From contig CAVYCN010000011.1 in assembly GCA_963767005.1 (NCBI GenBank), positions 45,108 to 109,107 of the forward strand: a stretch of 64,000 bases of DNA, in the 5' to 3' direction. The notes beneath the pieces were generated by a model. The model saw only the letters and a list, made by a program, of their open reading frames with translations. It searched no databases and was not told the DNA's origin. The stretch comes from an uncultured Actinomycetes bacterium. GTDB lineage: Bacteria; Actinomycetota; Thermoleophilia; UBA2241. Positions 1-64,000 of the stretch are shown here, piece after piece; within the stretch, counting starts at the first letter, position 1, and each line of letters starts with the position of its first letter. Position numbers and translations under genes: made by a program.

Positions 1-121
1 GCCTGGGTCGCCTCTCATCGCCATCCTAGTCGCGCCGCCGGCCGGCGCAATCGTTGCGGCGCTCGGCGCGTCGGGATCGAGGGCACGTCGGATCCGTGCG
101 AGCAAGGGCGCGCGCTCGAGC

Positions 122-155
122 GGCGCTGAGAGGGGCCCGGGCCCCTCTCAGCGCC
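122..155. terminator. Perfect 34-bp palindrome; probable terminator hairpin at the end of the minus-strand catabolic operon
   Basis: GGCGCTGAGAGGGGCCC|GGGCCCCTCTCAGCGCC, 14 nt past the stop at 170. Confidence 0.6.
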
Positions 156-169
156 TCGCGAGCGTGCGC

Positions 170-1225
170 TCAGCGCTCCGCGAGCGCCCGCTCGAGCAGC
201 GCGAAGCCGGCCGCGGAGGGTACGGTGACCCGCACCGTGCCGGGGCACTCGAGCGCGGCGCCCGGCCGCACGCTCACGCCGCCCCGTTCGAGCCGGCCGG
301 CGAGGTCGTCGGCGCCGCTGAGCACGAGCACGAAGTTCGTCTGCGAGGGCACCACGGCATAGCCGTGCGCCGCGAAGAGGGCGGCCAGGCGCTCGCGCCC
401 GGCGCGCACCTGGACGCGGGTGCGCTCGCGCCAGGCCGCGTCGTCGACCGCGGCCTCGGCGGCTGCCTGGTTCAGCGTCCCCACCGAGAACGGCGGCCGG
501 ATGCGGCGCAGGTACTCGACCAGACGGGGGTCGCCGACCAGGTAGCCGACGCGCGCCCCCGCGAGGCCGTAGGCCTTGGACAGGGTGCGTGTGACGACGA
601 GGCGGCCGCCGGCCTCGGCGGCCAGGCTCGTGCCGTCGGGGTCGTCGACGAAGTCGATGTAGGCCTCGTCGACGACGACGAGGCGGGCCCGCGACGCGGC
701 TACGAAGGCGCGCAGCGCCGCGCGCGAGACGGCCGTGCCGGTAGGGTTGTGGGGGTTGCAGACGAAGGCGACGTCGGCCGCCACGGCCGCCATCGCGTCG
801 AGGTCGTGCACCCAGTTCGCCAGGGCGACCCTGGTGACCGCGGCGCCCAGCATGCGCGCGGCGATGTCGTGGATGCGGTACGGCGGGTCGGCGCAGACGA
901 CCGCGCCGCCGCCGGCGGCGTAGGCCATGACGAGCAGGTAGACGAGCTCGTCGGAGCCGTTTGCCACGAGCACCGCGTCGGGGTCGACGCCCAGGCTGGC
1001 GGCGAGCCGGTCACGCAGCCGGCTCGCGAGCGGGTCGGGGTAGCGGTGCAGCCGCGCGACCGCCGCCGGCAGCGCCGCCGCGACCGCCGGCGAGGCCCCG
1101 AACGACGACTCGTTCGACGCCAGGCTGCCGTCCTCGCTGCCGGCCGGCCGGCCCGTGATGTACGGGTGGAGCTCCGTCACCTCGGGCCGCGGCTCGGGCG
1201 CGTCGCCGTAGCCGCCCGCGCCCAC
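170..1225 (-). CDS. Class I/II PLP aminotransferase (histidinol-phosphate/aromatic aminotransferase family)
   Basis: Motifs SNE, ANGSDE, CNPHNPTG, DEAY, RTLSKAYGLAGARVG. GTG start at 1225 just after the upstream TAG; the ORF-track extension to 1474 overlaps the upstream gene. Confidence 0.85.
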   Translation of the reverse strand: MGAGGYGDAPEPRPEVTELHPYITGRPAGSEDGSLASNESSFGASPAVAAALPAAVARLHRYPDPLASRLRDRLAASLGVDPDAVLVANGSDELVYLLVMAYAAGGGAVVCADPPYRIHDIAARMLGAAVTRVALANWVHDLDAMAAVAADVAFVCNPHNPTGTAVSRAALRAFVAASRARLVVVDEAYIDFVDDPDGTSLAAEAGGRLVVTRTLSKAYGLAGARVGYLVGDPRLVEYLRRIRPPFSVGTLNQAAAEAAVDDAAWRERTRVQVRAGRERLAALFAAHGYAVVPSQTNFVLVLSGADDLAGRLERGGVSVRPGAALECPGTVRVTVPSAAGFALLERALAER

Positions 1226-1227
1226 CG

Positions 1228-2601
1228 CTAGACCGCCGCGACGGGGCGCTCGCGCTGGACGATCTTCGTGGCGGCGGCGATCACCTCGAGGCTCGCGTCG
1301 ACGTCGGCCTGTGTGTGCGCCGTGCTCGCGAAGAACCGCTCGAAGTTGAAGTTGTGGAAGTAGACGCCGCGCGCCTGGCACTCGGCCTGCAGGCGGCCGA
1401 AGAAGTCGGTGTCGCTGGCGCGCGCCTGGCGGTAGCGGGTCACCGGCTCCTCGTGGCCGAAGAACACCTGCCACATGGGCCCCACCTGGTTGATGACGGC
1501 CGGCACGCCCTGCTCGGCGAAGATCGCGCGCAGGCCGCTCACCATGGCGTCGGCGATCGCGTTCAGGTGGCCGTAGACGCGCTCACGGTCGCCCATGAGG
1601 ATGTCGAGCGCGGCGTTCATGCCGGCCAGGGTCATGGGGTTGCCGCTGTAGGTGCCGCCGTGCAGCACGACGCCGTCGGCCTCGAGCTCCATGATGTCCT
1701 TACGGCCGCCGAAGGCGGCCGCGCCGGGCGTGCCGCCGCCCACCGCCTTGGCGACGCAGGTGATGTCGGGGATCACGCCGTAGAGCTCCTGGGCGCCGCC
1801 CAGCGACACGCGAAAGCCGGTGATCACCTCGTCGAAGATGAGCAGCACGCCGTGCTCGTCGCAGATGCGCCGCAGCCCCTCGAGAAAGCCGGGTGCCGGC
1901 GGGATGATGCCGGCGTCGGCGAGGATCGGCTCGGCCAGTACCGCCGCGAGCTGATCGGCGTTGCGGCGGATGAGCTGCTCGGCGCTGTCCAAGTCGTTGA
2001 AGCAGCCCACGATGACGTTGTCCTCGAAGGTGCGCGGGATGCCGGCCAGCGAAGGCAGCGTGCGCGGGAACTTCTCGGTGCCGGCCGCCTCGAGCGCCGG
2101 CACGTGCGAGAAGGCGTGGCAGTCGAGGAAGCCGTTGTAGCTGCCCTCCCACTTGAGGATCTTGTCCTTGCCGGTGAAGCCGCGGGCCAGGCGGATGGCC
2201 GCCTGCGTGGCCTCGGAGCCCGAGTTGGCGAAGCGGAGCTGCTCGATGCCCGGCACGCAGGCGACGATCTTGCGGCCGACCTCGTAGTCGAGCTCGTGCG
2301 GGAACGTGTAGAGCAGGCCGCGCTCGTTGATCTGCTCGGTGATGGCGTCGACGATGGCCCTGGGCCGGTGGCCGAAGATCATCGGTCCGTAGCCGATGCA
2401 CCAGTCGATGTAGGCGTTGCCGTCGACGTCGTAGATGCGGGCGCCCTCGCCGCGGTCCATGACGATGGGGCGCGTGCCGGTGAGGCGCGCGTAGCTGCTC
2501 TCGCCGCCCGACACGACCTCCTTGCAGCGGGCGAACAGCGCGCTCGTGCGCGCGAGACGGCTGTCGTCGATGAGAACGTCGGTCGCGGGGGCGTCGCTCA
2601 T
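1228..2601 (-). CDS. Class III PLP aminotransferase, glutamate-1-semialdehyde aminomutase-like paralogue
   Basis: DVDGNAYID, RFANSGSEAT, LIFDEVITGFR, PDITCVAKAVGGG, GTYSGNP. RBS AAGGAGG. Confidence 0.85.
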   Translation of the reverse strand: MSDAPATDVLIDDSRLARTSALFARCKEVVSGGESSYARLTGTRPIVMDRGEGARIYDVDGNAYIDWCIGYGPMIFGHRPRAIVDAITEQINERGLLYTFPHELDYEVGRKIVACVPGIEQLRFANSGSEATQAAIRLARGFTGKDKILKWEGSYNGFLDCHAFSHVPALEAAGTEKFPRTLPSLAGIPRTFEDNVIVGCFNDLDSAEQLIRRNADQLAAVLAEPILADAGIIPPAPGFLEGLRRICDEHGVLLIFDEVITGFRVSLGGAQELYGVIPDITCVAKAVGGGTPGAAAFGGRKDIMELEADGVVLHGGTYSGNPMTLAGMNAALDILMGDRERVYGHLNAIADAMVSGLRAIFAEQGVPAVINQVGPMWQVFFGHEEPVTRYRQARASDTDFFGRLQAECQARGVYFHNFNFERFFASTAHTQADVDASLEVIAAATKIVQRERPVAAV

Positions 2602-2649
2602 GGGGTCCTGCCTCCTTTTGCGGTCCGCCGGGGGTCCCCGGCGTGACGA

Positions 2650-3987
2650 TCAGCCTCGGCGCCTGTCGTCGACGCGGTGGCAGGCGGTCTTGCCCTGGCC
2701 ACTCGTCACGCGCGGCAACGAGAAGGGTTCGTGCAGCTCGACCCGGGGGGTGACGCCCGCCGTCGCCTTGGTGGCCGCCGCGATGCGCTTGCCCAGGACC
2801 TCGCGAGCCTCGTCGCTCATCGCCCCGAGGCCGTTGACCTCGACCTGGAGCGTCAGGCGGTCGAGGTTGCTCACGATCTCGACCACCATGCAGAAGTTGT
2901 TGGCCACCTGCTCGAAGCCGACCAGCACCTCTTCGATCTGGCTGGGGAACACGACGAGGCCGCCGATCGACAAGGCGTCGTCGCTGCGGCCGGTGATGCG
3001 GCCGATGCGCGGGTGCGTGCGGCCGCAGGGGCACGGCTCCCAGGTGAGCGACGAGATGTCGTGGCTGCGGTAGCGGATCATCGCCATCGTGTCGCTCGTG
3101 AGCGACGTCCAGACGAGCTCGCCGGGCTCGCCGTCGCCGACCGGCTCGCCGCTGTCGGGGTCGATGCACTCGACGAGCAGGTGGTCGGACCAGACGTGCA
3201 TGCCCTGCTTGACCGGGCACTCGCAGGCCATGCCCGGTCCCAGGAACTCACCCATGCCGTACTCGTTGAAGGCGTCGACGCCGAGCGCGTCGGCCAGGCG
3301 CTGGCGCCCGGCCTCGGGCCATGGCTCGGCGCCGAACAGGCCGACGCGCAGCCTGGAGTCGCGGCTCAGGTCGATGCCGCGCTCGAGCGCCTTGTCGGCC
3401 AGGAAGAGGCCGTACGAGGGCGTCGTGCACACGGCGGTGACGCCGAGGTCGACGATCAGATCGATGAGCAGCTCGTGGCGGCCGATGCCGGCCGGCACGA
3501 CGCCGATGCCGGCGTGCTGGGCGCCGTACTGCAGCCCGACGCTCGTGGCCAGGCCGTAGGCGAAGCAGTTCTGCAGCAGGTCGCCGGGGCGCAGGCCGAC
3601 CATCCACATGGAGCGGGCGTTGCGCCGCGCCCAGGCGTCCATGTCCTGGCGCGAGGCCCAGATCGGCGTGGGCTTGCCGGTGGTGCCCGAGGTGCTGTGC
3701 ACCTCGATCACGTTGTCGAGGCCGCAGGTGCGCAGGCCGTCGGGGTAGGTGTCGCGCAGCGTCGTCTTTTCGAGGAACGGCAGCCGCCTGACGTCGTCGA
3801 GCGTCGCGATGTGGCGCGGCTCGACACCGGCTTCGCGACAGAGCCCGCGGTAGGTCGCGCTGCCCGTGTAGGCCAGCTCGACCTGGCGCACGAGGCGCTC
3901 GAGCTGGTGCGCCCGCAGGGCGTCGGGCGCGAGCAGCTCGGCCGCCGGGTCGAAGCACACGCTGCGGTCGACGGCGGTCGTGGTCAT
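2650..3987 (-). CDS. paaK: Phenylacetate-CoA ligase family protein
   Basis: HSTSGTTGKP, TTPSY, FGAEPW, YGMGE, GELVWTSL, CPCGRTHPRIGRITGRSDD. ATG 3987 overlaps the iorB stop (ATGA). Confidence 0.85.
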   Translation of the reverse strand: MTTTAVDRSVCFDPAAELLAPDALRAHQLERLVRQVELAYTGSATYRGLCREAGVEPRHIATLDDVRRLPFLEKTTLRDTYPDGLRTCGLDNVIEVHSTSGTTGKPTPIWASRQDMDAWARRNARSMWMVGLRPGDLLQNCFAYGLATSVGLQYGAQHAGIGVVPAGIGRHELLIDLIVDLGVTAVCTTPSYGLFLADKALERGIDLSRDSRLRVGLFGAEPWPEAGRQRLADALGVDAFNEYGMGEFLGPGMACECPVKQGMHVWSDHLLVECIDPDSGEPVGDGEPGELVWTSLTSDTMAMIRYRSHDISSLTWEPCPCGRTHPRIGRITGRSDDALSIGGLVVFPSQIEEVLVGFEQVANNFCMVVEIVSNLDRLTLQVEVNGLGAMSDEAREVLGKRIAAATKATAGVTPRVELHEPFSLPRVTSGQGKTACHRVDDRRRG

Positions 3988-4631
3988 GCTCCGGCCTCCC
4001 CGGTCGCGGCCACCGGCGCCGCCTCGCCGGCCGCCTCGCGGCCGGTCTGGAACGCCGTCAGGTTCATGCCCAGCCACGCCGCCGGCACGTTGGCGCGGAT
4101 CGCCCGCTCCCACGTCTCGGACGCAAACGACAGGCAGCGCGACAGCGCGCCGAGCAGCACGACGCCGGCGACCTTCGCGTCGCCGACCCGCTCGGCGACG
4201 GCGTTGCCGTCGAGGGCGATCACCCGCCGGCCGCCGGCCGAGATGCGCTCGACGGCGTCGAACGGATACGCGAAGTCGCCCTGCGCGGCAAGGGGCGGCA
4301 CGATCTGCTGGGTGTTGACGATAGCCACGCCGCCGGGCCGCACCGAGATCGCGTAGCGCAGGCCCTCGGCGGCCTCGAAGGCGAGCAGGTAGTCGGTCTC
4401 GCCGGGGCTGATCGACGGGGCCACGACCGTGCGCCCGATCCTGATGTGCGAGCAGACGCTGCCGCCGCGCTGCGACATGCCGCGCGTCTCGGACAGCTTG
4501 ACGTCGAGGCCGCCGTGGAGCAGCGCCGTGTCGGCGATGACGGCCGCCGCCAGGATCACGCCCTGGCCGCCGACACCGACCACCATGACGTTGTCGACGA
4601 GGCCGTCTGCGTAACGGTCGCGGCCGCTCAC
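3984..4631 (-). CDS. iorB: Indolepyruvate:ferredoxin oxidoreductase beta subunit
   Basis: GVGGQGVIL, SETRGMSQRGGSV. GTGA overlap with the iorA stop. Confidence 0.88.
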   Translation of the reverse strand: MSGRDRYADGLVDNVMVVGVGGQGVILAAAVIADTALLHGGLDVKLSETRGMSQRGGSVCSHIRIGRTVVAPSISPGETDYLLAFEAAEGLRYAISVRPGGVAIVNTQQIVPPLAAQGDFAYPFDAVERISAGGRRVIALDGNAVAERVGDAKVAGVVLLGALSRCLSFASETWERAIRANVPAAWLGMNLTAFQTGREAAGEAAPVAATGEAGA

Positions 4632-6448
4632 GACACACCCGCCGCGGCGATCGCGCCGACCTTGCAGAGCTGAGCGCACAGCGAGCAGCCGCTGCAGGTG
4701 TCGGCGTCGATCGCCACCTTGTGGCGACCGCGGTGCTCGGCCTCGACGTGGCGCAGCGAGGGACAGCCCAGGCGCATGCACTGCTGGCAGGCGTTGCAGA
4801 CCTCCTCGTCGACCGCGAAGGCGCCCGCGCCGGCGACCTTGCGCGGGAACAGCATGCAGGGCCGGTTGGTGACGATCACTGCCGGGCCCGTAAAGGCGAG
4901 GGCCGCCTTGAGGGCCGTGAGGCAGGCGTCGTAGTCGTAGGGATCGACGGTCTCGATGTGCTCGACGCCGAGCGCCCGGCAGAGGCCGACGAGGTCGAGC
5001 GGCATGGTCTCTGTCCCCGCCAGGGTGCGCTCGTTGCCGGGGTTGGTCTGGCCGCCGGTCATCGCCGTGATCGTGTTGTTCTGGATGAGCACGGCGACGT
5101 TCGCGCGCTGGTGCACGGCGTTCAGCAGGCCGGTGATGCCGCTGTGCAGGAACGTCGAGTCGCCGATCACGGCGACCGAGCCCTTGGCGCTGCCCCCGGC
5201 GCGCCAGAAACCTTGGTCGATGGGGATGCTCGCCCCCATCTCGAAGGCGCAGTGCATATGGCTCACCGGCGGCAGGCTGGTGAGGTCGTAGCAGCCGATG
5301 TCGCCGTGCACGTCGAGGTCGAGCTTCTTCATGGCGGTCGCCATGCCGCGGTGCGGGCAGCCGGTGCACAGCACCGGCGGCCGCGGGATCACGGTCGCGT
5401 CTTCGGCCTGCTTCTCGGCCGCCCAGCGCGGCACGTCGAGACCGGCGTCGTGGAAGCCGCGCCCCACGCGCACCGGCGTGAGCTCGCCCCAGGCCGGGAA
5501 CCAGCGCTTACCTTCGCAGGCGATGCCGGCAGCAAGGACCTGCTCCTCGATGTAGGGCTCGAGCTCCTCGACCACGAACAGCCGATCGACGCCGGCGGCG
5601 AAGCGGCGGATGGCCTCGACCGGCAGCGGGTGGATGATGCCGAGCTTGAGGAACGCGGCGCCGGGCAGCGCCTCTTTGGCGCTCATGTAGGCGGCGCCGG
5701 CGGTCACCACACCGATGCGCGCGACGCCGCCGTCGCGCAGCGGCAGGCGGCCGCCACCGGCGGGCTCCTCGACGCGCGCCAGCGGGCTCGCCTCGGCGTA
5801 GACGCGCAGGCGCTCGAAGCGCTCGAGCAGGCTGCGGTGCAGGGGCCGCGAGAAGCGCGGCAGCATGCAGTACTTCTCGGTGCGCCGGTCGGGCGGCCGC
5901 CGGGGCGGCTCGGGGCGCGCACCGTCGGCGGCCAGCGTGACGACCGATTTCTGGTGCGCCGTCTGGGTGCTCATGCGCACCATGACCGGCACGTCGAAGG
6001 TCTCGCTCAGTTCGTAGGCGAGGCCGACGAACTCGTAGCACTCCTGGCTGTCGGCCGGCTCGAGCATCGGCATGCTCGAGATGCGGCCGAAGTAGCGGTC
6101 GTCCTGCTCGGTCATGCCGCTCGCCATGCCGGGGTCGCCGGCCAGGCAGACGACGAGGCCGGCGTTGACGCCGGTGTAGACCGAGGTGATGAGCGGGTCG
6201 GCGGCGACGCTCGCGCCGGCGCTCTTCATGGCCGTGAGGGCGCGCACGCCGCCCATGGCGGCCCCGAAGGCCACCTCGTAGGCGACCTTCTCGTTGGTCG
6301 ACCACTCCGCATAGACGCCCTCGTAGGTGGCAAGACTGGTGACGATCTCGGTGCTCGGCGTGCCGGGATAGGCGGCCGCGACCTGCACGCCCGCCTCCCA
6401 GGCGCCGCGGGCGAGAGCTTCGTTGCCGAGCATGAGTCGAGTCGCCAT
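4628..6448 (-). CDS. iorA: Indolepyruvate:ferredoxin oxidoreductase alpha subunit
   Basis: GNEALARGA, YPGTPSTEI, NEKVAYE, RPPVLCTGCPHR, GDIGCY, GDSTFLHSG, and two C-terminal 4Fe-4S motifs (CNACQQC, CSGCSLCAQLC). Confidence 0.93.
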   Translation of the reverse strand: MATRLMLGNEALARGAWEAGVQVAAAYPGTPSTEIVTSLATYEGVYAEWSTNEKVAYEVAFGAAMGGVRALTAMKSAGASVAADPLITSVYTGVNAGLVVCLAGDPGMASGMTEQDDRYFGRISSMPMLEPADSQECYEFVGLAYELSETFDVPVMVRMSTQTAHQKSVVTLAADGARPEPPRRPPDRRTEKYCMLPRFSRPLHRSLLERFERLRVYAEASPLARVEEPAGGGRLPLRDGGVARIGVVTAGAAYMSAKEALPGAAFLKLGIIHPLPVEAIRRFAAGVDRLFVVEELEPYIEEQVLAAGIACEGKRWFPAWGELTPVRVGRGFHDAGLDVPRWAAEKQAEDATVIPRPPVLCTGCPHRGMATAMKKLDLDVHGDIGCYDLTSLPPVSHMHCAFEMGASIPIDQGFWRAGGSAKGSVAVIGDSTFLHSGITGLLNAVHQRANVAVLIQNNTITAMTGGQTNPGNERTLAGTETMPLDLVGLCRALGVEHIETVDPYDYDACLTALKAALAFTGPAVIVTNRPCMLFPRKVAGAGAFAVDEEVCNACQQCMRLGCPSLRHVEAEHRGRHKVAIDADTCSGCSLCAQLCKVGAIAAAGVS

Positions 6449-6507
6449 GCTCGTCAGTCAAGCAGGAACGGGGCCGTCAGTTCAAGCGCGGGTGGCCCCG
6501 GCGTGCC

Positions 6508-7629
6508 TCAGGCGCGCACCAGAGCGGCGCCCTCGACGAGCGCCGCGAGCTTCGCCCAGGCGACGCTCGGCGTGACCTGGCCGAGGCCGACGAAGGTGCC
6601 GAAGCCGCAGTCGGTGCCGGCGACGACGCGGCCGGCGCCGACGACCGACACGAAGCGCTCGATGCGCTGCGCCACGAGGCGCGGGTGCTCGACGAAGTTC
6701 GTGGTCGAGTCGATCACGCCCGGTATCAGGTACTTGTCCGCGGGCAGCGGCCGCTCGGCGAAGAGCTCCCACTCGTGGCCGTGGCGCGGGTTGCTGGCTT
6801 CGACCGACAGGCCGAGCGGCCGGGCCGCCAGCACCACGTCGACGATGTCGGCGAGCGGCACGTCGTGGGTGTGGGGCCCTTCGTAGTTGCCCCAGCACAG
6901 GTGCAGGCGCATGCGCTCGGGCGGGATCGCGCGGGTCGCGTCGTTCAAGGCGGCGACGTTGCGCGCGATCTCGCGCCGGAACTCGTCGCCGCCCAGGCCG
7001 GCGAAGACCGTGTGCGCGCCCGCCGCCAGGTCGGGGCAGTCGAGCTGCAGCGTCACCCCCGCGGCCGCGATCGCCTCGTACTCGGGCCGCATCGCCTCGG
7101 CGAGTGCCCCGAGGTACTGCTCGCGGTCGCCGTAGTGGCGGTCTTCGAAGAACATCGCGATCACGCCCGGCGAGGCCGCCGTCATGAAGAGCCGGTCGCG
7201 CGTCACGCCGGACGCCCGCGCGGCCGCCAGCAGATCGTCGAGGTCGCGCCCGACGGCGCCGTCGTCGCGCCGCGTGACCGGACCGGTGCAGGCCGGCGCG
7301 CTCATGCGGATCTCGGCCAGCGCGCGGCCCATGCGCGGCACGTCGTCGGGAAAGTCGGCGAGCTCGGCCAGCGCGCTCAACGTGCCGGGCTCGCCTTCGA
7401 AGCCGGTCAAGCGGTCCTTCACGTACGTCGAGTAGCCGACCTTGCCCTGCTCGCCGTCGTTCAGCAGATCGAGGCCGATCTCGGCCTGGCGGCGCACCAC
7501 CTCGACGACCGCCTCCTCCACGCGCGGCCTCAGGCCGGCGACCGCGATGCCCTCATCGCGCTGGACGATCAGGTCGACGAGGTCGGCGGGACGCGGCAGG
7601 CTGCCGGTGTGCGTGGTGCGAACGGCCAT
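6508..7629 (-). CDS. Cobalamin-independent methionine synthase II family protein (single C-terminal MetE-like domain)
   Basis: TTHTGSLPRP, NDGE, LQLDCPD, Zn-ligand motifs HLCWGN, VE, TDCGF. RBS GAGGTG before ATG 7629. Confidence 0.85.
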   Translation of the reverse strand: MAVRTTHTGSLPRPADLVDLIVQRDEGIAVAGLRPRVEEAVVEVVRRQAEIGLDLLNDGEQGKVGYSTYVKDRLTGFEGEPGTLSALAELADFPDDVPRMGRALAEIRMSAPACTGPVTRRDDGAVGRDLDDLLAAARASGVTRDRLFMTAASPGVIAMFFEDRHYGDREQYLGALAEAMRPEYEAIAAAGVTLQLDCPDLAAGAHTVFAGLGGDEFRREIARNVAALNDATRAIPPERMRLHLCWGNYEGPHTHDVPLADIVDVVLAARPLGLSVEASNPRHGHEWELFAERPLPADKYLIPGVIDSTTNFVEHPRLVAQRIERFVSVVGAGRVVAGTDCGFGTFVGLGQVTPSVAWAKLAALVEGAALVRA

Positions 7630-7724
7630 GGTCCACCTCACCCTGAGAGCCTCGGTCGACGCCGTGCGACTACCCCGCCGCGGTGAGCTCCAAGCGCGTT
7701 TGGGCCGTGGCCGCCTCCGCGGCG

Positions 7725-7811
7725 GCCCGACGGGCGACGGGGCGCCGCATCCGCGCCTGCCCGACGGGCGACGGGGCGCCGCATCCGCGCCTGCCCGACG
7801 GGCGACGGGGC
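7725..7811. repeat. Intergenic tandem repeat, 34-bp unit, about 2.5 copies
   Basis: GCCCGACGGGCGACGGGGCGCCGCATCCGCGCCT at 7725 and 7759, partial copy at 7793; no spacers. Confidence 0.9.
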
Positions 7812-7893
7812 CGCGCCGGACGGCCGGTTCAGGGGGGCCGGTGCCGGCATACCGGCGCGGCCCCGTCGCCCGCGAGCAAGGAGCGCGCCGCCG

Positions 7894-8907
7894 TCAGCCG
7901 GCCTCGAGCACGAGCGGCTTGCCGTCGGCGCCGAACAGGGTGTCGTCGGGCAGATGGCAGGCGCGGCTGGTCGTCGCGTCGACGGCACGATGCTCGGGCG
8001 CGGTCGCCTCGCAGACGGCCATGCGGTAGGCGCAGCGCGGGTGGAACCGGCAGCCGGCCGGCGGGTGCACGGCGCTCGGCACGTCGCCCTCGAGCGCCTT
8101 GAGGCCGTGGCGCCGGTCGGGGTCGGGTGAGGGCACGCTGGCAAGGAGCGCCGCGGTGTAGGGGTGGCGGGGCCGGCGCAAGACCTGCGCCGCCGGCCCC
8201 CGCTCGACGATCTGCCCGAGGTACATGACGGCGACGTCGTCGGCCATCGACTCGACCACGGCCAGGTCGTGGGCGATGAACAGGTAGGCGAGGCCGAGCC
8301 GCTCCTTCAGCTCCTGCAAGAGCACGAGGATGCGGGCCTGCACCGACACGTCGAGCGCCGAGGTGGGCTCGTCGAGGACGACGAGCTCGGGATCGAGGGC
8401 GAGGGCGCGCGCGATCGCGATCCGCTGGCACTGCCCGCCGCTGAACTCGTGCGGCCGGCGCCACAGGTGCTGCGTGCCCAGGCCGGCCATCTCGAGCAGC
8501 CCCAGGATGCGCTGCTCGAGCTCGCGCCCGCTCAGGCGGAGGTGCGCCCGCAGCGGCTCGGCCACGAGGTCGTGCACCGTCATGCGCGGGTCGAGCGACG
8601 AATAGGGGTCCTGGAAGACGATCTGCACGCGCCGTCGCAGCTCGCGGCGCGCGCGCCCCGCCAGCGTGCCCACGTCGCGGCCGTCGAACACGACCGTGCC
8701 GGCCGTCGCCCGCGTGAGCTGCATCACGGTCTCGGCGACGGTCGTCTTGCCCGAGCCCGACTCGCCCACCAGGGCGAGGGTCTGGCCGCGGTCGATGGCG
8801 AAGGAGACCCCATCGACCGCGTGCACGACGTCCGAGGAGCTGCGCACGAAGCCGCGCCGGATGCGGAAGTGCACGGTCAGGTCGTCGACGGTCAGCAGCG
8901 GCGTCAC
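7894..8907 (-). CDS. Oligopeptide/dipeptide ABC transporter ATP-binding protein (DppF/OppF-like)
   Basis: GESGSGKT, FQDPYSSLDP, FSGGQCQR, DEPTSALD, HPYT, GCRFHPRC. Confidence 0.92.
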   Translation of the reverse strand: MTPLLTVDDLTVHFRIRRGFVRSSSDVVHAVDGVSFAIDRGQTLALVGESGSGKTTVAETVMQLTRATAGTVVFDGRDVGTLAGRARRELRRRVQIVFQDPYSSLDPRMTVHDLVAEPLRAHLRLSGRELEQRILGLLEMAGLGTQHLWRRPHEFSGGQCQRIAIARALALDPELVVLDEPTSALDVSVQARILVLLQELKERLGLAYLFIAHDLAVVESMADDVAVMYLGQIVERGPAAQVLRRPRHPYTAALLASVPSPDPDRRHGLKALEGDVPSAVHPPAGCRFHPRCAYRMAVCEATAPEHRAVDATTSRACHLPDDTLFGADGKPLVLEAG

Positions 8908-9947
8908 GAGCCCACCTCGCGGGGCACGCCGGCGAGGCGCCGGGCGACGTCGTGACACGAGACCCAGTGGCCCTCCGCCACCGGCGTCGGCGCCGGCTTG
9001 ACGGTCGTGCAGACGTCCATGACCCGCGGGCAGCGCGGATGGTACCGGCAGCCCGGCGGAGGCTCGATCAAGTCTGGCACCGATCCGGGGATCGTGTGCA
9101 GCTCGGCGGCCCTCTTGCCCTGGGGCAGGCATTCGTAGAGGGCGATCGTGTACGGGTGGCAGGGGTGCTTCATGACGCGCGCCGTGGGCCCCTGCTCCAC
9201 GACCGTGCCGGCGTACATGACGGCGACCCGGTCGCAGGTCTGGGCGGCTACTCCGACGTTGTGGGTGATCAGCACCTGGGCGACGCCACGTTCCTCGCGC
9301 AGCCGCAGCAGCAGCTTCAGGATCTGGGCCTGGATCGTGACGTCGAGCGCCGTCGTCGGCTCGTCGGCGATGAGCAGCTCCGAGCCGCACGAGATCGCCA
9401 TCGCCATGCAGGCCCGCTGGCGCATGCCGCCGCTCAACTGATGCGGGTAGCTGTGCAGGATCTCGTCGGTCGGCGGCAGGCCGGTGGCAACGAGGGCCTC
9501 GCGCGTCATCTCGCGGGCCGCCCCGCCCGAGACACCGCGATGCAGGCGCACCACTCGGCTGATCTGCTCGCCGATGGTGAAGACCGGGTTGAGCGAGGCC
9601 AGCGGGTCCTGGAAGACCATCGAGATGGCCTTGCCGCGCAGCGCCCGCATCTCGTGCGCGCTCTTGTCGAGCAGATTCTCGCCGCGAAAGACGACCTCGC
9701 CGCCGGTGTAGCGCGCGATCGGCCGCGGCAGCAGGCCGAGCACGGCAAAGCCGGTGACGGACTTGCCGCAGCCCGACTCGCCGACCAGACCGAGGATCTC
9801 GCGCGGCGCCACGGTCAGATTGACGCCGTCGAGCGCCTTGACCACGCCGCGCATGCTGCGGAACTCGACCTTGAGACCGACGACCTGCAGCAGGTCGGCG
9901 GGCGCGTCGGGCGACGCGGCGGCGGACGGCGGGGCGACGAGGCTCAC
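8904..9947 (-). CDS. Oligopeptide/dipeptide ABC transporter ATP-binding protein (DppD/OppD-like)
   Basis: GESGCGKS, YPHQLSGGMRQR, DEPTTALD, GCRYHPRC. Confidence 0.92.
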   Translation of the reverse strand: MSLVAPPSAAASPDAPADLLQVVGLKVEFRSMRGVVKALDGVNLTVAPREILGLVGESGCGKSVTGFAVLGLLPRPIARYTGGEVVFRGENLLDKSAHEMRALRGKAISMVFQDPLASLNPVFTIGEQISRVVRLHRGVSGGAAREMTREALVATGLPPTDEILHSYPHQLSGGMRQRACMAMAISCGSELLIADEPTTALDVTIQAQILKLLLRLREERGVAQVLITHNVGVAAQTCDRVAVMYAGTVVEQGPTARVMKHPCHPYTIALYECLPQGKRAAELHTIPGSVPDLIEPPPGCRYHPRCPRVMDVCTTVKPAPTPVAEGHWVSCHDVARRLAGVPREVGS

Positions 9948-9951
9948 GGCG

Positions 9952-10866
9952 CTACCGTCGCATGCGCGGGTCGAGGACGTCACGCAGGCCGTCGCCCACG
10001 AGGTTGAAGGCCAGCACGAGCAGGAAGATCGCAACGCCCGGGAACGTGCCGATCCACCACTGCTGCAAAATGAAGCTCTGCCCGGTCGAGATCATGAGGC
10101 CCCAGTCGGGCGTCGGCGGCTTGGCCCCGAGGCCGAGGAAGCTCATCGCGGCGACCGCCAGGATCACGGTGCCGACGTCGACCGTCATCTGCACGATCAC
10201 GGGGCCGAACGCGTGCGGCAGGATGTGCCGCAGGATGATGCGCAGGTCGCGCACGCCCATGGTGCGCGCCACCTTGACGAAGGGCCGCTGGCGCAGCGAC
10301 ACCGCCATGCCACGCACGAGGCGCGTGTACCAGGGCCACCAGGTGACGACGATGGCGATGCCGACGTTGCGCAGGCTGGCGCCGAGGAAGGCCACGAGGG
10401 CCATCGTCAGGATGAGGCTGGGAAAGGCTAAGAAGACGTCGGTGACGCGCATCACCGCCTCGTCGACCATACCGCCGAAGTAGCCGGCGATGCCGCCGAG
10501 CGGGATGCCGATCAGCAGCACGCCGATCATGGTCACGAAGGGCATGATGAGCGCGATGCGACTGCCGTAGACTACGCGCGAGAGCACGTCGCGGCCGAGC
10601 TCGTCGGTGCCGAACAGGTGGTGCGCGCTGGGCGCCTGCAGCCGGATCGACACGTCGGGCTGACCCTGCCCCTGGGCCGGGTACGGCGCGATCAGCGGCG
10701 CGCCGACGGCGAGGATCACCATGAAGACGATCCAGACCACGGCGATCGCGGCCAACCGGTCGCGCGAGAAGACGCGCACGCTGTGGCGCCACTCCGAGAG
10801 CGAGGCGGCGTGCCGCACTCGCCAGTCGGAGAGGGCCCCGGTGCGCGTCTGTGCCGTCACGCTCAT
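9952..10866 (-). CDS. Peptide ABC transporter permease (DppC-like)
   Basis: HLFGTDELGRDVLSR, EAA-like loop, SFLGLG..PPTPDWG. Confidence 0.92.
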   Translation of the reverse strand: MSVTAQTRTGALSDWRVRHAASLSEWRHSVRVFSRDRLAAIAVVWIVFMVILAVGAPLIAPYPAQGQGQPDVSIRLQAPSAHHLFGTDELGRDVLSRVVYGSRIALIMPFVTMIGVLLIGIPLGGIAGYFGGMVDEAVMRVTDVFLAFPSLILTMALVAFLGASLRNVGIAIVVTWWPWYTRLVRGMAVSLRQRPFVKVARTMGVRDLRIILRHILPHAFGPVIVQMTVDVGTVILAVAAMSFLGLGAKPPTPDWGLMISTGQSFILQQWWIGTFPGVAIFLLVLAFNLVGDGLRDVLDPRMRR

Positions 10867-10876
10867 CGCCCCCTCC

Positions 10877-11899
10877 CTAGCTCAGCACGATGCGCGGGTC
10901 GAGCCACGCGATCACAAGGTCGACGACGAGGTTGACGATCACATAGACCGAGGCGACGAGGATGGTCACGCCCATGATCGCCGGGTAGTCGAGGCTCAGG
11001 ATCGACTGCAGCGCGTACGAGCCCAGGCCGGGCCAGGCGAAGATGAGCTCGATGAAGAACGCGCCGATGATCGAGTAGGCGAACATGAGCCCGAGCACGG
11101 TGAAGACCGGCGCGAGCGAGTTCTTCAGGGCGTAGCGGTAGATGATGACGCGCTCGGGGACGCCCATGGCGTCGGCCATGCGGATGTAGTCCTGGCCGAG
11201 CGCCTCGAGCACCGCCGAACGCGTCATGCGCATCATCACGCCGGTCGGATAGGCGGCAAGCGCCAGGCACGGCAGGATGAAGTGCATGAAGCTGTCGCGG
11301 AAGGCGACGAGGTTGCCGGTCACCAGGGCGTCGACGAGCGGCATGCCGGTGATGTGGGTGATCGGGTTCGCGAACTGCACATCGACGCTCATCGCACCCG
11401 CCACCGGCAACGCGTGCAGCACGCGGAAGAACACGATCTGCAGCATCATGGCCAGCCAGAACGACGGCAGCGAGACGCCGCCGATCGCGAAGATGCGCAG
11501 CACGAAGTCGACGACGCCGCCCTTCAGGTGCGCGGTGAGCGCGCCGAGCGCGATGCCCACGATGGTCGCGACGATCATGGCGCCGGCGACGAGCTGCAGC
11601 GACAGCGGCGCGAAGCGCACGAGGTCGCCGAGGACCGAGCGGTGCGTGCGCAGCGACGTGCCCCAGTTGCCGTGCACGAGATCCCAGAGGTAGGCGACGT
11701 ACTGCACGTAGAGCGGCTTGTCCATGTGCAGCATCTTGCGGGCCGCCGCGATCGCCGGGCCGCGCGCCTGGGGCCCGGCGTACAGGGCGGCCGGGTCGGC
11801 CGGTACCACGCGGGCCAGCAGGAACGTGATGAGCGAGATGCCGATCAGCACGAACACGAGGAGCAGGACGCGTCGCAGCAGGTAGGCGCGGACGGTCAC
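10877..11899 (-). CDS. Peptide ABC transporter permease (DppB-like)
   Basis: LDKPL-like N-terminus, GNWGTS, PSFWLA, QDYIRMADAMG, FAWPGLG. Confidence 0.92.
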   Translation of the reverse strand: MTVRAYLLRRVLLLVFVLIGISLITFLLARVVPADPAALYAGPQARGPAIAAARKMLHMDKPLYVQYVAYLWDLVHGNWGTSLRTHRSVLGDLVRFAPLSLQLVAGAMIVATIVGIALGALTAHLKGGVVDFVLRIFAIGGVSLPSFWLAMMLQIVFFRVLHALPVAGAMSVDVQFANPITHITGMPLVDALVTGNLVAFRDSFMHFILPCLALAAYPTGVMMRMTRSAVLEALGQDYIRMADAMGVPERVIIYRYALKNSLAPVFTVLGLMFAYSIIGAFFIELIFAWPGLGSYALQSILSLDYPAIMGVTILVASVYVIVNLVVDLVIAWLDPRIVLS

Positions 11900-11964
11900 G
11901 AAAACGGCTCCTTCCTCTCCGTGTCGGCCTCTCGGGCGTGGGCGTTGTCGGCGCGCGTGTGGTC

Positions 11965-12009
11965 GGGCGCGGCCGGGGCGGCGCCTGCGGCGCCGCCCCG
12001 GCCGCGCCC
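11965..12009. terminator. 21-bp perfect inverted repeat after the SBP gene (mRNA-stabilising or attenuating hairpin)
   Basis: GGGCGCGGCCGGGGCGGCGCC-TGC-GGCGCCGCCCCGGCCGCGCCC. Confidence 0.7.
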
Positions 12010-12014
12010 CGCTC

Positions 12015-13634
12015 CTACAGGGTGATGTAGTAGAAGCGGATGACGTTCGGGTAGGGCTGCGAAATGGCGTCGGGCCCTACCTTGAGCTTGGCGTTGCAGG
12101 CATAGACCGCCTTGAGGTCCCAGAGATAGATGATCGGGACCTGGTCGTGGATCATGACCTGGGCCTGGTCGTAGAGCTTCTTGGCGCCCGTGCGGTCGGT
12201 CGCCTCGGTCGTCCAGGCCGTGTCGATCAGCTTGTCGTAGTCGGAGTGGTACCAGTAGCTCAGGTTGAAGATCGGCGAGGCCTCGGAGTGCAGCTCCTCG
12301 GTCAGGCTGTCCTTGCCGTGTGAGTACGCCGGCCACCAGGTGATCGACAGCAGATCCTGGCGCTTGGCGCTGGGCCCCTTGGCCTTCTGCCAGGCCTGCG
12401 CCCAGAGCATGGGCTGCAGGTTGACCGTGATCCCGAGCTTGGCCCACGACTCCTTGATCAGCGTGCCCATGGTCGTGTCGGCCGGGTTCTCCTCGGTCGG
12501 GTAGGTCATGAGCAGGCTGAAGCCGCCGTTCGGGTAGCCCGCCTGGGCCAGGAGCTGTTTGGCCTTGGCGAGGTCGTACGGGTAAGGCGATATGCTGTCG
12601 TCCCGCGGCCACAGGCCGGCCGGCATCGGGCCGTTGGACTGCGTGCCGAGGTTGTTGATGGCGGCCGCGATGATGTCCGTGTAGGGCGTCGCGTAGGCGA
12701 GCGCCTGGCGCACCAGCGGGTTGTCGAGCGGCTTGTGCTGCGTGTTCAAGTAGAGGATCTGCGACACGAGCGACGGCATCTCGACGACACGGATGCCCGA
12801 CTCGGCAGCCTCCGCCTTGACGGCGTCACGCGCCACCGACTCCTGCAGTTGCACGGCGCCCGACTCGAGCATCTGGCGCTGCGTGTTGGGATCGGCCGCT
12901 ACCTGGAGCACGATCTTGCGGAACTGGTTGTTCTTCCAGCCACCCCAATAGTCGGGATCGCGCACGAGCACGATCTGCTGGTTGGGCGAGTACGACTGCA
13001 GCTCGTAGGGACCGGTGCCGTCCTCGTGGCCCTTGTCCCACCACGACTGCGGCTTGCCGGCCGTCTTGGGGCTGAAGATCCAGGCCGCGTACTCCGACGA
13101 GACGAGCGGCTCGAGCGGCACCGGCTGGTCGAGGACGAGCTGGACGGTGTAGTCGTCGACGACTTTGACCTGCTTGAGGTCGCTCCAGATGTAGGCGAGA
13201 CCCAGGCCCATCTTCTTGGTCGCGTCGTAGGAGTACTTGACGGCGGCCGCCGTGAACGGCGTACCGTCGTGGAACTTGACGCCCTGCCGCAGCTTGAAGG
13301 TCCACACCTTGCCGCCCTGCGAGGTCTCCCACGAGGTCGCGAGAGCCGGCGAGTAGGGCTCGGCGCTGCCCGGCGGGTTGGCCCAGATGAGCGGCTCGTA
13401 GAAGTTCCCCAGGACGCGGGACTCCGACGAGGAGCTCGCCCGCGGGTCCCAGGTCGTGATCGCGCCGGTGTCGGCGACGGCGAGGATGTTCGCCGTGGGC
13501 GCCGCGCTCGTCGATCCCGACGAGCCGCCCTTGCTGCCGCACGCGGCGAGCCCGAGCGCGGCGCCGAGCACGGCCAGGCACGCAAGCAGCAGCAACACCC
13601 GTGGTGCGTGCAGTCCGTTCGACCGTCTGCCCAT
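12015..13634 (-). CDS. Peptide/nickel-family ABC substrate-binding lipoprotein (SBP family 5)
   Basis: Signal peptide with lipobox LAAC; LATSWE, FKLRQGVKFHDG, GTGPY. ATG 13634 with RBS GGGGAG; the ORF-track extension is antisense to the next gene. Confidence 0.92.
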   Translation of the reverse strand: MGRRSNGLHAPRVLLLLACLAVLGAALGLAACGSKGGSSGSTSAAPTANILAVADTGAITTWDPRASSSSESRVLGNFYEPLIWANPPGSAEPYSPALATSWETSQGGKVWTFKLRQGVKFHDGTPFTAAAVKYSYDATKKMGLGLAYIWSDLKQVKVVDDYTVQLVLDQPVPLEPLVSSEYAAWIFSPKTAGKPQSWWDKGHEDGTGPYELQSYSPNQQIVLVRDPDYWGGWKNNQFRKIVLQVAADPNTQRQMLESGAVQLQESVARDAVKAEAAESGIRVVEMPSLVSQILYLNTQHKPLDNPLVRQALAYATPYTDIIAAAINNLGTQSNGPMPAGLWPRDDSISPYPYDLAKAKQLLAQAGYPNGGFSLLMTYPTEENPADTTMGTLIKESWAKLGITVNLQPMLWAQAWQKAKGPSAKRQDLLSITWWPAYSHGKDSLTEELHSEASPIFNLSYWYHSDYDKLIDTAWTTEATDRTGAKKLYDQAQVMIHDQVPIIYLWDLKAVYACNAKLKVGPDAISQPYPNVIRFYYITL

Positions 13635-13747
13635 CTCTCCCCCTGTTCGACGTGGTCTGCTGTCGCGCCGGTTCGGTCCACACCTCGCACGGCGTGCCGG
13701 AAGCCCCCCGAGACGGACCGCGCGGGTCACCGCTCGACGCACCTCGA

Positions 13748-13821
13748 ACAATAGTGAGGCGCGGCGGTCGGGGTCACTCACCCATACGGGGGATTTCGCC
13801 GGCGGCGCGACGGTGTAGCGT
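13748..13821. promoter_or_regulatory. Divergent promoter pair around a 16-bp imperfect palindrome (candidate NarL/LuxR-family box)
   Basis: TCACCC-ATAC-GGGGGA at 13778-13793; -10-like TATTGT (minus strand, 13753-13748) and TAGCGT (plus strand, 13816-13821). Confidence 0.5.
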
Positions 13822-13886
13822 TCGGGGCGGGCGCGGCGGCGGCCGCCGCCGCGCCGCCGACCGCCCCGCCGACCGGGAGGACCAGC

Positions 13887-15122
13887 ATGCCGTCTCGCAC
13901 GACCCCGCCCACGGCCGCCGCGCTCGGCCTCATGCAGGGCAGCCGACCGCCGGCCGAGCGTCTCGTCACGCTCGCCAACTGGCAGGACCCGCCCTTCAGC
14001 CGCTGGGCCTTCCAGCACCTGCGCGAGCTCACGCCCACGGCGCCGATCTCGCGAGGCGACGGGCCGGTGGCCGAGCTTGCGCGCGCGCCGCGCGAGCTGG
14101 GCAGCCTGCGGCTGACCACGGCCAGCGGCCGGCGCACTACCCTCGACCGTCTCCTGGCCGCGACGTACACCGACGGCTTCCTCGTCCTGCACCAGGGCGC
14201 CATCGTCTGCGAGCAGTACTTCAACGGCATGACGCCGGCGACCCTGCACCTGCTGCAGTCGGTCTCCAAGTCGATCGTCGGCACGCTGGCCGGCATCTAC
14301 GTCGGGCGCGGCCTGCTCGACCCGGCGAGGCCGGTCAGCGGCTACGTGCCCGACCTCGCCGGCACGAGCTTCGAGGGGGCCACCCTGCGCCAGGTGCTCG
14401 ACATGCGCACCGGCACGCGGTTCTCCGAGGAGTACACCGACCTGCGGGCCGAGATCAGGCAGTACGAGCAGGTCATCGGCTGGCGCCCGCGGACGGACCC
14501 GCAGACGGCCGCCGACCTCTGGGAGTACATCTGCCAGCTCGAGAACGCCCGGCCGCACGGCGCGCCCTTCGAGTACCGCTCCATCCTCACCGACCTGCTC
14601 GGCTGGATCCTCGAGTGCGTCGGCGACGCGCGCCTGGCCGAGCTGCTCGGCCGCGAGCTCTGGTCGCGCCTTGGCGCCGAGCGTGACGCCGAGATCTCGC
14701 TCGACGGCCACGGCCACCCGGTGGCCGACGGCGGCATCTCGGTCACGCTGCGCGACCTGGCGCGGTTCGGCCAGGCCTACCTGCAGAACGGCTCGTTCAA
14801 CGGCGCCCAGGTGGTGCCGGCGGCCTGGGTGCGCGATTGCCGCCGCGGCGACGGCGCAGCCGTCGCCGCCTTCGCCGCCTCGGAGTCGGCCGCGCGCTAC
14901 CCGCGTGGCCTGTACCGTGACCAGTGGTGGGTCGTCGACCGCCGCCGCGGCGTGCTGCTGGCCTCGGGCATCCACGGCCAGTCGGTCTACGTCGACCCGG
15001 CCGCGCAGACGGTCGTCGTCAAACTCTCGACCTGGCCCGAGGCCCTCGACCTGGAGCTCGCCGCCGACACGCTGCGCGCCTTCGCGGCGATCGCCGCCCG
15101 GCTGCGCCGCGACGACCGGTAG
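13887..15122 (+). CDS. Beta-lactamase-family serine hydrolase (6-aminohexanoate-dimer hydrolase-like amidase)
   Basis: SxxK (SVSKS), LDMRTG, FEYRS, ASGIHGQ; N-terminal NWQDPPFSRWAFQH. Confidence 0.88.
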   Translation: MPSRTTPPTAAALGLMQGSRPPAERLVTLANWQDPPFSRWAFQHLRELTPTAPISRGDGPVAELARAPRELGSLRLTTASGRRTTLDRLLAATYTDGFLVLHQGAIVCEQYFNGMTPATLHLLQSVSKSIVGTLAGIYVGRGLLDPARPVSGYVPDLAGTSFEGATLRQVLDMRTGTRFSEEYTDLRAEIRQYEQVIGWRPRTDPQTAADLWEYICQLENARPHGAPFEYRSILTDLLGWILECVGDARLAELLGRELWSRLGAERDAEISLDGHGHPVADGGISVTLRDLARFGQAYLQNGSFNGAQVVPAAWVRDCRRGDGAAVAAFAASESAARYPRGLYRDQWWVVDRRRGVLLASGIHGQSVYVDPAAQTVVVKLSTWPEALDLELAADTLRAFAAIAARLRRDDR

Positions 15123-15168
15123 CGGGTCACCGGTCGTCAGGCGTCGCCGCCGACCCGGCTGCCGGCCT

Positions 15169-16803
15169 CTAGGCGTCGACGCCGACCCGGCTGCCGGCGT
15201 CGCGGAAGTAGACGTCGATGTCGGCGCCCTCGTGGCCCTCGCGGTACCAGCGGTAACCGAGCACCAGCGCAACCGGCGCGCCGTAGAGCACCGCCTGCGT
15301 GAGCAGCGAGTCACCGAGGTTGTGCGTCTCGGTCAGCGGCTGGAACTGCAGGTAGCGCCAGGCGAGGTACCCGGCAAAGACGGTGAAGGCGAGCCCCGCG
15401 ACGCTGATCAGCGGCACGCCGAAGAGCTCGTAGGGCCCGGCCGACGACTCGCGGTAGAGCTCGCGCCGGGCAAACGGAAAAAGCGCGGCGGCCGCGCAGG
15501 TCACCCCGAAGGTGATGACGTTGACCAGGGTGGCGGCGATCAGCAGACGCCAGATGCCGAGCCGCAGCGTCGAGACGACGAGGACCGACGACAGCGCCGT
15601 GAAGCTCACGATGGCCAGCGTGGGAGCGCCGTTCACGGGGTCGAGGCACCCGAGCCAGCGCGGCAGCAGCCGGTCCCACGACATGGCGAGCAGCACGCGC
15701 GAGGCGGCCAGGGTGTGGTTGGGGACCCACAGCCAGAACCAGGCGTTGGCGGCGACCGCGAGGCTGAGCAGTGTCACCCAGGCCAGCCACGGCGAAGCCG
15801 AGGTGCTGAACAGCCGCGGCGCGAGCACCCAGAACGCCGCCGGGTGGTGCACGGCCAGGAACGCGCTCGCCCCGAACAGCTCCTCGCCCATGTGCGAGAT
15901 CGGCAGGGGCAGCAGCACGAGGGCGAAGGCCACGCTCACGATCTTGCCGAGCACGATCGTCGCCGACTGCACCGGCAGGCTCGAGGCGCGTCGCACCTCG
16001 CCCGCCTGGAAGGCGATCCAGCCGGGGTAGATCAGGCCGAACGAGACGATCGGCAGGAGCTGGACGGCGGCGCTCAGGCCGCCGAGATGGCCGGTGCGCA
16101 GAAAGCCGTCGTAGTAGGCGCGTAGCAGCACCTCGCTGTAGGCCGAGTTGTTGGTGTCGAGCTTGGTCACCGCGAAGTAGGTGACGAGCACGGCCAGCGC
16201 CGCCCCGCCGGCCACGACGAGCACACGCTGCAGGCGCGCGTAGAAGGCCATGCCGCGCAGGTTGATGAACGCCGACCAGACCGCCGCCGCAAGGCCGAGG
16301 GCGACCAGGCCCAGCGGGGTCAGCACCCAGCGGCCGGCGGCCATCAGGGCGCCGTTGTGGGCGCGCACGCCGAGCAGCAGCAGGAACGGGCCCACCGCGA
16401 CGCGCGAGGCGAACCAGCCGGCGATCGCCATCCACAGGGCGCCGCCGACCACGATGCCGGTCGACCCGAAGACGGCACCGGCCCAGCGCGACACGAGCCG
16501 CCGTTGAAAGAGGTAGTCCCCGCCGTTGCGCGGCATGCTCGACACCAGGAAGGCGTACACCACGGCCTCGCACAGGCAGAAGCCGCCGCTGATGAGGATG
16601 GCCAGGGTCATGCTGCTCACGGGGAAGTAAAAGGCGGCGCCGGCGACCAGGAAGATGCCGAACGTCACGGCGACGTTGGTCGTCATGACGTTGTAGAGGA
16701 ACGCGTCGAGCGGCGACCAGACGCGCGGCGGGTGGGCGACCTCGCGCAGCCGCACGACGACGCGCGGTGGGTCGTGACGCGGTCGTGCGCCGTCGGCCGC
16801 CAT
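15169..16803 (-). CDS. APC-superfamily amino acid/amine permease
   Basis: About 12 hydrophobic segments; MPRNGGDY, AGEVR, SRVLLAMSWDRLLP. Start may instead be GTG 16878. Confidence 0.8.
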   Translation of the reverse strand: MAADGARPRHDPPRVVVRLREVAHPPRVWSPLDAFLYNVMTTNVAVTFGIFLVAGAAFYFPVSSMTLAILISGGFCLCEAVVYAFLVSSMPRNGGDYLFQRRLVSRWAGAVFGSTGIVVGGALWMAIAGWFASRVAVGPFLLLLGVRAHNGALMAAGRWVLTPLGLVALGLAAAVWSAFINLRGMAFYARLQRVLVVAGGAALAVLVTYFAVTKLDTNNSAYSEVLLRAYYDGFLRTGHLGGLSAAVQLLPIVSFGLIYPGWIAFQAGEVRRASSLPVQSATIVLGKIVSVAFALVLLPLPISHMGEELFGASAFLAVHHPAAFWVLAPRLFSTSASPWLAWVTLLSLAVAANAWFWLWVPNHTLAASRVLLAMSWDRLLPRWLGCLDPVNGAPTLAIVSFTALSSVLVVSTLRLGIWRLLIAATLVNVITFGVTCAAAALFPFARRELYRESSAGPYELFGVPLISVAGLAFTVFAGYLAWRYLQFQPLTETHNLGDSLLTQAVLYGAPVALVLGYRWYREGHEGADIDVYFRDAGSRVGVDA

Positions 16804-16880
16804 GTGTGACTCCGTCGCACGCCTGGTCCGCCGATCGACTTCGGCGTCGTCGCTCAGGCTTGTGTGACTTCGTCGCACGC

Positions 16881-17513
16881 CTAGTCGAGCTGTCCCTGGC
16901 GCAGCGCCGCGGCGACCGCGTGCGCGCGCCCGGCCACGCCGAGCTTGCGGTAGATCGTCGCCAGGTGCGTCTTGACCGTCTCGCTGCTCACGAACAGGCG
17001 CTCGGCGATCTCGCGGTTCTCAGCGCCTGTCGCGACGAGCCGCAGGACCTCGAGCTCGCGGGCGCTGAGCGGCACCGGCGCGACCGGCGCCGGCGGCTCG
17101 CGCAGGATGTCGACGATCTCGGGGCTGAAGTAGAAGCCGCCCTCGGCCGCGGCGGTGATCGCGTCGACCAGCTCCTGGCGCGACGCCTGCTTGAGCACGT
17201 ACCCGTGCGCCCCGAGACGCGCCGCGCCCAGCACGAGCTCGCGCTCGTCGTGGATGGTGAGCACCACCACGCGCGGCGGCTCGCGCAGCTTCTGCAGCTC
17301 GCGCAGGACGTCGAGGCCCTGCACGCCCGGCAGGCTCATGTCGAGCAGCACCACGTCGGGCCGGGCGACCGGCACTGTGCGCAGCGCCTGCTCACCGTCG
17401 CAGGCCTCGCCGGTGATCGCGATGCCCGGGACGCGGGCCAGCATCCGCTTGATGCCCTCGCGCACGACCTCGTGGTCGTCGATCAGGAACACCCCTATCG
17501 CACCGTCGCCTAT
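16881..17513 (-). CDS. NarL/LuxR-family response regulator
   Basis: IDDHEVVREG, LLDMSLP, GYVLK, LSARELEVL..VKTH. Start uncertain (ATA 17513 or GTG 17492). Confidence 0.9.
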   Translation of the reverse strand: MGDGAIGVFLIDDHEVVREGIKRMLARVPGIAITGEACDGEQALRTVPVARPDVVLLDMSLPGVQGLDVLRELQKLREPPRVVVLTIHDERELVLGAARLGAHGYVLKQASRQELVDAITAAAEGGFYFSPEIVDILREPPAPVAPVPLSARELEVLRLVATGAENREIAERLFVSSETVKTHLATIYRKLGVAGRAHAVAAALRQGQLD

Positions 17514-19555
17514 GGCTGCACCCCCGTCCGTCCGGCCTTCGCCGCCTGCTGCGGCACGACCACCTCGACCGTCGTGCCGCTCTCCGGTCCCGTCTCGATC
17601 AGCAGCTCGCCGCCCACGAGGGCGGCCTGCTCGTCCATCATCGTCAAGCCGAAGTGGTCGTCGCGCTCCGCGACGCCGGGCTGCAGGCCGCGCCCGTCGT
17701 CGCGCACCGACAGGCGCACGACCTCGCCGGCGTCGGGGTCGTCGCCGGGGGCGAGACGCAGCTCGACGCGCCGCGCGCCGGAGTGGCGCAGGGCGTTGTG
17801 GAGCGCCTCGCGGGCGATGACGTACAGGCTGGTCTCGACGGCCGTGCTCAGCTCGGGGACGGTCGCAAGGTCGAGGCGCACCTCGCAGGCGCCGCCGTCG
17901 GCCTGGTCGGCGAGCGACTGCAGGGCGCCCCGCAGGCCCAGGCCGTCCAGAGCCGGCGGCCGCAGGTCGCGGATCACCCGGCGGGTGTCGCCGATCGCGG
18001 TGCGCAGCAGGCCCGAGACGCGCTCGGCGTCGCTCGCCGTCTCGAGCGGCAACTCCGCCTCCATGCCCTGCACCTGGTAGAGCGCGGCGACCATGGTCTG
18101 CACGATGTCGTCGTGCAGCACGGTCGCCCACTCCTTGCGCTTCTCCTGACGGAGCGTCGTGAGCCGGCGCAGCAGCCGCCTCGAGCGCTGCTGGCTGCGC
18201 TCGAGGTCGCGGTACAGGCGAGCGTTGCAGATGGCGCTCGCGGCCTGCTCGGCCACGATCTCGGCGCGGGCGACGTCGCGCGACGAGTAGCTGTCGCGCC
18301 GCTCCGACGAGTACAGTAGCAGCGAGCCGATGAGGACGTTGTCGGCGCGGATCGGCACGAAGAGCGCGGAGCGCAGGTGGAGCCGCTTGCGGGCCTCGGC
18401 GTCGATGTGCGTGCCCCAGGCGATGTCCTCGATCACGATGCTGCGGCCGTCCTGCAGGGCCTCGCGCGTGTTCTCCCGACCCTCGAACTTGAGTGCGACG
18501 CCGAGCAGCGGGTCGTCTTCGGGGCCGGAGCAGGCCACGACGATCAGGTCGTCGTCGTCGGGTCGCAGCTCGAGCAGCAGGCAGCGACAGTTGCCCATCA
18601 CGCGGGCCGCGCTCGAAGCGATCTGCTGAAAGGTGTGCTCCAGGTCGAGGCTGCCCGAGATGGCGCGCGCGACGGCGCAGGCCGTGTCGAGGACCACCTC
18701 GCTCAACTCCGACTGGCGCGACATGACGACGTGGTCGAGGGCGAGGCCCGTGCCGTCGGCCACGGCACGCAGAAAGTCGGCCTCGTGACCGGCGAGCGCC
18801 GCGGCGCGCCGGGCACCGAGCGCCAGAAAGCCGCGCAGGCGGTGACCGGCGAAGGCCGGCGCCAGCACCAGGCTGCCGACGGCACGCGGCGAGAGGTCGC
18901 GCAGCGCGGGTGGCAGCTCGGCGAGGGCGGCGCCGCTCAGGGTCACGAGCCCGGGCCGCTGGGCGGCCTCGGCGGCGATCCCTTCGCCGGTCTCGAGCAC
19001 CGGGTAAGGGAAGCTCCGACGCCGGGTCGGCCCGAACGCGGCCAGCACCTCGGCGCGGCCGTCGCCGCGCACGCGCAGCACCGCCCCCGTGTCGGCGCGG
19101 ACGGTGGCCACGATGTCGGGCAGCACGGCGCGCGCGATGTCGCCCGCCGGCATGTCGCGGTTCAGCAGGGAGGTCACGCGCGCGAGGGCGAGGCCGGTCG
19201 CCTGCAGGTCGTGGAAGTCGCTCAGCAGGTGGCCGTCGGCGTCGCCCTCGTCGAGCGACAGCACCAGGTCGTGGGCCCCAGAGGCGAGCGGCTCGACGTC
19301 GTAGCGCACCGACAGCCACTCTTCGCCCGCCCTCACGGCGACGCGGCCGGACGTCGCCCGATCGCCCGCCAGCGCGTCGCCGATCCGGCCGGCGCTCGCG
19401 CGGTCGATCCGCTCCAGGATCGACGCGAGCTCGACGCCCGGCCGCAGACGCCGGAACGGCCGGGCCCGCGGATCGTTCGCGACCTGGGCCGCGCCGATCA
19501 CGCCGAACGCGTCGACCTGCAGGCGCGCCAGCTCGACGACCGCCTCGCCTCCCAC
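17510..19555 (-). CDS. Soluble GAF-GAF sensor histidine kinase (HisKA_3 type)
   Basis: Two GAF-like regions, H-box LHDDIVQ, DLRPPALD, EALHNALRH, DDGRG, HFGL; no TM helices; GTG 19555 with RBS GAGGGGG. Confidence 0.88.
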   Translation of the reverse strand: MGGEAVVELARLQVDAFGVIGAAQVANDPRARPFRRLRPGVELASILERIDRASAGRIGDALAGDRATSGRVAVRAGEEWLSVRYDVEPLASGAHDLVLSLDEGDADGHLLSDFHDLQATGLALARVTSLLNRDMPAGDIARAVLPDIVATVRADTGAVLRVRGDGRAEVLAAFGPTRRRSFPYPVLETGEGIAAEAAQRPGLVTLSGAALAELPPALRDLSPRAVGSLVLAPAFAGHRLRGFLALGARRAAALAGHEADFLRAVADGTGLALDHVVMSRQSELSEVVLDTACAVARAISGSLDLEHTFQQIASSAARVMGNCRCLLLELRPDDDDLIVVACSGPEDDPLLGVALKFEGRENTREALQDGRSIVIEDIAWGTHIDAEARKRLHLRSALFVPIRADNVLIGSLLLYSSERRDSYSSRDVARAEIVAEQAASAICNARLYRDLERSQQRSRRLLRRLTTLRQEKRKEWATVLHDDIVQTMVAALYQVQGMEAELPLETASDAERVSGLLRTAIGDTRRVIRDLRPPALDGLGLRGALQSLADQADGGACEVRLDLATVPELSTAVETSLYVIAREALHNALRHSGARRVELRLAPGDDPDAGEVVRLSVRDDGRGLQPGVAERDDHFGLTMMDEQAALVGGELLIETGPESGTTVEVVVPQQAAKAGRTGVQP

Positions 19556-19713
19556 CTGATCCCCCTCTCGGGCGGCCGTCGGTCGGGCCGCCGCGCTCCG
19601 AAGGTAGTGCGTGACCGGCGCGATGGCAAGTGCGGAGCGCTGCGCCGCAACGTCGCGACACGCCGCCGCGCACCCTGCCGTGCGCGGCGCCTGCAACCCG
19701 GGCGGCGCGCCGC

Positions 19714-20595
19714 TTAGCGCCGCACGAAGCCGGTCGCGGCCTCGACCTCGGCCCAGAACGCGTCCTGGGCGGAGCGCGTCACCGGCCCCGGCGCGTCGGC
19801 GAAGACGCGGTCCTCGATGGCGCCGACCGGCTGGACCTCGCGCGCCGCGCTCGCGGCGAACGCCTCGCGACAGGTGAGCAGGTCGTCGCGCGTGCACACG
19901 CGCTCCTCGACCGGCAACCCGCGCAGCAACACGCGCCGCGTGATCGAGTCGAGGATCTCGCCGCTGAGCGGCGGCGTGCACAGCACGCCGTCGGCGGCGA
20001 CGCAGAAGAACGACGCGGTCTGCAGCTCGAGCACGCGCCCGTCCGGCGTGACCAGCAGGGCCTCGTCGAAGCCGCGCTCCTGGGCCAGGCGGCGGGCCAG
20101 CATGTTGCCGGCGTACGAGAGTGTCTTGGCGCCGCCGAGCACCAGTCGCGCGGTGTCGACGACGAGCGCCAGGCGCAGCGTGGCGCGCAGGTCGGGCACG
20201 GGCTCGGCCAGCACGAGGCGCTGCCCGCCCCGCGTGAGCACGATGCGCAGGTCGAAGGTCGCCTCGCCCATGGCGGCGAGGAGCGTGCCGACGTCGCGGC
20301 TGAGCGCGGCACGGTCGAGGGGCAGGCGGATGGTCGCGCAGGTCCGTTCGAGCCGGGCGAGGTGCTCGTCGAGCGCGAACGGCCGGCCGCCATAGGCGCG
20401 CACGACCTCGAAGGCGCCGTCGCCGCGCAGCAGGCCGTCGTCGGCGGCCGGGATCGTCGCCTCGCCGACGGTGCAGCGCCGCCCGCCGACGACCGCGGGG
20501 AAGTCGCGCGGCTCGCGGCGCGGCGCGCCGCCGGGCTCACGCTCCGGCGCGCCGCGCCGCGACCCGCCGCTCGCCTGCCCGCCGTCTGCGCCCAC
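19714..20595 (-). CDS. Class IV PLP aminotransferase (branched-chain/D-amino acid/PabC family)
   Basis: GLLRGDGAFE, HLARL, AKTLSY, GFDEALL, LDSITR. GTG 20595 with RBS GGAGG. Confidence 0.88.
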   Translation of the reverse strand: MGADGGQASGGSRRGAPEREPGGAPRREPRDFPAVVGGRRCTVGEATIPAADDGLLRGDGAFEVVRAYGGRPFALDEHLARLERTCATIRLPLDRAALSRDVGTLLAAMGEATFDLRIVLTRGGQRLVLAEPVPDLRATLRLALVVDTARLVLGGAKTLSYAGNMLARRLAQERGFDEALLVTPDGRVLELQTASFFCVAADGVLCTPPLSGEILDSITRRVLLRGLPVEERVCTRDDLLTCREAFAASAAREVQPVGAIEDRVFADAPGPVTRSAQDAFWAEVEAATGFVRR

Positions 20596-20869
20596 GTCGC
20601 CTCCCGTTCGCGTTGCCGTTCGCTCCTGCGCTCCCGTCCGCGCTCCCGTCCGCCTTCGCGTCCGCGTTCCCGTCCGCCTTCGCGTTCGTCCAGATGCTAC
20701 CGCATCCCCCGCACGCGGCCGCCGTACCATCGGTGCCGTGGACCGGCGGGCGGGGGAAGCTCTGTCTCAGGTGCCGGGCTGCCACGTCCCGTCAGCCGTG
20801 ACCGCGGACCGGCTGATATGCTCGCCGCGGAGTCCTGCGGCCCCCGCCGACAATGACGAAAGGACGGAC

Positions 20870-21838
20870 GTGGCCTTGAGTGACTATCCCATCGACGTTC
20901 GCATCGACCAGCTCCCCGAGCAGCGCTCGCGCGGCTGGGCGGCGCTCGGCGTGACGATCATCCTCAAGCTGCTCGCGCTCCTGCCGCACGCCATCTGCCT
21001 CCTCGTCCTGGGCATCGTGCAGCTCGTGGTGGCCTTCGTCGCCCAGATCGTCGTGGCCGTCACCGGCGAGTATCCGGCCGGCATGTTCGACTTCGTGGCC
21101 GGCGTGCTGCGCTGGAGCACGCGGGTGAGCACGTTCTTCCTGTCGCTCAACGACCGCTACCCGCCCTTCACCCTCCAGCCCGATCCCGGCTATCCGAGCG
21201 ACCTCGTCATCGTGCGGCCGCCTCGCAGCAACCGCCTGTACGCGCTGTTCACCGTGATCGTCGAGGTCGCGGTCGCGATCGGGGTGGTGGCGCTCATCGT
21301 GCACTTCGTGAATACCAGCGGCTCGTCGTTTGCTCCAGGAGGCTCGTCGCTCTCGAACTTCGGCCCGAGAGGGCCGTCGTTCTCGTCGAGCGGCCTCGTC
21401 TTGCGCGACATCGTCGCCCTGCCGCACCTGATCGTGCTGGTCGTCCTGGGTCTGGCCGTCGCCGTCCTGTGGTACGTGGCGCAGTGGGTGATCCTCGTGA
21501 CGGGCCGCTACCCGCATAGCTGGTCCGACTTCACCACCGGCGTCGTGCGCTGGCAGGCGCGGGTGTCCGGCTACACTCTGGGACTGGTCGACCGCTACCC
21601 GCCGTTCACCTTCGACCCGTCGATCGCGGCGGCAGGCCCGGCCGGCCCCGGACCGCCGCCCTGGAGCGGCGCTCCCGGCGGCTACGCGCCCTGGACCGCC
21701 CCGGTCGCCCCGACGCCGCCGGCCGGCTGGTACCCCGACCCGGCGCGCCGCCACGAGTACCGCTACTGGAGCGGCGTAGCGTGGACGCCCCAGGTCGCCG
21801 ACCACGGACAGGCGAGCGTCGACCCGCTCGGGCCCTGA
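20870..21838 (+). CDS. DUF4389 membrane protein with C-terminal DUF2510 domain
   Basis: Duplicated LPH..TG.YP..F..GV.RW..RV..D.YPPF module; C-terminal AGWYPDP..RYWSG..WT. Confidence 0.8.
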   Translation: MALSDYPIDVRIDQLPEQRSRGWAALGVTIILKLLALLPHAICLLVLGIVQLVVAFVAQIVVAVTGEYPAGMFDFVAGVLRWSTRVSTFFLSLNDRYPPFTLQPDPGYPSDLVIVRPPRSNRLYALFTVIVEVAVAIGVVALIVHFVNTSGSSFAPGGSSLSNFGPRGPSFSSSGLVLRDIVALPHLIVLVVLGLAVAVLWYVAQWVILVTGRYPHSWSDFTTGVVRWQARVSGYTLGLVDRYPPFTFDPSIAAAGPAGPGPPPWSGAPGGYAPWTAPVAPTPPAGWYPDPARRHEYRYWSGVAWTPQVADHGQASVDPLGP

Positions 21839-21876
21839 CGCCCGCAGCATCCCACAGCGAGACCGAGGAGGCCCCG

Positions 21877-22527
21877 ATGGAGTTGGCAAGCGCGCTGCGC
21901 GAACGCAGGAGCATCCGCAGGTTCCTGCCCCGACCGGTGCCGGACGAGATCGTCCGCGACATCCTGGACCAGGCGCGCTGGTCGCCTTCGTGGGCCAACA
22001 CGCAGGCCTGGAACGTCTACGTCGTCGCCGGCGAGAGCCTGCGCCGGATCGCCGAGGCCAACCGCACGGCCGCGGCGAGCGAGGCCCCTGCCGGCCCCGA
22101 CTTTCGCATGCCGCGCCAGTGGCCCGAGCACCTGGCGGCTCGCACCCGGCAGCTCGTCGACCTGCGTGCCTCGATCGCGCCGCCGGCCGGCGCGGCCGCC
22201 GACGCCGCCGGGCCCGCCGCGTTCTACGGCGCGCCCTGCGTGCTGTTCGTCGCCGTCGAGCAGGACCTCGAGACCGACTACGCGCTCTTCGACAGCGGCC
22301 TGCTCGTGCAGTCGCTCTGCCTCGCCGCGCACGACAGGGGCCTGGGCACCTGCATCATGGCGATGGCGGTGCGCGACCCCGACACGCTGCGCGCGATCCT
22401 GCCCCACGCCGCCGACAAACGCTTCGTGATCGGCGTCGCGCTCGGCTACCCCGACCAGGAGGCCGAGATCAACCGCTTCGTCCGCGAGCGCGTCGCCCTC
22501 GAGGATCTCGCGACCTGGGCCGAGTAG
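21877..22527 (+). CDS. Nitroreductase family protein
   Basis: RRSIRRF, WSPSWANTQAW, LAAHDRGLGTC, LGYPD. Confidence 0.9.
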   Translation: MELASALRERRSIRRFLPRPVPDEIVRDILDQARWSPSWANTQAWNVYVVAGESLRRIAEANRTAAASEAPAGPDFRMPRQWPEHLAARTRQLVDLRASIAPPAGAAADAAGPAAFYGAPCVLFVAVEQDLETDYALFDSGLLVQSLCLAAHDRGLGTCIMAMAVRDPDTLRAILPHAADKRFVIGVALGYPDQEAEINRFVRERVALEDLATWAE

Positions 22528-22557
22528 GCGCGGCGACGCGATGCCCGGGGACCACGG

Positions 22558-23347
22558 GTGAAGTCAAGCGGCGACCGGCCGGGACCGCCGCAGGCGCGTG
22601 CCGGCCGCCGTCCGATCGGCCTCGACCTGGCGCGCTGCGCCGCCGTGTCGCTGGTCGTGCTCGCCCACATCGGCCAGACGACCGGCAGCCCGCTCGGCGC
22701 CTTCGTCGGCATCAGGGCCGGGCGTCGCTGTGGCCCAGCCTGCACGCGCTCGACGTGTTCCTCACACTGACCGGCACCTACGCCTTCGCCGGCCGCTGGG
22801 GCGGCCCGTTCCTGAACACGAGCTGGTTCATCGGCCTGATCTTCGTGCTGTACCTGGTCTTTCCGTGGCTGTCGCGCGCCATCTCGGCGCGGCCGGCGCT
22901 CACCATGGCCGCCCTGCTCGCGCTGAGCCTCGCGTCGCGTGCCCTGCTGGGCCGTTACGGCTGGCTGCCGGGCCGTCCGCTCGACTGGTTCCCGCCCTGC
23001 CGGGTGTTCGAGTTCGGCCTCGGCATCTGGCTGGCCGGCGCCTACTCCAGGGCCTCACTGCGGCCGCTGTCCCTCGGCCGCCTCGACCCCCTGATCATCG
23101 CCGCTGCCGCCCTGTCGTTTCCCGCTTCCTGGTCCACTACCCGCTGCTGCCGCTCATCCCGCGGCTGGTCGCGCGCGGCCTGAACGTCGTACCGGCGAGC
23201 GCGCCGTCCGTGCTCTTCTCGGTCGCGCTCGCCTGGGTCGTCCTGGTCGTCGACCGGGCGCTGCGCCGCCGGTTGCCGGCGCCGCTGATAGACTCGCCGC
23301 CATGCACCGCGTCGACGGCGACTGGACAAGGGAGCAGAGGACGATGA
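22558..23347 (+). pseudogene. Disrupted acyltransferase-3 (OafA-like) gene
   Basis: Family motifs fall in three frames: GLDLAR..V.LAH; WFIGLIFVLYLVFP..RVFEFGLG; FLVHYP. The central conserved part appears deleted. Confidence 0.7.
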
Positions 23348-23760
23348 GCGACACCGACAAGCGCCCCGCCTACGTGGCGGCGCACATCGACGACATCCCG
23401 TTCGAGGACGGCGAGGCGCCGAAGGCCGAATGGAAGCCGATCCGGCGCTTCTTCGGCATCGGCTCGTTCGGCGTCAACCTCGCCCGCGCCGTGCGCGCGG
23501 GCGACGAGCTCACCCACGACCACGACGAGACCGACACGGGCCACGAGGAGCTGTTCCTGGTCACCGCCGGCCACGCCACCTACCGGGTAGCCGGCGACGA
23601 GATCGACGCCCCCGCCGGCACGTTCCTCTACGTGCCCGACCCGACCACGGTGCGCGGCGCCGTCGCACGCACGGCCGGCACCGTCATGCTGGTCGTCGGG
23701 GCCGAGCCCGGCGTCGTCTTCGCGCCGTCTGAGTGGGACACCGAGCCGCTGCCCGAGTAG
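23344..23760 (+). CDS. Cupin-domain protein
   Basis: FGIGSFGVN, HDE..GHEELFLV..G, APAGTF. Confidence 0.75.
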   Translation: MSDTDKRPAYVAAHIDDIPFEDGEAPKAEWKPIRRFFGIGSFGVNLARAVRAGDELTHDHDETDTGHEELFLVTAGHATYRVAGDEIDAPAGTFLYVPDPTTVRGAVARTAGTVMLVVGAEPGVVFAPSEWDTEPLPE

Positions 23761-23778
23761 CCGGTCGCCTGCCGAGCC

Positions 23779-23825
23779 ACGCGCGGCGAGGGAGGCGGCC
23801 TACGGCCGCCTCCCTCGCCGCGCGT
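23779..23825. terminator. 22-bp perfect inverted repeat between convergent genes (bidirectional terminator)
   Basis: ACGCGCGGCGAGGGAGGCGGCC-TAC-GGCCGCCTCCCTCGCCGCGCGT. Confidence 0.75.
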
Positions 23826-23864
23826 CCCGCTGCGGGCACGATCAGGGCCCCGCTGCAGGCCCGA

Positions 23865-24269
23865 TCAGGGCACTGTGAAATCGATGCCGCTCGACGTGTG
23901 GCCCACCAGGCGGAAGGTGCCGCTCGCCGGGATCGTGTAGGTGTAGTCGCCCACCGCCGAGCTGTCCTTCATGAGGACGTTGGTGAAGGGGTTCTTGGGC
24001 CAGGCGTCGACGTACGGAGCGCCGGATGGGTCGACCAGAGTCGAGCTGTTGGCGACCGCCGTGGGAAAGGTGTCGTTGTTGTCGATCGCGTAACTCTGGA
24101 TGCCGACCTGGATCGAGTGGATCCCTTCCTTGACCGCCGCGTCCTTGGCCTTGTTGCGCTGGTTCAGGAACATGGGGATGGCGATCGCGGCGAGGATCCC
24201 GATGATGATAATGACGATCAGCAGCTCGATGAGCGTGAATCCGCTCTGCCTTTCGCGCGAACCGTTCAT
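23865..24269 (-). CDS. Type IV pilin / type II secretion pseudopilin
   Basis: Class III signal peptide G|FTLIELLIVIIIIGILAAIAIP; ATG 24269 with RBS AGGGAGG. Confidence 0.92.
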   Translation of the reverse strand: MNGSRERQSGFTLIELLIVIIIIGILAAIAIPMFLNQRNKAKDAAVKEGIHSIQVGIQSYAIDNNDTFPTAVANSSTLVDPSGAPYVDAWPKNPFTNVLMKDSSAVGDYTYTIPASGTFRLVGHTSSGIDFTVP

Positions 24270-24398
24270 GTGCCCTCCCTTTCTGGCGGCAGAGCCGCCG
24301 ACCGCACCAGGGGTCGCACTGGAACGGGGCCTCTGGTCTTGCACCTTTGAACTCAGGCTGCCGCCGGAACGGATTGCTACCCGCCGATCGGACGCTTC

Positions 24399-24426
24399 GT
24401 AACCGCTCTGTAACAGAGGCTTAACA
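24399..24426. promoter_or_regulatory. Three direct repeats at 11-bp period (OmpR/PhoB-family, GlnR/MtrA-like box)
   Basis: GTAACC (24399), GTAACA (24410), TTAACA (24421), between the pilin and the divergent cupin gene. Confidence 0.55.
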
Positions 24427-24568
24427 AGCGCCTGCCAGAACGGGTGCAAGCGAGCCTGCAGGCGGGAGACGACGCTCCGACAGGCTGTCTTCGCCGTTGC
24501 CCGGCGGCGCCGCGGACCTCAGAATGAGGCAAGCACACACCCCGTCAGCTCTCTCGGAAAGGCCAGCC

Positions 24569-24961
24569 ATGAGCTCGTACACGATCCTGAACCTCCTCGA
24601 GGTCGAAGACAGCGTCGCCGGTCGCATGCCGGGCCTCGAGGGCCGCTTCGCGCGGGCCCGGCTCGACTCGCGCGACCTGGGCGTGAGTCACTTCCGCTAC
24701 GCGCCCAACCTGCGTGGTGCCAAAGGCCACCGCCACGGCGTGCAGGAAGAGGCCTACATCGTGGTCGGCGGCTCGGGGCAGGCCTTGCTCGACGGCGAGA
24801 TCCACGAGCTGCGCCAGTGGGACGTCGTGCGCGTCGGCCCCGAGGTCGTGCGCGCCTTCGGCGCAGGGCCCGAGGGTCTCGAGCTCATCGTGATCGGCGG
24901 TCCCAAGCCCGAGAGCGGCGACGGCGAGATGCTCGACGTCTCCTGGCCCGATCAGGGCTGA
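24569..24961 (+). CDS. Cupin-domain protein
   Basis: GHRHGVQEEAYIVVGGSG, WDVVRV; RBS GAAAGG. Confidence 0.8.
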   Translation: MSSYTILNLLEVEDSVAGRMPGLEGRFARARLDSRDLGVSHFRYAPNLRGAKGHRHGVQEEAYIVVGGSGQALLDGEIHELRQWDVVRVGPEVVRAFGAGPEGLELIVIGGPKPESGDGEMLDVSWPDQG

Positions 24962-24982
24962 CCGCCGCCGCAGGATAGGGCC

Positions 24983-25540
24983 ATCGACACCGTCGACACC
25001 GCCTCAGGACCCGGCCCGACCGACGACGTCCGCGCCCGCCTGGCCGTCGTCGAGGGCGACATCACGCGGCTCGCCGTCGACGCCATCGTCAATGCCGCCA
25101 ACCGCACGCTGCTCGGCGGCGGCGGGGTCGACGGCGCCATCCATCGCGCCGCCGGTCCCGAGCTGCTTGCCGAGTGCCGTACCCTGGGCGGCTGTGCCAC
25201 CGGCGAGGCGCGCATGACCGGCGGCTACCGGCTGGCGGCCCGCGCGGTGATCCACACGGTGGGACCGGTCTGGCGCGGCGGCGGCGCGGGCGAGGCGGAG
25301 CTCCTGCGCTCCTGCTACCTCGAGTCGCTACGCCTGGCGAGCGCGGCCGGCCTGGCGACCATCGCCTTTCCCGCCATCTCGACCGGCGTCTACGGCTATC
25401 CCAAGGACCGGGCCTGCGCGGTCGCGGTCGCGGCCGTGACCGAGTTCCTCGCCAACCACGAGCTGCCGCGCACCGTCACCTTCTGCTGCTTCGACCCAGC
25501 CGACGCGCGCCTGTACCGGGCGCGGCTCGGCGCAGACTGA
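24983..25540 (+). CDS. Macro-domain protein (O-acetyl-ADP-ribose deacetylase, YmdB-like)
   Basis: The frame upstream of ATG 25214 reads [34 protein letters not shown], then IHTVGPVW and [13 protein letters not shown]. No ATG/GTG/TTG before these motifs; ATC 24983 proposed as start. Confidence 0.85.
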
Positions 25541-25578
25541 AGATCGACACGAGACCACCGACCGAAGGGCGCGAAGAG

Positions 25579-26853
25579 ATGATCGAGTACGTGAAGAAGG
25601 CGCCGCCCCGGCCCGAGGCCGACACGGCGCGGGTCCGCGAGGCTGTGGCCGGCATCCTGCGCGACGTGCGCACCCGCGGCCTCGAAGCGGTGCGCCACTT
25701 CTCGCGCACCTTCGACGGCTGGGACCCGCCCTCGTTCAAGGTCACCGCCGACGACATCGAGCGGGCCAGGGCCGCGGTCGCGCCCGACGTGCTGGCGTCG
25801 CTCGACTTCGCCCACGCGCAGATCGCCGAGTTCGCCCGGCGCCAGCGCGCGACCCTGGTCGACCTCGAGGTCGAGACCCTGCCCGGCGTGTTCCTGGGCC
25901 AGCGCCAGATCCCGGTCGCCAGCGTCGGCGCCTACGTGCCCGGCGGCAAGTACCCGATGCTCATGTCGGCGCAGATGACGATCCTCACGGCGAAGGTCGC
26001 CGGGGTCGAGCGCGTGGTGGCCTGCGCGCCGCCCTACGAGAGCCGCGGCCTCTTCCCCGAGATGCTCTGGTCGATGGCCCTCGCCGGCGCCGACGAGATC
26101 TGGTGCCTGGGCGGCGTGCAGGCGCTGGCCCTCATGGCCTACGGCGCCGAGGGCTACGAGCCGGTCGACTTCATCGCCGGCCCCGGCAACATGTACGTCG
26201 CCGAGGCCAAGCGGCAACTCTTCGGCGACGTGGGCATCGACCTGCTGGCCGGCCCGACCGAGATCCTCGTGATCGCCGACGCGACCGCCGACCCGGCGAT
26301 CGTCGCTGCCGACCTGCTCGGCCAGGCCGAGCACGGACCGACCTCGCCGGCGATCCTCGTGAGCCTCTCACGTGAGCTCGCCGCGGCGGCGCTCGCCGAG
26401 GTCGACCGGCAGTTGCGCGAGCTGCCCACCCGCGACGTCGCCGGACGAGCCTGGGCCGACTGCGGCGAGGTCGTCGTGGTCGAGGAGCCCGACGAGGCCG
26501 TGCGCGTGGCCGACGAGTACGCCCCCGAGCACCTCGAGGTGCAGACCGCCGACCCCGACTGGTACGCCGCGCACCTGCGCAACTACGGCACGCTCTGCGT
26601 CGGTGAGGAGGCGACGATCACCTTCTCGGACAAGGTGATCGGCACCAACCACACGCTGCCCACCGGCCGGGCCGCGCGCTACACCGGCGGCCTCTGGGTC
26701 GGCAAGTTCCTGAAGACCGTGACCTGGCAGCGCTGCACGCGCGAGGGCGCCCTCGCGGTCGCGCCCCACGCCGCCCGGCTCGCCAGGGCCGAGCACATGC
26801 TCGGCCACGCCGTGACGGCCGATGTCCGCATCGACAAGTACGGCGGGCGATAG
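25579..26853 (+). CDS. Histidinol dehydrogenase family protein, HpsN-like branch
   Basis: GAYVPGG, GGVQA, GPGNMYVAEAKR, AGPTE, DLLGQAEH, APEHLE, DKVIGTNHTLPT..RYTGGLWVGKFLK. Confidence 0.85.
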   Translation: MIEYVKKAPPRPEADTARVREAVAGILRDVRTRGLEAVRHFSRTFDGWDPPSFKVTADDIERARAAVAPDVLASLDFAHAQIAEFARRQRATLVDLEVETLPGVFLGQRQIPVASVGAYVPGGKYPMLMSAQMTILTAKVAGVERVVACAPPYESRGLFPEMLWSMALAGADEIWCLGGVQALALMAYGAEGYEPVDFIAGPGNMYVAEAKRQLFGDVGIDLLAGPTEILVIADATADPAIVAADLLGQAEHGPTSPAILVSLSRELAAAALAEVDRQLRELPTRDVAGRAWADCGEVVVVEEPDEAVRVADEYAPEHLEVQTADPDWYAAHLRNYGTLCVGEEATITFSDKVIGTNHTLPTGRAARYTGGLWVGKFLKTVTWQRCTREGALAVAPHAARLARAEHMLGHAVTADVRIDKYGGR

Positions 26854-26965
26854 CGAGGCCGGCGTCCCGGGCGACAGCAACAGGCAGACCGCGTCCAATG
26901 GCGACAGGCGCCGCGGGCGATAGACTGGCGGCGTCAACGCGCGCCGTCGCGCCGTCGAACGGGGG

Positions 26966-27946
26966 GTGTCCATCTCCGCGGTCTTTCTTGCCTGGGTAGG
27001 CGTCGCCTTTCTGGCCGCGGCCTGCTGGGGCGCGACCGTCATCCTCAACAAGTGGGTCCTCGACGACGTCGCCCCCGTCGCGGTGAACTTCTTCGTCGTG
27101 GCGGTCTCGACCGTGACGCTCGCCGCCGTCGCGGTGCCGCTCAGCCTCCTGCACCTGTGGCCGCTCGGACTGGGGATGACGTGGCGGGCGACCGGCTACA
27201 TCTGCATCAGCGCGCCGGTCATGTGGCTCGTCGCCTTCAACGCCTACTTCTACGCGCTGCGCTCGGGTCGGGTCGGCGTCGTCGGGCCACTCTCGACCAC
27301 CGACCCCCTGTTCACCGCCCTCTTCGCCACCCTGATCGTCGGCGCCACGCTCGGCCGGTTCGTCGTCGCCGGCCTGATCGTCACGGTCTGCGGCGTGATG
27401 CTGATCTCGCGCTGGATGGACGCCGAGCCGGACCCCAGCGCCCACCTGCTCGAAGCCGCCGTCGCCCCGGCGGGGACGGCGACCGCCGTCACCGTCGGGA
27501 CCGGCGCCGTCGTGGGCCTCTCGCTGGTGACCGCCGCCGGCTGGGGTTTCTCGCCCGTGCTCGTGCAGCTCGCCGAGCGCTCGACCGGCGGCGCCACGAC
27601 CACCCTCGTGCTCCTGGGCGAGGCGCTCGGCGTGGCGCTGCTCGCGCCCTTCGTGATCGCCCGGCGCGGCAGGCTCTTCGCGGCCGGCAGCCGCAGCCGC
27701 CGCGGCCGCATCGTCGTCCTGCTGGTCGGCGCCGGCCTGCTGAACGCCGTCTTCTCGGTCCTCTACTACGTGCTGATCGCCGAGATCGGCCCCGTGCTCA
27801 CCATGCTGATCACGGCGAGCGCGCCGGTGTTCGCCATCGCCGGCGGCGTGCTGTTCCTGCACGAACGCCTGGGTCGCCGCCTGGCGCTGGGCGTGGCGGT
27901 CACCCTGACCGGCGTCTTCCTGGCGACCCTGCAGAACGTGCGATAG
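26966..27946 (+). CDS. DMT/EamA-family transporter
   Basis: About 10 TM segments in two EamA repeats; FLHERL. Confidence 0.82.
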   Translation: MSISAVFLAWVGVAFLAAACWGATVILNKWVLDDVAPVAVNFFVVAVSTVTLAAVAVPLSLLHLWPLGLGMTWRATGYICISAPVMWLVAFNAYFYALRSGRVGVVGPLSTTDPLFTALFATLIVGATLGRFVVAGLIVTVCGVMLISRWMDAEPDPSAHLLEAAVAPAGTATAVTVGTGAVVGLSLVTAAGWGFSPVLVQLAERSTGGATTTLVLLGEALGVALLAPFVIARRGRLFAAGSRSRRGRIVVLLVGAGLLNAVFSVLYYVLIAEIGPVLTMLITASAPVFAIAGGVLFLHERLGRRLALGVAVTLTGVFLATLQNVR

Positions 27947-28041
27947 GGGCGCCGCGGCCCGGCCAGCCAGAGCGGCGCCCGGTCGCACGTTACCAGGGCA
28001 GGCGGCGCCCCAGCCCCCACGCCGGATGGATTCGCGGGACC

Positions 28042-28086
28042 TCCTCAGCAGACCCACAGTAAGCCCACAGACGGCGTCTCTAGCAT
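28042..28086 (+). promoter_or_regulatory. OmpR-type direct-repeat box plus -10 element
   Basis: TCCTCAG/CCCACAG/CCCACAG at 28042/28053/28064 (11-bp period); TAGCAT at 28081-28086. Confidence 0.55.
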
Positions 28087-28120
28087 GAGGCAACGAACGC
28101 CATCACAGGAGGGAGTCGCG

Positions 28121-29611
28121 ATGCGACGTCGTCGTCTTGTCCTGGCCGTGGCGAGCCTCACGCTCGCCGCGGCCGTCACACTGGGAGCCTGCGGCGCGAG
28201 CGCCAAGAGCTCGGGCTCCAGCCCCGTCTCGAGCGCCTCGCCCCGGGCCCACGCGTCGGGGGCTCCGGCGGCGGCCCCGTCACCCGGGAGTAAACCGCCC
28301 GGGTCCTCGGGCTCGGGCGGCGCGCCGCAGAAGCCGCCGAGCGGCGGCTCGGGCGGCGCGCCCGGCGGCTCCAGCGGCGCGCCCGGCGGCACAAGCACGA
28401 CCGCGCAGTACTCGCCGACCGGCGCCTCCACGGTCACCAGCGGCTCCGCCAGCCGGTCGGGCACGATCACGGCCACGGCCGACGACGAATCCGGCGTGCT
28501 CGTCAAGGGCGGCTCCCTCACCCTGACGAAGGCCGCGGTGACCACATCCGGCGCCAGCAAGTCAAGCGACGAGAGCAGCTTCTACGGCCTGAACGCCGGC
28601 GTGCTCGTCACCAGCGGCAAGCTCACCATGACCGGCGACTCGGTGACCACGAGCGGAGCGGGCGCGAACGGCGTCTTCGCCTACGGCAGCGGCAGCGCGA
28701 TCAGCCTGTCCGGCACGAAGATCAGCGCCACCGGCCAGTACGCCCACGGCATCATGGCGAGCGGCGGCGGCACGATCCGCGCCAGCGGCCTGACCGTGTC
28801 GACCGCCGGCGGCAGCTCGGCGCCGATCGCCACCGACCGCGGCGGCGGCACCATCAGCGTGACGGGCGGCACCTTCCGCAGCAGCGGCGGGAACTCGCCC
28901 GGCATCTACTCGACCGGCAAGATCACGGCCACCAAGGCGAGCTTCGTCTCAACCGGCTCCGAGGCCGTCGTGATCGAGGGCGCGAACTCCGCGACGCTCA
29001 AGGACTGCCGCCTCGCGACGACCATCGCCGGCAAGTGGGGCGTCATGATCTACCAGTCGATGTCGGGCGACGCCGCGGGTGTGAAGGGCCTCTACACCCA
29101 GACCGGCGGCTCACTGACCGTGAGCGGCAAGGGCAGCCCGCTCTTCTACGTCACCAACTCGACCGGCGTGATCGACCTCGCCCGTGTGAAGCTGAGCGAG
29201 GCGAGCGGCGTGCTCGTGAAGGCCGCGGCCGGGCAGTGGGGCACGAGCGGCGCGAACGGCGGCACCGTCGCGCTCATCGCGAGCGACCAGAAGCTGAGCG
29301 GCGCGCTCGTCGCCGACAAGTTGAGCGCGATCAGCGTGACGCTCGAGGACGGCTCGGTCCTGACCTCGACCGTGAACGGAGCAGGGACCGCCAAGTCGAT
29401 CAGCCTCACGCTCGGCTCCTCGAGTGTCTGGAAGGTGAGCGGCGACTCGCATCTGACGGCCCTGACCGGCGCCCGCATCAGCGGCTCAACGATCACCAAC
29501 ATCGTCGGCAACGGTCACACGGTCACCTACTCGAAGAGCGCGAGCGCGAACAGCTACCTGGGCGGTAAGACCTACAAGCTGGCCGGCGGCGGCACGCTGA
29601 AGCCGCGCTGA
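28121..29611 (+). CDS. Secreted lipoprotein with Ser/Gly/Pro linker and predicted beta-helix body
   Basis: Lipobox LGAC, GGAP repeats, repetitive TSG.GA.GV.A strands; RBS GGAGGGAG. Confidence 0.75.
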   Translation: MRRRRLVLAVASLTLAAAVTLGACGASAKSSGSSPVSSASPRAHASGAPAAAPSPGSKPPGSSGSGGAPQKPPSGGSGGAPGGSSGAPGGTSTTAQYSPTGASTVTSGSASRSGTITATADDESGVLVKGGSLTLTKAAVTTSGASKSSDESSFYGLNAGVLVTSGKLTMTGDSVTTSGAGANGVFAYGSGSAISLSGTKISATGQYAHGIMASGGGTIRASGLTVSTAGGSSAPIATDRGGGTISVTGGTFRSSGGNSPGIYSTGKITATKASFVSTGSEAVVIEGANSATLKDCRLATTIAGKWGVMIYQSMSGDAAGVKGLYTQTGGSLTVSGKGSPLFYVTNSTGVIDLARVKLSEASGVLVKAAAGQWGTSGANGGTVALIASDQKLSGALVADKLSAISVTLEDGSVLTSTVNGAGTAKSISLTLGSSSVWKVSGDSHLTALTGARISGSTITNIVGNGHTVTYSKSASANSYLGGKTYKLAGGGTLKPR

Positions 29612-29634
29612 GCGACCGACCTGAGCAACGGGTG

Positions 29635-29667
29635 GCCCGGGCCGGACGACGAGTGACCGGCCCGGGC
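29635..29667. terminator. Hairpin between convergent genes
   Basis: GCCCGGGCCGG-N11-CCGGCCCGGGC. Confidence 0.55.
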
Positions 29668-29692
29668 TGTGAGTGGCCCGGGCGCGTGCCTC

Positions 29693-31285
29693 TCAGGCCT
29701 CGTCCACCGGCGACCCCGCCGTCGCGCCCACGGGGGCGGCGACGCCCGGCCCGATGGCCGCATCGGCGTCAATGGCGAGCAGGTCGCTCTCCTGTACGGC
29801 CTGGCGCGCCAGGTTGCGCTTGCCGATCAGCCAGAACACGACGCCGGTGACGATGAAGAAGGCGAGGGTGCCCAGGGTGACGGCCTCGAAGAACACGCGC
29901 GAGACACCCCACGTCGACTCGATGTCGTAGCTCATACCAAGCATGTGGTCGAGCAGGCCGGGCCACAGCAGGGTGATCGCCGTGAGCACGATGACCGTCT
30001 CGGCGAGCACCACGCAGACCCACAGGCCGACGGTGCCGCCCGGCACGCGGTACGGGCGCGGCCGGTCCGGATACCTGCGGCGCAGCGGGATCACGGACGG
30101 CAGCATGAAGAAGTACATGAGCGCCGTCAGCGAGATGACCAGCGTCACCATCACGGTGAAGAAGTTCGCCAAGCTGCCGCTCGTGAGCTCGAACACCAGC
30201 ACGACGAAGACCGAGCCGATGATCGCCGAGACGACGTTCATGATCACCGGCGTGCCGGTGCGCTTCGAGAACCTGCCGAGCCACAGCGGGCCGGCGCCGT
30301 CGAGACCCGCTACCGCCTGCACGCGCACCGCGCCTTGCAGCCAGACGCCGCCGGCGCTGATCACGGTCAGGATGATGAGCACGCCGATCAGGTCGCTGAG
30401 CCCCTTGTTCACGCTGCCGTGCAGCACGCCGGCGGCCGCGAAGTACGCATCCGCGAAGCCGCTGACGTTGCCGATGCCCTTCAGCGGGATGACGAGCAGC
30501 ACGCCGAGGATCAGCGAGCCGGTGACCAGGCAGGCGACGATGCCGGAGCGTACGATCATGACCGGCACGTCGCGCTGGGCGTGCTTCATCTCCTCGGCGG
30601 CGCCGTTGGCGAGCTCGAAGCCGACAAACAGGAACTGCAGCAGCCCGATGAGGGCGAGGAAGCCGGTGACGGACGGCTTGACCGACGACAGCGTCGCAGT
30701 GCCGGCCGGCTTGCCGTGGCTCACCAGGAAGGCGACGACGAGCGCCAGGAAGATGACCAGCATCAGCAGGCGCACGATCGTGCCGAGTATGCCGGTCCAC
30801 TTGCCCCACTTGAGCTCGACAAGCGAGAGGCCGACGATCGACCACACGACAGCGACGCCAACGACGATCGAGGGCAGCGTGCCCATCGGGTTCTTCAGGT
30901 AGAAGGTGTTGATCGTCGTCACGACGGCGGCCGCCAGGGTGCCGCCCATCCACACAGGGTTGCTCATCCAGTAGAAGACCGAGGTGAGCGCGCCGGCCAG
31001 GCGGCCGAACGCCATGCGCGGCCACACGTAGGGCCCGCCCTCGACCGGAAACGTCGAGCCAAGCTCGGCGACGATCATGCCGTAGGGCAGCAGCCAGACC
31101 AGCAGCACGACGATCAGCCAGAAGAACGTCTGGCCGGCGCCGTAGGCGGCGGTCAGGGCGATCGTGTCGAGGCTGATGAACGCGGCGATCGTGAAGAAGA
31201 CGATGTCGAAGCGCGTCAGGACCTTGCGCATCTTGGTGCGCTCCCGGCCCATCGCTCCGGCCGGGTTCTGCTCGAGCGTGCTCAT
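29693..31285 (-). CDS. APC-family permease, candidate methylamine/amine transporter
   Basis: AELGSTFPVEGGPYVW, FVGFE..AEEM, about 12 TMs; begins 16 nt after the mttB stop. Confidence 0.85.
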   Translation of the reverse strand: MSTLEQNPAGAMGRERTKMRKVLTRFDIVFFTIAAFISLDTIALTAAYGAGQTFFWLIVVLLVWLLPYGMIVAELGSTFPVEGGPYVWPRMAFGRLAGALTSVFYWMSNPVWMGGTLAAAVVTTINTFYLKNPMGTLPSIVVGVAVVWSIVGLSLVELKWGKWTGILGTIVRLLMLVIFLALVVAFLVSHGKPAGTATLSSVKPSVTGFLALIGLLQFLFVGFELANGAAEEMKHAQRDVPVMIVRSGIVACLVTGSLILGVLLVIPLKGIGNVSGFADAYFAAAGVLHGSVNKGLSDLIGVLIILTVISAGGVWLQGAVRVQAVAGLDGAGPLWLGRFSKRTGTPVIMNVVSAIIGSVFVVLVFELTSGSLANFFTVMVTLVISLTALMYFFMLPSVIPLRRRYPDRPRPYRVPGGTVGLWVCVVLAETVIVLTAITLLWPGLLDHMLGMSYDIESTWGVSRVFFEAVTLGTLAFFIVTGVVFWLIGKRNLARQAVQESDLLAIDADAAIGPGVAAPVGATAGSPVDEA

Positions 31286-31301
31286 CTGCTCCCCCCTTGT
31301 C

Positions 31302-32771
31302 TCAGGCGACGCCGACCAGGCGGTCGGTGCGCTCGACGATCGCGTGGACGCGCGCGGCGATGTCCGCCGGCACGGGCTCGGGCCGGTACTCGCGCACGAC
31401 CTCGCGGGCCTTCTCGACGCACGAGGCGTAGAGCTCCCGCGCGCCGCGCTGCTCCCACTCCTCGCGCACGCGGCGGTCGAGCACTTCCGGCTGTGAGAGC
31501 TCGCGCATGTGGCGCAGGGTGGCGTCGAGCGACAGGAAGTCGCCGAAGCTGCCCACGCCGATGATGTCGTCGACCGCCAGGCTCTCGTCGTCGACGCGCA
31601 TGCCGCCGATCAGATGCTTGATCATGCGGGCGAACTCGTTGTCCATGACGAACTGCCCGCAATCGAAGGTGACGCCCGATTCGATCATCCCCGCACCGTA
31701 GATCAGGTTGGCCCCTGCCAACGCTGCCGTCAGTCCGGTGAGGGTCTTCTCGTGACCGACCTGCGCGTCACCGAGCTTGGCATCCGTCTACAACCCGGCA
31801 ACGAAGCTCGGCAACAGGTAGCGGCGCGCCATCTGCGCCACCGCCGCGCTGATCAGGGCGATCTCGGGCGAGCCGACCGAGGCGGCCGCGAGCTTCAGGT
31901 CCATGGCCGTGGTCGACGAGCCGTACATGACCGGGCAGCCGCGCTCGGTGAGCTGCGCCAGCGTGATGCCCGACAGCACCTCGGCGTTATGGGTGACGAG
32001 GGTGCCGGCCAGCGTGACCGGCGAGGAGCCGCCGGCCATCGCCATGCTCAGGATGTTGTCGGGGATCCACCAGCGCGAGGATTCGATGATGACCTCGGTC
32101 GCGTCGCGCGGGAGCTTCAGCGGACTCACCGGGCAGACGCCGCTGTAGAGGATCGGGCGCCGGCGGAGCTCGTCGGCGCCGCCGACGATCTCCGCCGCCA
32201 TCTCGAAGATGGCGACGGTCTCGGCGCGCGACAGCGGACCGACGCCGATCGGCTTGGTCGTGTTCAAGAGCTGGACCTCGGTGTTGTGCACCGCGGCCGT
32301 CTCGGGCGGCACGTCTTTGGCGCCGACCGCGATCTCGTGGGTGTCGAACTCGGAGAGGTAGTCGTTCAGGCGGGCGATGTCGGCGACGTCCTGCTTGGTC
32401 GAGTCGCGGTACTCGCCGGTCTCGACGTCGATCACGCGGATGCCCTCGCTGAAGTTCGTGAAGGCGACGCGGCCCGGCTCCATCACGAAGTCGTTCTCGG
32501 GGATGCGCCCGTAGAGCGTGTAGCGGCTGGGTGCCGACGCAATCGCGTCCTCCGCCACATGCGGCGGGATGCGCACCATGTGCGTCTCGCGGTCCGCGAC
32601 GCAGCCGCCGTCGGAGAAGATGTCGAGCGCCTCGTCGTCTTCGACGAACACGCCGGCGCGCTCAAGCACCTCGAGGCTCGCGAAGTGGATCTCCTCGACC
32701 TCAGACTCGGTGAAGACGCTGACGTGAAGACCGCCGCTGCGAGGCCGCCCGACGGACCGATTGCGCTTCAC
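31302..32771 (-). CDS. mttB: Trimethylamine:corrinoid methyltransferase with in-frame amber (pyrrolysine) codon, 489 aa
   Basis: ORFs 31788-32777 and 31302-31721 share a frame and are separated only by TAG 31790-31788. Readthrough gives LPSFVAGL-O-TDAKLGDAQVGHEKTL..AGANLIYGAGM, matching the Pyl site of methanogen MttB. GTG 32771 with RBS GAGGGGG. Confidence 0.93.
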
Positions 32772-32789
32772 ACGCACCCCCTCGCATCT

Positions 32790-32845
32790 GTTGCTTAGTC
32801 AGATAACTAAGTCTGGTACACTAGCAGGTGCGACCCCCCTGTCAA
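32790..32845 (-). promoter_or_regulatory. mttB promoter and palindromic operator
   Basis: -35 TTGACA (32845-32840), 16 nt, TGn-TAGTGT (32823-32818); operator CTTAGT-CAGATA-ACTAAG at 32794-32811. Confidence 0.85.
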
Positions 32846-32957
32846 GCAGTGGGCGGCGCTCGGGACGACGGCAGGGGCGGCCGCCGGCAGGCAGGCTGGA
32901 GCCGGCGGCCCCCAAGGGCAGTGGCAGGCGCAGAGGCGGCCAGATATCCTCACGCAC

Positions 32958-33590
32958 GTGGCGAGGTACGAGATCCCGATCGAAGACCCGACGCCGCACC
33001 TGGCGCCGACGGCGGCGCGCATCCTCGAAGCCGCTCGGCGCATCCTGGCGCGCGACGGCTTTCGCGCGCTCACCTTCGCCAACATCGCCGCCGAGGCACA
33101 AGAGAACAACGCGCTGATCCGCTACCACTTCGGCAGCAAGGCCGGCCTGCTCGCCACGCTCATCGACTCGGTGCTCTACCTCGAGAGCGTCGAGCTGATC
33201 GAGGAGCTCGCGAGCGTGCCGCCCGGCGACGAGCGTCGTCGAGCGCTCTTCGGCCTGCACGAGACCTACGTCAAAGACATCGACGGCTACCAGATGTTCT
33301 ACGAGCTCATCCCGCACATGCTGCGCGACCCAGAGCTGCGGCCCCGCCTCGCCAAGCTCTTCGACTGGTACCGCAAGCTCGACGCCTGGGCCCTGGGCGC
33401 GCAACCGGGCCCCGAGCACCCCACCGAGCTCGAGCCGCTCGCCCTGCTCACGGTGGCGATCGCCGACGGCGTTGCCCTACAGGTGCAGGCCGACCCCGAG
33501 CTCGACGTGCGGCCCGCCTTTCGCATCTGGCACCAGCTCATCCTGAGCTACCTCGACGACCACCGCCCCGGCGAGGGGCCGCAGAGCTAG
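32958..33590 (+). CDS. TetR/AcrR-family transcriptional regulator
   Basis: RILEAARRIL..GF..LT..IA..YHFGSK HTH; divergent from mttB. Confidence 0.92.
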   Translation: MARYEIPIEDPTPHLAPTAARILEAARRILARDGFRALTFANIAAEAQENNALIRYHFGSKAGLLATLIDSVLYLESVELIEELASVPPGDERRRALFGLHETYVKDIDGYQMFYELIPHMLRDPELRPRLAKLFDWYRKLDAWALGAQPGPEHPTELEPLALLTVAIADGVALQVQADPELDVRPAFRIWHQLILSYLDDHRPGEGPQS

Positions 33591-33647
33591 CCGCGTCGCG
33601 GCGGCTGCGGCTCAGAGCAGCGTCGTGCCGGTTGCCGCGGCGATGAG

Positions 33648-35117
33648 CTAGCCGCGCAACTCCGCGTCGGCCGCGGCGACGATGCGGCGCAGCTCGGCCG
33701 CCTTGTCGGGGGCGAGTGGTGCCGGCTCATAGTGGTCGAGGATGTCGCGGCCGCGCTCGCGCGCCACCTCGACGGGGTCGCGGTAGTGGGCGCCGTCAGG
33801 GCCGATCTCCTGGCCGATCGAGCGCTCGACCGTCTCCTTCATGTGCCGGCGCGTGTGCGGCTGCCCCAGGAAGTGCCCGCCCGGTCCGACCGCGTCGATC
33901 ACCTCGAGCGCGAGGGTCTCCTCGTCGAGCTCGACGTCCCTGAAGACGCTGGCGGCGCGGTGGTAGAGGTCGTCGTCGAGCAGCATGTGCTCGGGCGTGA
34001 AGAGCTGGTAGCGGTTGGTGAGCCCGATCGTCGTCATGAGCTCGGAGCCGACGACGCCGGCGGTCATCAGCGTGTGGGCGGTCTCGGCGGCGGCCAGCCA
34101 GGTGCCGGGCAGGTCGTCGTCGGTGCCGGCGTAGCCGGTCATCGCCGGCAGGCCGAAGTGGTGGACGAGCTCGCCCGGCAGAAAGAGGCCGCGGTGGTTG
34201 AGGGGCGCCGTGATCAGGGCCGCCGTGCGCGGGTCGGCGTGCACCGGCAGCGGGAAGAGGATCACCGGGCAGCCGGGATGGGCGAGCTGCAGCAGCACCG
34301 TGGCGCTGATCAGCTCGGCGAAGCCCATGACGTAGGCCCCGGCCTTGGTGGCCGGCGCGGTGGTGCCGAAGGTCGGCATCGTCACGAAGCAGACTGGCAC
34401 GCCCGCTGCGGCGAACACCAGGGCCGCCTCGACACCGTCTCTGTCGTTGACGAGGGGCTGCACGGTGCCGATCAGCGCGCTGAGCGGGGAGCGGCGGCGG
34501 AGCTCGCCGGCAGAGCCGGCGACGACCGCCGCCATCTCGACCGCATACCGAGCTGCCCGCTCGCCCTGCACCATGCCCTGCAGGTGCTTGGCGGTGTTGT
34601 TCCAGCCCGCCTCGAGCTCGTGGAGCGTATGCGTGTCGCCGCACTCCGAGGCCGCCACGTTGGGCCACCAGAACTGCACCGAGCCCAGGTAGTCGATCAG
34701 GCGGGTGATGGCTTCGAGGTCAGCCTTGGTCGACTGGCGACGCTCGCCGGTGTGCCAGTCGACCACCTCGGTGCCGCAGCCGTTCGTCGTGTTGAAGGTG
34801 GCGCCGCTCGCAAGGTCGAGGTCGCGGTCGCGGTCGCGAGAGCCGAGCCAGAACCGGCGCGGCGCGCGGCCGAGCGCTGCCATGACCAGGCCGGGGGCGA
34901 AGCGCACGACCTGCGTGGCGCGCTCCACCCGCGCGCCGTGCTCCTCGAGGATGTCGAGCGCCTTGGGCGAAGCGAACCGCACGCCGGTGTGCTCGAGCAC
35001 GTGCAGCACCGCATCGCGGTAGCGATCGAGGCGCTCGGGCGCGTAGAAGGTGACGGCAAAGTCGGAGCGCAGCGGCAGCAGCGGCTGCGGCACGCTCAGG
35101 TCGAGCTGCGAGCTCAT
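33648..35117 (-). CDS. MttB-superfamily methyltransferase without pyrrolysine, 489 aa
   Basis: VLEHTGV, AP..F.L.SR, NTAKH, GTTAPAT, GPGGHFL..HT. Gly at the Pyl-equivalent position (YAGTDD). ATG 35117 overlaps the mtbB stop (ATGA). Confidence 0.9.
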   Translation of the reverse strand: MSSQLDLSVPQPLLPLRSDFAVTFYAPERLDRYRDAVLHVLEHTGVRFASPKALDILEEHGARVERATQVVRFAPGLVMAALGRAPRRFWLGSRDRDRDLDLASGATFNTTNGCGTEVVDWHTGERRQSTKADLEAITRLIDYLGSVQFWWPNVAASECGDTHTLHELEAGWNNTAKHLQGMVQGERAARYAVEMAAVVAGSAGELRRRSPLSALIGTVQPLVNDRDGVEAALVFAAAGVPVCFVTMPTFGTTAPATKAGAYVMGFAELISATVLLQLAHPGCPVILFPLPVHADPRTAALITAPLNHRGLFLPGELVHHFGLPAMTGYAGTDDDLPGTWLAAAETAHTLMTAGVVGSELMTTIGLTNRYQLFTPEHMLLDDDLYHRAASVFRDVELDEETLALEVIDAVGPGGHFLGQPHTRRHMKETVERSIGQEIGPDGAHYRDPVEVARERGRDILDHYEPAPLAPDKAAELRRIVAAADAELRG

Positions 35118-36511
35118 GTCCTTTCCCTCGCTCTCACGTGACGCCGGAAACATTCGACCGAGTTGACCGGGATGTCCAGCGTCTCGGCGACGTGGAACTT
35201 GGCCTCGATCGCGCCGGGCTCGTCGGGGTACGTCAGGTCCTGTACCTGCAGGCGGCCGAGGCCGAGGTCGCGGCGCAGGTCGTGCATGGCGACCGGGTCG
35301 CTCAAGTCGTCCAGCGAGCAACCGAGCTTGTCGGCGACGTAGCGCTTGGCCTGCGGGAGGCGCAGGCCCCGGGTGATCTGCATGCGGGCCACCAGATCTC
35401 CGGCGGTCCGCATCCCGCCCATCCCCGAGGCGAGCGCGTGGGTGGAGGCCATCCCCAAGGGATCCCCCACGCCGACCTACAAGCCGTCGAGCTTGAGGAT
35501 GTCCACGAGCGCGCGCGAGGCGCGTGAGGTGGCGTCGACCGGCGGGTAGGGCGTCATCGGCACACCGCCGACGCCCATGCCGGCGTTCATGTGGACTGGG
35601 ATGGTCGACTCGGCGGTCACCGGCTTGACGAGGGCACAGGCGCGCGCCGTGTTCCAGGCGAGCGACTTCGTCGTATTGACGTTGACCGCGGGACCGAAGA
35701 TGGTGGCGCCCGCCGCGGTCACCACCCGGAGCTGGTCGAGCGGCCACATGCCGGCCAGACGGCGGCCCTCGTAGGCGAGCTCGCCGTGCATGCCGAGCAC
35801 GAGCTCGGCCGCCTGCCCGACCTCGACGCCGATGTCGGGCCAGCGACTTCGCACCTCACGCACGACGTGCAGCGTGGCCAGCAGGTCGGCGTCGCCGGCG
35901 GCGCCGGCGGTGTCGAAGTCGAGGCCGTCGGCGCCGGCCGCGATCATGGTCTCGGCGACGACCAGCATGTCGCGCTCGAGCAGCGGCATGGCCTCTTCCT
36001 GGGCCGCGCGCGCCTCGTCGATCCTGCCGAGCGGCAGGAGCTGCGACCAGTTGCCGACCGGACCGTCGGGCTGCGAGTAGCGGCCCAGGTCAGGCATCGC
36101 ACCGTAGTTGAGCGGCACGACGGTCTGAAGCTGGGCCTCCTTCATCATCTGGGCCTGGAACGACAGGACGGTGCGCACCGCCTTGTAGGAGTAGTCGTGG
36201 TGCCAGAGCTCGACCGAATCGGCGCCGTGGTGGTTCTGGTAGACGACCTGCTCCATCACGGGAAAGCCGATGTCGCCGTTGCCGGCGCCGTCAAAGCTGA
36301 GCACGACCTCGTCGCCGCAGTCGACCGAGCTGAACTTCGCCGGCGAGGTGAAGATGTCGAGCAGGTGGGCGATCTCGTCGGCGGCGAGCGGCGGCACCTT
36401 CGCGCGGCGCACCGCGGCCTCGACACCCGCGTTCAAGTCGGCTTCGATCTCGGCCGCGGTCAGCGCCACGCGAGAGCCGTCCCCGAGCCGCGTAGCAAAG
36501 CGCTGTGCCAT
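35114..36511 (-). CDS. mtbB: Dimethylamine:corrinoid methyltransferase with in-frame amber (pyrrolysine) codon, 465 aa
   Basis: N-terminal TRLGDG, DYSYKAV, YGAMPDLGRY, FDTAGAAGD, GMGVGGVPM. LDGL-TAG(35479-35477)-VGVGDPLGM..SGMGGMRTAGDLVARMQ continues in frame. RBS GGAGG before ATG 36511. Confidence 0.93.
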
Positions 36512-36525
36512 GACCGCCTCCGGGA

Positions 36526-36585
36526 GTTGCTTAGTCAGATAACTAAGACCTGGGGAACTTAGCCGGACGGCGGGCGGGTTGTCAA
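36526..36585 (-). promoter_or_regulatory. mtbB promoter and second copy of the operator
   Basis: -35 TTGACA (36585-36580), 18 nt, TAAGTT (36561-36556); operator CTTAGTCAGATAACTAAG at 36530-36547. Confidence 0.85.
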
Positions 36586-36639
36586 GGGTGACGGCGCCGG
36601 GGTCGGTGACTGTCGCCGGCCAGACCCCGTCGCCCTTGT

Positions 36640-37299
36640 CTACGCCAGCACGACGATGCCCTTGGTCGTGTAGATCGTGCCGATCGCGCCGAACAGGATC
36701 AGCAGGATGGGGCGTTGATGGACGGTCAGCCAGGCCTTGGCCCGGAGCATGGCGAGCGCCACGCGGCGGCGCGCCGCGATCGAGGCCAGCACGATCGCCA
36801 CGGGGATCGAGCAGGCCACGGCGACGAAGACGGCGAGGGCGACGAAGGCATCGGCGCGCGACAGGTCGCCGCCCAGGATGTCCATCATGGCCGGCGCCTG
36901 CATCTCGTAATTGACGAGGAGCAGACCGACGCCCGCGGCGCCGCCGGGCCCCATGGCGGTGATGATGCGCATCCAGCGCGGCTCGTGCTCGCCGGCGTCG
37001 GGCGCGGGCTTGCGCAGCCAGAGCACGAGAAAGGCGGCAAGAAAGCCGAGGCCGACGAGCAGCCAGGCCACGCGGATCAGGTAGGCGACGTCGCCGCCAG
37101 AGGTGAAGGCGGCATCGTGGAACAGCAGGAGCACGACCGTCCCGAGCACGGCCATGATGAGAGCCAGGACGACGACGTAGGTGAGACCGTTCAGGACCGG
37201 CCGCCGCGTGGCCGTCATGAGCAGCGCGGCGATGATCGGCACCGGGTTGACGGTGATGGCGACCGCCACGGGCAGGATCTGCAGCAGCACCGCGTTCAT
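36640..37299 (-). CDS. GAP/Sap-family membrane protein
   Basis: ILPVAVAITVNPVPIIA, EPRWM, KAWL..H; 6 TMs. Confidence 0.7.
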   Translation of the reverse strand: MNAVLLQILPVAVAITVNPVPIIAALLMTATRRPVLNGLTYVVVLALIMAVLGTVVLLLFHDAAFTSGGDVAYLIRVAWLLVGLGFLAAFLVLWLRKPAPDAGEHEPRWMRIITAMGPGGAAGVGLLLVNYEMQAPAMMDILGGDLSRADAFVALAVFVAVACSIPVAIVLASIAARRRVALAMLRAKAWLTVHQRPILLILFGAIGTIYTTKGIVVLA

Positions 37300-37439
37300 G
37301 GCCCTCCAGGTCCTGGGCAGCGGGGGCCGCGTCGGGCCGACCGCCAGAGCATCGTCGGCTCCCTCGTCGTCGGGGGACGATGTGCATGATAGCGCGCCGC
37401 GGCCGCCCGAGGGCGCCGCGACCGTCTACCCCGCGCGAC

Positions 37440-37922
37440 TCACGAAGCAAGCAGCTCGGCGAACCAGGGCTCGCCGCGCACCGGGGCGAGGTCGGGGTCG
37501 GTGCGTAACTGGGCGGCAGGCGGCAGGTGCAGCTCGGTCTTGGCCCGCTCGAGCCAGGTGCGGCAACCGTCGGTGTCGCCCTCGAGCGCACAGGCGCAGG
37601 CCAGGTTGTAGGCGGCCGCCTTGCCCCAGAGGATCTCGGCCCGCAGCAGCTCCTGGCGGGCCCGCTTGAGGAGATCGTCGCGCTCGCGGATGTCGATCGT
37701 GCGGCTCGCCATGGCGAGGTGGACGCAACCCAGGCCCACGAGCGCCTCGCCCATGTCCGGCGCGAGCTGCAGGGCCTCTTCGTAGGTCATACAGGCCGCC
37801 CGCAACATCGTGTCGGCCGACCGGCCCCGCATGGTCCGTGCCTCGCCCAGCAGCACGTTGCCCATGTGGTTGAGGCGCCTGCTGCGGCGCGCGTCGTCTC
37901 CCTGCGGTGGTCTCTGGTCCAT
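37440..37922 (-). CDS. Small TPR-repeat protein
   Basis: YEEALQLAP..EAL..LG, YNLACACAL.G, DPDL..VR. Confidence 0.65.
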   Translation of the reverse strand: MDQRPPQGDDARRSRRLNHMGNVLLGEARTMRGRSADTMLRAACMTYEEALQLAPDMGEALVGLGCVHLAMASRTIDIRERDDLLKRARQELLRAEILWGKAAAYNLACACALEGDTDGCRTWLERAKTELHLPPAAQLRTDPDLAPVRGEPWFAELLAS

Positions 37923-38015
37923 CAGTGCCCTCTCCCGTGACACTCGCGGCCAAGATGCTGCCGATCACTCAGCGCGTACTATCGACCAGACGACAGCGCC
38001 TGGACAGTGCCTAGA

Positions 38016-38073
38016 TGTCTAGGCGTCGCGCCCCGAGGTCGACGTGTCGAGGCGTCGCGCCCCGAGGTCGACG
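38016..38073. repeat. 29-bp tandem duplication
   Basis: TGTC(T/G)AGGCGTCGCGCCCCGAGGTCGACG at 38016 and 38045. Confidence 0.85.
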
Positions 38074-38182
38074 TGGCGGCGCAGCATGTGCCGGTCGAAC
38101 TGCGGCACTGTGAAGGCGGCGTAGACGTAGGGGTTCATCCTGCCGCGATAAGGTCCGTCTAGGTTGTCAATCTCCCGGCGTC

Positions 38183-39721
38183 TCAATCCTGGTGCGCAGA
38201 GAGGACGCCGTCCGCCACCCGCACCCGGACCGCAAAGGTGGCGCCGCAGCCGGCGGCGCTCGTCACGCTCACGCTGCCGCCCATCGCCTCTGCCAGCTCC
38301 TTGACGATCGCGAGGCCGAGCCCTGTGCCGACATCCGGTCCGCTGTACTTGCGGTGCAGGTAGAAGCGTTCAAAGGCATGCTCGACGTCCTCGTCGGTGA
38401 GCCCCGGGCCGGAGTCGCTCACCTCGACCAGGCCGGGTCCGGCGATCACGCGCACGACGCCGCCCGATGGCGTGACGCGCAGCGCGTTCTCGACCAGGTT
38501 CGAGGCGATCTGCAGCAGCCGTCCGCGGTCGCCACGCGCGGGAAACGGGCCGGCCCCCGCCACCTCGAGCTTCACGCCCAGGGTCATGGCGAGGGCCGAG
38601 TAGCGCGCCGCGACGTCGGCGGCCGTCACGGCGAGATCGACCGGCTCGTCGACCACGCTGAACTCGGAGCGGTCGATGCGCGCCAGGTCGAGGAGATCGC
38701 CGACGAGGCGCCGCAGCCGAGCCGACTCGTCGGTGAGCACGTCGGCGACCTGCCCGGCGTCGACCGCACCGTCGGCGAGCAGCTCGGCGTAACCGTCGAT
38801 CGCGGTGAGCGGCGTCTTGAGCTCGTGGCCGACCGACATGAGGAACTCGCGCTCGGTGTCCTGCGCGCGGCGCAGCTTGGCGGCCATGCGGTTGAACGAG
38901 TCGGCCAGGACGGAGAGCTCGCGCGGCGCCCTGGTCGGGATCTCCATCGGCTGCCCGCCGTCGGCGAGCACGACGCTCGCCTCCGACACCTGCCGCACCG
39001 GCTTGACGATGCGGCGGTTGAGGACCCAGGCCGCGACCGCCGCGACCGGCGAGAGGATCGCGATGCCGAAGATGAGCGTCCAGAGTGTATCGGCAGCAGG
39101 CCCCAATACCACGGCGAGGGCGCGCCGAAGTAGTAGACGGCGTCGTGCTTGGAGGTGCGCCAGGCGACGTAGTGCTGGAGCCTGCCCGTCGATCCGAGCG
39201 TTGCCTGATGGCCCAGCCCCGCCCGCGCAGCAACGAGATCGCCTGCGCCGGCAGCTCTGACGCGGCGGCCTGGTCGGGGTCGTTCAGGCTCGAGGTACCC
39301 GCTTCCGCCGGAGTCGGCCTCCACGACGCTGCCGCAGCGCGGCTTCCAAGGCGGCCTCTGCTTGCGGCGTCTGCAGGCCGGCCGGGATTGCCGGCGCCGG
39401 CTGCGGCCCGATGATGCCGCGGTGCCGAGCGCGATCTCGAGCTGGCTCATCGCCTGACTGTTCTGGAAGGACTCTGATCGTCGAAGTTGTGCGTGATGTC
39501 GACGAGCAGCGGCACGAAGATGACGAGCAGCGCGACGAGCACCGTTTTGAACAGGACGCTGCCGCAGCGTGGGACGCTCTTTCCCGGACTCTTCGCCCCG
39601 CAGACCAGCGCGGAACCCACGAACGAAGCGTAGTACGCCGGTGACGATCAGATAGAGCGCGAATGCGATCGCCGCGACAGAACAGGGCGAGCCAGAGCGA
39701 GAGGCCGACCGACACGGACAT
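38183..39721 (-). pseudogene. HAMP-HisKA-HATPase sensor kinase; C-terminal 38183-39112 intact, N-terminal sensor region frameshifted
   Basis: HELKTPL, NLVENA, DSGPG, GTGLGL. TM-like segments upstream (VAAIAFALYLIVTGVL; VLVALLVIFVPLLV) lie in different frames from ATG 39721. Confidence 0.7.
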
Positions 39722-39727
39722 GGCCCC

Positions 39728-40393
39728 TCACCCCCTCGCGGCGCGATAGCCGGCGCCGCGGATGGTCTCGATCAGCTCCGGCCGGCCCAGCTTGGCGCGC
39801 AGTTGCGCGACGTGCTGGTCGACCGTGCGCGTGCCGCCCGGGAACTCGATGCCCCAGACGCGCTCGAGCAGGGCGTCGCGGCTGAACAGCAGGCCGGGGT
39901 GCTCCATGAGGTAGGCGAGCAGCTCGAACTCGGTGGCCGTCAGGTCGACGGGCCGGCCGGCGACGGCGACCTCGTGGCGCGGGCGCGACAGGGTGACGTC
40001 GGCGACGCAGAGGTCGGCCGCCTGGTGCGGCTCGGTGCTGCGGCGCAGCACCGCTTTCACCCGCGCGGCCAGCTCGCGCGGGCTGAACGGCTTGGCCACG
40101 TAGTCGTCGGCGCCGAGCTCGAGGCCGGCGACGCGGTCGGCCTCCTCATCGCGCGCCGTGAGCATGATCACCGGCAGGCGCGAGCCGGCGCGGATGCGGC
40201 GGCAGACCTCGAGGCCGTCGATGCCGGGCAGGCCGATGTCGAGCACGACGAGGGCGATCTGGTGGCGCGGCAGCTCGGCGAGCCCCTCTTCGCCGGTGCG
40301 CACCGCGATGACGCGATGCCCGTCGCGCTCGAGCGCGATGCGGACGAGATCGGCGATGTGCCGCTCGTCTTCGATCACAAGTACCGTCGCCAC
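39728..40393 (-). CDS. OmpR/PhoB-family response regulator
   Basis: VLVIEDE, LDIGLPG, MLTAR, GADDYVAKPF, RTVDQHV..LR.KL, TIRGAGY. GTG 40393. Confidence 0.93.
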   Translation of the reverse strand: MATVLVIEDERHIADLVRIALERDGHRVIAVRTGEEGLAELPRHQIALVVLDIGLPGIDGLEVCRRIRAGSRLPVIMLTARDEEADRVAGLELGADDYVAKPFSPRELAARVKAVLRRSTEPHQAADLCVADVTLSRPRHEVAVAGRPVDLTATEFELLAYLMEHPGLLFSRDALLERVWGIEFPGGTRTVDQHVAQLRAKLGRPELIETIRGAGYRAARG

Positions 40394-40416
40394 CCCTGCC
40401 TCCCTCCGACTCCGCC

Positions 40417-40489
40417 ATGCTACCAACAGCCCGGAGTCTCGGCACCGCCGGTCGGCGGGTCGTCAGAGCCTTGTCAGAGGCAGGTAAAT
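40417..40489 (-). promoter_or_regulatory. Probable autoregulatory OmpR-type box and extended -10
   Basis: GTCAGA/GTCAGA/GTAAAT at 40462/40473/40484 (11-bp period); TGG-TAGCAT on the minus strand at 40422-40417. Confidence 0.5.
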
Positions 40490-40547
40490 CGCTGGCGGGT
40501 GCGGATCGCGAACGGCGGCGCAAGACGTCCGCAGCAACGCCCTGCAG

Positions 40548-40868
40548 TCAGGCCGGCACGCGCTCCTCGGCGTCGATCGCGACGCAGCCCTCGCGAAGCA
40601 GGCGCTCCGCGCACAGCGGGCACGCCAGCAGCAACTCTTCGCCCCGATATACAAGGCGAGCCCGCTCGCCGAGCAGCAGCTCGCGTCCGCAGGCGTCGCA
40701 GTGTTCCGGCTGCTCGCTCCACAGCGGCATGCCGCGAACGAGCAGTTGCCTGAGACACTGCTCGCGCAGTTCGGGCGCGGACAGCGAGGCCGCGCGCCGG
40801 TCGGCCCCTTGAACGGCCGACCGCGACGCCCGGGCCACGATCCTGCGCCACCGTTCGACGACGTCCAT
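40548..40868 (-). CDS. Small hypothetical protein with two CxxC pairs (zinc-ribbon-like)
   Basis: CDACGRELLLGE..CPLC; RBS GAGGAG. Confidence 0.6.
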   Translation of the reverse strand: MDVVERWRRIVARASRSAVQGADRRAASLSAPELREQCLRQLLVRGMPLWSEQPEHCDACGRELLLGERARLVYRGEELLLACPLCAERLLREGCVAIDAEERVPA

Positions 40869-40999
40869 CCCATGCTCCTCAGTTCGACGGCGTGATCGAA
40901 CACGAGGCTACCCGAAGCGGCTGAGGAGTCGCTGGGGCGACGGTGAGAAGCGGCCGTGAGGAGTCGCGGGGCGGGCGATCGAGGCAAAGAGAGCAGTAA

Positions 41000-42088
<1,089 letters not shown>

Positions 42089-42170
42089 CCGGCGGGTACG
42101 ACGGGAACTCCTCCTGCACCAGCGCGACCTGAGGCGACCAGGTCGCCGACGACGAAGCGAGGGAGACAGC

Positions 42171-43202
42171 ATGCGTGCAGCGATCATGTTCGGCGCCGGC
42201 GACGTCCGCGTTGAGACCGTCCCCGACGCTCGTCTGGTCGAGCCGACCGACGCCCTCGTGCGCGTCACGAGTGCCTGCATCTGCGGCAGCGACCTGTGGC
42301 CCTACAAGAGCATGGACCAGAGCGAGTCGGGCCGCCGCATGGGCCACGAGGCCGTGGGCATCGTCGAGGAGGTCGGCGCCGAGGTCCGCACGCTGCGCGT
42401 CGGTGACCTCGTCGTCATGCCGTTCGCCTACTCGGACGGCACCTGCCCCTTCTGCCACGAAGGGCTGCAGACCGCGTGCCTGCACGGCGGCTTCTTCGGC
42501 ACCGGCCGGGCCGACGGGGCGCAGGCTGAGGCGCTCCGCGTGCCCCAGGCGGACGGCACGCTCGTGGCGCTGCCGGTCGGCCCCGACGACGCGCTGCTGC
42601 CCTCGCTGCTCACCCTCTCGGACGTGATGGGCACGGGCCACCACGCCGCCGTGACCGCCAGGGTCGGGCCCGGCAGGACCGCCGCCGTCGTCGGCGACGG
42701 CGCCGTCGGCCTGTGCGGCGTGATCGCCGCCAAGCGTCTCGGCGCGGAGCGGATCATCCAGCTCGGCCGTCACCCCGACCGCATCGCCCTCGCCCGCCGG
42801 TTCGGCGCCACCGACGTCGTCGGCGAGCGCGGCGACGAGGCGATCGAGCGGGTGCGCGAGCTCACCGGCGGCGTCGGGGTGCACGCGGTGCTGGAGTGCG
42901 TCGGTCTCGAGGAGTCGCTGCGCACTTCGGTGGGCATCACTCGGCCGGGCGGCGCGATCGGCCGTGTCGGTGTGCCCCAGCACGAGACGATGCCGGCGCG
43001 ACTCACCTTCTTCGGCAACATCACGGTGAGCGGCGGCCCGGCCCCGGTGCGCGCCTACATCGGGGAGCTGCTGCCGGACATCCTCGAGGGCAGGATCGAG
43101 CCCGGCCTCGTCTTCGACCGGGTCGCGAGCCTCGACGAGGTCCCCGACGGCTACCGCGCGATGAACGAGCGCGAGGCGATCAAGGTGATGGTCAAGCCCT
43201 GA
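42171..43202 (+). CDS. Zinc-dependent alcohol dehydrogenase family protein
   Basis: CGSD, GHE, DGTCPFC..C, GDGAVG. Confidence 0.92.
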   Translation: MRAAIMFGAGDVRVETVPDARLVEPTDALVRVTSACICGSDLWPYKSMDQSESGRRMGHEAVGIVEEVGAEVRTLRVGDLVVMPFAYSDGTCPFCHEGLQTACLHGGFFGTGRADGAQAEALRVPQADGTLVALPVGPDDALLPSLLTLSDVMGTGHHAAVTARVGPGRTAAVVGDGAVGLCGVIAAKRLGAERIIQLGRHPDRIALARRFGATDVVGERGDEAIERVRELTGGVGVHAVLECVGLEESLRTSVGITRPGGAIGRVGVPQHETMPARLTFFGNITVSGGPAPVRAYIGELLPDILEGRIEPGLVFDRVASLDEVPDGYRAMNEREAIKVMVKP

Positions 43203-43212
43203 CGCTGGACAC

Positions 43213-44574
43213 TCACCCGGCGGCTCCACCGTCCAGACGCCGGACGGCGGGAGCGAGGGCCGCGACCGCGGCCGTCGCTCCCGTGAGCGCCGCGCAGACG
43301 ATCAGCGCTTCGTTCAGACCGAGCAGTCCGCTCAGGAGAGGGGCGAGCACGAAGCCGACGGGCAGGCCGGCGAGCGAGCCGACGGCGTCGAACGACAGGA
43401 CCCGGGCGAGCACCGCGCCGGGTACGTGCCGCTGCAGGGCCGTGCTCCACACGGCCTCGAAGTAGGCGACCGAGAAACCGGCGCCGGCGGCGGCCGCACA
43501 CTGGGCGGCGAACGCCACCCGCCACGTGAGCAGCGCCAGGAAGAGCGAGTAGAGCGGCGTGAGCAGGCAGGCGGCGAGGAGCGCCCGCCGTGGCCGCAGC
43601 CAGAGGGCCCCGGCGCCGCCGACGAGCTCACCGGCGCCCATGCTCGCCAGCACGAAGCCCCACGCCTCGGCGCCGCCCAGGCTGGTGCGCGCGACGAGTG
43701 GTCCGAGTACATAGGTGGGGGCCACCGCGAAGGTCATGAAGACCAGGTCCAGGGCGATGATCACCATGACCCACGATCGCGCCCTGACGGCCTGCCAGCC
43801 CTCGCGCAGCTCGTCGAGCACGCTCGACGGCCGTCGAGCCTCTCGCTCGCCGCGCCTCGGTCCGGGCACGCGCATCGCGACGAGGAATGCGGCGCTGATC
43901 AGGTACGTGGCCGCGTTGACCTGCAGGGCCCAGGCAGCGCCCGCGCTGGCCACGAGGACACCTCCGAGGACCGGACCGGCGAGAGAACCGGCGCTCTGCG
44001 CGAGCCCGCGCAGCGCGTTTGCCTGCTGCAGCTGGTCCGGCTCGACCGTCGCGGGGATGAGACTTCCGGCCGCCGGCGTGAAGAAGGCCTCGGCCACGCC
44101 CTTGCCGGCCTGGAGTGCAAGCAGGGCGGGGAGCGTGAGATGCCCCGTCATGAGGAGCGCGCCGAGCGACGCCTGCACGGTAAAGCGGGCGACGTCGCAG
44201 CACAGCATGATGCGCTGCCGCGGCAGCCGGTCGCCCCAGACGCCGCCGACGAGCAGGAACAGAAGAAGGGGGACGACCTGCGCGGCGAGGGCGAGGCTCA
44301 GCGTCGAGATGGGCGCGCCGGACGCGAGGAGGGCGAAGCTGAGGGCCACCGGGCCCGCGCCGCTGCCCAGCAGCGAGACCGATTGGCCGAGAAACAGGAG
44401 ACGGAACTCGCGCGAGGCGAGGGGCGCGACGAAGCGGCGGTGGCTCGGGGACCGAAGCGGCGGGGGCGGGGATCCTCCAGACGATGATCCCCGCCCCCGC
44501 CGCTTGGCGCCGACGTTCAGCTCCGGCGTCGACTCAGCCGCCCCACTTCTTGGCGTAACGCATGTCGTACTCAC
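43213..44574 (-). CDS. MFS transporter (macrolide-efflux/EntS-like)
   Basis: FRLLFLGQSVS..G, GGVWGDRLPR, about 12 TMs; start uncertain. Confidence 0.85.
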   Translation of the reverse strand: MSTTCVTPRSGAAESTPELNVGAKRRGRGSSSGGSPPPPLRSPSHRRFVAPLASREFRLLFLGQSVSLLGSGAGPVALSFALLASGAPISTLSLALAAQVVPLLLFLLVGGVWGDRLPRQRIMLCCDVARFTVQASLGALLMTGHLTLPALLALQAGKGVAEAFFTPAAGSLIPATVEPDQLQQANALRGLAQSAGSLAGPVLGGVLVASAGAAWALQVNAATYLISAAFLVAMRVPGPRRGEREARRPSSVLDELREGWQAVRARSWVMVIIALDLVFMTFAVAPTYVLGPLVARTSLGGAEAWGFVLASMGAGELVGGAGALWLRPRRALLAACLLTPLYSLFLALLTWRVAFAAQCAAAAGAGFSVAYFEAVWSTALQRHVPGAVLARVLSFDAVGSLAGLPVGFVLAPLLSGLLGLNEALIVCAALTGATAAVAALAPAVRRLDGGAAG

Positions 44575-44740
44575 CCCCTTCGCTCCCTCTGCGGGAATCC
44601 GAGACCCGTGCGACCCGCCTCGTGGACCGAGGCGACCGCGGCGGTGAACCGACCACAGCATGCCCGGCGGGCCCGCCACCGGCTACAAAAGTCTATCCCG
44701 AGATAGAGGCCGGGGGGATCGGGTGAGTGCCGCGCCGGCG

Positions 44741-44827
44741 GGCGATAGACGGACGGGGCCGCACAAGGCAGGCGATAGACGGGGCCGGATGGGGCAGGCC
44801 GATGGACGGACGGGGGCCGGATGGGGC
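44741..44827. repeat. Three degenerate intergenic direct repeats (26-30 bp)
   Basis: GGCGATAGACGG(ACGG)GGCCG-like units at 44741, 44771, 44797. Confidence 0.65.
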
Positions 44828-44897
44828 CCCGGACGGCTCGCAGTCGATGCTGCCACGCTGCGGCGCCGGGTGTCCGCCGGAAGCACGGCGGGAGCGG

Positions 44898-47732
44898 TCA
44901 GTCGTTCAGGCCGAGGCGTTCCCTGTAGAGCAGCCCGGCTCGGCGCCGGTCGGCGACCGAGAGCTTTGTGAGGATGCGGTGGACGTGGGTCTTGACCGTG
45001 CCGGGCGACAGCACGAGGGCGGCGGCGATGTCGTCGTTGCTCTCGCCCGCCGAAAGCAGGGCGAGGATCTCCAGCTCGCGTGGCGTGAGCTCCGGAAACC
45101 GGTCCGAATCGCCTTGATCGGCGGCCGCCAGACCGGCCGCGAGGCGTCGGACCTCGGCCGACGGGTGACGGCGCGCCCGGGCGGCCAGGAGGGCGAGTTG
45201 AACGACGTCCAGTCCCGCCGAACACGAGAGCGCCTGCAGCGCCACCTCTTCCCGGGCCAGCGCGAGCGAAAGCAGCCGCCCACCGTCGACGTGTCGCGCC
45301 AGGGCGCCGAGCACGGCCGCGGTGAGCCCGGCGTCGTCTTCGGTCATGAGGTAGTCGCGCAGGACGTCGCGCCGCAGCGAGAGCTCCCATAGGACGAAGT
45401 TGCGGTGGCCGAGATCGAGGAGGGCGCGAAGAGCTCGACCGAGCTGCGCTGCCGGCGGCTCACCGGGCTGCGCGTGCCCCCCGGCCGGCCGCTCCGCGGC
45501 CTGGGGACGCCCCCACTCCAGTAGCGCGGCGAAGACGCGTGCCTTGGCGCACTGGAACTGCAGACCATGCTCGCCGGCCTCGTCGGCCAGCCGGCGCAGG
45601 TCGATCGCTTCTCGTGCCGTGACGCCGTCGTCGACCTGGGCTGAGGCGAACGCCCGTCCGATGGCGGCGTTGAAGCGCTCGTAGCCGGCGGTGTCCGCGC
45701 AGGCCGTCTCGGCGCGCCGGTAGAACTCGAGCGACGAGGCGACGTCGCCGCTGCGCCGCAGAGTCGTGCCCAGGTGCAGGTCCACGTTGGCCGCAAGGAC
45801 AGGGTCTGCCACGGCCGCGGCGGCCGCGGCGCATTCCCGCAGCAGTCCGAGCGCCTGCTTGAAGTCCCCCTGAGAGGCCAGCAGGAACGCCTTCGTATCG
45901 AGGAGATTGGGAAGCTGGACGGACGCCACGTGCCGTTCGCAGTGGGCCAACCCGGCTTCGATCGCCGCCGCGGCGGCGGGGTAGTCGGCGAGGTAGACGT
46001 GTAGCATGCCGAGCAGGCTCTGGAACCCCGCCAGCGACCGGGCCGGCATGAACTCAGCCACCGCGGCGGCCGCGAGTCTGCTGTCGGCGGCCGCCTTGGC
46101 CACCTCCCCCATGTCGACCAGTGCCGTGACTCGTGCCGCCCTCGCGAGGGCGAGCGCCGCAGGGTCGGCGCCGGCCTGGCGCTCGAGCGACTCCAGGGCT
46201 TCCTGCGCCTGGCCCCAGTCGAGCGCGTACACCGAGGAGAGCACCTGGAGCCGGAGCGCGTCGGCGAGCGGCTCGTCGTCGTGAGCCAGGCGAGCAGCGC
46301 TCGCCGACTCGGTCAGCATGGTCGCGTAGTCGGCCCGTCTGCAGGCGGCGATCGAGCAGATGGTGTGGGCCACGAAAGCCGCCGGCTCATCGCCGCAAGC
46401 GGCGAAGTCGTCGGCGGCGGCCGCGATCTCCGACGAAGGCATGGGCGACTCCGCCAGCCGGCTCGCGATCTCTCCGCGCACCACCGCCAGCCAGCTTCCG
46501 TAGGCGGGGCCGGCCACATCGAGCGCCAAAGCGAGCCGTTCGAGGAGGGGCCGGCCGCACACGAACAGGGCGCGCCCCCACGTCTGGCGGATGAGCCCCA
46601 GGACCCCGGCGAGGTCGCCGGCGTCGAGCGAGGCGGCCACGGCGAGCTGATGCTCACCCTCGGCCGCGAGCGCGGCCGCCGTCGCCGTCATCAGCTCGCG
46701 CAGGGCCGCCTCCCCGCCGCGCATCCGCACCCGGTCGCGCAGATACCTGGCGAAGAGATCGTGGTACTGGTAGCTCTCGCGACGCTCATCGGACGCGATG
46801 AAGACCCCGTCGTCGACCAGTTCGTCCAGGATACGCTTGGACCCGGTCCCACCCCTGAGACGGTCGGCGATACCGGGGGTGACGTGGCGCAGGCAGCAGG
46901 TACGCTCGAGCAGCAGCACCGCCGGCGCCGGAAGGCGCCGCACGACCTCTTCCGTCAGATAGTCGTAGACATCGGATGTCGTCGCGCTGAGGACGGCGTC
47001 GTCGACGGCGCGCACGGCGCCGGTCAGTCCGGCCAGCTTGCCGGCGAGCACGACACCGGCGGCCCAGCCGTCGGTCGATTCCAGCAGAAGGTCGAGGTCT
47101 TCGGCGGAGGGCCCGGAGCCAAGGGCCTGAAGCGCGGCTTCGGCCTGCCGCCGCGTGAAGCGCAGGTCGACGGGACCCAGGACGCGCAGGTCGTCCGCGG
47201 CGCGCAGCTTCCCCGTGGAGAACCCGGGTCGCGAACGGCTGGCCAGGATGAGGTGGGCCCGCGGTGGGAGATCGAGCAGCAGGAGGTCGATGAGCTCGTT
47301 GACGTCGGCGCGATCGGCCACCTCGTGATAGTCGTCGAGGACAAGGTACACGTCGTGCCGGCCGATGCTCTCGAGCTCCTTGAGAAAGCCGGCGGCAAGG
47401 CGGGTCGGGGGCGCCGGCTCCTCGCCCGAGAGCAGCGCGCGCAGCGATGCTCCGAACGAGGGAGCCATCCGTCGCAACGACTCGGTCAACCCGGCGACGA
47501 GCGCGACGGGGTCGGCGTCGAGGGCGTCGAAGCGATACCACGCGTGCTCCCAGCCCAGCCGTCGTGCCGCCTCGGCGAGCAGCGTCGTCTTGCCGTAGCC
47601 GGCCGGCGCCCGCACGTACAGGACCTTGGCGCGGGCGCCCTCCTCGACGGCCTTCATCTGGCCGCGGCGCACGACGGCGTGCGCCAGTCTCGGCGGCACC
47701 AGCTTGGCGGCAAGCACGGTCGGCAGTGGCAT
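44898..47732 (-). CDS. MalT-like LuxR-family regulator (STAND ATPase-TPR-HTH)
   Basis: KLVPP, APAGYGKTT, LDDYH, TDGWAAG, YHDLF, LTPRELEIL..VKTH. Confidence 0.9.
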   Translation of the reverse strand: MPLPTVLAAKLVPPRLAHAVVRRGQMKAVEEGARAKVLYVRAPAGYGKTTLLAEAARRLGWEHAWYRFDALDADPVALVAGLTESLRRMAPSFGASLRALLSGEEPAPPTRLAAGFLKELESIGRHDVYLVLDDYHEVADRADVNELIDLLLLDLPPRAHLILASRSRPGFSTGKLRAADDLRVLGPVDLRFTRRQAEAALQALGSGPSAEDLDLLLESTDGWAAGVVLAGKLAGLTGAVRAVDDAVLSATTSDVYDYLTEEVVRRLPAPAVLLLERTCCLRHVTPGIADRLRGGTGSKRILDELVDDGVFIASDERRESYQYHDLFARYLRDRVRMRGGEAALRELMTATAAALAAEGEHQLAVAASLDAGDLAGVLGLIRQTWGRALFVCGRPLLERLALALDVAGPAYGSWLAVVRGEIASRLAESPMPSSEIAAAADDFAACGDEPAAFVAHTICSIAACRRADYATMLTESASAARLAHDDEPLADALRLQVLSSVYALDWGQAQEALESLERQAGADPAALALARAARVTALVDMGEVAKAAADSRLAAAAVAEFMPARSLAGFQSLLGMLHVYLADYPAAAAAIEAGLAHCERHVASVQLPNLLDTKAFLLASQGDFKQALGLLRECAAAAAAVADPVLAANVDLHLGTTLRRSGDVASSLEFYRRAETACADTAGYERFNAAIGRAFASAQVDDGVTAREAIDLRRLADEAGEHGLQFQCAKARVFAALLEWGRPQAAERPAGGHAQPGEPPAAQLGRALRALLDLGHRNFVLWELSLRRDVLRDYLMTEDDAGLTAAVLGALARHVDGGRLLSLALAREEVALQALSCSAGLDVVQLALLAARARRHPSAEVRRLAAGLAAADQGDSDRFPELTPRELEILALLSAGESNDDIAAALVLSPGTVKTHVHRILTKLSVADRRRAGLLYRERLGLND

Positions 47733-47786
47733 CGCGCGATCTGCTCTCCGGTCGACGAGTGCGCGGCCCACCCGCAGCCGCGGCGG

Positions 47787-48974
<1,188 letters not shown>

Positions 48975-49021
48975 GCCAGCCTCCTAGTGTCGACGGCCGC
49001 GCGCCGGCCGCCACGAACCCA

Positions 49022-49873
49022 TCATTTGCCCATGCCGAGGGTCAGGCCCCTGATCAGGTACCGCTGGAAGATTAGGTACACAACGATCGCGGGCAGGGCC
49101 GACAGGAACGAGCCGCCGAGCAGCGCCGGGATGCTCGTCGTGCGCCCCGCGGCGATGGCGGCGAGACCGACCGTGATCGTGCGCTGCTGCGGGTTCTGCA
49201 GAAAGAGCAGGCCCACGAGCAGGTCGTCCCAGATCTGGATGAACTGCAGCACGGCGACGGTCGCCATGGCCGGCACCGACAGCGGGATGGCGATCCGCAG
49301 GAAGGTGCGGAAGTAGCCGAGCCCGTCGATCACCGCCGCCTCGATCAGCTCGTTCGAGATGCCGCGGTAGTGGGTCGCCATGAGGAACGTGGCGAAGGGC
49401 GTGCCGAGCGCCGCGTACACGAGGATGGCGCCGAAGTAGCTGTTGACCAGGCCGAAGCGACCCAGGTTGACGTACTCGGGGATGATGATCGACTGCAGCG
49501 GCACCATCATGGCCGCGACGACGCCCAAGAAGATGAGCTCGCTGCCCCGGTAGCGCAGCTTGGCGAAGGCGAAGCCCGCGGTCGTGCTCACGAACAGGAT
49601 GATGAGGATGGCGACGAGGCAGATCAGCGTCGAGTTGAGCAGCTCGCGGGCGACCGGCAGGTCGGCGAACAGCCGCGACCAGCTCGCCGCCGAGTGCCCG
49701 CTCTGCTGATCGAACTGGGGCGCCGTGCGAAAGGCGTTGTTGAGCATGTAGTAGAAGGGGTAGAGCATGACGATCGCCACGACGACCATGAGCACGAAGA
49801 GCGCCACGCGTGACGCCTTGCGGCGGGCCCGGGCGCCGCTCATGGCGGGACGCGCTGTCGTGTCGAGTGTCAC
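49022..49873 (-). CDS. Carbohydrate ABC transporter permease (MalG-like)
   Basis: ELIEAAVIDG loop; GTGA coupling to the upstream permease. Confidence 0.9.
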   Translation of the reverse strand: MTLDTTARPAMSGARARRKASRVALFVLMVVVAIVMLYPFYYMLNNAFRTAPQFDQQSGHSAASWSRLFADLPVARELLNSTLICLVAILIILFVSTTAGFAFAKLRYRGSELIFLGVVAAMMVPLQSIIIPEYVNLGRFGLVNSYFGAILVYAALGTPFATFLMATHYRGISNELIEAAVIDGLGYFRTFLRIAIPLSVPAMATVAVLQFIQIWDDLLVGLLFLQNPQQRTITVGLAAIAAGRTTSIPALLGGSFLSALPAIVVYLIFQRYLIRGLTLGMGK

Positions 49874-50811
49874 CAGCCGCCCTCGTCGTCGGGCCTGATC
49901 ACCTTGAGCTGCACCAGGCCGACCGCCAGCATGACCACGAACAGGATGATGCCGTAGAGCGCGGCGGTGCCGAACTGGCCGAGCGAGAAGGCCGACTGGT
50001 ACACGAAGAACTCGAGGGTGGTCGTGCCGTAACCCGGGCCGCCGTTCGTCATCACGAAGATCAGGCTGAAGAGCGCCGAGAAGGCGCTGATCACCGTGAT
50101 CACGAACGAGAACTGCACGAAGCGCTTGAGCAGCGGCAGCGTCACGTGAAAGAAGACCTGGCGGCTGTTCAGGCCGTCGACCCGGGCCGCCTCGATGAGC
50201 GACGGGTCGAGCGTCGCCATGCCGGTCAGGAAGATGATCGTGTTGGTGCCCACCATCGACCAGACGAACGTCACGGCGAGCGCGAGCAGCGCCGTGCGCT
50301 GGCCCGACAGGAAGTCGGTCTTGATCGAGCCCAGGCCGATGTCGGCAAGCAGCGAGTTCAGCAGGCCGTTCAGGGCGAAGAACTGCACGGCGACGACGCC
50401 GATCACGACCCACGAGATGGCGGTCGGCAGAAAGTAGACCGAGCGAAAGACGCGCCAGCCGCGGACGTGCTCGTTCAGCAGCGTGGCGATGATGAGCGGG
50501 ATGCCGATCGCGAACGGCACCGCCAGCAGCAGCAGGGCGTTGTTCTCGACGACGCGCCAGAAGGTCGGGTCGCGCAGGACGGTGACGTAGGCGTGCGGCC
50601 CGATCCAGGTCGAGGTGATGCCGTTCCAGTCCGTCATCGAGTAGTAGACGGCCTGGCCGATCGGGATCACGAGCAGGCCGACGACCACGGCGACCGCCGG
50701 GATCGACATCAGGATGCCGGCCCGGCGCCGGCGGCGGGCGAGAGGGCTCGCTCGCCGACGGCGACCGAGACCGGCCGGTGAGCCCGACGCGCGTGCGGCT
50801 TCTACCGACAC
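49870..50811 (-). CDS. Carbohydrate ABC transporter permease (MalF-like)
   Basis: YFLPTAIS, LIEAARVDG, MTNGGPG. Confidence 0.9.
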   Translation of the reverse strand: MSVEAARASGSPAGLGRRRRASPLARRRRRAGILMSIPAVAVVVGLLVIPIGQAVYYSMTDWNGITSTWIGPHAYVTVLRDPTFWRVVENNALLLLAVPFAIGIPLIIATLLNEHVRGWRVFRSVYFLPTAISWVVIGVVAVQFFALNGLLNSLLADIGLGSIKTDFLSGQRTALLALAVTFVWSMVGTNTIIFLTGMATLDPSLIEAARVDGLNSRQVFFHVTLPLLKRFVQFSFVITVISAFSALFSLIFVMTNGGPGYGTTTLEFFVYQSAFSLGQFGTAALYGIILFVVMLAVGLVQLKVIRPDDEGGW

Positions 50812-50853
50812 TCTCTTGCTACCACCTGTTCTCGTGTCTGCGGGACGGTCCGC

Positions 50854-50880
50854 CGCGGCGGCTCCGCAGGAGCCGCCGCG
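50854..50880. terminator. Hairpin after the sugar SBP gene
   Basis: CGCGGCGGCTCC-GCA-GGAGCCGCCGCG. Confidence 0.55.
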
Positions 50881-50913
50881 ACGGACCGTGGACCATGGCC
50901 GGCGTTGGCGATC

Positions 50914-52224
50914 TTACTGGTACGAGCTGCCCCGCCGGCTCGCCGGCAGTTGCTGCAGGGCGTTCTGCATGGCCTGCAGCGCCGACTTGGGCGAGATGGT
51001 CTGGTTCAGGACCGACGGCAGCTCCTTGTTGCCGACGCTCACGATCTCGGGCTGGATCACGTTGTCGATCATGGGATAGACGGTCATGTGCTGCTTGTTC
51101 ACGAAGTCGAGCATCTCCTGGTTGACCGGGTTGGTCGTGGTGGTGCCCGTGATGGCCGGGATCAGGCCCGCCGCGTTGATGATGGTGGCGGCCTGCGACG
51201 TGGTCATGAAGTCGAGGAACGCCATGTCCTCGGCCTGGTTCTTGGAGTAGGTCATGGCCGAGATCCCGTCGCCGGCGAAGTCGACGACGCCCTTGATCGG
51301 CGTCTGCGAGAACGGTGGCACGAAGGCCGCGACCTTCGAGCCGAGCGCGTCCGTGAACTTCTGGGTGTCCCAGGTGCCGTCCATGATCATCGCGGCCTTG
51401 CCGGACTCGAAGTCACCCAGGTTGTCGGTCTTGGTGATGACGTCGGGGTTCGTGTAGCCGAGCTTGTGGAGCTGCGCCCACATGGCGAGCTGCGCCTGGT
51501 TGGCCGACGCCGTCCAGGGAATCGAGCCGTTGTACAGGCCCAGCCACTGATCGACCGGGTAGTTGCCGATCATCATGTAGCTCAGGTCGTAGTAGGGATA
51601 GAACGTGGCCGTGAGCGGCTGGCCGCCGTTGCCGTAGGTGAACGGCACGTAGCCCGCCGCCTTGATCTTCTTGCAGGCCGCGAGCAGCTGGCTCCAGTCG
51701 GTCGGGACCGAGGTGACGCCCGCCTTGGCGAAGATCGCCTTGTTGTAGAAGCCGATGTAGAACTGCGTCTCGAGCGGCATCACGTACGGGCCGTTGGCCG
51801 CGTCGAAGCTGTCGCTCGTCCACTTCAGGGCGTCGGGCTCGATCTTCGCGAGATCGGCGGCCGGCACCTTGCCCTTCATGTTCACGAGGAAGCTCTTGTA
51901 CTGGAGCGCGAACAGGCCGGTCCACATGACGGCGAGGTCGGGGCCGGTCTTGGAGATCGCGGCGGCCTGCAGGAGGGCGAAGTAGTTGTCCGCCGGCTGG
52001 CTCACGATCTTGATGGTGACGTTCGGATGCAGCTTCTCGAACGCCGCCGCGAGGTTCTGCAGAGCGGTCGCGTTCTGCTCTGTGCCGTAGTTGTGCCAGA
52101 TCGTCAGGGTGACCTTCGCCGTGCCGGGGCTGGAGGTAGAGCTTGCGCTCGAGTTGCCTCCGCACCCCGCCACCATGACCACGGCCATGATCCCCACGGT
52201 CACCGCGACCAGCCAACGTCTCAT
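50914..52224 (-). CDS. Sugar ABC substrate-binding lipoprotein
   Basis: Lipobox VAGC; FEKLHPNV, YNKAIF..AG..PTDW, GKAAM. Confidence 0.9.
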   Translation of the reverse strand: MRRWLVAVTVGIMAVVMVAGCGGNSSASSTSSPGTAKVTLTIWHNYGTEQNATALQNLAAAFEKLHPNVTIKIVSQPADNYFALLQAAAISKTGPDLAVMWTGLFALQYKSFLVNMKGKVPAADLAKIEPDALKWTSDSFDAANGPYVMPLETQFYIGFYNKAIFAKAGVTSVPTDWSQLLAACKKIKAAGYVPFTYGNGGQPLTATFYPYYDLSYMMIGNYPVDQWLGLYNGSIPWTASANQAQLAMWAQLHKLGYTNPDVITKTDNLGDFESGKAAMIMDGTWDTQKFTDALGSKVAAFVPPFSQTPIKGVVDFAGDGISAMTYSKNQAEDMAFLDFMTTSQAATIINAAGLIPAITGTTTTNPVNQEMLDFVNKQHMTVYPMIDNVIQPEIVSVGNKELPSVLNQTISPKSALQAMQNALQQLPASRRGSSYQ

Positions 52225-52370
52225 ACGGCCCCCTTTCGCCTGTATCTCCCGCCACCCGACGGCGCCTGTCGCGCCCGACCCAGGCGTGCGGAGATCGACT
52301 GCATCATGTCACCCACTATCCAGAGGGTGCAAACGATGCCGCGCTACTTATGCACGAAGCGCAGGCTCGA

Positions 52371-53342
52371 TTAGTCCTGTTCGTCGCCGATCGGGGTCCA
52401 GGCCTCGACGGTGGGCGCCGGCAGCGCGACGCCGGCACGGCTCACGAACGGCTCCAGGGTGCCCGCGATCTCGTCGTCGGTCTGCGGCCGCGCGGGGCAG
52501 GCGAACACCCACCACTCCTCGTCGTGGGCGATCGTCTGACCGGGTGGCACGGTCTGCAGCGGCGACAGCGACTCGACGTCGATCCCCCAGCCGGCCGAGT
52601 AGGCCTCGGCGCTGCAACCGCCGTCGGGGTAGCGGGCGCCGAGCTCGTACCGGAAGGTCTTGAGCAGGCAGCAGCCGCCGCTGAAGTAGGCGAGCCAGCC
52701 CGGCTCGTCGGCGTAGCCCAGCTTGATCGCCGCGTCGTTGGCCGCGTCGTGGTCGAGCACGACGAAGCGCCGCCCCCAGCGCACGCGCGGGTCGTCCATG
52801 CTCGAGTAGGGCCAGAGCACGTAGCTCGTGTTCGGCAGAAGGCCGCTATTGCGCTGCACGACGGGCAGCACGAGGCGCCCGTTCGGCGCGCCGAGAAACA
52901 GCGACCAGACCGCCATCTCGACCGGCCAGGCGCCCTTGTTGATGAGCCTGCTCGTCACGGCGATCGACTGCGCCCTGAAGCGCAGCTCGATCGACTTCAC
53001 GATCTGGGTCCAGGGCTCCTGCTCCTGCACGAGCAGGACGCCGTCGTCGAAGAGCTCGTGGCGTGCGATCGGGTGGCTGTCCGGGGCGTAGCTGCGCGGG
53101 AACGCCTCGGGGCTGTGCCAGACACGGTGGCCGCCGAGGTACTCGAACGTCGTGCCGTCGGGCAGGTCCTCTTTGAGCGGGCAGTCGTCGGCGAACAGGT
53201 TGGCTGCGCCGGGCAGCGAGACGTGCATGATCCGGGGGCCCACGTCGAGCGTGACGATCGCCTCGAGCGCGCCGTTCGAGAGGCGCAGGGCGCGGCCGAA
53301 GGTCTTGTACCGATCGATCGGCTCGCTCGTCATCGCCGGCAT
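52371..53342 (-). CDS. Mutarotase-like (DUF4380-type) protein
   Basis: GPRIM, GGHRVWHSPE, YPDGGCSAE.Y, ESLSP. Confidence 0.65.
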   Translation of the reverse strand: MPAMTSEPIDRYKTFGRALRLSNGALEAIVTLDVGPRIMHVSLPGAANLFADDCPLKEDLPDGTTFEYLGGHRVWHSPEAFPRSYAPDSHPIARHELFDDGVLLVQEQEPWTQIVKSIELRFRAQSIAVTSRLINKGAWPVEMAVWSLFLGAPNGRLVLPVVQRNSGLLPNTSYVLWPYSSMDDPRVRWGRRFVVLDHDAANDAAIKLGYADEPGWLAYFSGGCCLLKTFRYELGARYPDGGCSAEAYSAGWGIDVESLSPLQTVPPGQTIAHDEEWWVFACPARPQTDDEIAGTLEPFVSRAGVALPAPTVEAWTPIGDEQD

Positions 53343-53367
53343 CGGACACCTCCCGTCACTTGTGGCG

Positions 53368-53862
53368 TCATTCGCCGACGATCTGCACGCGGACCGTCCG
53401 CTCGCGCGCGCGTGAGTGATCGAAGTCGGCGAAGTAGAAGCGCCCGAAGTCGCCGAGCATCATCTCGCCGTCGACCACCGGCACGCTCTGCGAACGGCCG
53501 AGGAGCACCGAGCGCAGGTGGGCATCGGTGTTGAGCGACCACGAAGGCTCCTCGTCGCGCCCCTTGGCGGCCTCGATGTGGAGCGGGCCGGGGTGGTGGT
53601 ACTGCCCCTGCGTGCGGCAGGTCGGGGCGAGACCGTCGAGGATCGTGAGTAGGTCCTGCATGAGCAGCTCGGTGCCCCAGTAGTCGACGTCGTCCGACGC
53701 CTCCTGGATCAGCACGCTGCAGGTGGTGTGCTGCGAGAACACCAGGAGGATGCCGTTCCTGATGCCCGACGCGGCGAGCGCCGCCTCGACCTGCGGGGTC
53801 ACGTCGTCAAAGGTCGGCCGCCTGTCCGACCGTACCGTGAACGTCGCGTGATGTACCGCCAT
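53368..53862 (-). CDS. YjbQ/UPF0047 family protein
   Basis: HTTCSV..QE, NTDAHLRS.LLG, DFD..R.R. Confidence 0.85.
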   Translation of the reverse strand: MAVHHATFTVRSDRRPTFDDVTPQVEAALAASGIRNGILLVFSQHTTCSVLIQEASDDVDYWGTELLMQDLLTILDGLAPTCRTQGQYHHPGPLHIEAAKGRDEEPSWSLNTDAHLRSVLLGRSQSVPVVDGEMMLGDFGRFYFADFDHSRARERTVRVQIVGE

Positions 53863-53878
53863 CCTTGCCCTCCTCTGG

Positions 53879-54583
53879 CTAGTGAACGCTGTCCCAGGCC
53901 GCGCGCATCGCGGTGATCATCGCCTCGAGCATCGCGGCGGGATCGGGCGCCGTGAAGATGGCGCTGCTCGAGCCCGTGCCCTGCGCGCCGGCGGCCGTCA
54001 CGTCGTAGACGTCGCGCGGGCCATTGATGCCGGCCCCGTGGAGCACGCGCACGGCCGGGTCGACCTGCCAGACCGCCTCGCTTGCGGCCGCGACGGCGGC
54101 GCGACTGCCCGCGTCGCGCACCCCGCCGGCGATGAGCTCGGGCGCCTCGACGATGATGACGTCGGGCGCGAGCCCGGCGATCGCCACCGCGTCGGGCACG
54201 TCGTCGGCGCAGACCATCGTGGCCAGGCCCACCTCGGCGGCGCGCTCCATCGTGCGGAGGAGCTCGGGCCGCGCCAGACGCCGCTCGACGTGGTTGAGCA
54301 GGACGCCGGCCGCGCCGGCCGCGGCGAGCGCCTCGGGCAGGACCGCGCCCACGCCGCGGCCCGGCGGCAGCGCGTCCATGTGCTGGGCGAAGACCAGGAC
54401 CCGGTCGACCGCCGCGACGACCGCCGGGATGTCGACGTACTGCGGCGTGATCACGACCTGCACGCCGTGGACGGAGCTCAGCTCGTCGGCCCGCCGGGCG
54501 AGCTCGACGATGTCCTTGCCGTAGGCGTAGGCCTTGGGGCCGATCTCGAAGAACGGCGGGGTGATCGCCAGGTCGGAGCGCAT
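53879..54583 (-). CDS. Short triosephosphate-isomerase-like sugar-phosphate isomerase
   Basis: FFEIGPK, FAQHMD, LLNHVER, VEAPELI, GAGI, GSSS; archaeal-type TIM signature. Confidence 0.8.
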   Translation of the reverse strand: MRSDLAITPPFFEIGPKAYAYGKDIVELARRADELSSVHGVQVVITPQYVDIPAVVAAVDRVLVFAQHMDALPPGRGVGAVLPEALAAAGAAGVLLNHVERRLARPELLRTMERAAEVGLATMVCADDVPDAVAIAGLAPDVIIVEAPELIAGGVRDAGSRAAVAAASEAVWQVDPAVRVLHGAGINGPRDVYDVTAAGAQGTGSSSAIFTAPDPAAMLEAMITAMRAAWDSVH

Positions 54584-54585
54584 CG

Positions 54586-55974
54586 TTAGACGACCACCGC
54601 CTCGATCCCCAGTATGCGGGCGAGCGCGAGGAGCTGGGCCGTCCAGCGGCCCTGGGCCGCCGCCATGTGGTGCCCGGCGCCGGCTCTGCACCAGGCGGTG
54701 CACCAGTCGGCGATCGGCAGCGTGTCGTGGCGGAACAGGGTCTGCGGCGCCGAGACCGGGCGGGCGGCGTACGCCAGGAACTCGCCCTCGGAGATCACGA
54801 AGCGGAAGCGACCCTCGCCCATCGGCACGAGCGCCAGGTTCGTGACCGGCCCCGGCCGATAGGCGAACTCGAAGCCGGCACCGAAGCCGTGCACGCCGCT
54901 GTAGTAGATCGAGCTCTTGACCTTGACGGTGCCCGGCGCGGCGAGCGCCGGGTTGCCGTGACCGTCGTGCGAGAAGACCACGGCGTTGCCGTCGAAATCG
55001 ATGACGTAGTTCTCGACCGTCGTCGACGTGCCGGCGAGCTCCTGCAGCGCGAGCTGGGCGGTGCCGCAGCTCACGTCGCCCTCGGGCGCGGCGGGGATAC
55101 CGATCTCGCAGAGGCGGCCGGTGCCGTACGACGGGATGATGCCGACGCGCGGATCGGCCAGCCAGATCTGGTCGAGGGCCGTGACGATGTCGAAGCGATC
55201 CTCCTTGGCCGCCTGCTCGAGGGCGAGCGCGAGCCGGACGGAGCGCTCGAACAGGGCGGGCTCCATGTCGACCGTGTACTTGGCCTTCTCGGCCGCAACC
55301 AGGGCGTCGACCTCGCTCTGGGTGATCTCGCCGAAGCGCAGCGCGATCTTCTCGGGCTCGAGCGGCCAGACGATCGGCCCGATCTTCTGACGGAACGCCA
55401 GGCCGTCGACCATCAGGTCGGTCATGCCCTCGAAGGGATGGCCTATCAGGCCGATGCGGGCCGTGCGCAGGCGCCGCCGGACCGCGGCTGCCTTGACGAT
55501 CTCGCGCACCCGCCGCCGGCCGGCCTCGTCGTCCCACTGCGAGGTGATCATCTCGAAGTCGCGGCCGGTGCGCAGCAGGACGGCGGTGAGCTCGGGCATG
55601 CCGGCCATCCCCGAGTTCAGCATGATCACGTCGAAGTCGTCGTTCTCGCCGAAGCGGCGGATCTTCTGCGTGTTCCATACCAGGACCGGTGCGGTCGTGT
55701 CGATGAAGCAGCGGGCCGGCACGGCGCCCTTCGTGTAGGCCAGCTCGGTGGCGACGATGATGTCGACGTCTTCGGCGTTGAACAGGCGCGCCGCCGCCGC
55801 CGCCTGGTCCTCCTCTTCGACGAGCCCGGCGTGGACGACGTCGCCGAAGGCGGCGAGCGCGTCGGCGACCTCCTGCGCGGCGGCGGTCGCCGCCGGCCGC
55901 ATGTGCGCCGTCTTGTTGTAGTCGTCTTCGAGCAGGGCCATGACCAGGACCCCGATCTTCGGCTTCACGGCCAC
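54586..55974 (-). CDS. L-fucose/L-arabinose isomerase-family protein
   Basis: IGLIG..FEGM.D, PEGD, SHDG, GPVT, GAGHH. Confidence 0.8.
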   Translation of the reverse strand: MAVKPKIGVLVMALLEDDYNKTAHMRPAATAAAQEVADALAAFGDVVHAGLVEEEDQAAAAARLFNAEDVDIIVATELAYTKGAVPARCFIDTTAPVLVWNTQKIRRFGENDDFDVIMLNSGMAGMPELTAVLLRTGRDFEMITSQWDDEAGRRRVREIVKAAAVRRRLRTARIGLIGHPFEGMTDLMVDGLAFRQKIGPIVWPLEPEKIALRFGEITQSEVDALVAAEKAKYTVDMEPALFERSVRLALALEQAAKEDRFDIVTALDQIWLADPRVGIIPSYGTGRLCEIGIPAAPEGDVSCGTAQLALQELAGTSTTVENYVIDFDGNAVVFSHDGHGNPALAAPGTVKVKSSIYYSGVHGFGAGFEFAYRPGPVTNLALVPMGEGRFRFVISEGEFLAYAARPVSAPQTLFRHDTLPIADWCTAWCRAGAGHHMAAAQGRWTAQLLALARILGIEAVVV

Positions 55975-56024
55975 TGTGTCACCTCCGGTCGGTCTGATTG
56001 ATCAGTGTCTCGTCTTGTCGGTCG

Positions 56025-57560
56025 TCACGAGGGCGTGCCACCCGCGTAGAGCGGCCGGAGCGCCTCGAAGAGCTCGATGTAGCGAGCGTAGGCGTGATCG
56101 TAGGCGGCATGGACCGCCGGGTCGGGCTCGTAGCGCTGTCCCGTCCTCACCATCGCCGTCGCGGCCTCGGCGAGGTCGCCGTAGATGCCCGCGGCGACGC
56201 CGGCGAGCATCGCGTCGCCGCGCACCGCGGCGTCCTCGCCCTGCAGCGTGACGACCGGCAGGCCGCAGGTGTCTGCCTTGATCTGGTTCCAGAGCGCGCT
56301 GCGAGCGCCTCCGCCGTGCGACCGGATCTCGCGCGCCTGCGTCCCCGCGGCGGCCAGCAGCTCCAGGTTGCGGCGCAGCATGAAGGCGACCGCCTCGAGC
56401 ACGGCGCGCACAAAATGTCCCTTGCCGTGGTGGAGCGTGAAACCGTAGAAGGCGCCGCGCGCGCCCGGCTCGTACTCTGGGCTGAAGGCGCCCATCAGGT
56501 GGGGCAGCATGGTCAGCCCGTCGCAGCCCGGGGCGACGGGCGCGGCGAGCGCCGTCAGCAGGTCGTAGGCGCTGCCGCCCTGGCGCTCGGCCTGAGCGAT
56601 CTCCTCGCCGCCGAACTGGTTGCGAAACCAGGTCAGCGCCATGCCGCCGGTGGGGCACACCGGACAGTACAGGTAGCGGTCGGGCGCGGAGTGGATGTAG
56701 ACCGGCGTCTGACGGCCCGGATCGAGGCCGTGACGGTCGACCGACGCCTGTAGCGTGAGCGCCCCGCCGCTGCTCTCCGAGACGACGCCGGGGGCCACGT
56801 TGCCGACCCCCACCGCGCCTGAGCACTGGTCCATGCCACCCGTCACGACGAGCGTGCGCGCGGTGAGGCCGAGCGCCTCGGCGGCGGCCGGCGTGAGGCT
56901 GCCGACGACGCTGCCCGGCGCGACCACGTCGGGCAACCGCTCGGGGCCGACGCCGACGATCTCGAGCATCGGCTCCCACCAGCGCCGCGCCACGATGTCG
57001 AAAAGCAGCGACGTGCAGGCGACGCTGCCCTCGGTGACAAAGCGGCCGGTCAGCCGCTGCACGATGAAGTCCTCGACCAGCAGGAACCGGCCGGCGCCAG
57101 CGAACACCTCAGGCTCGTGCCGGCGCCACCAGAGCAGCTTGCAGGCCGTCCAGGTGGCGACCACGGTGGGCACGCCGGTGACGGCGTAGACGGTCGCCTC
57201 GTCGAGCCGCTCCGCGATCTCGAGCGCCTCGGTGGTCGCCCGGTTGTCGAGCCAGACGAGCGCCGGGGCGAGCGGACGTCCGGCATCGTCGACGGCGATC
57301 ACGGTCTCGCCCTGGCTGGACACGGCGAGCGCCGCGACGTCCGCCGGGGCGACGGACGAGCCGCTCAGGACCTTGGCGACCGCGGCGGTCGTCGCCCGCC
57401 AGTAGAGGTCGGGGTCGAGCTCGGCACGATCGGGGCCGGGATGGTCGAGCCGGTACTCCTCGGTGGCTGTCGCGAGACGTGCGCCCGCCGCCGAGAAGAG
57501 GCCCGCCTTGACCGACGTCGTGCCGACGTCGAGCCCGATGAGGTAGTCCATGCCCGACAT
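56025..57560 (-). CDS. FGGY-family carbohydrate kinase (xylulokinase-like)
   Basis: GLDVGTTSVK, WLDNR, GGMDQ, RAVLEAVA, GGGARS..WNQIKAD. Confidence 0.92.
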   Translation of the reverse strand: MSGMDYLIGLDVGTTSVKAGLFSAAGARLATATEEYRLDHPGPDRAELDPDLYWRATTAAVAKVLSGSSVAPADVAALAVSSQGETVIAVDDAGRPLAPALVWLDNRATTEALEIAERLDEATVYAVTGVPTVVATWTACKLLWWRRHEPEVFAGAGRFLLVEDFIVQRLTGRFVTEGSVACTSLLFDIVARRWWEPMLEIVGVGPERLPDVVAPGSVVGSLTPAAAEALGLTARTLVVTGGMDQCSGAVGVGNVAPGVVSESSGGALTLQASVDRHGLDPGRQTPVYIHSAPDRYLYCPVCPTGGMALTWFRNQFGGEEIAQAERQGGSAYDLLTALAAPVAPGCDGLTMLPHLMGAFSPEYEPGARGAFYGFTLHHGKGHFVRAVLEAVAFMLRRNLELLAAAGTQAREIRSHGGGARSALWNQIKADTCGLPVVTLQGEDAAVRGDAMLAGVAAGIYGDLAEAATAMVRTGQRYEPDPAVHAAYDHAYARYIELFEALRPLYAGGTPS

Positions 57561-57566
57561 CCCGGG

Positions 57567-58382
57567 CTAGGCCAGGCCGTGCTTCTCCGCCGCCGCGGCC
57601 GGCTCGACGCCCTGCTTGACGACCTCCTGCAGCGCCTCGAGGAACCGCTCGGGCTCGCGCGCGCAGACCACGTTGCGACCGAACACGACGCCCCGGGCGC
57701 CGTCGTGGATGGCGGTCGCCGCGAGCTCGAGGGCATCGACCTCGGAATCCATCTTCTTGGAGCCCAGCGCCAGGATCGGCACCGGGGTCGAGGCCACGAC
57801 CTCGGCGAAGCGCTCGCCGGTGTGGAACGTCTTGATGAGATCGACACCGAGCTCGGCGACGATCCGGCAGCCGATCGAGATCTGCTCGTGGCGCTCCTCG
57901 GGCGCGAGGTCCTCGTGACCGGCCGGGTAGACCTCGCCGACGATGGGCACCCCGACCTCGCGCTTCTCGGCCACGCAGGCGGCGACCTGGGCTACGTTCT
58001 CGGCGTCGACGGCCTCGGAGCCGGTCTTGATGGACATGCCGACGAGGACGATGTCGGCGCCCAGCGCCACCGCCTGGCGCGCCGGGATCATCGGCACGGT
58101 GCGGCTCTCGTGGTAGGCCCACTGGCTGGCGTACTGGGTGCCCCAGTTCAACCGCAGCATGAGTGCGGGAGCGCCGCGCCGCCCGAACGTGCCGGCCACG
58201 TGCGGCACCATCCCCGGGCTCATCAGGATGGCGTCGGCGCCGCGCAGGCGCTCGACGAGGGTCCAGGGATGCTCGAAGCCCGGGCGGGGACCGTTGTAGA
58301 GCCCGTGATCGATCGCCACGACCACCGCGTTGCTGCCCTGATCGAAGAGGCGGCTCAACCGGATATCTTCGCCTGTCGACAC
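57567..58382 (-). CDS. Class I aldolase, DhnA/FbaB/LsrF family
   Basis: VAIDHG, AELGVDLIKT (Schiff-base Lys), GVVFGRNV. Confidence 0.88.
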   Translation of the reverse strand: MSTGEDIRLSRLFDQGSNAVVVAIDHGLYNGPRPGFEHPWTLVERLRGADAILMSPGMVPHVAGTFGRRGAPALMLRLNWGTQYASQWAYHESRTVPMIPARQAVALGADIVLVGMSIKTGSEAVDAENVAQVAACVAEKREVGVPIVGEVYPAGHEDLAPEERHEQISIGCRIVAELGVDLIKTFHTGERFAEVVASTPVPILALGSKKMDSEVDALELAATAIHDGARGVVFGRNVVCAREPERFLEALQEVVKQGVEPAAAAEKHGLA

Positions 58383-58714
58383 TGCGGTTCTCCTTTCGAA
58401 GACGTGTCGGAACGGGCCACCGGCAAAGACGACCCGACGATCGTCGCACGTTGCTGCCCCTCCTGGACACCGGACAGGATATCAGCAAGCCTGCGCACGC
58501 AGCGCCGATGGCGGAGGGGCGGCGGTCGCAGAGGCTGTCGGCGCGTGCCGCGGCGCGTGACCGATCGCGGTCGACGAGGTCGTCGCTATCCACTCCCCCG
58601 CCGGCAGGGTCCTCGCGGCCTCAGGGGAAGTCACCGCAACGGCGCACCGATCCCGCGAAACCGTCGCGGCGTGCGGTCAGTCGCTCCGTCGCTACAGCTC
58701 GGAGGTCGGACGGG

Positions 58715-59425
58715 CTAGGTCGGCCCCAGTCCCTTCGCGACCTTTCTCATTTGCTCCGAGCCCACCGACATTCGAACTATCCGCCAGGCCAGGCCCAAGG
58801 CCAAGGCTATGAGGCTTGCGTCGCAGAGTTCTGCGGCTTCGGGAGCCTTGGTAGTCATGCCCGCCAAGTATGCTATTGCCAGCACCTCACTAACGCCCCC
58901 GACTACGAAGTTGCCGACGAGAAGTCCCGCCTCGAAGCGGCGCACCCAGGGCGATGTCTCCCTGCCCTCGGGGACGCGCTGAATGCCCTCCCGGTTAGCA
59001 GCGAACAGCCACGCGAGCAGACACGCCGGGATCACGGTCGCCACCGTCGCAAAGAAGGTCACTGACATCTTTTGGTCTGTAGTGAACGGGAGATGTAGCT
59101 TGTATCTGAAGTCTAGGAATACAACAACGAACACAATTAGTGGAAACGATATGTCTCCCCACGCGTTTGTATTGAATACTCCGTCTATCGGATAAGCGAG
59201 ATAAAAGAGCACCAATCCCACAAATAATGCCAGCGCAATACAGAAGATGTTAAGGAGGATCCCTGTCCCAATTCCGCCGAAGGAGAGAACCCAACCAACG
59301 AAGATGAACCCACCTATGCAGATGGCGATGATAATGAGGAGGCCGCCGATGGCAATCCGCCGATACTGGTTCTCGGCTTCGGCGTACGCGCCGCTGTCGG
59401 GGGGCGTGTCGGCGAGCTCAGACAT
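58715..59425 (-). CDS. Hypothetical multi-pass membrane protein, markedly lower GC
   Basis: 236-aa ORF with about 6 TM segments; AT-rich codons unlike the flanking genes. Confidence 0.6.
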   Translation of the reverse strand: MSELADTPPDSGAYAEAENQYRRIAIGGLLIIIAICIGGFIFVGWVLSFGGIGTGILLNIFCIALALFVGLVLFYLAYPIDGVFNTNAWGDISFPLIVFVVVFLDFRYKLHLPFTTDQKMSVTFFATVATVIPACLLAWLFAANREGIQRVPEGRETSPWVRRFEAGLLVGNFVVGGVSEVLAIAYLAGMTTKAPEAAELCDASLIALALGLAWRIVRMSVGSEQMRKVAKGLGPT

Positions 59426-59481
59426 GAGGCGGAACTTAGCGACCCAAGACTAGGAAATCAACAGGCGGTGTCCGAGTCTGG

Positions 59482-59606
59482 CTAGCTCTGCTCCCTGGCC
59501 GACGTAGGCAACGGCTCGCCAAGGATCTGCTCGATCTGCGCAAACGACAGCGTGAGCTCTGGGCCAACCCCCCGCATCAGAAACGCCTTCAGCGGATCGT
59601 ACTTGC

Positions 59607-59610
<4 letters not shown>
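59482..59610 (-). pseudogene. Truncated small protein (MSKYDPL..LSFAQIEQILGEPLPTSA; DUF7662-like N-terminus), 42 aa
   Basis: ATGA-coupled to the hsdR stop; ends at TAG before the WWxN motif I expect in this family. Confidence 0.6.
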
Positions 59611-62708
<3,098 letters not shown>

Positions 62709-62748
62709 CGGGCTGCTCCGTCCCCTCAACGACCCTCCGACGCCCATG

Positions 62749-63903
62749 CTACGTGCCGGCCGCAAGGGCAGCGAGGTAGCGGTCGTAGGCGAACACCCTG
62801 TTGCGCTGCCGTCCGGTCACCTCCGAGGCGATTCCCAGATTCCCGAGCTCGTCCATCGCGGTCGACGCGGCGGGGAACGACAGCCCCGAGCGGGCGACTA
62901 CGTCGGAGAGGGTGGTGAGCGGGCGAACGGCGAGCGCCTCATGCACCCGCAGCAGCGAGCCCGCTCGACGACCCGCAGCCGAGAGCCGCCGCCGATCATC
63001 GTCGATCAGCTGCGAGAGGCCGGTGGCGGTCGCCACGGCGCCCTCGGCGGTCTCGGCGACCCCTTCGAGGAAGTAGCCGAGCCACGCCTCCCAGTCGCCG
63101 TCGATCCGCGCCTGGTCGAGCAGGCGGTAGTACTCGTCGCGATGCTCCTTGAAGTACAGGCTCAGATACAGCAGCGGCTCGCCGAGCATGCCGTAGTCGC
63201 ACAGCAGGAGCGTGATCAGCAGGCGACCGATGCGGCCGTTGCCGTCGAGGAATGGGTGGATCGTCTCGAACTGGCTGTGGACGAGGCCGACCTTGACGAG
63301 CCTCGGAAGGTGGCCCGAGTCGTCGTGCACGAACTTCTCGAGCTGGGCGATGCACGCCCCGACCTCGGTGTGGGGCGGCGGCACGAAGTGGGCGTTGCCC
63401 GGGCGCGTGCCGCCGATCCAGTTCTGAGAGCGCCGGAACTCACCCGGCTGCTTGCTGCTGCCGCGCCCCCGCTCGAGCAGCCTGGCGTGCATCTCACGGA
63501 TCAGGCGAGCGGAGATCGGAAAGCCTTCGCGCAGGCGCGCAAGGCCATGCTCAAGCGCCGCAACGTACCCGCTGACCTCGGCGACGTCGTCGAGCGGAAC
63601 CCCGGGTGCCTCGTCGAGCTCGAACAGCAGCAGGTCCGACAGCGACGACTGCGTGCCCTCGATCTGCGACGAAAGCACCGCTTCCTTGCGCACGTAGGAG
63701 TACAGGAACAGTCGCGTGTCGGGCAGCAGTTCGGCCTTGCTGTCGAGCCTGCCGAGCGCGACGGCGGCTCGCTCCAGCTGCCTCTGCAGCGCCCCTGAGA
63801 GGTCGACAGGCGGGTCGGGCGGCAGCGGGTCGGGAACAAAGGCCTCGACGCGTTCGCCGCTCGTGGTGTTGACCTCGTAGTGGCCCGCTGGTCCGCGCTT
63901 CAT
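62749..63903 (-). CDS. Fic-family protein with C-terminal HTH
   Basis: [34 protein letters not shown]. Confidence 0.93.
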
Positions 63904-63928
63904 CGTCGCCCCCGCCTTGTTCAGCGAA

Positions 63929-63955
63929 TCTGAATAGCGACCGGCGCTATTCAGA
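63929..63955. promoter_or_regulatory. 11-bp perfect inverted repeat upstream of fic (candidate operator)
   Basis: TCTGAATAGCG-ACCGG-CGCTATTCAGA, 25 nt before the ATG. Confidence 0.55.
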
Positions 63956-64000
63956 CTTCAGCACAAACATTAAACAATGGCCCTTCCGGGAGCAAGGCCT

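What the first reader, a model, noticed from the sequence alone, without database searches (positions are those of the whole stretch)
32790..36547. Identical 22-bp operator at the start of both pyrrolysine-gene operons
Seen: GTTGCTTAGTCAGATAACTAAG occurs exactly at 32790-32811 and 36526-36547. Its core is the palindrome CTTAGT-N6-ACTAAG, 6-8 nt downstream of the -10 of a TTGACA promoter in each case. Known: TetR repressors bind such palindromes over the TSS. Inference: the adjacent TetR is a methylamine- or quaternary-amine-responsive repressor, a sensor type I do not know to be described. The motif may also mark the pyl genes.
Basis: partly seen in the sequence, partly recalled or inferred. 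Interest (0 to 1): 0.75.

Follow-up and report, generated by a model that had tools for sequence, protein, structure and literature searches.

The report
TetR operator pair on methylamine genes
A 22-base sequence occurs twice, just behind the predicted promoters of two pyrrolysine-type methylamine-methyltransferase operons that flank a TetR-family gene in an uncultured actinobacterium; it is conserved in many relatives and is very likely that repressor's binding site, a local switch predicted to respond to a methylated amine, and it does not mark the pyrrolysine-making genes.

Summary
Observation confirmed. The 22-mer is exact at 32790 and 36526, behind TTGACA/TAnnnT promoters of a Pyl-mttB–permease operon and a Pyl-mtbB–non-Pyl-mttB operon flanking a tetR gene (class Thermoleophilia).

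The conserved element is a 20-mer, TTAGTTA-N6-TAACTAA, with a second 16-bp axis. It is found at the first promoter in 51 of 51 testable orthologous loci and at the second in 33 of 33. It follows the TetR recognition helix (ENxALIRYHF) even where that TetR sits beside unrelated genes, so the adjacent TetR is very likely its binder.

Two claims fail. The genome holds 16 TAG-bearing methyltransferase genes in 10 loci, not two operons, and the motif occurs only at these two sites: none at pyl genes here or within 1.5 kb of pylB in 10 relatives.

The ligand is untested. Context and the closest solved homologue (crystallised with trimethylamine and choline) favour an N-methylated amine. Choline-, agmatine- and methylamine-sensing repressors are already known (BetI, AguR, archaeal AmzR); my searches found no regulator described for bacterial Pyl methyltransferases. 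The scan found this same system before in two other genomes. New member of a known kind.

The parts
32791..32810 (-).
   Evidence: (34.9 bits on a matrix trained on relatives only)
36527..36546 (-). Operator O2, identical 20-mer
   Evidence: (33.6 bits)
32818..32845 (-). Predicted promoter P1: TTGACA-N16-TAGTGT with extended -10 TG
   Evidence: sequence; TG and TAnnnT invariant in 39 orthologous promoters; not called by the strict scan
36556..36585 (-). Predicted promoter P2: TTGACA-N18-TAAGTT
   Evidence: sequence; orthologues show TTGACA with TATCGT/TAGGGT/TACAGT-type hexamers; alignment
31302..32777 (-). mttB, trimethylamine:corrinoid methyltransferase, in-frame TAG at codon 330 (31788-31790) at the pyrrolysine position
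   Evidence: TIGR02369 667 bits vs cut-off 525; TAG aligns with the corresponding position of PDB 7XCM
29693..31285 (-). APC-family amino acid/amine permease, second gene of operon 1
   Evidence: PF13520; 16 bp after the mttB stop
32958..33590 (+). TetR-family regulator (210 aa; recognition-helix region ENNALIRYHF), divergent from operon 1 and convergent with operon 2
   Evidence: PF00440 41.8 bits vs 24; nine-helix model, pLDDT 86.7; TetR folds Z 14.6-17.5
32945..32950 (+). Possible -10 (TATCCT) of the tetR gene, 7 nt before its GTG (leaderless transcript predicted), about 135 bp from O1
   Evidence: GATATCCT seen in 6 of 51 orthologous upstream regions, those with the closest layout; inference
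35114..36511 (-). mtbB, dimethylamine:corrinoid methyltransferase, in-frame TAG at codon 345 (35477-35479)
   Evidence: TIGR02368 434 bits vs cut-off 369; PF09505
33648..35117 (-). Non-pyrrolysine MttB-superfamily methyltransferase, overlapping the mtbB stop; substrate unknown
   Evidence: PF06253, below the TIGR02369 cut-off; about equally distant from glycine betaine and trimethylamine methyltransferase structures

Best explanation
The two identical sequences are very likely operators for the TetR protein encoded between them, which is predicted to sit over the starts of both methylamine-methyltransferase transcripts and to let go when it binds an N-methylated amine, most likely trimethylamine or dimethylamine. 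Shown: position, conservation, gene identities, co-variation with the recognition helix, and absence of the site elsewhere in the genome. Inferred, high confidence (about 0.9): this TetR binds the site and represses P1 and P2; the regulon is these two operons only. Inferred, moderate (about 0.5): the 20-mer holds two half-site pairs staggered by 4 bp and may bind two dimers. Inferred, moderate (about 0.55): the inducer is trimethylamine or dimethylamine, taken up by the co-transcribed permease and demethylated by MttB then MtbB. The corrinoid partner and pyrrolysine come from genes outside this regulon in this genome.
For: (1) Of 41 genomes, the 16-bp pattern occurs in exactly the 4 that carry a 79-100% identical TetR, twice each at the two promoters, and in 0 of the other 37. 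(2) Among 52 loci of this TetR clade, O1 is present at up to 2 mismatches in 51 of 51 loci with enough upstream DNA and O2 in 33 of 33; the best match inside the tetR gene has 5 or more mismatches in 52 of 52. (3) O1 starts 32-39 nt after the start of TTGACA in 48 of 51 loci, 38 nt in 38 of them. (4) All 53 tested TetRs with helix xALIRY score 30.0-45.6 bits upstream; 51 of these are the training clade. The 49 with other helices score at most 20.6 and carry their own related palindromes. (5) Four TetRs (helix EN[G/A]ALIRYHF) from another family carry the same kind of site but lie beside ABC-transporter, caprolactamase-like or unannotated genes, which ties the site to the helix rather than to the target genes. 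(6) Inner positions vary in pairs between relatives (TCA..TGA in G011, TTA..TAA in G003/G004). (7) The best PDB sequence match (E 2e-16, next protein 2e-12) is a Saccharomonospora viridis TetR deposited with trimethylamine and with choline; the WY and DG motifs align. (8) His101 is present in 72 of 72 TetRs of the four methyltransferase-linked groups and Tyr111 in 71 of 72, against 0 of 31 and 1 of 31 in the two groups linked to other genes.
Against: No binding, expression or ligand data; none could be obtained. Kin are not independent, some loci are the same organism fetched twice, and the mismatch consensus was set after seeing part of these loci. The Saccharomonospora protein is only 21-24% identical and is not the top structural match (Z 16.3 against 17.5 and 17.3 for uncharacterised TetRs); its ligand contacts could not be inspected. 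In the ligand-domain tree the methyltransferase-linked TetRs are not one clade: this clade's sister group (support 0.6) is the one beside caprolactamase-like genes. Four other Pyl-linked TetRs (C4_544595, C18_38219, L021, L026) lack His101. A second TetR in the same genome controls another mtbB-mttB operon and has different predicted pocket residues, so at least one of the two may sense something other than plain trimethylamine or dimethylamine. BetI stays on DNA with choline (PMC5934670), so release is not guaranteed.
Confidence: 0.55

Rival explanations
1. Same operator and same repressor, but the inducer is a larger N-methyl or quaternary amine (the substrate or product of the co-regulated non-Pyl MttB, for example a choline- or betaine-like compound), not trimethylamine or dimethylamine.
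For: A non-Pyl mttB lies directly behind tetR in nearly all loci of the clade that extend far enough, and a second is often in operon 1. The closest outgroup TetRs (L089, L093) sit beside a non-Pyl mttB only. The nearest solved homologue also binds choline. The genome has 8 Pyl mtbB and 7 Pyl mttB paralogues under several regulators, which suggests divided substrates.
Against: The first gene behind each operator is a Pyl enzyme above the trimethylamine or dimethylamine equivalog cut-off. The transporter is an APC permease, not a betaine/choline type. The TetR is far below the BetI cut-off.
Confidence: 0.27
2. The TetR binds the site, but not as a simple ligand-released repressor: it stays bound with its effector, as BetI does, or responds to a downstream metabolite rather than the amine.
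For: BetI remains on its operator with choline (PMC5934670). In most orthologues the site starts downstream of the predicted +1 rather than on the -10.
Against: Release on ligand binding is the usual TetR behaviour (established knowledge; AguR in PMC4287709). A site at about +1 to +25 fits steric repression.
Confidence: 0.12
3. The repeat is a relic of promoter duplication, or is bound by some other regulator, and the tetR gene is only a neighbour.
For: Perfect identity of the two copies is unusual: 1 of 33 relatives shows it.
Against: Flanks and spacers of the two promoters differ while the 20-mer is kept. The site follows the recognition helix across unrelated gene contexts and is absent from 37 of 37 genomes lacking the close orthologue.
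Confidence: 0.04
4. The motif defines a genome-wide pyrrolysine regulon that includes the pyl and corrinoid genes.
For: Both sites precede TAG-bearing genes; pyl expression depends on trimethylamine in Acetohalobium and Methanosarcina (PMC11467909, PMC12626013, passages).
Against: Only two sites in the genome; the next unrelated score is 8.9 bits against a training range of 28-49. Scores are negative around pylB, C, D, T, Sn and Sc here and within 1.5 kb of pylB in 10 of 10 relatives. Of the 16 TAG-bearing methyltransferase genes, 14 lie in loci without the site.
Confidence: 0.02

Closest known systems
TetR/tetO paradigm of TetR-family repressors (recalled)
   Same: N-terminal PF00440 helix-turn-helix, nine-helix fold, AT-rich palindrome at an adjacent divergent promoter, local regulon.
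   Different: A second operator lies 3.7 kb away at a convergent operon. The site is a 20-mer with two symmetry axes. The tetR gene's own predicted promoter is about 135 bp from the site, so autoregulation is not evident.
Saccharomonospora viridis TetR (PDB 4ICH, 4JNN, 4KWA with choline, 4NEL with trimethylamine)
   Same: Best sequence-profile match in the PDB (E about 1e-15 to 1e-16), Z 16.3; shared WY and DG motifs.
   Different: 21-24% identity; no paper on its function found; its target genes and ligand contacts were not examined.
BetI of Escherichia coli (choline-responsive TetR; PMC5934670, passages)
   Same: TetR family, single-locus regulon, quaternary-amine effector.
   Different: 28 bits against the TIGR03384 cut-off of 201; controls choline oxidation, not corrinoid methyl transfer; stays bound with choline.
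AguR of Pseudomonas aeruginosa (agmatine-responsive TetR; PMC4287709, passages)
   Same: Amine-catabolic operon repressed by an adjacent TetR until the amine binds. Paralogues of this TetR in the same genome flank agmatine-deiminase-type and carbamoyltransferase genes.
   Different: AguR binds between -35 and -10, whereas this site lies past -10; different targets; sequence relationship not tested.
AmzR (MA2561) of Methanosarcina acetivorans (10.1101/2025.05.05.652248, abstract and passages)
   Same: One-component repressor of Pyl methylamine methyltransferase genes, loosened by methylamines: what this system most likely works like.
   Different: Archaea-specific, no helix-turn-helix (basic coiled coil), acts on a dispersed regulon. 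This is a bacterial TetR with a two-site local regulon.
QacR-IR1 cooperative two-dimer binding (PDB 1JT0 title; geometry recalled)
   Same: A long operator with staggered half-sites could hold two dimers.
   Different: Stoichiometry here is only inferred from sequence symmetry.

Membership tests
TetR-family repressor/operator system | N-terminal TetR helix-turn-helix domain | tested here: met
   PF00440 41.8 bits, cut-off 24
TetR-family repressor/operator system | All-helical C-terminal ligand/dimer domain, about nine helices in all | tested here: met
   Model with 9 helices, pLDDT 86.7; the listed matches are TetR-type regulators, Z 14.6-17.5, rmsd 2.3-4.5 over 163-189 residues
TetR-family repressor/operator system | Conserved palindromic site at a neighbouring promoter that varies with the recognition helix | tested here: met
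   51 of 51 and 33 of 33 loci; helix-class dependence
TetR-family repressor/operator system | Physical binding of the dimer to the site and ligand-triggered release | not testable with these tools
   needs EMSA or footprinting
TetR-family repressor/operator system | Autoregulation through the shared divergent operator (common, not obligatory) | tested here: inconclusive
   site lies 82-241 bp before the tetR start; the candidate tetR -10 is about 135 bp from it in this genome
BetI (choline-binding repressor) | TIGR03384 / PRK00767 score above cut-off | tested here: not met
   28.3 vs 201.3 and 23.7 vs 118 bits
BetI (choline-binding repressor) | Adjacent betT/betAB choline oxidation genes | tested here: not met
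   neighbours are mttB, mtbB, non-Pyl mttB and an APC permease
AmzR methylamine sensors | [quoted passage not shown] | tested here: not met
   TetR helix-turn-helix present; Thermoleophilia homologues
AmzR methylamine sensors | Binds methylamines, which lowers DNA affinity (works-like question) | not testable with these tools
   no ligand assay; amines are not among the ligands offered for modelling
AguR (agmatine-responsive TetR) | Controls agmatine deiminase genes | tested here: not met
   this TetR flanks methyltransferases; paralogues flank deiminase genes
AguR (agmatine-responsive TetR) | Sequence orthology to P. aeruginosa AguR | not tested
   no AguR sequence was retrieved
Genome-wide pyrrolysine regulon | Site at pyl genes and at other Pyl methyltransferase or corrinoid loci | tested here: not met
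Pyl-dependent MttB/MtbB target genes | Equivalog score above cut-off, in-frame TAG at the Pyl position, complete pyl machinery in the genome | tested here: met
   tRNA-Pyl; PylB, C, D, Sn, Sc above cut-offs

The most novel reading that the evidence does not exclude
This TetR is a direct trimethylamine/dimethylamine sensor, the first for bacterial pyrrolysine methyltransferase genes (about 0.5 on its own). It belongs to a lineage-specific radiation of amine-reading TetRs with a readable helix-to-operator code, and one paralogue in this genome (C4, about 544 kb) gates an operon that ends in a second pylB and pylD, so amine sensing by this family also sets the pyrrolysine supply.
Probability: 0.2. 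Interest if true: 0.7.

Novelty: new member of a known kind. Interest (0 to 1): 0.4.

Why it matters
The switch is of an ordinary kind, but its targets are not. Papers state that the mechanism linking methylamines to pyrrolysine-system expression in a bacterium was not determined (10.1101/2024.09.30.615893, passage) and that the direct methylamine sensor in a methylotrophic bacterium is unidentified (PMC13199381, passage). This locus gives a defined 210-residue protein, two 20-bp sites and two promoters that can be tested in E. coli without culturing the organism. If it binds trimethylamine or dimethylamine it is a bacterial counterpart of archaeal AmzR and a ready part for an amine biosensor. 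Ligand screens across the paralogues could also point to substrates of the many unassigned MttB-family enzymes. It does not by itself explain control of amber decoding, because the site is absent from the pyl genes.

Tried and rejected
Global regulon: rejected. The two C5/C13 two-mismatch hits are one duplicated 3-kb segment, 96.6% identical.

Amber read-through feedback on the repressor: the tetR gene ends in TAG and read-through would add 516 residues antisense to the non-Pyl mttB, echoing a hypothesis in PMC12626013. In the clade the stop is TGA in 40, TAG in 9, TAA in 1 and cut off in 2 of 52, against about 35% TAG in long coding frames on five contigs of this genome. Rejected as a conserved mechanism.

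Third sites: in G320 and G373 a one-mismatch site (26.5 bits) lies 23-24 kb from pylB but just upstream of an Lrp-like gene and a permease, not pyl genes.

Strict promoter scan: 0 promoters; no convincing terminator between the convergent genes. Expression: no RNA holder was listed, which is no evidence either way. Protein atlas: not answered. Acetyl-CoA synthase (PF03598) not found with this query in this genome, so the fate of the methyl groups is left open.

The reversed-pattern control rang once in 9 of 41 genomes (in this genome it fits the AT-rich palindrome before another TetR paralogue) and in 6 of 401. The group profile was mis-grouped and is replaced; only its tree is used.

Literature searches without a relevant hit for this regulator. 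The original Acetohalobium paper was not held; it is cited through a review passage. No supplementary files were opened; tables of predicted regulons there could bear on the novelty claim.
Full report
Observation. The 22-mer is present exactly at 32790-32811 and 36526-36547 and the identity stops there. The core pattern has 2 matches in the window at up to 2 mismatches (shuffle mean 0.16) and only these 2 in the whole 3.44-Mb genome at up to 1 mismatch. A chance second copy is expected about 3e-9 times. Read on the minus strand, each copy follows TTGACA and a TAnnnT hexamer at 16 and 18 nt spacing, 6 and 8 nt past the hexamer, and precedes a purine-rich ribosome-binding-like stretch and a start codon. 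The strict sigma-70 scan calls neither promoter, but the TG and TAnnnT of the first are invariant in 39 distinct orthologous promoters.

Anatomy. Behind site 1 lie a Pyl-type mttB (TIGR02369 above cut-off; its TAG aligns with the corresponding position of PDB 7XCM) and an APC permease. Behind site 2 lie a Pyl-type mtbB (TIGR02368 above cut-off) and a non-Pyl MttB-family gene of unknown substrate. Between them on the plus strand is a 210-residue TetR, divergent from operon 1 and convergent with operon 2. Homologues are labelled Thermoleophilia. The genome has tRNA-Pyl and PylB, C, D, Sn and Sc above their cut-offs on contig C3. It has 41 MttB-family matches, 7 with one TAG, 8 MtbB, all with TAG, and 1 TAG-bearing MtmB of 4: 16 Pyl genes in 10 loci. 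These are therefore not 'both' Pyl operons.

Is the site the TetR's operator? Among 41 genomes a relaxed 16-bp pattern occurs in 4, twice in each; these are exactly the genomes with a 79-100% identical TetR (next best 53%), and the sites lie at the same two promoters. I then fetched 104 loci around homologues. One had no usable TetR match, and 52 belong to the clade (60% identity or more, helix EN[PNAQ]ALIRYHF). Site 1 is present at up to 2 mismatches in 51 of 51 loci with at least 150 bp upstream (1 left out). Site 2 is present in 33 of 33 loci that include DNA upstream of the convergent mtbB (19 left out). The best match inside the tetR gene has at least 5 mismatches in all 52. These loci are kin, a few are the same organism fetched twice, and the consensus was fixed after seeing some of them, so the counts show consistency, not a probability. 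In a class-wide sample 48 of 401 genomes have a 20-bp match at up to 1 mismatch: this genome, 34 of 74 others in its family and 13 of 326 outside; the reversed control rang in 6.

The strongest link is the recognition helix. All 53 tested TetRs with xALIRY have an upstream site of 30.0-45.6 bits (51 are the training clade), while the 49 with other helices reach at most 20.6 bits. The others carry their own related palindromes: ENKASIRY with TCATTyATCCGGATGA-type sites at a second kind of Pyl operon, and ESKASIGY with TTGTCCGTCCGGACA before carbamoyltransferase and deiminase-type genes. Four TetRs of another family with EN[G/A]ALIRYHF have this window's kind of site but sit beside ABC-transporter, caprolactamase-like or unannotated genes; in the two with 12.6 kb of DNA no methyltransferase was seen. 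The site follows the helix, not the target genes. This supports the TetR assignment and also shows that the site says nothing about the ligand.

What the element really is. Across 68 distinct site sequences, the outer arms of a 20-mer (positions 0-6 and 13-19) are conserved at 88% or more and the flanks are not: TTAGTTA-N6-TAACTAA. The arms of this 20-bp axis pair at a mean 6.4 of 7 (site 1) and 6.3 (site 2); a 16-bp axis sharing the left arm pairs at 6.1 and 5.1. Two axes whose right arms are 4 bp apart suggest two staggered dimers, as recalled for QacR; this is inference. Perfect identity of the two copies is not required: 1 of 33 relatives shows it.

Regulon size. A matrix trained on relatives scores the two sites 34.9 and 33.6 bits (training range 28-49); the best unrelated place in the genome scores 8.9. 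Scores are negative around the pyl genes here and within 1.5 kb of pylB in 10 of 10 relatives. In several relatives pylB ends a longer run of genes whose promoter lies outside that stretch, but the sites listed for those genomes were the module's own, plus one site in G320 and in G373 before an Lrp-like gene. The motif does not mark the pyl genes.

Ligand. Not tested. For a methylated amine: the first genes of both operons are trimethylamine and dimethylamine methyltransferase equivalogs. The best PDB profile match is a Saccharomonospora TetR deposited with trimethylamine (4NEL) and choline (4KWA). His101 (72 of 72) and Tyr111 (71 of 72) mark four methyltransferase-linked groups and are nearly absent from two others (0 and 1 of 31). 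Many of the 16 paralogous matches in this genome flank amine-catabolic genes. Against: identity to that structure is 21-24% and it is not the top fold match. The methyltransferase-linked TetRs are not one clade. Four Pyl-linked TetRs lack His101. A co-regulated non-Pyl MttB could define the signal instead. I put trimethylamine or dimethylamine with release at 0.55, another N-methyl or quaternary amine at 0.27, and binding without simple release at 0.12.

Comparison with what is known. It is a member of the TetR repressor-operator kind on every feature that could be tested. It is not BetI (28 bits against 201) and not AmzR (it has a helix-turn-helix), but it most likely works like AmzR. Amine-sensing repressors are described: BetI with choline (PMC5934670, passages), AguR with agmatine (PMC4287709, passages), AmzR with methylamines (10.1101/2025.05.05.652248, abstract and passages). 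Methylamine-binding dCache receptors are also listed (PMC12358799, passages). Trimethylamine-dependent pyl expression is reported for Acetohalobium (PMC11467909, passage) and Methanosarcina (PMC12626013, passages), with the bacterial mechanism undetermined (10.1101/2024.09.30.615893, passage); a direct bacterial methylamine sensor is called unidentified in PMC13199381 (passages). Searches (listings only, apart from the papers named) showed no description of this TetR group; most subscription journals are not covered.

Earlier notes of this scan. Two follow-ups on other genomes (e1-1241812, e1-1113690) reached the same reading of a 20-bp operator pair; I saw them after my own analysis, and they are not independent evidence. 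There a different palindrome (TTTGTGCGTCGCACAAA; a G320 homologue shows the paired change TTTGTGTGTCACACAAA) precedes a lower-GC gene run that ends in a second pylB and pylD without pylC. That paralogue was found in 4 of 88 other family genomes, the best at 65% identity, G320 has a single pylB elsewhere, and co-transcription is untested.

Verdict. A real, well-supported local TetR operator pair on unusual target genes; ligand likely an N-methylated amine; no link to the pyl genes. New member of a known kind; interest 0.4.

Noticed in passing
L143:3985-14334 (G000:C4, about 544-554 kb): Lower-GC stretch (63-68% against 71%): a TetR paralogue divergent from Pyl mttB, corrinoid protein, two APC permeases, non-Pyl mttB, second pylB, a short frame that looks like a DeoR-type helix-turn-helix (by eye), and second pylD; no pylC. 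It has its own palindrome just behind a TTGACA promoter, with a paired change in G320.
   Followed up: partly
L140:4134-10331 (G000:C3, 156-162 kb): A second TetR-Pyl module (helix ENKASIRYHF) divergent from mtbB-mttB-corrinoid-non-Pyl mttB, with a related but distinct operator; different predicted pocket residues suggest a different ligand.
   Followed up: partly
G000, 16 tblastn matches on C3, C4, C5, C6, C12, C18: Expanded TetR subfamily with an atypical third helix (no Tyr at the usual first position); many members flank amine-catabolic genes and several have operators with 4-bp periodicity. Found in 23 of 24 family genomes and 2 of 16 others sampled.
   Followed up: partly
L091, L095, L165, L166: TetRs of another Thermoleophilia family with the same helix and operator type but ABC-transporter, caprolactamase-like or unannotated neighbours: same DNA specificity, probably a different ligand.
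   Followed up: partly
L158:2096-8371 and L003:8049-8912 (G000:C3, 236-246 kb): The pyl genes are split: pylBCD then pylT, pylSn about 2.5 kb further, pylSc about 3 kb further on the other strand; pylC and pylSn end in TAG. A tRNA-Sec is also present.
   Followed up: partly
L017:13178-13801 (G004:C167): A TetR paralogue in a relative has an in-frame TAG inside its match; could be a broken gene or a read-through-dependent regulator.
   Followed up: no
L189:5956-5975 and L190:6000-6019 (G320, G373): A related 20-mer (26.5 bits) upstream of an Lrp-like gene and a permease, just after a run of genes that look like folate-pathway enzymes (by eye); may be an extra target or a paralogue's site.
   Followed up: partly
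window 29693-32777: Operon 1 here lacks the corrinoid gene that G003 and G004 carry between mttB and the permease; the genome has 16 B12-binding matches elsewhere.
   Followed up: partly
G000:C5:49501-52500 and C13:31859-34837: A 3-kb segment present twice at 96.6% identity (duplication or strain mixture).
   Followed up: no
window 36640-37299 (-): Gene upstream of promoter P2 is a Sap/SfLAP-family membrane protein; many relatives have a further divergent mtbB at this place instead.
   Followed up: no
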